Source: Octopus vulgaris | Lineage: Eukaryota | Assembly (NCBI GenBank): GCA_951406725.2 | Contig: OX597817.1 | Span: 7,564,001-7,628,000, forward strand | Reading direction: 5' to 3' | DNA: 64,000 nucleotides | In this document: positions 1 to 64,000 of the stretch, in pieces | Layout of the letters: every line of letters begins with the position of its first letter | Position numbering within the stretch: position 1 is the first letter of the stretch | Program-made: the position numbers and the translations under genes | Notes under the pieces: model-generated | The model's database searches: none | Seen by the model: the letters and a program-made list of their open reading frames with translations, nothing else | What the model was told of the DNA's origin: nothing

Positions 1-4
1 GCCC

Positions 5-98
<94 letters not shown>

Positions 99-320
99 TT
101 ATGTGTGTATGTTAGTGTGTCTATGTTTGTTCCCACATCTTCGCTTGACAACCGATGTTGGTGTGTTTACGTCCCCATAACTTAGCTGTTCGGGAAAAGA
201 GACCGATAGAATAAATACTAGGCTTGCAAAGAATAAGTCCTAAGGTTGATTTGTTCGACTAAAGGCGGTGCTCCAGCATGGCCACAGTCGAATGACTGAA
301 GCAAACAGAAGAATAAAAGA
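1..320 (+). mobile_element. SINE with internal (TA)n/(TG)n microsatellite (family C), 3' part; head lies outside the window
   Basis: gcccgtc-(TA)n-(TG)n-cgcttgacaaccgatg..gtgtttacgtcccc..ggcggtgctccagcatggcc..aatgactgaa; same body at 12145, 39241, 42200, 55228, 58620. Confidence 0.85.
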
Positions 321-896
321 CTATATATACAAGACAACACAGTAACCATACACAGACATACTGGCTGCACTCAAAGAAATAGTACTCGATTCGTTGAAAT
401 AAAATGACTTTCGGATGAACCTCCAGCTTCTGGTACCAGGCGTGATGTCTCCACTCTTTATCGTTTCTACTGCAACTACATTGTGAACGATGATGACATC
501 ACTATCATAAGCTGTGGTCACATGTAACTGTGATTGAGATTAATCGTTTTTATTTATGATTTTTAAAAACTCTGTATTAGTCTTTTATGTTTAGTATAGG
601 TCAATGTCAATTAACTTTTCAATGCTTATGCGAACTCATCTTCTGAACGAATTGTTGATAATGGTGCTTTGTTGCCGCATTTTGTCGTAGGCGGCAAGGG
701 AAATATGGAAAGATTATACACACAATCATCGTCGCCGTATTCTAAATTAGCATTTAATTTCAGTGTTCTCTCACAGTATATTTCGAATACATGATAATTT
801 TCAGCTGGCTTTTACTATTAATAAAATGTCCAGATCTTATGTAGTACTTAGCGAAATACTGTATAGGATGGTAATGTTGCCAATAGCTTTCTATCT

Positions 897-1212
897 GCAC
901 GTTAGCACGCCGGGCGAAATGCGTAGCCGTATTTCATCTACCGTTTCATCTACCGTATTTCCTCTGAGTTCAAATTCCGCCGAGGCCGACCTTGCCTTTC
1001 ATCCTTTCGGGTCGATTAAATAAGTACCAGTTACGCACTGGTGTCGATATAATCGACTAAATCCGTTTGTCTGTCCTTGTTTGTCCTCTCTGTGTTTAGC
1101 CCCTTGTGGGTAGTAAAGAAATAGGTATTTCGTCTGCCGTTACGTTCTGAGTTCAAATTCCACCGTGGTCGATTTTGCCTTTCATCCTTTCGTGGTCGAT
1201 AAATTAAGTACC
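897..1212 (+). mobile_element. SINE family B, one unit followed by a partial internal restart
   Basis: gttagcacgccgggcgaaatgc..ctgagttcaaattccgccgagg..gcctttcatcctttcgggtcgat..gtaaagaaata, then ggtatttcgtctgccgttacg restart; about 10 copies in the window. Confidence 0.85.
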
Positions 1213-1410
1213 TAGAGTAGTAAAGAATATCTTTCCATCTGGTTTCGTTTGCTTTGTATTGGCTACCTAGTGTAACCACGTGGTCGATCATCAAGAAAGT
1301 GTCATAGCTGTTTTGCCGATGAAGTAGTTTAGTTTATGAAGTCTACAATTTACCTGTCCACAATGAATTTATTTGAAGTTCATTCTTTTAAGATCTATAA
1401 AGTCTTACGT

Positions 1411-1710
1411 GGAGGCAGATGACCTTGTGGTTAGAGCTGTGGACTCGCGGTCGAGGTATCGCTGGTTCGAATCTCAGACCCAGCAATGTGTGTGCTTATG
1501 AGGAAAACATCTGAGCTCCACGCGGCTCCGGCAGAAGGTAATGGCGAACTTCTGATTCTTTCGCCACAACTTTCTCTCACTCTTCCCTCCTGCATCTAGC
1601 AGCTCAGATGCGACGGACCGGGGTCCCGTCCAGGTGAGGAACCTATACGCCATTGAAACCGGGAAGCCGTCCCTTACGACCCAGGCATGGCTCGAGAAGG
1701 AACAAACAAA
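1411..1710 (+). mobile_element. tRNA-derived SINE (family A)
   Basis: ggaggcagatgaccttgtggttagagc (A box-like), ggttcgaatctc (B box-like); head and body shared with 29706, 30897, 40706. Confidence 0.8.
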
Positions 1711-2217
1711 AATAATGGCACACGGGTTTGTAGTTAAATGTTGATGATAAATATTTTAATTTGGATGTTTTTGTAACATACTCTAACTAGATATAATTTC
1801 CATCATCTCTCAATACCTCCGACAAAAAAGGTAATAACACCTTGTTGTCTCCAATGACATTTAATGTGACGTGAATTTAATTAAATCAACCACTTCTTTT
1901 ACCACTAATTAATGAGCACGGCCCACGATACTATGCTCCAAGCTGCCACTCCTCAGAATAAGTAAAGAGTTTCAAACAATATCTTAAATGCAATCCAAAT
2001 TAATTGTTTCAATGTGCACTGACTATAAATCCCTAAGGAATATTAATCGCTTTATAGCCTGGAAGAAATATTTGATCTGTGACAAAACTCGTTAAATCGA
2101 TCGCGTTTTCTCCACCCACGGAGATTAAAATACGTGGGTTAACAATAATACCAAACTTTCCACAGCAAAGCAAAAATGTGTGTTTACTAAAACCACATGG
2201 TCATGTTTACCTGATAC

Positions 2218-2276
<59 letters not shown>

Positions 2277-2399
2277 TAAATCTTAGATGAAACTTAGATA
2301 TGTTTCGACTAAATATTGGTCCAGGCTATGTCTAACTTAATAGCACCACTTGACAGGATTATCTAAATCCCTTTTAAGTCAAGTTTTGTGATATCATAG

Positions 2400-3090
2400 T
2401 CCACTCGAGCTGGAAGTTCTTATCGAGTAAGTTGTATCCAGGTATAAGTAGCTTATCTTGTATTCCTTGAAGAAATTTGTCCTTTTCCTCTTTGACCAGT
2501 TACGGGACAATGTTAAAGATAGCAAGGCCTGTTGAGAAAAAGAAACTGTGTTGCAGTGTATTTATGTGTTATTGTCCTGAATTGAGTAGGGGACGTAGGA
2601 CCGGTTGTCCTAGCCTTGGATGTATTTTGAAGCTAACGTTGGGATTCTTTGGGCAATGATGGTGGTATATTCTCAACATCGTGCAAATGATGTATCGCTC
2701 ACGGTGGCGCTGGAGACAATAGGGTTCCAATGCTTTAAGTCGGTCCCAGTAATCGAGATTAGTCATGTCCTTAATTCTTTTAATGAATGACCTCTGGGGT
2801 GATTCAATCTTCGAGATGCTTTGTTTTGTATGGGGAGACCACAGAGGGAGCAGTTTTCGAGGTGCGGCCATACAAAGGAGGCAAGAAGTAGAATGACAGC
2901 ACCTTGTTCTCTCGGCCGGAAGTTCTTAGGATCCAAGAGCTCCTCCTACGAGCTATATCGACCTTATTGTTGAAGTGGACTCTCCAGCTGAGATTATCAA
3001 CAATTTGTTTAGGTTTCTGATATCATTAGATGCCGTGAGAGTTTCCCCGGAAGGAAGAGAATATGGCTGTTTTAGCATAGTATGTCTGCT
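2400..3090 (-). pseudogene. Decayed non-LTR retrotransposon (CR1/L2-group-like) ORF2 C-terminal region
   Basis: ORF 2569..2871(-) PLWSPHTKQSISKIESPQRSFIKRIKDMTNLDYWDRLKALEPYCLQRHRERYIIC resembles the 'WSP..LE..QR..T+.I..L.Y..RL..L.L.SL..RR.R' post-RT motif; frames are broken and boundaries approximate. Confidence 0.75.
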
Positions 3091-3117
3091 TTTCATATAT
3101 ATATATATATATATATA

Positions 3118-3186
<69 letters not shown>

Positions 3187-3190
<4 letters not shown>

Positions 3191-3646
3191 TATTAAATAA
3201 GGGCAAAAGAAAAATTCTAATGCCAGATACGCCGAAACAAAGAATTGTCGGTAACCATTAAATTTATGCGTCTCGAAACAAGGAAGAAGCAAGCACCAAG
3301 TCACGAGCAGACTTAAGTACCTCAAATATATCCAAATGAGTATGAGTAAGTATTTCATTTATATCTCGCGTTTTTGCCGCTGAAGAGGGGAAAATTTCTT
3401 GTGAATTAACCCCGAAATTGGACCAATGCGGTAATAACGAATTTTTTAGAGATTTCTATTGGTTTGTTTCGAGACGCATAAATTTAATGGTCATCGACAA
3501 TTTTTTTGTTTCGGCGTATCTGGCATTAGATTTTTTTCTTTTGCCCTTATCTTATAAATTATGTATAAATTTTACCTTTAAAGGCATTTTTTGATATGCT
3601 GGCCATTGATAAAAAATTTTTCTCGACAAAAATGTTATCGTATATC

Positions 3647-3651
<5 letters not shown>
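3187..3651 (+). mobile_element. Fold-back Penelope-like/retrozyme-like insert between (TA)n tracts
   Basis: Inverted arms 3187-3281 / 3464-3560, about 90 nt tail 3561-3650, hammerhead fold in the spacer, (TA)n on both sides. Confidence 0.7.
3369..3439 (+). ncRNA. Type I hammerhead ribozyme motif, G at cleavage position 17 (probably inactive)
   Basis: cgtttttgccg CTGAAGA gggg..cccc GAAA ttg gac caa T G cggtaataacg: stems I, II and III all pair. Confidence 0.7.
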
Positions 3652-3683
<32 letters not shown>

Positions 3684-4642
3684 TAAATATATAACAAGGA
3701 ATAGAATTACGTGATCAACTTCAGTTGCTTCTCTTATGAAATGCAGTGCACGAACAGTTGAATGCTTGTACATCACTTTATAGCTTCTAAAAAGCTGTAT
3801 TCTGCAGAGCATATGTATATTGAGTTCTTCTACAGATTAATAATATCGCAATGCCTAAGCGAAATCTATGTACCTTTCTGCCTACCTATCTATCTATCTG
3901 TCTGTCTGTCTACATATGCATACACAAAAAAGAGTTTTGCACGTCGTTTCGTCATACGATTATTGAATACGTGATTTTCAGTGGAAAACAATCTATGATC
4001 CTGTGCAAGAAAATATTATATTGTAACCTTATACTGGAGTAAAATATGAAGCCATAAATTTATCATAAATAAACTATGCTGTACGAGTACTGTATTTCAA
4101 AGAAGAGAACATCAGCATCTTTGAAATGTTGGATATAGCGCTCAAATTGTTGCGACTTTTGTTTTACTGAGAAAGTACACATTATCACATTATATACCAC
4201 TTTACAGCAATTCTAAATAAAAGAGAACAAAATTCGGCCTGCCAACATTTGTTCAAGTCCTTTCCCATAAATGTTTGAAAATACTCTCTTCATATATTAT
4301 AGCTGACGGATGACTTCGTCTTTCAAGTGCTAATCTGTAAAAAAACACAGTGATTGTAAATTCGAGCGGTTATAACATAAAACGAATTTCTCTTCCCCCT
4401 ATTGACTGAGCAGTTAACTGAGGGACTGGGACTGACAAAGCGAAACAGGGGTCTGGATTCTATCACTCTGTATTCTGTGCTTACACATGTATCAGATGCT
4501 ACGCAATTGTAGCACAAAAGCGTATCGATATTTATTTACATACATTTATGCTGAAAATAACAATATGGCTGAAATTACAAATGTTTAGATACAAACCATC
4601 GGGTGTGTATCAGAAAATTATATGTATGTTAATGTGTAAGTA

Positions 4643-4715
<73 letters not shown>

Positions 4716-4904
4716 GTGTGTGTCTGTATTTATAGTTTTTATTATTTATATTATAGATTGGTTTTAATGCATACGAATTTTATATCTACAAACACTACAC
4801 ATTCACACAAACGTATATATATAAAGACACTTATTGACATCCACGCTTATACAGAAACAAACGCTCACACACATCTATATCTTTGTATATATGATATATA
4901 TGTT

Positions 4905-4968
<64 letters not shown>

Positions 4969-4986
4969 TATGTGTAAATATCTACA

Positions 4987-5032
<46 letters not shown>

Positions 5033-5053
5033 TATGTGTATGTATGTATGTCT

Positions 5054-5122
<69 letters not shown>

Positions 5123-6479
5123 CATACATATAATCGATACTGGCTTAAATGAGTATGCTATCTAAATAAACATTGTTCTGTAATTGGGAGCATCAAGTTC
5201 AGACGTTAAAGATTAAAAAAGTTAATACACATGATTATCTGAAGGATTTTCATACTATTTAAACTATACAAACACCTTCCCGCACACACATGAACATACA
5301 AGCAAATGTAAATAGGCACACACATACTCTCATACGCACAAGTACACACAAACACACCCATAAAGATAGGCAGATATGGTGATTTTTTTATCTGTTTGTA
5401 CAAAATTTCTTCAGATTGCACGAGAAATCTTTGTTTGTTAATCCCCACTAATGATCAGATTTTTATCTAATGTTCTCAAAATAGACAATATTTTAAAAAA
5501 ACAACCTTGATTGTGTCTTCAGTTAGCTGGCCTGCTCAGACGGGAAACCAAGGGTTGCAGAGTGTGATATGTGATATGTGATCCACAACCGGAAAAGCAA
5601 GATCATATGGACTATTAAATAAGAATCAACAAAAGTCTAATATATACATTTACACACATGTTGTTATCGTGTCATTATCCGTTATTGTTGTTCAGTCAAA
5701 AGTCAACTGAACTATCAGGTCCATGATCGAAGACATTCCAGCTGAGGCCACTCAGTCTTATTTTTTAAGGGAGTAGGATTATTTGCAGGTTGCTATTTCT
5801 AGCAGAATAAGCGACCACACAGAGACCTTTGTTTGTTGGATCGTTTCGTCATTATTTAGTAAATGGCGCTGAAATGTGACAACCAACTGTGATGACAATG
5901 AGATATATTTAGTCGCTCATTAACATCTGTTTGCATAGAATTCTGCATATCAGTAGGACGAACACACTTTTTATTAATTAGTTAGCAGCGATTATTTCGT
6001 CTCTAAGCCGGCATAGTCGGGTAAGACCGATATATTTGGTGTTCAAGAAGGGGCACATTATTAAAGGCCGGTAGAAAATATAAATGTTAAAGCATGGCTT
6101 AGCCTTACTCGCAGGCAAGTATGATTCCCTAACTTGTACTACGTCTCACCAGTTGTTTTAAGGGCCGATGCATAGATATAGACACCTTTTCTGTTCACCC
6201 GCACTTGACTCAGTGCAACACAGTGGATGTGTTAGGGTTGTAGTTAAACTAGGTCGGTACGAATTTCCAGTTGGGTAGACTTAAGCAACATAAAATGATG
6301 TGCTTAGCCCAAGGACACGACGCGTCTCTCAACCCCAAAATAATTGTGAGCCCAACGGCCTAATAGGTAGCCCACGCGCCTTCATTTAAGGATGATAGCA
6401 TTAAATAAGCCATCTTTTCTTTATGGATAATCTAGAATTGACCATCAAGTACAAACATCAATTCTGTTATTTAGTTCAA

Positions 6480-6664
6480 ATATTGGTTTCAAAATTTGAA
6501 ACAAGGCCAGTAAGTTCGGGGGAGGCGTTCAGCCGATTATATCGATCCGTGTTCAACTGGTATTTCTTTTATCGATCCCGAAAGGACGAAAGTCGACCTT
6601 GGTGATGGACGAAATGCCTCTAAACATTTTACCTGCGTGCTAACGATTCAGCCAGCTCGCCGCA
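6480..6664 (-). mobile_element. Diverged SINE family B copy
   Basis: tttatcgatcccgaaaggacgaaagtcgacct..gctaacgattcagccagctcgccgc is the reverse complement of family B. Confidence 0.7.
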
Positions 6665-7279
6665 CTATTTAGTTCAAATAGTTAAAATATTTTTGGAAAA
6701 TATCGGAAAGCAATTAAGAATTGTAAAATGCAGAGATTTCTTATTGAATTCCGGTCCCAACCTCGGAAGGATGGAATGCCAAGTCAATGTTGGGAGGCTA
6801 GAGAATTATAAAGTAAATTGACCATAACTGAATCGTTCAAGGTTTATCGTTCACTACTCTATTGAATCTAGCATTCCTCGACTCACATCAGTTTAATATT
6901 GAAAAGAAGAACAATGAAAAGTAATGAGACATAAATACCAGGCAAATGAAAAGATAAAATATGTAGAAACATATTTCAATAAGGGACAACAGTAAATGCA
7001 TAAAGGGAAATTAACACTAATATATTTACAGAAGGAATACTTCTAATAACTATAATTAAATGACAAAAATAATGATCTTGTCGTTAACATACTGACCATA
7101 ACTTTTTCGAGGCCCAGTGGAATATTACTGAATTATAAAGAAAAGATCACTTAAGATAAGAACACCAGAAACTGATTTCATTGTTTTTACTCATTCACCA
7201 ACCATATGTATACTTATTTGTATACTTGTGTGTGAAAATGCATGTTTGTGGATGCATATATACATACATTCATACATAT

Positions 7280-7355
<76 letters not shown>

Positions 7356-7412
7356 CAAAATGAGATTAAAAAAATACAAGGTTATGCAAGATCTCAGAAC
7401 ATTTATAAAGAG

Positions 7413-7459
7413 GTCTCACAGCTGTTTCCGGGATATTTATGTATCCCTTCATCAGAGAC
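7413..7459 (-). ncRNA. Minimal type I hammerhead motif in the (TA)n-flanked insert 7354-7643
   Basis: Reverse complement: gtct CTGATGA a gggata cataaa tatccc g GAAA cagctg T G agac; palindromic stem III/loop 3; position 17 is G. Confidence 0.7.
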
Positions 7460-7641
7460 GGTGCGATAAAAGGGTTAAGCAATAGTTATTGTAGAGAAGA
7501 CTTGAAATTCAGAGTGAAGTAGAGGAAGGAAAACAAACGCGAGATCCGTAAGGATACTGTATCAGCAGTTCCATTATTTGAGCAGAAGTGTGTCTGTATA
7601 AGTTTCCTGTACCTTGTATGTGTGTGTAAGTTCCAATGTTG

Positions 7642-7677
<36 letters not shown>

Positions 7678-7811
7678 TGTGTGTGTGCGTGTGTGCGTAT
7701 GTGCGTGCGTGTGTGTGTGTGTGGTTGAAATTTACAGAAAAACAAAGACGAAGATAGGGGTATAAACAACAGGCAGGTGCATTAGTTTGATGCACGGGAA
7801 GGTGAGAAAGT

Positions 7812-7847
7812 CTTTTGTGTTTCGAGCCTGCGCTCTTCAACAGAAAG
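7812..7847 (-). ncRNA. Degenerate minimal hammerhead-like motif in the (TG)n/(CA)n-flanked insert 7723-7912
   Basis: Reverse complement: cttt CTGTTGA a gagc gcag gctc GAAA ca CA aaag; related insert at 62918-63150. Confidence 0.4.
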
Positions 7848-7976
7848 GAACACGGTGAAATAAACGGAGGACAGTCTGTTGTGAAGCCACAATAATAAGA
7901 TTCGTTCCTTAATTACACACACACACATACACACACACATGCATACATATATATGTGTGTTTGTGTGTGTATGTGT

Positions 7977-8033
<57 letters not shown>

Positions 8034-9254
8034 AAGAAAGAATGGACACTGTTGGAACACCTTAGGTAATAAGAATTTTCTAATCAAAAACTGTCATTTG
8101 TGTGTATATAGAACGACATCATCCAACGTGTCTTTCCTATTTGGAATGTAGTGTGATTTCTGGGAACATGGAAGCCATCTTTAGCACATCAATTTATCAC
8201 AAATAGATTCGCAGGTTGGCTCGTGGTATTCAACGAGTCGTTTATAGAGAAGGAAACTATAATAGCGTTGATAGAAGATTAATATAGAGGAAATAATGTA
8301 TGTGTAGGTTAAAGAGTTTCTAACAGTTTAGTGTGTTCGTCATTGTCGTTCAGACAAATGGACGTTAGAATGATGGCTATCTTCTCGTTATATCTCACTC
8401 CTTAACTACTTTATCTTATTTGTCAATAATATGCAAATACACAACCACTTCAAACCACCAACGAACGTTAATGTGGCCGCTTGACCTACTAGCTAAAAAT
8501 AGCAAACAAAGCTCTCTCTCTCTCTCATTTTATGACATACAGTCCCAGAAAGGGGAAAACGTATTGGATATTACATTTCTAGATGAATAATGCATTGAAA
8601 AGATGGGACACAAACCATAACAGTTCGGTCTACTTCGTCTCTGTATCAGCTCAATCTATTTAGCTGCTATATCAGCTCAATCAAGGCAATGCGAAAGCTA
8701 AAACAAAAGATAAGAATAACTCACCACGCTACAAATAGCTGGCAAATCTCCTTTGAATCATATCATATGGAGTGGTACGTCAAATCAATCAAAAAAAATC
8801 AATACCATCAGGCACACGTAAGGCTGCGTGGTTAAGAAGTTTTCTTCACAACCACCTAGTTCTGAGTTCGATCTCTTTGCCCTGTGCTCCTTTTTCAAGA
8901 TATTTCTATCATTGCCACTGAGGTTAAGTGAAATTCATTTGAAGCAAAATGTGCAGAAAACATCCAAAGAAACTCTACATGGTTGCCCCAACCTGTTACA
9001 AATTACATAGTATACTTAAAAAGGAAAGGAACTTATAAGATAAACATTACTGTTTGTGGTGGAATTACTTTAATTTACGTTTAATTTACGATTACGTTTC
9101 TGGGATTTAAGTTTGTTTGTTTAGGCCGACCTTAAACAACAGCAATTTTTGTTCAGGGTCGATTTATGTCTGTATGTATCATTTATGATCAATGTATATC
9201 TTTTTCTCTCAATATATCTCTCTATCTCACTTTCTTCTCTCACTCTCTACCCTT

Positions 9255-9257
<3 letters not shown>

Positions 9258-9325
<68 letters not shown>
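9258..9325. repeat. (CT)n microsatellite
   Basis: Direct reading. Confidence 0.95.
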
Positions 9326-9328
<3 letters not shown>

Positions 9329-10760
9329 ACTTTTAAAATTAGTTCTTCACCCGAAACTCACATTTACTTCAATTTGTTTTCCAGTTTTCTTTCCCTTAGT
9401 AGAGTTTTAGTTGTGCTAAATGTCTCCCCTTTATATCTTTCAAAGCTGCAGTAATATGGCTTTCCCCTAGTTTTAACTTCCAGGTATCTCTACCTGGTTT
9501 CTCGATCTGATAGAAATATCTTCCAAATTTTCATAAATCTCATAATCTCTCGCCTTAAAATACCGCAGGAAATTTACCTTTCAATTATGTATTTATATAA
9601 AATATGATAAATAGATGTTTATTTAAATTTAATATTGCTTTTATTGCTTATAACAGCTTGTTATTCGGCCGGGTGGTTATGTGTAATACCAGTGTATGTT
9701 TCTTAAATGCTTTCTTATATACGGTAGCACAAATCTCTCCTAAGCATAAAACTAGCTTTGAGTTCACACAGATTAAAAGGCCCAACGAGATAGAATTACA
9801 TCTGGCGTTCTCGGTATTCATTGCTGATACGCCTTTCGTCTCCCTCCAATATATATTCTGGCTTTTAGACAAAGCACGGCCATAACAGATGTTATATGTA
9901 GCAGTAACTTTGCCTTTCAGCGATATATTTAAATTAAATATGATACATAGATAGGCAGTTTAATCTAATACTGCATCTATTGCATATAACAGATTTATAT
10001 ATACATACATACATACACACACACATATATATATATATATATATTTGCTGTAATATTTGCAGCTTTAATAAAATGTTTATAGTATGAAACAATTGTACTA
10101 AACTACCGATCCATTCTTGTTGCTTATTTTGGGGTTATATATAAGTAGGAATTTATGAGTTTAGTGTCCAACAATATTAATTTTGGAAGGAAATGTATTC
10201 GAAAAATCTCGTTCCCCGCCAAAATTATACACTGGTTTTATAGACATATATACACGCATGCATAGCTACACAATTAAATGCATACAGGGGCAAACGTATG
10301 TATATCTATGGAAATACGTACATATGTATATATGCATGTATTTTGCGTCCGTGTCAATGTAAGTGTGTAAGTGTATGTGAGTATGTATATGTATAGATAC
10401 ATGTATTTCGTTAAGTATGCATACGCGATGTATCTTATGTACGTATGTTTGTAATTATGTTCAATTATTGTGTACCGGTTGTACGTCACGCATTATTAAT
10501 TTGAAAATAAAATACCATAGAAATAGTATAAGGGAAATTAGGATAGGTGAGAAAAAGGAAAAAATAACCAAGAGGTTTATAGCAGAGCGAGAGGATGTGA
10601 ACTATTGGCAGAGAAAAGAGTAGGAGAAAAAGAATGTACGTTATTGACTCGTAGTAATAATGTAAGAGATACCCGGAAAGGAAAGGAAAATAGGAGAGAA
10701 TGTAGCACTGGGGGAGAGGAATGGGAAGAGAAACTAATAGTTAGAATGTAGGTAACAAAT

Positions 10761-10800
<40 letters not shown>

Positions 10801-10817
10801 CTATATATCTATATATA

Positions 10818-10849
<32 letters not shown>

Positions 10850-10851
<2 letters not shown>

Positions 10852-11001
10852 GGAGTAAACACATAAATGTGAAACAAGGTGGAAAAAAGAGTACTCAAAT
10901 ACCAGTGGTAGAGTAATATTCAAGCAAAAACTGTCCGACGAACAGGAACGTGAAACTCTGAGTAACAGGTTTTGTTGAATTTTCTGCTGCTTTAAATAAA
11001 G
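10850..11001 (+). mobile_element. About 150 bp hammerhead-bearing insert within (TA)n
   Basis: Non-repetitive segment bounded by (TA)n on both sides; contains the hammerhead fold at 10931-10968. Confidence 0.65.
10931..10968 (+). ncRNA. Minimal type I hammerhead, U4C core variant (CCGACGA), GUA cleavage triplet
   Basis: ctgt CCGACGA ac aggaac gt GAAA ctc t gag T A acag; stem I extendable (aaaaactgt / acaggtttt). Confidence 0.7.
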
Positions 11002-11032
<31 letters not shown>

Positions 11033-11244
11033 GTATATACATATGTATATACATATGTATGTATATCAAACAGTAGAAATATGATAAATATCGGGAAGGA
11101 GGGCGGGTGTATAGATACTAATGTATATGTGTGTAGAAGAAACGAAGAGAGTAAAAGAAGTCACGAAAGAGGACGATAGGAAAGATAAAGAATGAGAATT
11201 TGGGGCCCCCAATTATGTGATCGAAATAGAATATTATACAGGCC

Positions 11245-11823
11245 GGATATAAACTCGACAAACATCAGCCAGTAAACATTCCATTATATCTCTTTATTAA
11301 ATGATAACAAACATGTGTTTAAGGGGTACAAGGAAACGAATGAGAACAGCCAATAAATATGTAAATAGATATATATATATAGAGAGAGAGAGAGATGAAT
11401 GGATAATAATAGATAAGTTTACATATACAAATCCCTTACGGTCGTTTCTACCATGAGGTCTCAGAATCTTCCAAGTCATCCTCATCATGTGAGTTTCCTA
11501 ACATTTGTACTTTCTGAAGAAGCCTTGGGGTTCAACCCCATATCCAATCTCTGTCCAATGTTTGTTCATCCCTGTATATCACTAACATGATGAGGAGGAC
11601 TTGGAAGATTCTGAAACCGCATGGCAAAAACGGCCGTATGAGACTTGTATCTGTACGCTCATCTATCATTATCCATTCATCTCTCTCTCTCTATATATAT
11701 ATTTGTTTACGTATTTATTGGCTGATCTCCTTCGTTTACTTGCACCACTTAAATACATGTTTGTTATTTAGTAAATAGATATAATGGAATGTTTACTCGC
11801 TAATGTTTGTCGATCTCATATCC
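11245..11823. repeat. Large diverged inverted repeat (arms about 245 bp, spacer about 90 bp)
   Basis: Arms 11245-11494 / 11581-11823; ORFs 11297..11488(-) and 11587..11778(+) are mirror translations of each other. Confidence 0.9.
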
Positions 11824-12144
11824 TCTCCATTTTCTTATTTGCCTTATAAATCCTGAGTGAATTTCCAATTTACCCCAACCCATACCTAGCATTCAAATGC
11901 AATATTGCCATGCAATAGTAAACACTTCGTTAAAAGTACGCAGGTATATATCTAGTAGTATATTGGATATTTAATATCCCTTAGATGGTTTCTTAACTCC
12001 TATCTCATACAGACATATATATGTATCATATATTATATATTATATATTATATATTGAAATTCATCAAAAACAAATCCGCAATGACGACGGTGCTCCAGCA
12101 TGGCCGCAGCTCCCATGCTGTAACTAGTTAAAGAGTTATATACA

Positions 12145-12526
12145 CCTAACCGCATGGCTCCGGGTTCAGTCTCTCTGCGTGGCATTTTGGTCAAGTGTCT
12201 ACCTATAGCTTCAGGCCTATCAAAGCCTTGTGAGTGGATTTGGCATGTGGAAACTGAAAGAAGCCCGTGGTATACATATATGTGTATGTGTATCTGTATG
12301 CATATGTGCGTGTGTGTTTGTGTGTGCGCGTGTGACTTCCTGTTGCATTGCTTGACAACCGGTGTCGATGTGTTTACGTTCCAGCAACTTAGAAGTTTGG
12401 TAAAAGTGTCCGATAGAAAATTACTAGGTTTCAAAGTACTTGGGGCGATCCATTCGCCTAAAATTCTTCAAGGCAGTGCCCCAGCATAGCTGCAGTCTAA
12501 TGACTGAAACAAGCAAATGATAAAAG
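12145..12526 (+). mobile_element. SINE family C with internal microsatellite
   Basis: ccgcatggctccgggttcagtc..gaaactgaaagaagcccgt-(TG)-gcttgacaaccgg..aatgactgaaacaag. Confidence 0.85.
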
Positions 12527-13162
12527 ATACACACGTACATACATATACATGTGTATGAATGAATGTGTGTGTATAAATGTATGTGAGTTTGTGTATTTAT
12601 AGATGCATATTTTTCTCTGTATATATAAATATGTGCAAATGTTTGCTTTACTCTTACACATATAACTACACACAGACATATATCCATACACGCAGACACA
12701 CAAGTGTGTATGCGCGGGTGCATATGTGTAAGTATGTGCTTTTGTTTATAGGTGTAGGAGCAAGTGGCTTGTTGCGATAAACGGGTCCTTGCTCCACTGA
12801 ACAATCCTTTTAGTAACGATTGATTTTATGTGTATTTATTTCCCTAGTTTTATGATACTGAACCACAAACTGTTTATGTTCAACCTTCCGTAGCATTGTC
12901 ACCTCTTATATACGTCCCTGCTTCACAGCGAAAAACACGCAAGCAAACAAATAAATAAGCCTACATACCCTCATACATACACATGCACGCATATGTGTGT
13001 ATGTATTTGCAAATATATATATATATACTAATACGCAGTTCTCAAAAAATATAGTCACTCACGTATGTATACGGATAGATTGGTAGATAGATATACATAT
13101 GTACATACACATATATTTATATAAATATACGAATATGCATATATGTATATTATGTGTATGTG

Positions 13163-13198
<36 letters not shown>

Positions 13199-13260
13199 CA
13201 TATATACATGTATATGTATGCATATATACATACAATTATATATACATATATACATACATT

Positions 13261-13328
<68 letters not shown>

Positions 13329-13631
13329 CGTATATGTATATGTATATGCACACATACACACACAAGCATACGCTGAGGTATTCAGCCGGATATATCAAAT
13401 TTCGAAACATCACAATAAAGTAGAACATTAATATATATGTGCGTGCGCGCGTGTGTATACACATGTATGTGTGTGCGCGTATACATACATACATATCTAT
13501 TGTACATATATGTAATTTATATAAATATTTATAGATATATGTAGCTGGTGTGTGTTTGTGTGTGTGTATATTCATATATATATTCGGTGGGGGAGAGTGA
13601 GAAATATATGACAGTTTTGTTTTGTAGTTTT

Positions 13632-13683
<52 letters not shown>

Positions 13684-14446
13684 ATTTACATACGTATGCT
13701 CTGCATATTTATATCAGTTCCCTTGTATTTGATGTGTATTTGATGTGTGTGTGTGTGTGTTTGTGTGTGTGTGTAGCGTGCGTGTGTGTGTGTGCATAAC
13801 AGATCTCAAATACGTATGTAATATGTAAGCAACAGATGTCGAGATGTCTGTACGCAGCCATGCGTGTTTCATTATAAATATCGTTGTTAGCTCATGCGTA
13901 TTCGTTCCTACGTATGCTTGTGTAAGGGTATTTGGAAGTAGATGCGTATCACAAAACTACGACCATACATTATTTGCTGACAGTACAATTGTATTGTTTT
14001 ATGTTGAAGTTTGTGCCCTCACTTCAAAAACTCAGACACGAGTTAACTATTAAACAATATAAGTACATGGTTAGGAAAGCAATTGGTGTACTATTCAGTT
14101 CTCATTTTATTTATTTATTTATTTATTGATTGATGTTGCTTATTATTCCCCCAGTGCCGGATCTATTATGGTACAAATAGTAAATGATTGCGGTTTTTTT
14201 TTTTGTTGCTTCTTTTATTTATATTTGTTTTGTGGATAAAAATTTGTTGAAAATTTGCATTTTTTTTCCTGTTTCCCGAGTTGGAAGTAAATAAATTATT
14301 TACACATATCACTGATTGTGTTAAATAAATATAATGGAAAAATGGATTTTATTTAAAGTAGTTGTGAGATCTGAATTGAGGAAAGCCTCAAGGATGTCCT
14401 GGAAGGAAACTGAATATTTAATCAATTATTTCGCATGCAGTGTTGT

Positions 14447-14525
<79 letters not shown>

Positions 14526-14526
14526 G

Positions 14527-14576
<50 letters not shown>

Positions 14577-14746
14577 CATACAGACAAACAGATAGACAGG
14601 CAGATAGACAATTAGCTAGGCAGACAAATAGACAGACAAAAAGATAGACATCAGATAGACACCCAGACAAATAGACAAACAAATGGATAGACTGACAGAC
14701 AACTAGACAGACAAATAGATAGACAAACAGATAGATAGATAGACAA

Positions 14747-14822
<76 letters not shown>
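14447..14822. repeat. (GATA)n/(GACA)n compound tetranucleotide array
   Basis: Direct reading; smaller arrays at 13635-13682 and 61025-61108. Confidence 0.95.
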
Positions 14823-14823
<1 letters not shown>

Positions 14824-15346
14824 CATCTCCTTCTCGATTTCGGCAATGAAAATTCAGTAGTACGGTCAAATCAATTACCTGCTCATTGAATTAACATATG
14901 AAAGGTTATGCATTCAATAGACAGGTATCCTCTGAAAGAAATTCTATGGTAAAATCAGCATGAGACAAGGTTGTGCCTTTAAATTTAACCTAGAATTAAT
15001 CCGCCGAGAAACTGCCTACACCACATCACTCACTGCGCCTACAAACTTTGATATAGCTCAAACCCATAATGCAGTGGTTATCAGATGCCGTTGGCGCTAC
15101 ATCTAAGAAGTTCACTTAACAATTAATATCCTAGAGATTGAAGTTCTTTAATAATCAAGTTTTGCCGCGAACTAAAAGGTGTAGCTTCATCTTATTGCTA
15201 ACAACACCCAGGAGCCATATGAGGTAAACTATGTTACCTACCTAGAAAATTTCATCATTAATGAAAGTAGCTTCACTGATGAAATATATTGTAACCCTAT
15301 CAATTTCAGTTCGATATCCGGTGGTGTGTTAGACGATATTAATATT

Positions 15347-15922
15347 CTTTTCTACACTAGGTACAAAGTCCGAAATTTTTGAGGAGCGGACCAGTGGATT
15401 AGATCGACCCAGTACACAACTGGTAGTTAATTTTTCGACCCCGAGAGGATGAAAAGCAAAGTCGACCTCGGCGAAATTTGACCTCAGAATGTAAAGACAG
15501 ACGAAATACCTATTTATTTACTACCCACAAGGGACTAAACATAGAGGGAACGAACAAGAACAGACAAATAGATTAAGTCGATTATATCGACACCAGTGTA
15601 TTACTGGTACTTAATTTATCGACCCCGAAAGGATGAAATGCAAAGTCGACCTCGGCGGAATTTAAACTCAGAACGTAACGGCAGACAAAATACCGCTAAG
15701 CATTTCGCCCGGCGTGCTAACGTTTCTGCCAGCTCGCCGCCTTGAAAACAATATTAATATTTTTCTTTAATCTAGGCACAAGGCCCGAAATTTTGGGAAA
15801 GAGGGCCAGTCGACTAGATCAACTCCAGTACGCAACTGGTAGTTAATTTATCGACCCCGAAAGGATGAAAGGTAAAGTTGACCTCGGCTGAATTTGAACT
15901 CAGAACGTAAAAACAGACGAAA
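15347..15922 (-). mobile_element. Cluster of SINE family B copies (one unit plus partial restart, then a truncated copy)
   Basis: Three tcgaccccgaaaggatgaaa..gtcgacctcggcg blocks; acaatattaatatt-like motif at 15331, 15746 and 15923. Confidence 0.85.
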
Positions 15923-16390
15923 AGACAATATTAATATTGCTATACTATGGAAAGCATACTGAACATACTAGTATTGTTTAGTATACAATTTGGAGACATT
16001 GTTTTACATGTCTCCGGTATACTATCCTTATCTCACAGAACGAGTACATATATTTGAAGCGGGAAAAAAATCCCTTGAGGAAATGATGGTAATAGTTGTG
16101 GTCGCGCTGCTGGTGATGATGATGATATTTTGCTGTTGCTGTTTCATTGAAGGTAGCAGTCTTCATGGTCTCGTAGCTATTTTTTCTTGATTTTGCAAAT
16201 GGTGCGTATAAACTATTGAACATTATTCGAAACATTTAACCTGTTTATTGATATATGCAATCATCAATAGATACATAAATACGGGCAGACACCCACGCAC
16301 TTATATAGATACATACATACATACATAAATACATCCATACATATATACACGCATGCATGCATATATACATACGTGTACGCGACACGTATA

Positions 16391-16428
<38 letters not shown>

Positions 16429-16435
16429 AACAACA

Positions 16436-16466
<31 letters not shown>

Positions 16467-16563
16467 TATATATATATGTATACACACAAACAAGAACACA
16501 CACACACACACACATATACATATATATATATATATACACACAAACAAGAACACACACACACAC

Positions 16564-16623
<60 letters not shown>

Positions 16624-16627
<4 letters not shown>

Positions 16628-17101
16628 TATTTGCCACTTAAAGGTGGCTAACCACTAAGGGTGGATGCTACTGTAGCTTGTAGCCCCAGAACATCTTCTC
16701 CAGCTGGCTATTGACACACTTTGTGTGCCCTATCAGTATTTGCAAAGGGAAGCCATCCTTCCCATCGTCGACCTGACGTGATACGCACAGACCAGGGTTT
16801 ATGGGTATTTACCCGTCGTTAGCGTACGACAATCACCGGTCTTCGATGCGAAGGGGTCCCAATGCAAATACATATATCCTTTTTCCAGTGACGAAAAGTG
16901 CGCTGACGACGGGTAAATACTCAGAAACCCGCGTCCGTGCGTATCACGTCAGGTCGACGATGGGAAGGATGACTTCCCTTTGCAAATACTGATAGGGCAC
17001 AGAAAGTGTGTCAATAGCCAGCTGGAGATGTTCTCCTATGGCTACAAGCTACAGTAGCATCCACCCTTAGTGGTTAGCCACATTTAAGTGGCGAATATAC
17101 T
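16624..17101. mobile_element. Fold-back element with about 200 bp inverted arms, each holding a hammerhead fold; (TA)n on the left
   Basis: agtatatttgccacttaaaggtggctaaccactaagggtggatgctactgtagc.. (16624-16826) is the reverse complement of 16899-17101. Confidence 0.85.
16898..16940 (+). ncRNA. Type I hammerhead motif with canonical core and GUC cleavage triplet
   Basis: gtgcg CTGACGA c gggta aa tactc a GAAA c ccgc g T C cgtgc; the mirror copy in the left arm has core mutations (CTAACGA, TAAA). Confidence 0.65.
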
Positions 17102-19077
17102 TCACATTGTGGTGCAGCTACTATTTATACCTCGTTCAGAGAATTATTATTGCTTGTTTGCACTTTTTCAAGATCAGTGGCTTTGCTGGCTTTTGCTTAG
17201 GTTTACTCTGCTCAAGATTAATATTCATTACACTTCGACTCATGTTGATTTTTTAAGGTTAAATCACTCTTGTCCGTTCTAAAGCAGCTGTTACGTGTGT
17301 CCATAACAGGATATTTCCTACTGAAAACTGTAAGACACAAAGTTTTCGATTAATTTGTGACCATTCACTATTTCTAGAAGAGCATGTCGCTTGTAATTTT
17401 ATGAAATGCATGAGTATCATATAACATACATTTTGTTCAGGCATTACTGTATGGTTAAGTAATTTGGACAGATCGGGAGACGTTATGTGGTAGTAGATAC
17501 TACGTGGTAGATACATCCGACAGAATTAACAGCCAAATCTCCTTTCTATAGCAGTGATGAAGTATTGGATATTGTAGTGGAAACACAGACCGTATAGTCA
17601 TGGCTGGAATGCGTTTGATCATAAGTCTACTTGTCGAGGCTTTCTTGAGATTAAACAACAATGACTAAAGTGTCATGAAATTATTTTCTGCTGTTGGGAG
17701 AATAAAATGTCGAAAAACGATGTAAAGAACTGACAGAAAATGTAATGTATTTGGAAGGAATGTTCGAATCGTGGGAAGGTAAGAGTGACGCAAGAAACGA
17801 TAATAAAGGAAAGATAGAGAAGAGGGTAGAGAGTAAGATAAAATAAAACTTTTGCTTGGATGATAAGTACTTAGTAACTACCATCAAGTTCCTAGCAAAT
17901 CTATTTTGTCTTCCTCTTCTCTGAACATACAAGTATATACTAAGCTGGATGACAATAAAAAGCATTATGCCCCAATCCTTCACATGGTGCTCATGAGATA
18001 AACCATGACATTTTAGAGTGCACAGTATATACTTCCATTAGGCTGAGATATGATTTATCCTGAACTCTACACATTACCTACATTTCCACAGTTTTTCCGG
18101 TTCCAAATCCATCACGGTTTAAATCATAGCAGTAATGGTAACGAAATGACAATATATCGTCGTCCATATACTATCCTATGTAACTCTATGCATGTGTGTA
18201 TATGATTATGTGTGTGTGTGTGTGTGTATTTCTTTGTGTTTGTGTGTCTGTATGTGTCTGTATTAGCGTGTCTGTAATTTACTTCGAACACTGAACATGT
18301 CTGACTTGGATGTCATAAAACTGCATAAAAAGTAATAACCCTGTTTGAAATATTCAACACACATAGCAATAGAATAGTTTGTCTTCTATCCCCTGTAGAT
18401 TATCAAAATAGCTGCTTTTACAAATGTCTGTAGCCGAGGATATTTCAGTCTGTTAGACATTAAAGAATTTTCAAATCAATTCATGACTGTTCACTACCTC
18501 TTGGAGTTCACTTCATTTATGTCGCTTATAATTCCGAGAAATGCAGGAATACTAGCTCATTTATTTTCTTTCTTGCATAAGTATGTAGCCATAAGGCTAA
18601 CATTACTTATGCCTAAATCATTATATAAATCATCATATGTAGTCAAGACTTCTTTCTCTTTCGTTTTTTTCTCTTTATCTGTCAAACGTTCTGATTAGAA
18701 TTTCGTACAAGTTTAGATCATATTTCAACACATGACGATACGATGAATACAAAAGAGCCTGTTTGTTCTTTTGTGTTTTTTTTTCTACATATTATTGTTG
18801 TTGTTGCTTTTCCTTTTTTACTAGCTTCCAGAAAACTGTCTTCCTATTTCGATCCTGTCGCTAACTTATCATCCTTCTCTTTGTATTACATAGGTTTTTC
18901 ACAGTCTTCTCGTGCCTAGTAATGAGTGTCTTGGCAACCATAGAAGGGTATGAAGATGTCATGCGACTAGCCTTGTTTTATGTGGTAAGTACTGATTTCT
19001 TCTTATGCTTGCATAGGAAACATTTCTCTTACCTAAGGGACAGAGATTTACACCGCTCAGTTTGTTGTCACTAATAT

Positions 19078-19309
19078 CTATTTCTTTACTATCCACAAGG
19101 GGCTAAACAGAGGGGACAGACAAGAACAGACAAACGGATTAAGTCGATTACATCGACCCCAGTGCATAACTGGTACTTAATTTATCGACCCCGAAAGGAT
19201 GAAATGCAAAGTCGACCTCGGCGGAATTTGAACTCAGAACGTAGCGGCAGACAAAATACGGCTACGCATTTCCCCCGGCGTGCTAACGTTTCTGCCAGCT
19301 CACCGCCTT
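19078..19309 (-). mobile_element. Full-length SINE family B with target-site duplication
   Basis: Flanked by tcagtttgttgtcactaatat (19057-19077) / tcagtttgttatcagtaatat (19309-19329). Confidence 0.9.
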
Positions 19310-21910
19310 CAGTTTGTTATCAGTAATATTATTAATCAGCATGCCAACATGGACTGAGAGAATAAAATTTAACAATGATTCAACAGATGAAATAGTAGAA
19401 GACCAATATAATATGAAATGGTGTGGCCATCATTGGCGATTTCCTAGAAGTTAGTCTCCATCTGGAGATTCTCTATACCAGTGAATCATAGTTCTTTTTT
19501 TTTGTTTTGTTTTGTTATGTTTTTTACCGGATCTATTAATATGAAATTCTTCTGTAGATGTTTAAATATTTCATGAAATTGATCATCCGTCGCGATAATT
19601 TCAAACCCATCATTCCGAATGAAGAGACTTGAATTAGCTCACAGTGAAATTTGAATGTAATATGGCAGATGGAAAGGAAAAAATTAAACGGTCGTTGTGC
19701 CAGTGTTATAGTGACTTAGTCATTTCCACCAAAATTCACTCGAACAAAAATACTTCTACATGGTCGTTCGACCTGCAAGAAATGACAGCCAAATCTTTCT
19801 CAAATCTCATTCTAAAGAATGTTTAAACGTGAAAATTCAAATTTTTAAACATGAAAATTCAAATTGAAGATATCCGACATTTAATAGAAGAGGATGTTAC
19901 TGTTACCTTTAAGTGTCTTACTGTGTGTATAAGTTTATTCCATTGTGATTAATTTAAAGTTAAATCACATCTCAAACAGAATCTACCTCTATTCCTCAAA
20001 TCTCATAAATCAATAAAGCTAAAGCCCATATCGGTAATAATAAATGAAATAAGCTTTAATGCGATTTCTATACGATTTATATATGTAGACTTTCATTTTT
20101 GCAGTTGTTTCGCTATTTTCAGTTTAGTCACGTGGAAAAACTTGAGGTTCGATGTTTTCTACAAGCTTCCTGCTTCTAATGTGAATATCGGAGCGAGAGC
20201 CCTCGCACTTAACCTTGTTTCATGCTAAAGTTGAAACCTTTTCTTTATTCTATACATCCTATATCACTTAAACACTTTTATTCTTTTAATAAAAATATGT
20301 TTCGAACTATTTCTTTTCTTCTTATGAAACTTTAAGACAAAAAATTTTATGTTTAATAATATTAAAAATATTCCAATATCAGACGCATTTTGACCTTTCG
20401 ATTTTCGTCTGTGCTAGTTCGAAATTTTATTAAACTTATCGTTTATTAAACTTATATTCGTGTAGTTATAGACATCAGGTACTTTGAAAGTACAATTCAA
20501 AATTAAAGCATTTGTGTATTTGCATCCACAATGTAGTCACAACAATGTTATGACGTGCGAAGATGTTGGTAGCCATGTTTACAAAAGCAAGTAAATAGCT
20601 TGTGGGAAACATGAACCACAGAGTTCTCCATCAGGCTAAATAGAGAAGGCAAAACGATTGTTGCAATGGAAATCAACCGACATAACGATGAAATGTCATG
20701 CCTTTTGGGCAAAATAAGTATTCTTTAAATGTTTATTTACTTCCAAAACTTATGTGATTTCTGTTACTAAGACTACACGGCATATATGAGCAAACAAACA
20801 CTTTAATTTCGAATTGAACACTCCACCCATCTGATTTCTATAACTACACGAACGTAACTCAATATATTTTTAATTTCGAAACTGTGCTCACAAAATTCGA
20901 AAGGTCGAAGTGCAGAAGTGTAATAGGAATATTACTAATATTATTATATAAATACAAAATAGATTAACACTTAATTGTTCGGTGTTCAATTTCCTAAAGA
21001 AAACGGGTAGTTCGAAAAAGTATAACATTCATTCTTAAAATATAAAGTGAATGATATTTTTACTGCATAAGAAGAATCCTCAATATGCTCGTTCAGTTTT
21101 CTAGAAATAACAGCTAAATGTTCCTCAAATCATAACTTACTCGTCTTTAAAAAAATTGAAGGTGTTCTCTAGATAACAGAGTCCTAAGTTTACTGCCAGA
21201 AATAAAAACGGAAGGATCACAGCTGGAAGACCTTTGGTCACATGTTGCTCATTTTGAGTTCATTTAGTTTTAGACCGCAACATCGGATAAACTATTCGAG
21301 AAGGATAAAACGCGAATGATATAATTTCAAAACAAAATTTTAATGAGAAGACACTGAAATTTCATCAAATCAGATACGTCACTTGCAAGAAGTCACCGGA
21401 GCAGTTCTTCGTCAAACTGTTCGCTGATCAAGGAAAACAGACTGTCTGCACAAATTGATGTGAATAAACATACCCAGATCATGTTTTTAAATCTCTTAAA
21501 ATTGAAGAAAAGATAAAGAGGATAATAACTGTTCTGTTGTGTGTGTATGTGTGCGTGCGCGTGAGTGCGTGCACGCTCGTGTATGTGTGTCTTTGGACAG
21601 AGAAGTTTATGCATGAAATAATCTTTAAAGAAAATAACACTTAATGAATTCTGATTGGTTTAAATTATAGATCCTCAGGTAGAATAAGTGTGACACTGTG
21701 CAGGAAACAACTGGATTGATTTGGACTTGCACAATCCATCTACCCAACTTCACTCGCAAAGATTTTCTCAATGTCAGGTTATAGTAAAAGTTACCCAAGA
21801 TGTCACACAACCGAATCGAACTCTAAACCTCAGAAAAGTGACGCAAACTCCTTAACTAAGCGACTAGGCATACCCGACTGGCCATATTACGGGCATATAT
21901 ATTCTGGTTA

Positions 21911-22390
21911 AGGCGGCGAGCTGACAGACACGTTAGCGCGCCGGGCGGAATGCTTGGCGGTATTTCGTCTGTCGTTACGTTCTGAGTTCAAATTCCGCTG
22001 AGGTCGACTTTGCTTTTCATCCTTTCGGGGTCGATAAATAAAAGTACCAGTTTCGCACTGGGGTCGATGTAATCGACTTAATCCCTTTGTCTGTCCTTGT
22101 TTGTCCTCTCTATGTTTAACCCCTTGTGGGCAATAAAGAAATATATATACTCTGGTTATGAGGGCGGCGAGCTGGCAGAAACGTTAGCAAGACGGGCGAA
22201 ATGCGAAGCCGTATTTCGTCTGTCGTTACGTTCCGAGTTCAAATTCCACCGAGGTCGACTTTGCCTTTCATCCTTTCGAGGTCGATTAATTAAGTACCAG
22301 TTACGCACTGGGGTCGATGTAACCGACTTAATCCCTTTGTCTGTCCCTGTTTGTCCACTCTGTGTTTAGCCCCTTGTGGGTAGTAAAGAA
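21911..22390 (+). mobile_element. Two head-to-tail full-length SINE family B copies
   Basis: Units 21911-22140 and 22161-22390; atatata(c/t)tctggtta at 21895, 22143 and 22393; an older degenerate copy follows (about 22450-22660). Confidence 0.9.
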
Positions 22391-22849
22391 ATATATATAC
22401 TCTGGTTACTCCTCACCCCAAGCGGATAACTATTACATGCATATATAAGGAGGTAACCTAGCAGAATTGTCAGCACGCCAGGCGAAATGCTGAGCGGCAT
22501 TTTGTTCGCCTTTAAGTTCTGAGTTAAGATTCTGCCGAAGTCGAGTTTGCTTTTGATCTTTCCGATGCTGATAAAATAAGTGCCAGATGAACACTGGAGT
22601 CGATGTAATCGACTAGCATCCTCCCTCGAAATTACTGGCCGTGTGTCAAAATTTGAAATCAATATTACAGACATATATGGAATAGTAGACTGACGGAATC
22701 TTCAAAGCGGGATTAGCCACCACTCTACATTTCGAGTTCAAATTCGTAAAGTAAGGTACCGGCTAAGTACTGCAGGCGATTTAATAGAAACCCTTACCTC
22801 TAAAAGATATATGTGGGCCTCTGCCTATGTTAGAAATCAATATTACACA

Positions 22850-22915
<66 letters not shown>

Positions 22916-23646
22916 GAATCGAAAATCTTCGAAAGACGCTCTTACATATTCAGTTTTGACTAAGTATTATTTCACTTTACCTAACAGTATTTAGTACTTG
23001 TTTTTCTTAAGTGCAAGCCACATGGCTGTGAAGCCAATATTAGACGTGTGTTTGTGTGTGTGTGTGTGTGTGTGATCCCTTTTTATGCATAAGGAAAGTT
23101 ATTAAACATCTACTGGTTGCATTGCTTGCACCTCCTGGAGATACAGGTTGACAATTCAGTGGGTATGACAATTACATATATTAGTTATCATAAAACTGAC
23201 TTTCCTTCTTCAAAGTAGCGCGAAATTAATCAAATATTTTTTAGGAGCACGAGGAATAATAAAGGTCGAAACACTGCCCTTGTGTGTGTGTATATATATA
23301 TATATATATACGTCCTTAAAATATACACCTTACTCTTCCACGTCATGTTTCTTAAACTTTATAACATCATTCAAGAAGTGGTAACGGATTAACATACTTC
23401 ATCTTCACATATTAAAATTGACCGTCGGAGGATAATACGTTGCAGCAATGTCATTTTATGCTCTGAGTTCGAATACTGGTAAGATCATATTTTTCTTTCA
23501 TGCAGCTTAAATGATAGAATAAATAGCAATCAAGAATTGAGGCTGATTAAATCGATTGTTTCGTGTCCCAAACATTTGATCTTATGTCTCAATTTCTTTC
23601 TTGGGAAGACCAAGAGTGAAAAGATGGGTAGGATTGCGATGTAATT

Positions 23647-24055
23647 TGGCGAGCTGGCGGAAACGTTAACGCGACGGGCGAAATTTTTAGCGGTATTTTG
23701 TCTGCTGCTGCTACGTTCTGAGTTCAAATTCCGCCGAGGTCGACTTTGCCTTTCATCCTTGCGGGGTCGATTAAATAAGTACCAGTTACGCACTGGGGTC
23801 GATATAATCGACTTAATCCGTTTGTCTGTCCTTGTTTGTCCTCTCCGTGTTTAGCCCCTTGTGGGTAGTAAAGAAATAGGTATTTCGTCTGCCGTTACGT
23901 TCTGAGTTCAAATTCCGCTGAGGTCGACATTGCTTTTCATCCTTCGGAATCGATAAATAAGTACCTGTTACGCACTGGGATCTATGTAATTGACTTAATC
24001 CCTTTGTCAGTCCTTGTTTGTCCCCTCTATGTTTAGCCCCTTGTGGGCAATAAAG
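23647..24055 (+). mobile_element. SINE family B, full unit plus internal-restart second unit
   Basis: ggcgagctggcggaaacgtt..gtaaagaaata|ggtatttcgtctgccgttacg..gggcaataaaga. Confidence 0.9.
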
Positions 24056-25613
24056 AGTGTAAGGCTCCTTTCTAGGTTCCTTCAGCTTTTGTGTTTCTGG
24101 AAGACATAAATAGTGAGGGTGGGAGAGAAAAACACCAGGTACTTAACGGGTGGTTTATTGATCGAACCCGAAGGTATGAAAAATAAAGTTGACATGGATG
24201 GGATTTGAAACAAAGAGCCAAATGAGCTGGTACAATTACCGTAAGGCATTCTAATCGACTCTTTAAGGTTTCTGCAACTTGACTGAATCGTTAGGGAGCC
24301 GCATCGGATGCCTAGACGTATGTCCCGTGTCTTTAAGTTCTGAGCTCAAATTTACCATGACCTACACAGATGGTAGATTTCATACGCTCCCCTGACACAC
24401 CATCATTGGTGTCTTTGAATGCCTATAGCTAAGTCCATTTAGTTCCAAGTTTTTTAGCCAGAGATCCGGAGTGAAGATAAGTTTTCCCTCCCAAGAATCT
24501 TGGAAGCTCTGTAAAGTGTTTAACTTTCTGACTAAATGAGAAAAAAGTTCGGTTCTAATGTTGGACTAAGTATTTTATAAGTCATTTCATAAAATGTTCA
24601 CCATGTCAATTGCTTCGATTACTTTCAGCAATGACTTTTTATTTTCTAGATTATATAACTTCACAGAAAAATTTTTTTATGAATTTTCAAATTAGCAATT
24701 ATATTACTTGAATTTCAGTTAATTTATAACCATTGTAATTAAATAAATATTGGTGTTAGGTAATTAAATTTATGTTCATAAAAAACATACAGTGCGTTAT
24801 AATTCTTTAATTCGAACACAACTATAATTGAACAGACCTATAATTAAAGGGGTTCTGAGAGTAACCAGTTTATATTTTAAAGATTTAATGTATCTAGAAC
24901 TACAGTTTATAATGTGTCCAGTTGCGAAACCTGTAGCATGTTGTTGATGGGATAGGTGACTGCAGTTTTTGTTCTGTTGTTTAGCTCCAGGTCAGCTCGA
25001 ACGAGACTGTCTAGGATCAAAAACATTCCATCCTGCCTTTTTTCTTATGTTCAGTTCAGGACCTAGTTTGGAAGTGTCTTGTTTAGGTTTACTGAAAATG
25101 AGTCCACTTGAACCAGTGGCGATGTTGTGTTGAAACAATTGGTGTTGTTTAATTAACCCCAGAGCAGATCTCTGACCAAGACATTTCATCTGTAAGCATC
25201 CCAACTCTTTTCTATGTTCAACGACCCTAGAAAGTGCTCTTTATTTAAGACGGTAATGGTATGTTTTGTGGGTGATTTGGCTGCCGTTGAGACTAAGCCG
25301 AAATTCTGCAAGACGACTTTCCTTTCATTTTAAGAGGATTGATTACTTTCTCTCATAAGATTTAAGATTTATAGTCACTGAATAATTTATGTTGTGCTGC
25401 TGAGGCTGCAGCGGCGGCGGTGGTGGTAGAGGATATATTTGTCAGTGGTGATGGTATTTAAGATGATGATGACGACGAAGGCAACGTCGACGATAATTAC
25501 CATCATTATTGTCATCGTTAATCATCATGATGTCAGTACAAGTTCGTCTAACCGTCTACCGAAAACATTTTATGTAACGTGAATATTTAACATAAAATTG
25601 ACTTAGCTCCCTT

Positions 25614-25660
<47 letters not shown>

Positions 25661-25780
25661 CCTCTCCCTATCTGTCCTTCTATCTATCGGTCTGTCATTA
25701 TCTCTAACTATCTATCTTTCTTTTCTTTCCACTACTTTTCAAAACTCACCCCATTTCATTCTCTCTCACTCTCCCCTTTA

Positions 25781-25848
<68 letters not shown>

Positions 25849-26309
25849 GCTTCCCCGATATGTCTCTTCCATGCGTTCAGATCTACGTACAACTTAAAAT
25901 ATTCCAGGTATGATAAATCAAATTGTAGCTACCAGCATTTTATCCACACATCTGCATACAACTATGTATATGTACGCATATGTTTGCGTGCGCACGCGTT
26001 TGTTAAATAGTACTGCTACACATACGTAAAACAATGCCAAAATACATAAACCGATGAATAATATAGAACGACATTTCTCAGTAACATTTTTCTCGGTAAA
26101 CATATACTATTCCTGGACTTCGAAGTTTGGACCATTTCAGCTATCATCAGGCAATCTGAACATTGGTTAGCTGAACGAAACTTCGAAATCACTTTCAATA
26201 CAATTCTTGTTAAAGAATAATTAATTTGTACTCTACCAACTATTCAACTATTCATTCAATGTAACGTAAATACTATACCATAACATTAATACATACATAT
26301 ATATATCTG

Positions 26310-26343
<34 letters not shown>

Positions 26344-26427
26344 ATACTCTAATTAATACACTAAATTTAATTGGTGTTGTACCGCAGATTTTCAAAATGT
26401 CACAAGTAAAGAATAACGTATACAGAT

Positions 26428-26546
26428 TCCATCAAACAAATCCACTCACAAGGCTGTGGTTGGCCCGAGTCTAAACTAGAGGACACTTGTACAAGGTGCC
26501 ACGCAGTGGTTAGGAAGCAAGCTCCTTCCCACACAGCCACGCCTGC
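26428..26546 (-). mobile_element. SINE family C 5' fragment
   Basis: aaatccactcacaaggctgtggttggcccg..ggtgccacgcagtgg..cacagccacgcctgc. Confidence 0.7.
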
Positions 26547-26817
26547 ATATATATATATATATATATATAGTATTTATATTCGTGTGGCATCGTCCGTTTT
26601 TCTGTCCTTGTTTTGTATACATTCGATCCTTTTTCCAAGAAATCTAATGCTCGTAGCTTAGTTTTTCTTTGGGGCTGGCCGGATCGGAGCAATCTCAAGA
26701 TTAATCAGCCGAAATTGCGAGGATGATTCGGTTCTGGACTGAAGATTAGAGGCTTCGAATGACCCGTCCGTTTTTTGTGTCGTCTAATTGAGTGTTTTGC
26801 GTTCTTGTCCTATTTTG

Positions 26818-26859
<42 letters not shown>

Positions 26860-26919
26860 TTTTTATATATATTTTTTATACATATATATATATATATGTA
26901 TAAAAAATATATATAAAAA

Positions 26920-26958
<39 letters not shown>

Positions 26959-27015
26959 TTTTATATATATTTTTTATACATATATATATATATGTATGTA
27001 TAAAAAATATATAAA

Positions 27016-27060
<45 letters not shown>

Positions 27061-27936
27061 GTGTGTGTGTGTTATCGTGTATATATATAGATGCATATAT
27101 GGGTACAGGGCGACACAGATTGTGAACAACATGATGTACGAAAACAAGTGAGTTAAATATGCAAACACCAAGAGAAAAAAGATTGAAAACACGACTAGTA
27201 ACACAGAGAACGACCCTTCAACAGTTATTGGCTCCTCATTTCGAGCATTCAACGACAATATGCGTCTTGGAAGACGGTTTCTCTCATAATTTCTAAAATA
27301 AATTTTGGATTTTGCGGAGGGTCAAAGTTGGGAACAAAAACAAGACAGTGGAGCCAAAGAAGGAAACCGAACAAAAACGAACATGGAGGGTGGTTAGACC
27401 AGAACGGAGGGGAAAATATTGAACGCTGGAAGAAATATTTTCTTTGAAAGAGAAAAAATAGAAGAGAGAGATTGAAGGCGCCCTGTCCCTATAAGGAAAA
27501 GAAAGATGGTCATGTCAGGAAAAGAAATATGGCCGATGGTCACGTGTGAGCAACACGAGAGAGAAAATGAGAAAGAGGTGGAGAGAGAGACGGATAGAAA
27601 ACGCTGAAGGGGAGAAAAAGGTAATTAGAGAAGGAAGGGGTAGAAAACTGTATAGAGAAGAGTCGCATCAAAAAGTTAAGATAAACATATATATATATAA
27701 ACAATTTCCAATTTGAGGCCAACAGTATATTCCGTGTGTTCAGCAGTCTTATAGGATGTGGACTCTGGGCCAACATTTCCAAATATTTTCAAGTAATTTT
27801 TCCCCTTAGTTTCCTACTTCCTGTTATGCAATGCACGTAAGTCTCAACACTCAAACACTCAAGATGGGTGTGTATGTATGTGTGCGTGCGTGTTTTTGTG
27901 TGTACCGTTGCCCTGACATTATGCGATGATTGTAAT

Positions 27937-28147
27937 GCGGCGAGCTGGCATTATCGTTAGCACGTCGGGTGAGATACTTAGCAGTACTTCGTCTGTCTTT
28001 ACGTTCTGAGTTCAAATTCCACCGAGGTCGACTTTGCCTTTCATCCTTTCGGGGCCAATAAAATAAGTACCAGTTGTGTAATTGAGTCGACCTAATAGAC
28101 TGGCCTCCTCCTCAAAAATTTTGGGCCTTGTGCCTAGAGTAGAAAAG
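27937..28147 (+). mobile_element. SINE family B, alternative-tail subfamily
   Basis: gcggcgagctggc..gcctttcatcctttcgggg..aaaattttgggccttgtgcctagagtagaaaaga. Confidence 0.8.
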
Positions 28148-28588
28148 ATCATGTGGTGATTGTAAACGACCATCACCATCATACAAGCAATGTTGCCTGG
28201 ATCTTACCTGCTCCATTCCGTTAAACTATATTTTTGTTCCCATACATAGCAAAACTAGTTGCTAACGGCAAAGTATAAAATAACATTTTTCAACTTATCA
28301 AATTTTGGAATGGTAAATATTTACAACCTTCTACGCCAATAAGCTACTGTTGTTCCTGAAAGTTGTTTTTTTTTAATCCTTAGGGGCTGCTCGAAGTTTA
28401 CTGACTTCCTTCACCTGGATCTTTCGCTCTTACATTTACAAATCATTACATACATACATGCAAACACACATACATTTTTACGATAAGAGAAATATTTTCT
28501 GTACAGTAACTGCAGAGAATTTCCCTTTTAGCAGTTGAAATATGCCACAAGCATATTTTAACTAACCTAAATTTCGTTCATATATACT

Positions 28589-28893
<305 letters not shown>

Positions 28894-28896
<3 letters not shown>

Positions 28897-29099
28897 GGTC
28901 CCGGGTTGAGTCGGGGTTAACCACAGTAAATAAGGTACTCAATACATAGCAGAGTAAATTAATTTATTTTATAGAAGGAGCTTCTACAGGACTAGAACAG
29001 TTTCATTCAAAAGAAATCATCAGGAAATCATCAAGCTTCCTGATGATTTCTTTTGAATGAAACAGTTCTAGTCCTGTAGAAGCTCCTTCTATAAAATAA

Positions 29100-29102
<3 letters not shown>
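28894..29102. mobile_element. Fold-back insert in (TA)n: 69 nt tail plus near-perfect 138 bp palindrome of two outward-facing hammerheads
   Basis: Arms 28963-29026 / 29037-29100 with a single mismatch. Confidence 0.85.
29034..29084 (+). ncRNA. Type I hammerhead ribozyme, canonical core, GUA cleavage site after 29078
   Basis: agcttc CTGATGA t ttc tttt gaa t GAAA cag ttctagtc ctg T A gaagct; 6 bp stem I, 4 bp stem III, U-U at 10.1/11.1. Confidence 0.8.
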
Positions 29103-29177
<75 letters not shown>

Positions 29178-29705
29178 GCAATAAGAAAGAAGGTAGAACG
29201 TAATGGCTGGGTAGATATACAAGTTTTATAGTAGCGCATGTGTTGTAATTTCTCATCTGTTACTTCCTAGTAATATGTATTTTCCTAAGCTCCATGCCTG
29301 TTTGTAAATCTCACCAGGAATCTACTGCTGTGTTATCTTTATTAAAAAATATATCTATTGCTTTATTTACAGCTGCGTTTCCTTCATTAAAAAATATAGC
29401 CGTAACTTTATCTCGTAAAACAGCAGGAGCGGCATTCGAGTGTGATACATATTACGTTATACATACCTGTCTGAATATCGTTGATATTCTAAGCTTCCTG
29501 TAAAGCATTTAAATTCTGTCTGTCCCTTTACACGCCAGTAATAATGTAAAAGACAATATTAGAGACAGGGCTACACAGAGTGAGAAATGAGAGAGGCAGG
29601 TGTGTTGGTTTGATTAGTGACATAAGTGAAATGAATTCGAGCCCATAGACTTCGTAGCTTCTCCCGTTATTATTCATTGCTTAACAGAGTATATTTTTTA
29701 TTTGT

Positions 29706-30090
29706 GGAGGCGCAATGGCCCAGTGGTTAGGGCAGCGGACTCGCGGTCATAGGATCGTGGTTTCGAATCCCAGACCGGGCGTTGTGAGTGTTTATTGAGC
29801 GAAAACACTTAAAAGCTCCACGAGGCTCCGGCAGGGATGGTGGCGATCCCTGCTGTACTCTTTCACCACAACTTTCTCTCACTCATACTTCCTGTTTCTG
29901 TTGTACCTGTATTTCAAGGGGCCGGCCTTGTCACTCTCTGTGTCACGCTGAATATCCCCGAGAACTACGTTAAGGGTGCACGTGTCTGTGGAGTGCTCAG
30001 CCACTTACACGTTAATTTCACGAGCAGGCTGTTCCGTTGATTCGGATCAACCGGAACCCTCGTCGTCGTAACCGACGGAGTGCTTCCACA
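29706..30090 (+). mobile_element. Full-length tRNA-derived SINE family A
   Basis: ggaggcgcaatggcccagtggttagggcagcggactcgcggtc..gtttcgaatcccagacc; imperfect TSD atatttt(tt/c)atttg on both sides. Confidence 0.9.
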
Positions 30091-30494
30091 TATTTTCATT
30101 TGCAAAATAAGCTACAAGAATGTTTGAAATTTTGGCCGAGATTTTAAAAATTCTTCGGAGGATTTTAGATAATTAAAGATTGGAAAATGATATTTGGCAA
30201 GTGTTAGTCGGAATACACTTCTTTAGGTATTGACTAAATATGCAAATTTATACCACACTTTGATATATTTTAAGCTTACGTTTCTAAATCGTTTATTTTA
30301 TAGTAGACCCGAGAAGCAGCACATCGGAAGTTTTTCAAGATGAATTACTTATAACGGTTAACAATGCAAGGCTGAGGCTATCAACAGGATCGTTTTAGCT
30401 ATTGTATTGTATTTCATTTTTTATTTCATCTTGTATATACATATATACATATACATACAAACGTGTGTGTGTGTATGCATGTGTGTGTGTATGT

Positions 30495-30556
<62 letters not shown>

Positions 30557-30570
30557 GTGAGTGTATATAT

Positions 30571-30783
30571 AAATACGAGTTCAGCAAAAGTTTAGATTCA
30601 GATGAATATGCCACTTAAGCTGGGGCACCAGAATTTAGTACGGTATTATCCATACCATTTCAAAATAAGGTGATTAAAATCGAAATAAGCAACAAGAATA
30701 TCCAGGGGTAATGCAGTACAATTGTTTCAAGCAACTCCATTTACTGCATTACCTCTGGATATCCTTGTTGCTTATTTTTATTA
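30571..30783. mobile_element. Fold-back insert between microsatellites: about 110 nt tail plus 36 bp inverted arms, with a hammerhead 3' half
   Basis: Arms 30683-30718 / 30742-30777; reverse complement GAAA caattg TA ctgc at 30713-30728. Confidence 0.6.
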
Positions 30784-30808
30784 TATATATATATAAATAT
30801 ATATATAA

Positions 30809-30896
<88 letters not shown>

Positions 30897-30899
<3 letters not shown>

Positions 30900-31100
30900 A
30901 GTGGTTAGGGCAGCGGACTTGCGGTCGGAGGATCGCGGTTTCGATTCCCAGACCGGGCGTTGTGTGTGTTTATTGAGCGAAAACACCTAAAAGCTCCACG
31001 AGGCTCCGGCAGGGGATGGTGGTGATCCCTGCTGTACTCTTTCACCACTCTAAAGGCGGTGCTCCATCATGGCCGCAGTCAAATGACTGAAACAAGTACA
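30897..31100 (+). mobile_element. 5'-truncated SINE family A joined to a family C 3' tail
   Basis: ..gctgtactctttcaccactc|taaaggcggtgctccatcatggccgcagtcaaatgactgaaacaagta. Confidence 0.8.
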
Positions 31101-31101
31101 A

Positions 31102-31151
<50 letters not shown>

Positions 31152-31869
31152 TATTATAAAAGGCAGATTTTATCTGCCTCCCTTTGAAAGTTATAGAAAT
31201 CTACAATATAGGATTTCTTCAATTACAATTTACCTAGCATTTTTAAGAGTAGAATGCATCGGGTCATGTCAGGTCCGGTTTTTAAAATTTCAACCCCAAT
31301 TAAGCAAAATTTAGAGAAAACTCACATTCTGGTGTATAGGTCAAATGTTTTTCTTAATGTGGGATACACCACACGCAAACGCACACACACACAAAGGGAG
31401 CGACTGTTTCACTGACGCTATCACCCTTCTCCTCCTTTGTCTTTGCAAGTTTGCAGCTATTAAAGTGAAAACAGTGAATCCGACAGCGATTAAGAAAATG
31501 AATTGGTACCTGAATGGAGTGAAAATTTAAAAACTGTTTCTTTCGGTGATTTTTCTGAAGAAACTGCTCCAAGCCACAGACTTTCCCAGAAGAGTATAAA
31601 GCCTTAAACTAGTTCTTTTTACTTTTTCGAATGAGCCTATTTGAAATCATTACGCTAAACGTAAACAAAGCGAAAGAAAGGATAGTTTGTTATTTCTCAC
31701 AACCTTAAATTAAATTAAGGCCTATTTTGCCATAAATATTATTATGGGTATCAGAAAGTTACCCAGAATAACAAATTCTATCGTAAAATTTTGTTGTATA
31801 CCCAATTGAATATTAGCTAATAACCCATTTTCTATAGCAATGTTTGAACAAAATTTTAATAATTTTATA

Positions 31870-32108
31870 TATTGTTGAATTTACCTGTATCTACCTGCAA
31901 TTAGAGTCACTTTGTGACAAAATTTATAGTATAGAATTGGTTGAGAATATTTCATTAAATTATCTTCCAAAAATCAGATTAATATATTGATAAATAAAAA
32001 AGTTATAGTTGTTTAATGAAACCAGACTAAATTTATGATTACGTTAGAAATTAATTGAAACACATAAGGGGTGTAATTTGGTCAGAAATATAGTAACGAA
32101 AGGGTTAA
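31870..32108 (-). mobile_element. piggyBac-type MITE terminus
   Basis: Ends gtaacgaaagggTTAA (TTAA + CCC terminus on the minus strand); the other end was not identified and the left boundary is approximate. Confidence 0.45.
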
Positions 32109-32217
32109 GAAAAACCAAAAAAATATTTTATTCTTTATAAATGTTGTATTCAAAATAACATTTTCTTTTAAGAATGTGTATATAACAAAGTATGTGTATA
32201 TAACTACGTGACTTATA

Positions 32218-32611
32218 TCTTTATATATAAGAGTGAAGTTGTGTGTCTGTCTCCTACGATTTAGATTCGTAACGACTCCCACATTTTGCGGTGCAGTGTA
32301 ACCAAAACCGGGTATCTTATAGTCGTGATTCATATCGAGCCCTTCTGGGTATTAGCGTGCGTCTACGATGAGTCTACGATTTAAAAAAATTTACCATCAT
32401 ATTTTTCCATTTTAATGCATTTTTTTGCTATTATGTAAGGGAAGTAACTCTCTAAAAATATCTACGATGTGTCAACGATTTAAAATGAAATTTACCCTAA
32501 TTTTTTTTCCATTTTTAATGCATTTTTTCCTATTTTTGGCTATAACTCTCTAAAAATGCTTATATATTTATTTCCCTTACAAACCCGAGCAACGCCGGGC
32601 GATACTGCTAG
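32218..32611 (+). mobile_element. Non-autonomous Helitron-like element
   Basis: 5' a|TCtttatatataag; 3' GC-rich hairpin cccgagcaacgccggg then CTAG|t; internal imperfect duplication tctacgatg.gtc.acgatttaaaa. Confidence 0.7.
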
Positions 32612-32642
<31 letters not shown>

Positions 32643-32817
32643 CATATAATTAAGGGCTAAAGAGGGTTATTCTAAAGCCAATACACTGATTTATCCACTT
32701 ATAATCCGCTTGCTACAGGAGAATTGAAACTGAAAACGGGCAACTAATCTTTAGAAAATTTAAATTTCGTTATCTCTATATTGAATCAATTTCGGAATTA
32801 ATCTTATAAAAAAGATA

Positions 32818-32930
32818 TGCAGCGTGGAAGGTGTTTATAAGCCATTATAAGCCACCTTCCACGCTGCAATTGTTTTCGTTTCAGCACAGATCTCAGATCA
32901 AATTACTTGCTATGCGAGTACATCTCCGTA
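32818..32930. mobile_element. Short fold-back (23 bp arms) plus about 60 nt tail abutting (TA)n
   Basis: tgcagcgtggaaggtgtttataa gcca ttataagccaccttccacgctgca, then tail to the (TA)n at 32931. Confidence 0.55.
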
Positions 32931-33865
32931 ATATATATATATATATATAAAGAATAAAGAGGAAATGGAGAGGCAGTTAATAAAGTATTATTTATTAATT
33001 ATAAAATATGACAACATCTCTGACAGCTGTTTCAGAAAAATTCAGAAATATTTAGGTAATCGATTTATAAAATTAAAATGATCATAAGATGAATTGCTTC
33101 AGAAGTAGTAAAGATATGCCGATTAGAAATACATGTTGAGATAACGGCTATAAAACCTAAATGAGGTCTATTTCCTTTACTTGATTATATATATATATAT
33201 ATAATTATAAATTAGGGTATCTCCGAGATACCACCATGCGGAAAATAGCAGCCATGATCTGACTCTAAGACCACCTTAATTGTCCACATATCAACACGGA
33301 GAGAAAACAAAGAGACAAGATGAAACTAGTAAAAAATTACTGGATAATTCTAGATCCCGGATTTCTGACTTTGCATTTAGGAAAGCGGTGTGGTCTCAGG
33401 TTCAATCCCCCCTCCGCGGTATTTTGGGCAAGCAGCTTCCACTATAGTCCAGGACTGACTAAAGCCTTGTGTGTGGATTTACTAGATAGAAACCGAAAGA
33501 ACCCCACAGTGTGTGTGTACGTGTGTGTGCGTGTGTGTACCGCTGTCCTAATACTATGTGTTGATTGTAAACGAGCATCACCATCATACAAGCTATGTTG
33601 CTCGTTTCATTTCTTCTGCGAAAATATTACCTTGCTTGGAAACTGGTGATAGTTGACTGCAGGAAAGGCGTTCGACCGAAAAGAATCTTCCTCAGTGAAT
33701 TCCGTGTGACATAAGCATACATGGAAAAGTGTATGTTGAATAATGATGATGATGATGATGATGTCGTTGTTGAAATTTGGGTAACGACGTTACTTCGCCT
33801 TTCTCCCTACATTACACTATGTACTTATGTATAGCTCAATTATTAATTTCGTACCTTGTTATTGT

Positions 33866-34199
33866 GAAGGCGCATGGCCCACTTGTTAGAGCGTCGAGCT
33901 TGCGATCGTGAGGTTGTGAGTTCAAATCCCGGACCGTGCTGCGTGTTGTGTTCTTGAGCAAGACACTTCAATTCACGTTGCTCCAGTTCACTCATCTGTA
34001 GAAATGAGTTACGACGTCACAAATGCCAAGCTGTATCGACCTTTGCCTTTCCCTTGGATGACATCAGTGGTGTGGAGAGGGGAGGGTGGTATGCTTGGGT
34101 GACTGCTGGTCTTCCAGAGACAACCTTGCCCGGATATATTCCTGGGAGGATAACTTTCTAGGTGCAATCCTATGGTCAGTCATGACCGAAGGGGTTCTC
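33866..34199 (+). mobile_element. tRNA-derived SINE family E
   Basis: gaaggcgcatggcccacttgttagagcg..gagttcaaatcccggacc..gtgttcttgagcaagacactt; reverse copy at 36454-36801. Confidence 0.85.
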
Positions 34200-35081
34200 A
34201 GCAACCGTGTTATTATAAACTGAATCAGTACGACTGATATTTATTTTATTTGTAGAAAGAAGGACGAAGCGAAATAACGTCGAGCTCGATAGAAATTGAA
34301 CGTGTAATATAAGAATGCAATGCTAAATCTTGCAATGACTTTCGACCAGTGTTATATCATACTTGTCATGTCAACTGACCATCCACCACAACTACATAAT
34401 TTTATCAATTTTTTAATGCGACCAGAAAACCAATTTCGTAATGGAGTAAGTTCTGTTGAATAAATTCATTCGCAGAACGATATCACACCTGCTGTTTAAG
34501 ATGAACAATAAAATAATTATCGGTTGGAATTAGAACGTAGAGCAGACAGATTGGTAGTAAAACTTCATACAGTGAAAAAAAAAACATTTTAGTTCAGTAC
34601 TCTATCATGCCTTCCACTGCAGCCCCCACCTGATACGAAAAAAAGTATTGATCCCATTTCTTTCATTGGCTGGTAATCAATAGTAACCAGTCAAGCAACG
34701 GTGCTTGAGGGGCCGGTTTGATTGTTAATCATGGCATTCTAAGGGCAGAGGGTTTGGGATGACTGCTGTTGAGTTATTCTACAATTCTCTGGTTTATGGA
34801 AGGGAAAGTGTGAGATTAGATTTGGCAGCCATTGGTTGTTTTATTACATTTCCTTTTTCGTGCGGTGTTTTTTTTTTATGTGTTATTTTGTTTTATTTTT
34901 ATGTTTGGTGTTCTTGATTCTGTTTTTGTTTTGAATTGCTTTGTTTTGTTTTGTGTTTTTGTGCTTTGCTGTGACTGATTTCGGTATTGGTTTGACAAGT
35001 GCTGTGTTTGGCTTAGTACCGAGATTTAGGAAGTTCTAGAGGGTGGCGATAGAGTTGGCGACTGAGACTACATTTCGACAT

Positions 35082-35497
<416 letters not shown>

Positions 35498-36053
35498 GCT
35501 GTTCTTGGGTTTGTGGGTTTGTAGGTTTTGCTAGTATTGTAGCTGCTCTTACAATTGGAGTTGTTGCTGCTGCTGGGGTTGTTGTAAATGTGTTGTTGTT
35601 ACTGCTGCTGCTGCCGAGGTGGCGGCGGCGGCGGCAGCGGCAGGCAGTGGTTTGGGATTTGGTAGGTAGAGTACATTTTGGTGTAAGCCAGTTGCTAAAA
35701 AAAAAGTTAAACGACTGATGATGAAAAATTATTGAGACGGCAAAACAGTGTGTGTGGTGAAAGAAGTGTTGGTAAAGTAAATGGAACAGCGGAAATGAAG
35801 TCACTAAAGAATTACGATCTGTCAATGAATAGCTTGAAGTATTAGATGAAAGGTGGGGTGAGAGTGGGTGAGTGAAGAGCAGAAGAAAGTCAGTAAAAGA
35901 AATAGATGGTTGCAATAACTGGCATGAGTAAACAATAATGGGAGAGTAGTAAACGTTGAATGCCATAGCAAATCCAGTGGGACACCTCTAAAAACTTCGT
36001 GTAGTTTAACAAAAGTACTTCAGGTGGATGAATTTCTTACTTCACCAAACTAT

Positions 36054-36289
36054 ACCTATTTCTTTACTACCCAAAAGGGACTAAACACAGAAGGGACAAC
36101 CAAGGACAGACAAACGGATTAAGTCGATTATATCAACCCCAGTGCGTAACTGGTACTTATTTTATCGACCCCGAAAGGATGAAAGGCAAAGTCGACCTCG
36201 GCGGAATTTGAACTCAGAACGTAACGGCAGACGAAATACCACTAAGCATTTCGCCCGGCGTGCTAACGGTTCTGCCAGCTCGCCGCCTT
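36054..36289 (-). mobile_element. Full-length SINE family B
   Basis: tacctatttctttactac..cgtgctaacggttctgccagctcgccgcctt. Confidence 0.9.
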
Positions 36290-36453
36290 ATTGATGAAGT
36301 TGTTATTAACACATAGTTGTTAATGAAGATTTTGGTATTTTTGCGGCTTAACCCCAGATAAGCCTTGGTCGGGTTACCCCATGATCATTTGGGTATCTGA
36401 GACTATATTATATAATGTAGTCGTTTCTATATTTAAGACTACATAATTTGAGT

Positions 36454-36801
36454 TGTTGTTGACCCCCTTCGGTCACGACACTGACCATGGGATTGCACCT
36501 AGAATGTTACCCTCCTAGTCACAAGTCTGGGCAAGGTTGTTTATGGAAGACCAGCAGTCGCCCATGCATACCAGCCTCCCCTCTCCACGCCACGCCACCA
36601 GTGTTACCCAAGGGAAAGGCAAAGGGACCGATACATCTTGGCACCTGTGACGTCGCAACTCATTTCTACAGCTGATTGAACTGGAGCAACGGGAAATAAA
36701 GTGTCTTGCTCAAGAACACAACACGCAGCCCGGTCCGGGATTCGAGCTCACATCCTCATGATCGTAAGCTCGACGCTCTAACCACTGAGCCATGCGCCTT
36801 C
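36454..36801 (-). mobile_element. tRNA-derived SINE family E with 12 bp TSD
   Basis: cataatttgagt at 36442-36453 and 36801-36812. Confidence 0.9.
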
Positions 36802-37224
36802 ATAATTTGAGTAGCTATTCTATTATTTAAGAATAGCTTCGTAGGTATCAAGATTTCACTGGACCTGTCAATGGCTCAACACAATGAAGTTACATAATGC
36901 AGCGAGGAAATGTAAACTTAAGTAAAGAACTCCGTTTCAAAGTACTGTTGCTTTTTTATTATTATTTCTTATTTTCGTGCTCTCCTCTCAGCGATCCGCT
37001 CTTTACATTCTCACTGATATACGTCAACCAAAGATAAACACATACATCCATATATATATATAAACATGCACTTATGTATACACACACACGCAGAAGCACG
37101 CACACAAACACACACACATGTGCATATGTATTTATATATGTATGTATATATGTATGTGTCTGTGCCTGTGTTTCCAGCTTCTCTCATACTGTGGTAGATA
37201 GGTGAAATGAGCAACTGCAGAGTG

Positions 37225-38212
37225 TACCAAGATGAGTCAAATTTGTTTAGTATTTCAGGCTGTAATTATTAGTACCAACAAATTTCACATGAAAGGTGTT
37301 TTGTTCATCGGAACATAACCCATCATATTCTATTGTTTGCTGCCACTTTTATGCCAGAACCTCAATTCCATGCTTATACCATTTGGCTGGTTTAGAGGCA
37401 AAACCTCCTTACACCCGTTTTCAACCTCATCCACATTGTTGAACCTCTGTCTGTGCAGGAAAAGAGTCATGGCTCAGAAAAAGGTGGTAATCTGGTGGAG
37501 CAAGTTCTGGACTGTAGACAGGTTGAGGCAGCACTTCCAATACCTTAGGTTCATCAAGTGTGTGCTTGGTCCAATTAGCCATATCCCCCTGCGGCATTGT
37601 CATGCTATAGGTGTGCACATCTTCGACTGACCAATTCCTGGGAGTGGAGTTTCAAAGCGTCACATACTTGCTATAGTTGTTGAACATAAAGGTTACAGTT
37701 CACAGCATGACCACTCAGAACAAGAGCAACACCCCCTCTAAATTTCACCAAACCAACAGTTTGACCTTCTATTCAAATCGCCTTTGTTTGGCAACAAGTT
37801 CTGAAGCCTAGTTGGATTATTAAAATAGGTCCACTCTTCATTTCCAGTAACAAATCGACGCCAAAAACGAGCATCTCGAGGATTCGCTAACAGTTTCATG
37901 GAAATGTTTATATGTCGTTGAGCCTGGTCAAGATCAGTTCATGAGGAGCATCTGTTCACAAGCCCGAGCTTATGGTGGTGCTTATTGGTGCTGTTTTGTG
38001 AAAGACCAATTTCTGCCGACAATGTAAGGGTGTTAATGATTGGTTGTTCTTCAACGATTTCAAGCAAATCTACATCTTCCATTACAGAAGGTCTCCTAGA
38101 TATTGGTTTGTCTTCGAGGATGGTATCCTTCCTTGAAACATCTGAACCAATTTTGTGTCACACGTTCATTGGCAGTGAAAATCTGAAAAACACTTTTGAT
38201 TCAGTCATGTTA
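37225..38212 (-). pseudogene. Decayed mariner (Tc1/mariner) transposon
   Basis: ORF 37427..37618(-) YSPELAPPDYHLF matches the mariner YSPDLAP.D motif; upstream reverse complement reads FWRRFVTGNEE (TGDEKW-like) near 37840-37867 and SRRPS near 38090; possible degenerate TA-flanked TIRs at the stated ends. Confidence 0.8.
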
Positions 38213-39240
38213 TCTTAACCAAAGGAACACCATAATACCACAGTAGAGTATTTGAATGCTTGTGCCATTTCGAGTTAGTCCACTACATTAATAATTACAC
38301 ATCGACTAACATGAACAACCGCAGCAAGAGACAGCATCCACATCAGAGCTTCTCAGAGTCTCAGATCTCATTTTCCCTTGAAATCCTAAGTTTGTTTGTG
38401 TTTTTACTCGATTTTGATTTGCTCTCAAATAATATTTTCGCTGTTGTACTTTTACAGTGGCAATTATTGAAACAATTTATGAACCTGAATTCCTTCACTA
38501 ATTGCGACCAAAGTAAAAAAAGACATCCTTATGTTAATGGTTAATAAAATTTCCGCTTGATTTAATGCTCAAATATTTTACTGGGAAGGTCAAATGCACT
38601 TTATGAAGTGTCATTAGAAGAAAGAAAATAAGATAATGATGAAATTCTCGTAATACAAAACTTCCATTTGATTTAGTGGCCATTTGGGCTTACGAATAGA
38701 GAAATTAGAGAATAAAAAACTGTAAAACAAATTCTTTTATTATTGCCTGAAGTTCACCATAATCACAAAACTTACGACGTCCCTCTTTTTAATCAACATA
38801 TACATAACAGCACAAAAGGCAGATTCAAGCAAATATGTTGTTAAGGAAGACAAGTTACCAGCTGAATGAATTTATATTTAGCGACAATTTGCGCGATATA
38901 ATCACGTGAAGTATGTTTATTTCAATATATTTCATGTTATTTTGAAGAATGGGTAAGCTTTACAAACTTCATTTTGCATGGTCATTAGCTAGAGATGGTC
39001 ATCTTGCCTACCTGGATTGATCAGATCAGCTAATCTGTAGCTCATATTATCATGCAGTCTGGAGAGATGTTCTGTAGTTATGTACATGGTATATGTACAT
39101 AATGTATCACACTTTCTGATACAGATGAGCTGAATGTTATTTCCCATGGCCTAGAACTTACGAAAACAATTCAATTTACTGACAAAATATGTTTTTGTAA
39201 TCCGCGCGAGATATTTAATGGATTTCCGAAAAACATCTGC

Positions 39241-39611
39241 AAGGCGCAGGAGCAGCAGTATGGTAAGTAGCTTGCATACCAACCACATGGTTCCGGGTTC
39301 AGTCCCACTGTGTGGACCTTTGGGCAAGTGTCTTCTACTATAGCCTCGGGCAGACCAAAGCCTCGTGAGTGGATTTGGTATACGGAAACTGAAAGAATCC
39401 CGTCGTATATATGTATATGTATATATATGTGAGTGTGTGTGTTTGTGTGTCTGCGTTTGTCCCCCAACATCGCTTGACAACCGATACTGGTGTGTTTACG
39501 TCCTCGTAACTTAGTGGTTTGGCAAAAGAGACCAATAGAATAAGTACAAAGAATAACTCCTGGCGGTGCCCCAGCATGGCCACAGTCAAATGACTGAAAC
39601 AAGTAAATGAA
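39241..39611 (+). mobile_element. Near full-length SINE family C with internal microsatellite
   Basis: aggcgcaggagc..ggttccgggttcagtcccactg..ccttgggcaagtgtctt..(TA)(TG)..aatgactgaaacaagtaa. Confidence 0.9.
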
Positions 39612-39896
39612 TATACAAAATCAAGGCTTGGGTATCACTGAATTTTCCGAAGCGAAAGTCCTCATGATCTCTTGCAAAGTCGAACAGGCCGATACCCCTT
39701 TCTTGGGAGGTGCTTTTTCATAGTCATCACACATGGATATAAAGGATCAGCTTCACATAGCTGGTCATCATTCATGTCCTTAATTGAATTCTTTGAATAA
39801 TCTTTCAATCTTCAGATGAGATTGTATCAAAGTAACCACTTTTATGAACTTCATTAATTCATTCAGCTTAAGATTACGTAGCAGCAACCAAAGTCA

Positions 39897-39996
<100 letters not shown>

Positions 39997-40270
39997 CCTC
40001 TTACTTCTTCTTCCTCCTCTCTCTCTATATCTTTGAATTATAAAATGATTAACCATCATATCAACTGTATCACTTTTAGAAAATGCAAAACTACTACTAC
40101 TACTACTACTACTACGATGACGACGCCGACGACTACTAATACTACTAATATTACTACTAATACTCATACTACTACAAATACTACTTCTAATACGACTACC
40201 ACCACCATTGCTATTACTGCCGTGCTGCTGCTTGCTGCTACTACACCTACCATTTCATTTGTATATTCAT

Positions 40271-40342
<72 letters not shown>

Positions 40343-40665
40343 TGTTGGTTTTTGTCCTTTTCGTAGATAAATATCAAGCTGTTTATCATGTGAATAATTT
40401 TTAAATTATTGAAAATCTGACTCGTTTCATCTTTTATATGTATTTATACATACACATATACACTCACAGGCGTTTACACACATTTATATACCCATATATT
40501 TACATGCTTGTGTGTATCTATGTATATATACATACACACACAAACATACATACATATACATACATATATACATAAATACATACATGAATACATACATACA
40601 ACCACCTCTTCTTGTTCGTCCTCCGGTAACGAAGGTGAGACCCGGGAATGCTTTATCTCGTTTTA

Positions 40666-40705
<40 letters not shown>

Positions 40706-40711
<6 letters not shown>

Positions 40712-41000
40712 ATCACGTGACCGACCAGATCATCAGATGCAGTTACACATCGCTGGTCACAATGCGTTCGCATTGTTTTAGCCTTCGAATGACGCCACCC
40801 CGCTGGCTAAGCAAACAGGCCGACAGAAGAAAGAGTGGTGAAAGAATACAGCAGGGATCACCCCCCCCCCCCTGCCGGAGCCTCGTGGAGCTTTTAGGTG
40901 TTTTCGCTCAATAAACACTCACAACGCCCGATCTGGGAATCGAAACCGCGATCTTGCGACCGCGAGTCCGGTGCCCTAACCACTGGGCCATTGCGCCTCC
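40706..41000 (-). mobile_element. tRNA-derived SINE family A with a distinct tail ending in (cacgtgat)2
   Basis: Reverse complement of the ggaggcgcaatggcccagtggttagggc head ending at 41000; inserted between microsatellites. Confidence 0.9.
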
Positions 41001-41022
41001 ACACACACACACACACACTCAT

Positions 41023-41058
<36 letters not shown>

Positions 41059-41708
41059 GTATATGTGGGTGTGTGTGGGTGTCTTCATCTTTGTATACCA
41101 GCACAACATATATTCTATTATTCTATTATTCCTTTTTTATAAACATAGTTTTATTGTTATGCGAATAATTGCTAATTTGAATTTCTCTTCTTATAAATCA
41201 TACAGATGTTTGCAAGGTTTATTGACCCAGACATACATGTTCACCGCTGCAAACCCCTGTCATCTTCTTACGTATAGTTTGTTCAACTTGTAACACCCTT
41301 AATTACGCTAACATTATAAACATTATAAGGAAGCCTCCACTTCAGTGCTCAGTTGGCCAGAAATAGCAGGCAAATGTTTCTCAAGATCATAGCTTATTGC
41401 ATGATCAAGTACATGAATGTGATCCTATACATATGAAAATTAATGGTAAAAATCAATGACACTAACGATTTATAAACATGTGTTACTGTCCTACAGTATA
41501 TTGCCCCGTATTGAACCAATTCATGCCCTTCTGGGAGTTAGCCAACAAGCCAATATTGTTGACTGAAGAAGAAAATAGTATTAGGCATGTGTTTACGTTC
41601 TAAATATTTCTCAAACAGCAAACTTTCCATTACTTGAATAAATAATATATGTGCACAAATATATGAGTATACACATGTATTTATATAATACAATTCTCAC
41701 TCTTTCTT

Positions 41709-42137
41709 TAAGGTACTCAGAAATCTGGATGGTTTTATATTTACAGATTTTTATTAATATGTCACATGATTTTATAAATCATAAAATAGCACTTGCATCC
41801 ACTCTAGTGGATTCTTCAGATTGAATTTTTTCATGAGATTTGTCTCTTTTTATAGTATCATTGAGTGTTTAGGGGTGGAGAAAGATACAGGATAGTAAAA
41901 GAGGGTGAGGAATGGGGAGAAAGTGAGAGAGAGAGTGCGTGTGTGTGTGTGCGTGTGTGCCGTTGTATCTGAAAGGAGTGTAAATGGAAAAGCGAAGGAA
42001 AGGAAGAGAGAAAGAAGAAATTTTTTTTTCTTCTTTATAAAAACATGTAACATATTAGTAAAAATCTGTAAATATAAAACCATCCAGATTTCTGAGTACC
42101 TTATTTCTTCTAATATATAATACCTTTACATCATCTC

Positions 42138-42148
<11 letters not shown>
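41709..42148. mobile_element. Fold-back insert: about 70 bp inverted arms, 45 nt tail abutting (TA)n, degenerate hammerhead on the minus strand
   Basis: Arms 41709-41778 / 42034-42103; reverse complement of 41783-41824: caat CTGAAGA atccac taga gtggat GCAA gtgc TA tttt. Confidence 0.7.
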
Positions 42149-42199
<51 letters not shown>

Positions 42200-42520
42200 C
42201 TTTTATTTGTTTCAGTCATTTGACTGCAGCCATGCTAGGGCACTGCTTTGGGGAATTTTACCCGAATGAATCGACCCCACTGTTTGATTTCTAAGCCTGG
42301 TACTTATGCTATCGGTCCTCTTTAGCCGAAACGCTATGTTATGGGGACGTAAACACACAAACACCGGTGTCTTTTCGTTACCATAACACATGTCGATAAA
42401 TACATATACGATGGGCACTTTTCAGTTTCCGCCTACTAAATCCACTCACAAGGCTTCGGTCGGCCCGAAGCAATAGTAGAAGACACCTGCGCAAAGTGCC
42501 ACGCAGTGGGGTGAACCTAG
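42200..42520 (-). mobile_element. SINE family C-related copy
   Basis: tttcagtcatttgactgcagccatgct..aaatccactcacaaggcttcggtcggcccg..gtgccacgcagtggg. Confidence 0.8.
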
Positions 42521-42977
42521 AACACTCACACACACACACACACACACAAACAGCAAACTGACTGACACGGCTACTAAACGTGAAGATTGCGGGAAGCATG
42601 AAATTACTTGTGTTATTATTATTATACGCAATACTTTAAAATTGTAAAAATTTTCAAAAGTCAAATGTGAGAATCAGGCGATGCTGGAATTTAATTTCCT
42701 AATATGTATGGTGTGTGTATGTGTCTGCATGTTTGTTTGTGTGTGTGTGTGTGTGCTAGCGCGGGGGCGTGTTCAAACATATGTATATGCGTAGAGATGC
42801 ATCCATGTATATGCATATACTCATGGCAAGGTATAACACACGGTGTAACATAGGTCATTTGATAAATTGAAACAGACCGACAGACAGGCAACCAGACAGA
42901 TAGACAAAGCGAGGGTGATAGACAAAACACAGAGATTATATTAGTTATTAATACTTTATACCTCAATACGAGTGAAA

Positions 42978-43013
<36 letters not shown>

Positions 43014-43057
43014 TTATTTATTTATGTATGTATGTATGCACATATACATATATAAGC

Positions 43058-43546
<489 letters not shown>

Positions 43547-43939
43547 CCACGGCTTTGTGGCGGAGTTTTCCCAAATATTTCAATGATATGAGTTTGATAA
43601 TATTCATTAGTCATAGTTTAGCGTATATTATGCTTGTCATGTTTTAACTTGGTCTTCCCCTATAATATTGATATATATAGCCTATATTATCAGCAATTCA
43701 GTTACACTATCCATCACTCGCATGCTTCATCATATTCTCCTTTCCAGTTATCCATAACTATTTTCACTAATAATTCTCACCCATTCTGTGACTCCTGAAC
43801 TCACTAAATCATTTACTACTCAATCACTATACCCTTTCTGGCATTCGCATATCTCGCGCTCCTCACACTCGACACGCATATCAACACGCATTCATTCACA
43901 TACAAACACATACGCGCGCGCATATACATCTAGATATAT

Positions 43940-44179
43940 TCTCTTTTAGTCTTTTACTTGTGTCAGTCATTTGACTGTGGCCATGCTGGAGCATATATAT
44001 ATATATATACGACGGTCTTCAAGCAGTTTCCGTCTACCAACTCCACAAATCCACTCACAAGGCTTTGGTCGGCCCGAGGCTATAGTAGAAGAAACTTGCC
44101 CAAGGTGTCACACACTGAGACTGTACCGGGAACCATGTGGTTGCGAAGCAAGCTACTACCATTCAGCCACGCCTGTGCT
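43940..44179 (-). mobile_element. Internally deleted SINE family C
   Basis: tcagtcatttgactgtggccatgctggagca|(TA)n cgacgg..aaatccactcacaaggctttggtcggcccgagg. Confidence 0.8.
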
Positions 44180-45704
44180 TACATCGTGTCCCATTTGCAA
44201 AAAGTGTAATGTCTCTGACCCTCCACCCTCCACTAAAACTTCTTTCCAGCAAATGCGGTGACAGCAATGATAAACAAACACTTTTTTTCATCAACCGAAT
44301 TGGCTCTCTCTTTCCCTCGTTATATTTCTTTCTGTCCTTTTTTCTTTGCTGTCCCCTCTCTTTCTTTCCCTCTCTTTCTGACCACCAATGTGGATGTTGG
44401 TGAGTCAAACCTAAACTGCCCACCAATCGTGTCTTAGCTTTAAGAACTTGACGAAAAACGATGCGTTTTCTCTTGATAGCAGCGAAACGCACGGCCTTGT
44501 CTGGCGTGAGCAATTCCCATTTGTATTGATCGCCTCCATCGGTCTCTCATCTCCAGAACTGGATTTGTTAAAGTTTATTCCATTTAATGACATCTAACAC
44601 AATTCTCTCTCATCTGCAACATGGTAACTACGGAATGTAATGTCTTCAACGCATCTGTCTATACATTTCTAATACAAACATTCGCGCGCGCGCATTTCTT
44701 TCCTTTTGAAGATAATATGCTCCTACACAATCTTATGTGACATGTTAAAACTCCTTACACATACACACACATACTTAACATACACACAATGCTGCAACTA
44801 CATATACACAAACAGACGGACTTAACATTCTGACGCACGTATAGTAACATTCACACACACAGGCACACACATGCACACACAAACATATATACATACATGC
44901 ATACATATGTATATATGTATGTGTATGCGTGTGTATATATACACATACATGCGAACGCACTCACAGAGATCTATGCAGAATCACTTATACTTTCTGAATA
45001 AAAGCGTCATCCATACGAAACGTGTTAACCTCGATACAGATATTCAGGGCTTCTATAAACAGAGGACTGAACATCAAATGTACAGATCTCAGTATCGTAG
45101 GAGGATCTTCAAAAGCTATGGGCTCTGCTCCGCCTCCTCTTACAAATAAAATAATTTACAGTAGAACTCAATATTTTAGTGGCTATCTTCTCAAGAAAAA
45201 ATATATAAGGCATACGAGTATAAACATATAGAAATGTAACAAACAACATTTTTGCCTGCAGCCCTTGGGGACTTTACTTACGTGAAAATAGAAGACACTA
45301 ACACAATTAAATTTCTGTTATGAAGCAATTTTGCTATTAGTATTTTTTTCTTGGGTCAATAGTTATGGTTCCTATACAGTTTATACTCTTCTGTATTTCT
45401 GCAAGCTATGTGTTGTTCAAATTACTGTACATAAATATGTGTACACCTGCTGCGAGGGGACTTTCCATTCCTCAGGACTTTCCATAGAAAAACAAGAATA
45501 TTTGAAACTTGGATGTAATATATTCAACAGTACAATATTTATTACCTTGCCAATCTGACTACTTAATCTACACCGCCTTTTTGAGTGTATATACATACAT
45601 CTATACACGCACACACACATACATACATTTATATATGCACTTAAAATAAAATTGTATGTACAAGTATATATACTTGTATACAGATATACATATTTTGTAC
45701 ATGC

Positions 45705-45750
<46 letters not shown>

Positions 45751-45836
45751 TTATTTATTTACATATATATACATATATACATATATTTACATATATATAC
45801 ATATATATGTATATGCATGTGTATGTAAATGTGTAT

Positions 45837-45916
<80 letters not shown>

Positions 45917-46166
45917 ACCTCTCTGCCGTCAACAATGTAGTGACGTCAGTTGTGTTTATCTTACATTAATGTATTAAAAATTATTACAAAATAAACTGAG
46001 ATATATGTTAATGGTCGTCTTGCTAATGGCCGTTGCAAATACCGGGATAACAGGAAATTGACGTCTGTTTAAAGTAAAGGGAAGAATAGCATTACTTTTG
46101 TATTACTGGCTGTGAAAGTTAATCTTGAGATGAATACTTCCCCTCGTGTCCAGCTAATAGTATTTA

Positions 46167-46230
<64 letters not shown>

Positions 46231-46459
46231 TTCAACATTGCCACTATACGTGTAATTACAAATATATGCATATACATACATACGAAAAAAAGCTCTCTCC
46301 TGCTTTCTCCTTTTGTACATTGATATGTATGCGAGCGCCTGTTTATGTGTGTATATGACTGTGCAACCGTGCATAATGGCCGTGCATACGCATATATCCA
46401 AGTTCGCAAATCATATACATATATAATAATATAATGCGACATACATACTCTCTCTCTCT

Positions 46460-46537
<78 letters not shown>

Positions 46538-46591
46538 ATATATATATAGAGAGAGAGAAAGACTACAGTGAATTTGGTGTGCAAGTAGAAA

Positions 46592-46626
46592 AACCAACGT
46601 TTCGGACAATGTCTTTCTTCAAGGAA
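46592..46626 (-). ncRNA. Degenerate minimal hammerhead-like motif next to (TA)(GA)n
   Basis: Reverse complement: ttcc TTGAAGA aa gac att gtc c GAAA cg TT ggtt; stem I only about 2 bp. Confidence 0.35.
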
Positions 46627-46899
46627 GACGTAAAACTTTGCTGCTTCTCGGTAATTTCTCTGCTGTCACCCTTTTCAAATTCGGAAAAACAGTGGGTATA
46701 TATGATGTTCCGGTGATCTGGTGATTTGATGAACTAGTTTTCTGTATATGCATTGATTTGTGAATATACAGTTACATTGTATAAAGCTGAGCATGCATAC
46801 ATATTAATGCAAAGATGTATTCATCCCTTTTTTCCATGTCGAAATCGAAATTAACGCATGAAGAATGTTACAAAACGTGTGTGTGTGTTACGAAACGTG

Positions 46900-46930
<31 letters not shown>

Positions 46931-47227
46931 CGTTCCCTTTCCGTACTGCAATGAGTTGGACGAGTGGTTATAATCTGAGTTCATGCTTATTAGGAGACTC
47001 GGTTATTCGTTTCTCTTAGAGGAGACAGTACAATTTGGTGTTCACTTCCTCTAGCTGGCTATTCTTCCTACGACCAAGCACTTCGCAACGTGTATTTGAT
47101 ACGATTTTATCATTGTACCAACACCTATAATGTTTCTTTATATCGCGTAAGACTAAAAGATTTTCACTATCCTATGAAGTGTGCATTATGTACATGTGTG
47201 TGCGTTGTGCATATGTGTAGTTATGTC

Positions 47228-47265
<38 letters not shown>

Positions 47266-47574
47266 CTGACAGAGTTAGGGAGAGAGGGATCCAAGAGAGA
47301 GCCAAGTATGGAAGGAGGGAAGTAGGTAGGTAGGGTAGGTAGGTGTCAGTGTACAGACAACACTATTTTTATATCAAACATTCGTTTCCTTTTCCTTCTT
47401 TTTTCATTAGTCTTTCTTTTAGTCAGTTTGCTTATATACTTTTTGTTTTGCATTCTTAAAGTTACTTTAGCCAAAGTTACCCCTATTTTCTACTTTTCTC
47501 GGATTTTGTAAGGGGCAAAGTTTTATTTGCATCCCTTCTTTTCAGATTTAACTCCTTGGTTTAAATCAATCAAG

Positions 47575-48690
47575 ACAGCTACCTGCCATTATAACCTTGG
47601 TGGACTTCAGCAAAGCGTTTGACAGCATCCATCGTTGCAAAATGTCGTCGATCCTCCGAGCATATAGTATTCCAGAAGAAATAGTTCTTCCCATTGTAAA
47701 GACCTACGAGAAGATCAGAGCTCGTGTGTTGTCTGACAGAGAAACGGAATTCATTCAAATACTAGCTAAGGTGCTTCAAGGAGATACGCTTGCGCATTCA
47801 TCGCTTGCAATTGTATTGAATTATGCAATGCAGCAGGCTATAGGCAAGAGACGAAGACCTTGGTTTCATCACAGACCAGCAAAGATTGTGGAGAGTACCA
47901 GTAGTAATCATTACAGACCTGGACTTCGCAAATAGTATACCACTCTTATCTAAAGAAATCGATCAAGCTGCTCAGCAGAGTAGAAACATCGGCTGCTAAA
48001 ATTGGACTGCACACAAATCGTCGAGAAAACGGAATACTTGTCTTTAAACAAAGCAAGTGACGCTGAACTGCTTGCTTTGAGCGGTTCCAAATTTAATGTT
48101 GCTGAAGACTTCAAGTATTTAGGTGGTTGGATGAGCAGTTTCGGAAGCAGATATCAAGATCATTATGGTACAAGAATGGACAGCCTATCACAAACTAAAG
48201 AAAGTCTGGAACTCCAAATTTCCCAGGAAAATCAAAATCAAGCTGTTCATTGCAACTATCGAATCAGTGCTATTATATGACAGTGAAACATGGACACTGA
48301 CAAAGAAATTATCAAACGCACTAAATGGATGCCAACAAGAGTGCTTTGAATGGCCTTAAAAGTTAAATGACAGCAAAGTATGTCAAAGGAATGCCTTTAT
48401 AGAGACTTGCTGAAAGTTAGCAAGAAGATCAGGAAAAGACGGTTGCAACTATTTAATCACTCCGTGTGTCACCCTACATTGTAAGCATCCAAATTATTCT
48501 TGTGGAACCCACTTCATGGTGATATAAGAAGAGGGAAACGTCGTCACACTTACATCGACAACTTGATTGCAGACACTGGGATGCAATGTATCCAAGGACA
48601 TCGAACCAGAGATAATGGACCGCGAAGTATGGCGTGTAAACTTTGTTGCTGCAGCCCGGGTTGGAACCCAGCTATAATAATGAAATGATG
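47575..48690 (+). pseudogene. 5'-truncated RTE-clade LINE, reverse transcriptase remnant
   Basis: VDFSKAFDSIHR, VLQGDTLA, TDLDFA(N), FKYLGGW, ESVLLYDSETWTLTK and LWNPLHG..RRG..TYID spread across several frames with stops; short ataata/tgatg tail. Confidence 0.9.
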
Positions 48691-49173
48691 TTGTCAGAAA
48701 GATTCTGTAAACACTTCACCTCTTGACTGAATCTAACAAAACTTTCATGCAATTCACTGAAGTAAATACAGTTAGTCACAAGAGGATCCGAGTTGGGGAA
48801 CATTTTAGGCCCTCCTATAATAGTGAAAGTGATGCAGAAAGTCCCAAACGCGAACATTCACAGCTTAATATCATCATCATAAACGCTGAGTCGTAAGGAA
48901 ACTACGGTATAATCTGAATGCCTGCAACAAATTAAACCCTGCAATTATTAAGAAGTTGCGACATTAAAGATGGCTGGTGACTTATCATGATTACCCACAA
49001 GCCTGTACGTGAAACGTAAAATTAGCCATAGTTGTTTAATACGACGCCCTTAATAGAAGCACATCTGACTCTTTGAATTTAGAGAACCAGAGCTAATTGA
49101 TGGGCTGCGTCTGTTTCGGTTAGTAGTCACGTTTGTTCTGGACTGATTCTCCGGTAAGTACTTCAGCATAACC

Positions 49174-49296
49174 AGAAGTGTATTTCGGGATATACGCGTT
49201 ATGTAACACCAATCGATGTTAGCGCCTATAATAAGAAGCGTATTTCGGGATATACACGTTATGTAACACCAATCGATGTTAGCGCCTATAATAAGA
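49174..49296. repeat. 60 bp direct tandem duplication (2 mismatches)
   Basis: agaag(t/c)gtatttcgggatatac(g/a)cgttatgtaacaccaatcgatgttagcgcctataata x2. Confidence 0.95.
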
Positions 49297-49820
49297 TTTT
49301 ACTTCATAAGCAAAGTCAAAAATAAAGTTTTATGTTATACGAGTCTTACTTAGTTTAGCAGAATAACAAAACACTTGCGCTTCACTCAGTAATAATATAG
49401 CTAATTGTTGCATTATGGACGTTATAGACAATAGTGAAAAAATGGAAGACGTTAGACAGTAAACTGATTGACGTCAGTGTTTTAACGAACCAAAATAAAA
49501 TATATTTCAAAGATATTTATTAACCAAGACGGAAATATAATACAAATGGCCAACAGAATTTCAAATAATAATGTGAGACTTCGCAGACATTGGATAGAAT
49601 TAGCAGAATACAAAAATGGCTCATAGAAACTAAAGGAATTATTAAATAGACACCCACACATAAACTTACGCATGTGCACGCGCAAACACACACACATACA
49701 CACACGCACATGTGCTCGCGCAAGCGTGTGTGTATACTAATATATACATGTATATACATATATGCCTGTATATGCTTGCATATATATATATATATATATA
49801 TATGCAAACATATACAGGCA

Positions 49821-49891
<71 letters not shown>

Positions 49892-49913
49892 ATATACATA
49901 TATATATATATAA

Positions 49914-49945
<32 letters not shown>

Positions 49946-50762
49946 CTCATACATGTATATATACATGCAACATATATATATATATATATATACATACATA
50001 CATACATACATACATACATACATACATACGTACATACGTACGTACATACATACACACAAGCAGTCATATATGCATAAATTTCTAAATACAAAAACGTACA
50101 AAGGAAAACGTTTTTTTTATTTTCATAAACTATTAAAAGATACTCAAAAACCTTTGCAAAGCTACTACGAAGTACAAAAGCAACGGGATTCCAAAAATAA
50201 GTGATGATTAAAGTTTTTCTCTTATTAGAACAAATTTTAATAATTTTCATATCAACTTTCGATTCGTTTCTGCTTTCTTTTATATAATTTATTTACCATA
50301 AATTTCGTTATTATTTTTTTCTTTATTTTGTTTTCTAAATTTGCTTTCTTCAGAATTATGTGGTTTTTTTGTCTTTTGTTTTCGTTTACTTTTTTTTTTT
50401 TTTTTGTTAGGCTATTGGGTTGTTTTTGTGTTTGTTTGTTTTTTATTCTTTAAAGATGATGCAGAATTTATTTGCGTCATTTCTTGACAGAATTATGTTT
50501 TTATCTCCCAGTCTCTTAATCAACAATAAAACTGAATTATACGAATAGAAAAGATATATTAGTTCTTATTTATGATACAGATGTATTTTATTGCATTTTT
50601 TTTGTCTTTCTTTCCGTCGCTTGTTTTATCAGTTTTTTTTGTTGATTATCTTTTATTTATTTTATTTTCCTTTTAATATTTTCTTTTTAGCTTTTCTCGG
50701 TTTTGCTTTAGGTATAGTATCTATGTAATTGGATAAGAGACATCTGCTTTCAATATAGGCCC

Positions 50763-51182
50763 TCATCATTATCATCATCATCATCATTAACAGAATCGTC
50801 ATGACCATGCTCATCATGATTATCATCATTATAATTAACTCACTGATTATGATCACAATCATCGTCAACATCATCATCGGTGACATCATTGTCAACATTT
50901 TTGTCATCGTTAGCAGCAGCAACAGCGGCTACACCGTTCATCATCAGCAGAATATTCATTATCCTCAGTATCAGAGTCAGTTGCTGTAGTACTAGTGTCA
51001 TCATCAGCAGCAGCAGCACCATCATTATCAACATCATCGCCATTTTCGTCACCATGGTCATCACTACTGCCGCAGTAGTAACCATCGTCGTTATCATCAT
51101 CGTATTCATCACAAGCGTTACATCATTATTATCACCATCATCGTCATCATTATCATCTTCTACATCAATAACAACAACAACA
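50763..51182. repeat. Degenerate (CAT/CAG)n trinucleotide low-complexity tract
   Basis: Direct reading; gives poly-M/I/S pseudo-ORFs. Confidence 0.85.
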
Positions 51183-51742
51183 GGATTATCATGAATAACA
51201 ACGTCCTATTATTAACCTCAGTGCCAACATTATTCCTAAGAGAGCCGAACATCATGGGCCTAAAATCTTCCTCGAATCACACTGTAACTTTTAAGGAGAA
51301 TACTATATTGGCCAGCGCAGAAGTCTCTGCTATTCAAAGGCGAGATGTCCGTCGCTCTGATGCGGGCTAACATTGGACTGGCCAACGACATCATTCTCCT
51401 TCGCGATCTTCCTTGTCTATGTTTAGTCTTTTATACGCTTTATATTCTCTATATTTTTATATTATCTGTATGCTTTATATTACCTACATCTTTTATATTA
51501 CCATAGTGTCTTTGTTTTATATCTACATCTGTCTTCTTATGTGTGTATTTGTATGTTATCTTTATTTTATGTGCTTCTCTTTCAATTGTTTAGCTACTAT
51601 CATATCGTCTACTTCTCACTTATTACCGTATCAACTTCTCTTTTATTCAGTCTATCATTCTTCTAAGTCATTTGTCCGTTTTTTTTTCACTCCTCTTACC
51701 TCGTATTCCACAAACACACACGCGCGCGAGTTTGTGTGTGCT

Positions 51743-51786
<44 letters not shown>

Positions 51787-53271
51787 CATGAGAAAGTACT
51801 TCTGCAATTTAGTTTGTTTTGTTTTTTCGTAATTGTATAAAAGTAGTTCTATAATTGGTAGAACGAATCTGTACAGAACATTTTTAAAAACCTGATTCTA
51901 TCATCTCCACATAACATTATAATAATTGTTAATTATTTTTTTTTAAATATAGATAATTACTTGAAATTCGTTTCATGTTAATATAAAGACCATTGTTTAT
52001 TTCAGCTAAACCTGCAGGCTAGAAAAACCTAATGTAATTCAGTGTAACGTAATCAGAAACCGTATTTCTAAAATTTCAGAATAGCTAGTTGTTATACATA
52101 CATAATGACAGTGGACATATAGGAAATTAGTAATTTCAGAAATATATACATTTATGAAAGGTAATGAGTTATTTCTATAACTATAGAATTGTATCGTTCT
52201 GTGTGGGCATGCTGAATATGAGCGAACTCAAGAATAAAATTATTTCAAAAGTTAACAGGAATAAGGAAGGAATTCGTATAAAAAGATGTATATTCAATTT
52301 ATATGATTTAAGCTGGTTTTGTCTTTACAGTTGTTTCAAATGATCCATGAATATTTCATATAACAAGGCATATTATGCAAACAGGTTCAATACAGAAACG
52401 ATATTACTCGTATATAGAAAAGCAATAACAGTATCATCTAGTACGAATTTTATAGGCTGAGTATCTCTATGCAACAGATTCAGAAGACGAAGAGCGAATC
52501 ATGCATATGTAACTATCGACCTACGTAAATATCAGCATAAAATGTATGACAGATATTAGCACACATAGCTTACAACTTCTCCCCATTTATCCCTCTTTTT
52601 CTCACCAAACTGAAATATCCTTCTCTGAAAAACAATATCTTTTCTCACTTATTCATAATTAATTTCAAAATGGTGGAATTAATTCATATGCAGAAACCTT
52701 TATCTCATTCGCTTTCGTTCACTTCTTCGTCTCCCTTTTTCTTTCTTCTTCTTTTCCTAACTCGCCAAATATGCCCTTTCTTCGTCTGTTTAAAAATTGC
52801 TGTTCCCATTTCTTTTTTTTTTTGTCTCTGTTCTTCTAGTTACATTTAGATACATTTTCCACACTCGTTTAGACATCCTCCGTATTCATCGCCTGAAAAT
52901 TCTAGTTTTCTCTCACTAAGATTACCAGTTTGCAATTAACAAGGGTATATCTCACTGTATTGTAATAAGCATGCATATACACATATAAATATGCATATTA
53001 TCTGCTACAGTGAGAAACTCAGCTATAAAATCAATATACCTAAAAACTTGACCTGCGATAACCAATAACATGACCTGGAATTTTTTGGTGACATCTTGTA
53101 TATATGCTTTATGTATACGCGTAGGGAATAACGTAATCTTCACAGTAGCAACACAGAAGGCGTTGGGCGCATAATCTAAATAAAAATTATTCTCTAAAAC
53201 AAGTATTCAATAATTATATTTTCCGTTAAACAAAAACCGTAACGTATTCACACACACACATACGCACACGC

Positions 53272-53344
<73 letters not shown>

Positions 53345-53395
53345 ATACTTGATTAATGAGAGAGACGGAAGACGGAAGATACGAACATTTTATTG

Positions 53396-53501
53396 ATCAC
53401 TACAATTGCTGCGACCCATCTAGCCTCGATCTCTAACGGGTGGGGTACTCAACGTTTGGTTTAGGTGTATCCGTCGGTGCAGATGGATTCCCTCAGGTGA
53501 T
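53396..53501 (-). ncRNA. Degenerate hammerhead-like motif with long stem II, next to (CA)(TA)n
   Basis: Reverse complement: atcac CTGAGGG aatccatct..agatgggtc GCAG caattg TA gtgat; stems intact, core mutated. Confidence 0.45.
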
Positions 53502-53703
53502 TACAAGATGTATCTCGTTAAAATAACCTCTGTTCTGCAAGATTTCTTCTCGGTATATGTATACAAAAGCAACAAATTAAGTGCTACAGCTTCGTTATTA
53601 TAGAAGATGAATAACAAATATCAAATGAAAAAGAAAGAAACATTTGTATGTGTATATACATACACACACACATACACACAAACAGACATATGTATATATA
53701 TAT

Positions 53704-53966
53704 TTCTAATTCTCTCTAAAGGAGAATACGGCAGCGGTACTGGATATTAATGGTTATTACCAAGCTAACATGGCAATCCAGAAAAATAGGACGAATGTTG
53801 CCGTTGAATAGCCCCAAGAGGCCATCTCCTCTAGCTAGGTATGTGACACACGAACCCGTGCCCATTATAACCTTCGAACAGGGGAGGTCAGCCGCTTACT
53901 CTTGCTGGTCTGGCATCTACAGACTAGTTTCAGGGTATTTGCCCTTTACCAATGTAGAGCAGCCGA
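53704..53966 (-). mobile_element. Linear copy of the U3:A8 hammerhead family
   Basis: Shares tctctctaaa.gagaa..cggcagcg, ataaccttcgaaca.gggaggtcag and the ribozyme block with 62472-62826. Confidence 0.75.
53916..53958 (-). ncRNA. Type I hammerhead motif, U3:A8 core with additional A6G
   Basis: Reverse complement: tctaca TTGGTAA aggg caaata ccct GAAA ctag T C tgtaga. Confidence 0.65.
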
Positions 53967-54719
53967 ACCGAACTAAAAAAATAAACGCAAATACTAAGCG
54001 AACAAAGATGAACCATCCCACTTCCATTGCGCGCGTACACGCACACAAACAAACACACACACATTCACATACCTCACTTTTACATACACATAGTTGAAAT
54101 GATGTTTGATTTAATTTTCAGCGTACAATTTGCATCATCACACCAAGTATGACATCACCCCTTTCTTCCTTCTTCATTTATCATCCCTTCCTTTCTCATT
54201 CATAAACAAGAGTATATTAATTGTAGATTATCTCGGTAACCATGAGAGCTATGAAAAAAATACAAATAACATTAGCCCTTCCTTCCACCCTTATTCATCT
54301 ATCACCTCTTCCTTTCTCATTCGTAAGCAGTTACATGACTGAAGCAAGTAAAACGATAAAAAGCTATGCCATTTTTATCCCGAGCAACTCCGGGTATCTC
54401 TGCTTGTACGGACGTATAATGCAGATAATATTACGTCTCATTTTGTACTATAATAGTTACATACGACTAGTGCTCATGTGAACTTGCTGCTAAAGTTCAA
54501 CTTAAACTGCAGCTTAGAAAGAAAGGTGAGATTTTATACCTGCCAAATGAAGATTAGCTATAGACAGTATTTCAATCAAACCACCGGTGGGTGTATATAT
54601 ATATATTTATGTATGTATGTACGTATGTATGTATGTATGTATGTATGTATGTACGTATGCATGTATGCATGCATGTATGTATATGTATATATGTATGTAT
54701 GTATATGTATATATGTATG

Positions 54720-54807
<88 letters not shown>

Positions 54808-55227
54808 AGAATAAATATACAAACAGTGCCAAGCGACTAATATCAGATCAGATTATGGCAGTTATATATTGAAACATTGACAAAATATGAGGGAATATTT
54901 AAACGTTACCTTGATTGGCCCTTCGCCACATAATGCACCCATGGCTAGTTTACCTACTTAATGATTCTAATTACTCGCCTCATATGCTCCTGCTATTGTA
55001 TACATGGTTTTGACACTATCTCAGCATCATCCTTTGTTGCCCATACTATATTGGCCATTTCTTTCCACATACTTTGCTTTAATTCTAGAACTTTATACGT
55101 ATAACCTACGTCATATTGAGATTTTATCTATTGTCTTGTTATTATGACATAATATTCTCTGGTTTTCTTCCTTTACGCTCACTTCTGTATATCTACTACT
55201 ACTAGTATCTTATCTTCCTTTTTAATC

Positions 55228-55438
55228 TTTTTACTTCTTCCAGTCATTAGACTACGGTCATGCTGGGGCATGACTTTGAAGAATTTTCAGTCGATTGAAT
55301 CTTCCACAGTACTTATTTTTGTTAAGCTTGGTACTTATGTTATCGGTCATTTTTGCCGAAATGCTGGATTACTGGGACGTAAACACGCCGACATCAGTTG
55401 TGAAGTGGTACTGGGGGAATTTCCCAGATTCAAACATA

Positions 55439-55484
<46 letters not shown>

Positions 55485-55630
55485 CGGGCTTCTTCAGTGT
55501 CCGTCTACCAAATTCACACACAAGGCTCGGCGCTATAGTAGAAGACACTTGCTAAAGGTTCGATGCAGTGGGACTGAGCCCTGGACCATGTGGTTGGGAA
55601 GCAAGCTTCTTACTACTAAGCCACGCCTTC
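55228..55630 (-). mobile_element. SINE family C-related copy with internal (TA)n
   Basis: cagtcattagactacggtcatgctgggg..gacgggcttcttcag..atgtggttgggaagcaagcttcttac. Confidence 0.8.
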
Positions 55631-56555
55631 ACCTAAATATCTGCATTTCCCACGAAGGTCCCATCTCACCATTTTATAAATGATGGAATAGATTTTCACT
55701 AGGATGTTGGCTGCCAACTGCTTAAATGTAAACGTACCATTTCTGCATCTATACTTGAAACAGCTGTAAAGATATAGCTGCACATCATCTCCCTCCTTCT
55801 CGTTCGTCCTGCTTTGAAGTCTACATACAATGACCGCTTTATCTATTACTTCATGTCAAGAATTTGAACTTACTCTATAACAATTCAAGGCGAATAGCAA
55901 CATGCATCGCAACCAGTGTGACCATTCCTCAACTAATATTTTATTGACCTCTCGTAATCTATATTCCTGTAACATACGATTCTACTCCCATGCTTCGCCA
56001 AAGTTTAAATAATCTGTCCTGGAACCAGTTGTTTGCCTATTTATATTTTTATTTATACATTTATTTTAGTATATTCATACATGCATATATAGATAGATGA
56101 TAGATAGATGGATAGATACATACATACATACCTACATACATGTATGCTTTTAGATATATATAAATGCACATACACACATATATACATATATATATATATC
56201 GACTTTGTACTTGTTTGGCAAGTTACGTAATCTGCAATTACTTTTCTTCCATTTCCGTTAACATTATCCAGAAATAAAACAATAGTGAATACAACACCAT
56301 ATGTGTAACATGATTCTTCCGTGATATCACTGTGTGCGTGCGCATATATGTACATGTGTGCATATGCATGCATATACATATGTGTATATATGTATACACA
56401 CACATATATGTATTTGTATATGTAAGTTTAATATATGCATATATATATATATATATATATATATGCATGCGTACACATATGTACACGTTGTGATGTAGTC
56501 AATTAAAAAAATATACATATTGCATTACATTGTGTGCCTCCTCTCTCCTCCCCCA

Positions 56556-56597
<42 letters not shown>

Positions 56598-58619
56598 TTG
56601 CTCATGGGTGTCCCTGGGTGTGTTTGGGTTTTGGTATGTAATTGTATAGCTTTAAATGGGGGTTATGAATATACAACCTCGGCCATACAATGAAATAACG
56701 CGTAGCATTTGAAAGCTGGAAATCGAAAACAGATGAATGTAAAAGCTTATATTTTGACGGATTAGCTCGATAACTGTCCTACAAACTGAGATAATGAAAT
56801 GGGAACATAAATACTCGTTTTACGTATTTATTGAATATTGAGATGTTTAAAGTCATATTAATGGTAAGCAGTAGACTTATGATTAAAGTGATATGATGAG
56901 ATATTTCTGAAAAATAAATGAGCAAGATTAATGGCAATAGATAAATTACTGCGTATCCGTTTTTCTGTATTTACCAACGGACCACCAGAAATATAAATTT
57001 CTTCTTGTTAGGTGGTGTAAAAATTGCACACGTTCTTACAGTATTTTGAAAGGACAAAAATACACACAGAAAATATATAAAGTTTCGAATGATAACATTA
57101 ATAAAGGTACGGTTTACGTAAACGCATAGAAAATGCAAAGATATATGTTGGTGTTTTAACAACTCATTCGAGTAATTTATAAAATAACATTGTAAATATT
57201 GTTTTAAATAAAAATTCATTGATTCCTCTACATAGTGTAAAAACAATATCAATTTGCGATTTAGGATGAGAACAAAATCGAGTATGACTTTAAAACTATA
57301 AATTTTCTCATCATACGAAATGTTTAACTTCGTAGAATGTTGAATATTGCTTAGCTTAGCTTACTTCATATTATGCTTTACTGACGGCTCCAAAGAAGTA
57401 TTAAATACCGCTATCCATGGCTACCAATGATTAGAAACTTTAAGAACATATTTTGCAGAAAGAAAAACAACTAAATGTTCATACTCTATACACCTTTTTT
57501 TTACCTTTTTGATATATTTCCAAGCTTTTATAGCTGCCTCAAATTAACTTAAGCTACAAGTGGTTTTCACCACGTTTAGAAACTAAATTAAAATATTTTT
57601 GGCAATCATTGCGGCGAAGTGTTTCCCATTCGGTATAACATGTTATTTACAACAGCTGAAAATGTGAATTTGAGTTGATAAGCCTCCACTTTAGTTATGT
57701 ACTGAGTTCAATAATATTCTGCTTGAAAGAGGAGCAATAGATCACTACATCCTGTTTAAGCGAGAGCTAGAACTTATTAGAATGTCTTTTGTTTGTGTTT
57801 TGCATTTTACAGGCAAAATGACTTAAAGACCAGGGTGTTTTCTTGGTACAAATAACAACAATAGTGAACAACTAAAATGCCTCTTGTTTCATGAAAAATT
57901 GCCAAGTTTTTTCTGTGAACTTTATATCTCTTTAAGATCAACATTGTATTATGTTTAAAAAAAAACGCTATATACGAAATAAGAAATTATTAAGCAATAG
58001 TTTAATCTAATATGTTAGTCTAGAGAATTATTCTGCAAAAGCTCCATTTTCTCTTTTCTCTTACTTCAACCACAGTTACGTAACTTTGTTCTACGTGACA
58101 AGTATTCGTTTTTCTTTAAGTACATACCGAACATCGAAATCGTTGGATCTTGGTTTTCGTGAATTATCGAATAAACATTTAATTTCTGCAGAAATTGATG
58201 CTTTTTCATTTGAAGTGATAGTGCAGGGTGATTTGGTTTCATATTCTCGAGATAAATAAATCTTTCCCTTTATAGACATCAGAAGCAGTAACAACGTAAA
58301 TAATTGTGCTATTGAGCCTCTTTACAACATATCTTATTCCTATTGCAACGGCCATTAACTGCATCTAAATTTCTAAGTCTAATGGGCGCAAAATCGTTGA
58401 GAAGCAGCCTTTCTCGCGCCATGCCACTCAAACAAATTGGTTTAAATTTCCAATACACCGAGGAGTAAGCCAACGTTTAAATATTCTTTGAATTGATCTG
58501 GAAAGCATTCTATCATAATGTCATTAATTGGACAAAGATTTGCACACTTGCAAATCCATTCCATAGATTTAAAAGTTTACAGGAGATCTGCAAAAATATA
58601 GCGCAAAGCTTTTAAGAAT

Positions 58620-58836
58620 TACTGTTTTACTGTTTACTGTTTTACTTGTTTCAGTCAGTTGACTGCGGCCATGCTGGAGCACCGCCTTCAGTCGAGCAAC
58701 TCGACCCCGGGACTTATTCTTTGTAAGCCCAGTACTTATTCTATCGGTCTCTTTTGCCGAACCGCTAAGTGACGGGGACGCAAACACACCAGCATCGGTT
58801 GTCAAGCAATGCTAGGGAACAGACACAGACACGCAA

Positions 58837-58873
<37 letters not shown>

Positions 58874-59045
58874 CATATATACGACAGGCTTCTTTCAGTT
58901 TCCGTCTACCAAATCCACTCACAAGGCATTGGTCGGCCCGGGGCTATAGCAGAAGACACTTGCCCAAGGTGCCATGCAGTGGGACTGAACCCGGAATCAT
59001 GTGGTTGGTTAGCAAGCTACTTACCACACAGCCACTCCTGCACCT
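58620..59045 (-). mobile_element. Full-length SINE family C
   Basis: ttacttgtttcagtcagttgactgcggccatgctggagcaccgcc..ccacacagccactcctgcacct; short (ttactgtt) tail repeats. Confidence 0.9.
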
Positions 59046-60867
59046 ATTTCAGGTTTCTTTTTAGTTCAGGTTTCTTTGGTTTTATTTATGATTTATGATC
59101 GATTTAGCTAACATGGCTCCCTTCCTTCTAAGTGGAAGATCAGAGAAACTTTTCTACTGTCGCTTTCTCCAATCTACATTTCTGGTGAGTTATTTGATTT
59201 TTAAATTCTTCCCAAAATAGAGAGATCTTGAAATATTTATTAAATATTTCTGCACAAACTTCAGGTTGTACAGAAGAGAAAATTTTACACCTGTCACGAG
59301 ACGGTGCCATTGTAGTACCACCGCCACGTTTTTCCATTTCATTAATATTATGGAATATGCAGTCCATTGTCTTAAACTCTTTCCGACTGGCATCAATTAC
59401 CTGATCTATGACCACCAGGCTTACTCGGCTAATTAATTGCTAATTGTACTCCTTGGTGAAATATTGCAATTAGAGTTCTCATGTTTCAACGCATTTTGAA
59501 GCGAGGACATACAGTTTGATTATTAGGTAGAAATGTTGCAACGATTCCTAATATTGCTGTTGTAGAGCGATAACGTTTTCTTAACAGACTTTGGCAATTA
59601 TTTTTGAAAAGAGGAAGCTCTTGCCACTTCCTGTCGAACCAGATAAGATTATCTGTATGCTTCTATGATTGATGTGACACATAAATGATTTCCTACTTTG
59701 TTCACAGAACAGAAATGAAGGATTTCATCATAGGTTTCAGCTTTGTTGAATAGTGTTCTGTCCCTGCTGCTAAACTGTCCTCTTCGTGATCTCCAGTTAT
59801 ATTAACAGAAGAATCAGAGAAGATTAAAATCTTTTTCAATATCAATACCATTATATTCCATATGTCCTGCCATTATCCAAAGCACTTCATTAACAATCCT
59901 GCATGTTAGCTCTTCTAATTCCTTACGATGCATCTTCCTTCACTTGAAGTACATGTGTGACAATTTTAGAGAGCAATGGGATCGGATGGTAACATACGTG
60001 TGAATGCATGTTCATGTGTATGTGTATGCGTGCGTGCTTGTGTATGTGTGCGCGAGTGCATGTGTGTGTCTATGTATTACGTATGTATGAAAGTATGTAT
60101 GTATTATGTATGTACGTATGTATGCATGTATGCTGTCACAAATACTTTCCCAAAACATACATTGAATGTTTCTTGAAGCAGATTATCCCGATCTTTTGTG
60201 AGCCTTTTCATCAGCTGTTAATGCAATCCAACCAACGAGTCTTTAATAGGCAAAACTCTTATAGAATAATAGCATTCTCAAACAGTATGGATCTCCGTAA
60301 TAGAAGTACAGTTTGATAAGAGAACCATGCCAATTGTGTCACTAAGACAGTCATTTTCCATCACACTTCCAAATCTGTTCCTCTTAAATGCCTCGCGTCT
60401 TCTATCTTGTCCTCTGCGTAATTATTTGAATAAACCATATTATTCACCTATGGAGCAGCACATATAATTCCAAAGAATGCAGTCAACTTAGTCACAGGTT
60501 CTTTCCAGCTTGCCACAGCATATCATTCCCTCCATTCTGTTCAAATATAACAATCTATTCATTTATAACTTCTGCACTAGAGGGTATCGCTTTTTCGTGA
60601 CAATTTCATAGGAACCCAATAAGCACTGCTATGTCGTGTTTTAGCAGAAATAATATGGTGCATGTGATAACTACATCTAAGGCCTGCTTTCGACCTGGTA
60701 TTTGAACAATTAGATGGTTTGATCATTTGGTAGTGTTTTTGTAAAAATATTTCATTGCCTTCTGCCTAAACATTATCTACACATTGATGTCTGCTTCATA
60801 TTTTGTACATATTGTACGAGAAAACTATTTTCTTTTAACTCACCTCTTCGTGTTAGAAATAAATAAA

Positions 60868-61017
60868 TAATAAATGCGCCCTTTTTAAAGCCTAGCCAGG
60901 CTCATGGGCCCGGTTTCCCGGTTTCTATGGCGCATGTGTTCCCCAGCTGGACGGGACGCCTGTCTGTCGCAGCGTTACTCATTTTTGCAAGCTGAGTGGT
61001 CTGGAGCAACGTGAAAT
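60868..61017 (-). mobile_element. SINE-like repeat family D, 3' part
   Basis: aaatgcgccctttttaaagcctagccaggctcatgggcccgg..gctgagtgg.ctggagcaacgtgaaat; second copy at 62088-62280. Confidence 0.8.
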
Positions 61018-61045
61018 ACATATACAGACAGACAGATAGACAGAC

Positions 61046-61109
<64 letters not shown>

Positions 61110-61431
61110 CTGCTGGGTTCTGTGTATACGTATGCTTAAATATAAATACATACACATAAACATATATACACATCACCAGCAAATGTAGGCACAAATCGTC
61201 GCATTCAAATGCGTATTCCTAAGGAAATCATCTTAATATGGCATTTATTTTTCAATGAGAGCCCGAGCAAAAACTGCATCTCTGTAACCCGTAAATTGAA
61301 GAATATATTCCGGATACTGCTTTAATATATTCCCAAAATGCTTTTCAATGCAATTTTACGATACAAAATAAAGGTGTGTGTGTGCATATAAGTGTATGTG
61401 TGTGTGTATTTATGCATGTATGTATGATGTA

Positions 61432-61467
<36 letters not shown>

Positions 61468-62087
61468 TGTATGTATGTATATACATACATACATACATAT
61501 ATATGTGTACACGCTGCACATATATGTGTATGTGTGTATTCACGTACATATTTGTGCGAAGCAGACGAGTGATACTTCACCGTGTGGGACTTGTAAATTT
61601 CTTCGCTTCATTTTTTTACCTATAACATTCAGTTCCTGTATGTATGTATATATATATACATATCTGTGTGTTTACGTGCGTCTGTGTGTGCGTGTGTTTG
61701 TATGTATGCATACATACACACATACACACACACACACACACATAAGTATGATTGCATGCCTATAGCTGTGGTTCTAGATTTTAGAATACTACAATATGAC
61801 GTTCTTGGTAAACATGAAATTTTACTTTAAGTGTGCAAAACAAGCGAACTAATTATACTATTAGCTTTTTAGACTCTCCGCGAGGACAAATATGCACTGA
61901 CATGACTATCGCATGCACTGTTTTGCAAAACGAAAAAAAAAAAAAAAAATAGACAGAACAGTTTTGTGATGTGTTGAAATATATACAGTATATGCAGCTA
62001 GAGCGATTAATTGCTTCGTGAACTGAAGATAGATCTTCTTTACCTGACGTTGGTCCATCTTCTTTCTGCCCACAAAAGAACATAGTA

Positions 62088-62280
62088 AAATAAATGCGGC
62101 CTTTTAAAGCCTAGCCAGGTTCATGGGCCCCGTTTCCGGGTTTCAATGGTGTATGTGTTCCCCAGCTGAACGGGACGCCAGTCCATCGCAGCGTAACTCA
62201 TTTCTGTCAGCTGAGTGGAGTGAAGCAACGTGAAATGAAGTGTTTTGCTTAAGAACAAAACGCGTCACCCGGTTCAGGAG
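62088..62280 (-). mobile_element. SINE-like repeat family D; central domain shared with family E
   Basis: Homologous to 60868; gcaacgtgaaatgaagtgttttgcttaagaaca resembles the family E central domain. Confidence 0.8.
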
Positions 62281-62432
62281 TCATCTGTCTTCGTCTTTTT
62301 TCTTTTTCTTTTTTGTAAATTCTCACTATATATATATATATATTTATATATATATACGACGGGCTTCTTTCAGTTTCTTTCTACCAAATCCACTCACCCG
62401 AGGCTATAGATACACACGCACACACACATACT

Positions 62433-62471
<39 letters not shown>

Positions 62472-62473
<2 letters not shown>

Positions 62474-62820
62474 GAAATATTAAAATTACTAAGTCTCTCT
62501 AAAAGAGAACAGCGGCAGCGTTCCCGGAAAATAATAGTTATCGCCATACTAATATGGCATTCTTATAAAACCATCGAACAGAGATTGTCGGAAGCGACAC
62601 CTACTGGCTGGCTACGCTGCATTGAAAAGGGGCAATACCCCGAAACGTGTCTGTAGCTGCCGGTCAAGTAGTGTGGAGCGACTGACCTCCCTTGTTCGAA
62701 GGTTATATGGAAACAGTTTGTGTATCAAATAGCTAACTTAAGGCGATGGCCTCATGGAGCTAATAAGCGGACAGCTTTATTCTTATTTTTATAAGAATGC
62801 CATATTAGTATGGCGATAAC

Positions 62821-62826
<6 letters not shown>
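62472..62826. mobile_element. Fold-back insert in (TA)n: about 60 nt tail, perfect 40 bp inverted arms, hammerhead on +
   Basis: ataatagttatcgccatactaatatggcattcttataaaa (62531-62570) / exact reverse complement (62787-62826). Confidence 0.85.
62616..62657 (+). ncRNA. Type I hammerhead, compensated U3:A8 core, GUC cleavage triplet
   Basis: gctgca TTGAAAA gggg caata cccc GAAA cgtg T C tgtagc. Confidence 0.7.
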
Positions 62827-62875
<49 letters not shown>

Positions 62876-62880
62876 TATAT

Positions 62881-62915
<35 letters not shown>

Positions 62916-63188
62916 TAGTCAAAAAAATAAACGAAGCACAAAGCCTTGGTAAAAGTATGTATTAGGTTGACGCTCAGGAAAATTGGAAGAGGCCGAACGT
63001 TTCTGTCTCGCTCTTCTACAGAAAAGATAGATAAAGTTAGGCGGAAAATAAGAGTTAAATATTCAAAGAAAACGAAGAAGTTGGCTTGATGTATGGGTGG
63101 CGAAGGAACAACAGTGACCTGTCTTCTGTACGTGCGTTTACGCCCACTAGCACACAGACACACACACAGATACACACACACACACATA

Positions 63189-63219
<31 letters not shown>

Positions 63220-63594
63220 TGACACACACACTCACACATATGTCAGGTCACCGTTTTATTTTTTTAACGTAGGAGGCAAGTATTTTTATTTTATATTTAT
63301 ATATATATATGAAAGTAGAAATACGAAAATATGTTTTCACATAGCAAATGTTCCCATATAAAAATTTTTTGTAGATGTATTAATGCATAAGTGAGTTTTA
63401 CATTCGCAACATAAAAAAAAGAGAAAGAGAAAGAAAAATTGAAGAGTTCTCGTATAAAAAGGAGTTTTACCGAAGGAATTCCATTGCATGTTGTAGACCA
63501 AAAGGTGTACTGAAGTAGAAGATAAATCATATTATGCTTACAGGGACCGGTTTTGATGTTGTTCTGCAAAAACTATATTACGTTTAATGAAAAC

Positions 63595-63884
63595 CAGTGC
63601 TTCCTAAACTTTTTTCTGGCTACCACCCTCTTGGCACCCAACCTACATTTCTAGTGACTCCCCTCCCACCCATCACTACAAACATAGACCACTTTCTGAA
63701 GCAAATTCAAAACAACCGTATATCCCAAGTACAACTTATCCTATTTTTTATGGTTTTCACATCCATAGACCCTTTTGGCTACCCCATTATCGCCCCTCTT
63801 TTCTTTAACGCCATACTCCTCCCGCCCCCTGGATCTTTCCACTGCTCCCAAGGAGTGCAGTACCGCTCACTTTGGGAACCACTG
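63595..63884. mobile_element. hAT-type MITE (about 290 bp)
   Basis: Termini cagtgcttcctaaa.. / ..tttgggaaccactg; 8 bp flanks only partly match (atgaaaac / acttaaac). Confidence 0.55.
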
Positions 63885-64000
63885 ACTTAAACTAGCGCCT
63901 TTATAAAATCAGCTGTACATGCTGGTTACAAGTCTAAGCACCCTCACACCTTCTTGAACTATCCATGAGCATATTGGCTATAAGTTCTCTGCATTAATGA

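Follow-up and report, generated by a model that had tools for sequence, protein, structure and literature searches.

The window analyzed is a stretch of 64,000 nucleotides of Octopus vulgaris DNA (64 kb), made of microsatellite-rich animal DNA with about 35% GC, in which there is also a dispersed repeat that may resemble an octopus SINE. It contains an inverted repeat whose two arms, each with a length of 204 nt, lie 70 nt apart (16624-16827 and 16898-17101). The arms show 92% complementarity, with 17 differences, in agreement with an earlier reading made from the letters alone (hereafter the sequence-only reading), which had reported a palindrome of 478 bases with arms of about 200 bp. Two other elements of that reading had to be corrected: the right end is not at 17101, as the element runs on to about 17184, and the 70-nt spacer is not a separate middle but belongs to the left copy. 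The features of the element, together with other palindromes found in the window, are collected in Table 1.

Table 1. Coordinates of the palindromic element, its parts and comparable palindromes in the window.
Feature	Position	Strand	Remarks
(TA)n microsatellite, probable target	16570-16624	none	Adjoins the left end (sequence)
Left copy	16624-16899	-	72-nt 5' segment, decayed hammerhead and arm; tail absent
Decayed type I hammerhead	16785-16827	-	Core G5 altered at 16820, G12 at 16801
"Spacer", the 5' segment of the unit	16828-16899	-	Alignment, helices, joints to 17178/17179
Putative head-to-head inversion point	16898-16899	none	2-nt GT overlap common to both copies
Minimal type I hammerhead, Penelope type	16898-16940	+	Predicted cut after 16935
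Right copy	16898-17184	+	5'-truncated at the hammerhead; includes arm and tail
One-sided tail, about 80 nt	17102-17184	+	Contig depth; overlooked by the sequence-only reading
Near-perfect palindrome	28955-29108		Strict type I hammerheads at 29040 (+) and 29023 (-)
107-nt inverted arms	3177-3570		Hammerhead between the arms at 3380 (+), one mismatch: cleavage base G
Older palindrome, 79%	11245-11823		Decayed outward-reading hammerhead-like cores in both arms, by eye
40-nt identical inverted arms	62531-62826		GGGG/CCCC stem, then GAAAC and GTA; core decayed, by eye

The right copy starts 5 nt ahead of the hammerhead core, and the tail is present on the right side only. The putative inversion point was placed by comparing the sequence with the contig joints and loose ends described below. 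No second copy of the arm was found within the 64-kb window, and a metagenome scan with the arm motif returned 0 matches. When 21 pairs of possible ends were inspected, no target-site duplication of 2-12 nt was seen for any of them.

Abundance, truncation and 3' ends of the family

To describe the family to which the element belongs, contigs from 4 of the 24 listed runs (X1, X6, X13 and X18, from three organisms) were aligned on positions 16786-17385 at 80% likeness. The summed contig depth is a proxy and does not represent a copy number; X18 was taken to be RNA by guess, and it is not counted as evidence of expression. In X1, against a depth of 58.9 in the unique flank (from 17186 onwards), contigs summed to 43-87 thousand over the hammerhead region, 60-138 thousand over the spacer, 0.7-2.3 million over the outer arm and 144-374 thousand over the tail (17106-17165). 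The family is strongly truncated at the 5' side, the outer arm being 7-27 times deeper than the hammerhead in the four runs (18 in X1, 16 in X6, 7 in X13 and 27 in X18, both placements summed); part of this drop is due to subfamilies that diverged upstream of 16959, represented by 51-68 contigs per DNA run.

The family displays two alternative 3' ends, at about 17101 and at 17184. Family pieces terminate at 17183/17184 in X1, X13 and X18, and 36 contigs of X1 exit the arm at 17105 into (TA)n. The contig of the flank starts within the tail in both X1 and X6, thus the insertion is common to organisms A and C.

Elsewhere in the window, four pieces of 30-34 nt resembling the tail (17122-17155) are found at 43054-43514, each beside (TA)n; they were apparently duplicated together with the microsatellite.

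Hammerhead motifs in the element and in the family

An outward-reading hammerhead is present at the inner end of each arm, as had been described before. The plus-strand motif is composed of CUGACGA (16903-16909), GAAA (16924-16927) and GUC (16933-16935), with stems I/II/III of 5/5/2 according to the descriptor; the count for stem II allows a 2-nt closing loop, and a realistic stem II has 4 bp plus a tetraloop. The minus-strand motif reads CUAACGA (16820) and UAAA (16801), bearing the two mutations that the sequence-only reading had seen. The same reading called the plus-strand motif canonical, which is correct for the letters of the core; however, there is an extra A between stem II and GAAA, found in both arms, and position 16932 in the window deviates from the palindromic helix III of the family.

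The strict type I descriptor gave 3 matches in the 64-kb window versus 0.1 expected from 30 block-wise dinucleotide shuffles, and all 3 strict matches fall within palindromes. No hammerhead was found by Rfam among the 150 of 272 entries listed for the window, while a search limited to 16640-17110 returned 3 entries, none of them relevant. The free minimum free energy (MFE) fold differs from that of the hammerhead; an explicit hammerhead structure is less stable than the MFE by 18 kcal/mol. Two candidates were rejected: a descriptor match at 28510, AT-rich and with a core mismatch, was attributed to chance, and an extended helix I (16886-16897) for the plus-strand hammerhead was discarded as those letters form the first hairpin of the left copy.

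The hammerhead core is conserved across the family, a point left for checking by the sequence-only reading. The core G at 16820 accounts for 98.8-100% of the family depth in the four runs, whereas the free N7 position is variable (7-65%), and no core letter is broken among the 40 of 91 variant rows listed, from which position 16801 is absent. The majority letter at 16932 (63-100% of depth) turns helix III into a perfect palindrome of 8 nt. Since the family majority restores both the core G of the left copy and the palindromic helix III, both local ribozymes have probably decayed. Regarding the differences between the arms in stems I and II, it is true that pairing is kept through G-U pairs, but their weight as evidence is small, because they amount to three transitions, each having a roughly even chance of keeping the pair, and two of them (16825 and 16921) are family-wide polymorphisms.

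Variable inversion points

We counted ten inversion joints: six listed joints link the spacer to the arm or the tail and the table of joints adds four more, the kind of joint being stated for 6 of the 10, drawn from the 15 of 88 joints listed. On the left as on the right, 9 distinct break points are represented among the ten joints; every joint has 0.8-2.4 times the depth of the flank, and 3 are common to X1 and X6. Inversion breakpoints are therefore variable and occur at about single-copy depth, an outcome that the sequence-only reading had named as favoring a retroelement. Strand-switch joints 16968, 16979 and 17027, as well as joint 16993-17041, were excluded from the ten; joint 16804-16922 was interpreted as switching from one arm to the other, and joint 16899-17082 as a shortened head-to-tail joint.

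Joints 16896-17086 and 16899-17024 contain letters of the reversed tail that are missing from the center of the element in the window, and hence they are not deletions of the window palindrome. At least these two are independent inversions of templates longer than the unit described below.

The spacer and a proposed non-coding unit of about 354 nt

Read on the minus strand, the spacer is the region upstream of the left hammerhead, and it pairs with the 50 nt that follow the hammerhead; its local alignment to the arm scored 43, a value reached by 0 of 2000 shuffles. In the sense of the hammerhead this 5' segment is complementary to the arm at 16943-16994 and also to the end of the tail. All four runs contain joints that connect the right end of the spacer (16889-16899) with 17178/17179 of the other strand; in addition, the loose ends found at 16889 and 16897 carry reversed tail letters. 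In hammerhead sense the 5' segment thus comes directly after the end of the tail; this head-to-tail junction points to a non-coding unit of about 354 nt, in the order 72-nt 5' segment, hammerhead, arm and 80-nt tail, with a GC content of 45.5%. The 8-nt loop of the junction hairpin (16890-16899) is present in both orientations among the family contigs.

No Pfam match was obtained for two frames across the element, and Pol III A and B boxes were absent from both strands of the unit when up to 2 mismatches were allowed.

When folded as a circle, the 354-nt unit reached -128.5 kcal/mol (z -7.2), and 0 of 40 shuffles were as stable. A fold nearly as strong was obtained for the antisense strand (z -6.8), which means that selection at the RNA level does not follow from folding alone. 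We placed on this fold 33 variants, taken from the 40 of 91 rows listed: 15 are unpaired, 6 keep the pair and 12 break it. A partner change is listed for 3 of the 12 pair-breaking variants (16839/16953, 17057/17118 and 17028/17032, all unphased), and the remaining 9 have no listed partner change. In organism E, position 16839 is changed at 89% and 16953 at 68%; in X1 and X6 neither change exceeds 1%. The best-supported stem is the long one adjoining the hammerhead, stems near 17061-17112 being poorly supported; all 7 substitutions in the stem of the 5' segment are transversions forming internal loops.

A possible, if tentative, reading of this fold is that the unit is a viroid-like rod RNA made by the inversion habit of Penelope. 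The whole 72-nt 5' segment would then consist of inverted copies of the end of the tail and of the 50 nt that follow the hammerhead; it would go back to an ancient inverted insertion, fixed in the monomer and maintained today as RNA structure. If true, the presence in one family of a junction of the retrozyme type alongside the tails and inversions of Penelope would provide direct anatomical evidence that Penelope enzymes mobilize retrozymes, and also a route for the origin of self-complementary ribozyme circles.

Comparison with known elements

Insertions of endonuclease-bearing Penelope-like elements with an inverted pseudo-LTR and a tail are described in PMC3846280, PMC8557442 and PMC11167929. 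The octopus element is similar in having a head-to-head inverted and 5'-truncated copy, a one-sided tail, a short overlap at the inversion and an AT-rich or (TA)n target. Unlike those insertions it has no ORF, its tail is about 80 nt long compared with the 30-40 in print, and a target duplication, an optional feature that measures 8-10 bp in PMC3846280, is not visible.

PMC4209133 reports minimal hammerheads in metazoan Penelope-like elements, which in Schistosoma form pairs 100-700 bp apart on opposite strands; such minimal hammerheads cleave weakly and as dimers. The octopus motif shares with them CUGANGA plus one unpaired base, a G-C pair opening helix II, a helix I of 5 bp and, in the family majority, a palindromic helix III. 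The extra A ahead of GAAA is a deviation from the consensus given in that paper's supplement 2, where one AGAAA is seen in the column concerned, and in the octopus element helix I continues into an imperfect stem about 50 bp long, unlike in the hammerheads described there.

Mobilization of retrozymes by Penelope enzymes has been proposed from co-occurrence and phylogeny, and mussel retrozyme units measure 350-390 nt (PMC7229834; 10.64898/2026.07.22.740005). The type I hammerhead, the non-coding unit of about 354 nt, within the 150-450 nt expected of a retrozyme, and the GC content below 50% (0.455) are shared with animal non-LTR retrozymes, and the head-to-tail junction and the strongly self-paired predicted fold may be further points of resemblance; in contrast to these retrozymes, the octopus family consists mostly of truncated dispersed stumps and inverted pairs. 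With MITEs, following the definition in PMC8969392, it shares a short non-coding element with long inverted arms; unlike in MITEs, the arms are not the termini, the length and the center are variable and there is no target duplication. Judged by its anatomy, the element appears to work like a Penelope insertion, a placement that assigns it to no named clade.

Inverted pseudo-LTRs, one-sided tails, a preference for (TA)n and opposite-strand pairs of hammerheads are already published in the sources cited above. No description of the family itself was found in the literature on octopus hammerheads, cephalopod retrozymes and non-autonomous Penelope elements or MITEs, within a search covering few subscription papers and neither Repbase nor Dfam, and ribozymes go unmentioned in the main text of a recent repeat annotation of Octopus vulgaris. 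What is new here is a family for which no description was found, its anatomy being known; the surprise is accordingly low.

Origin of the palindrome

Abundance, 5' truncation, two 3' ends, (TA)n junctions, scattered inversions and a head-to-tail junction are all present in the contigs of the family. It is very probable that the palindrome is a Penelope-type inverted insertion. More precisely, we favor, with a probability of roughly 0.63, an inverted 5'-truncated insertion of a non-autonomous, retrozyme-like Penelope passenger of 354 nt. The sequence-only reading had proposed a retroelement pseudo-LTR origin; the retro side of this proposal stands, while a plain pseudo-LTR stump fits less well than a non-coding monomer of the retrozyme type.

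Such a stump would derive from an autonomous Penelope-like element whose preference for TA recalls Neptune, with the copies being 5'-truncated pseudo-LTR ends and the head-to-tail form a minor deletion derivative. The same insertion anatomy has been described for this kind of element (legend of Fig 2 in PMC8557442; PMC3846280), and the 5' truncation is steep. The head-to-tail joints listed have a depth of 3.6, 16.4 and 1.5 times that of the flank, compared with 500-2800 times for the spacer, which counts against the junction being general across the family and fits a minor derivative; the listed data (15 joints out of 88, 24 loose ends out of 825) include no contig that spans a head-to-tail dimer. 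Nevertheless, in all four runs each listed continuation past 16889-16899 leads either into reversed tail or, by a short-circuit, to the arm, translation as far as 17130 showed no frame with a start codon that crosses from the arm into the tail, and the 5' segment pairs both with the arm after the hammerhead and with the end of the tail. For these reasons we regard the autonomous stump as rather unlikely.

Far less probable is a genuine MITE whose terminal inverted repeats (TIRs) measure 200 bp and which captured a hammerhead, or a palindrome made by Penelope that later spread as a fixed unit. The long, 92% complementary arms, their MITE-like size and the position beside TA would be accounted for, and the joints that skip from spacer to arm could equally be deletions of a fixed palindrome; two of those skip joints (16896-17086 and 16899-17024), however, hold the reversed-tail letters foreign to the window palindrome. 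Moreover, the family extends 80 nt beyond one of the "TIRs", so that the inverted repeats are not both termini. The ratio of arm to spacer depth was 14.8, 12.2 and 5.9, where a fixed two-arm element would give 2. Uniform length, which the sequence-only reading had associated with a MITE, was thus not seen, the outer arm being 6-15 times deeper than the spacer, nor were fixed TIR ends with target-site duplications, given that the 21 end pairs lacked any duplication and that the inversion points vary.

Least probable of all is that one ordinary repeat copy was doubled, either by a local fold-back duplication of the DNA or by an artefact of assembly: the whole stretch is spanned by no listed contig and quasi-palindromes within microsatellite DNA do rearrange, but the arms differ at 17 places, some of them family polymorphisms, where arms produced by an artefact would be almost the same, a tail on one side makes the two ends unequal, and the pattern is repeated in unrelated families within the window.

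Proposed mechanism of insertion

Under the passenger reading, the non-coding element would borrow the reverse transcriptase and the GIY-YIG endonuclease of a Penelope-like element. The endonuclease would cut AT-rich DNA on both strands, and each cut end would prime cDNA on the element RNA, one from an inner start site and one from an outer start site; the two cDNAs would then be joined head to head across the 2-nt overlap. Tandem or circular transcripts would be processed by the hammerhead cutting as a dimer via the palindromic helix III. PMC11167929 describes cutting and extension of both strands of AT-rich DNA, with the tail made by two start sites, while PMC3846280 favors self-priming on an antisense template. 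The present data do not separate two-end cDNA priming from antisense self-priming. The genomic copy in the window is probably dead, since its left core is broken, its right helix III is altered and a transcript would fold back on itself.

Among 150 of the 169 candidate frames of the window compared with Pfam, no match to GIY-YIG or to a Penelope family was found, and these frames thus gave no link to a Penelope reverse transcriptase, which the sequence-only reading had named as a sign of a retro origin. Apart from weak matches, they yielded one RVT_1 fragment and one PIF1 fragment. The RVT_1 fragment (47552-47932, plus strand) is below the Pfam cut-off and presumably LINE-like, judging by its motifs. 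The PIF1-like helicase fragment (59143-59439, minus strand) is also below the cut-off.

Other palindromes in the window

The anatomy of the 16624-17184 element is repeated by several unrelated palindromes in the window (Table 1), and the palindromes within the 64 kb contain one pair of strict hammerheads, besides several that have decayed. The near-perfect palindrome has its right end on (TA)n, with about 60 nt from its left arm to the next (TA)n run. The one with 107-nt arms has its left end on (TA)n, and on its right side there are 80 nt and then (TA)n; that with 40-nt arms borders on (TA)n at its right end and has a stretch of 61 nt on its left side. By analogy with the main element, the extra stretches beside these palindromes may be tails.

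Palindromes of the Penelope type are liable to be annotated as MITEs or as unclassified TIR elements, and part of the DNA-transposon share in similar genomes may be Penelope debris. In addition, with its very high abundance, its two 3' ends and its numerous inversion points, the family constitutes a large natural data set on the unexplained insertion cycle of Penelope.

Further inverted repeats are located at 20354-20946, 30675-30785, 32810-32876 and 41709-42103, some of them beside (TA)n and none with a descriptor match. Finally, a solo hammerhead of the Penelope type lies between two (TA)n runs at 7330-7620 (core at 7455, minus strand); it displays a palindromic helix III and a changed cleavage base, and helix II is flanked on both sides by one additional base.
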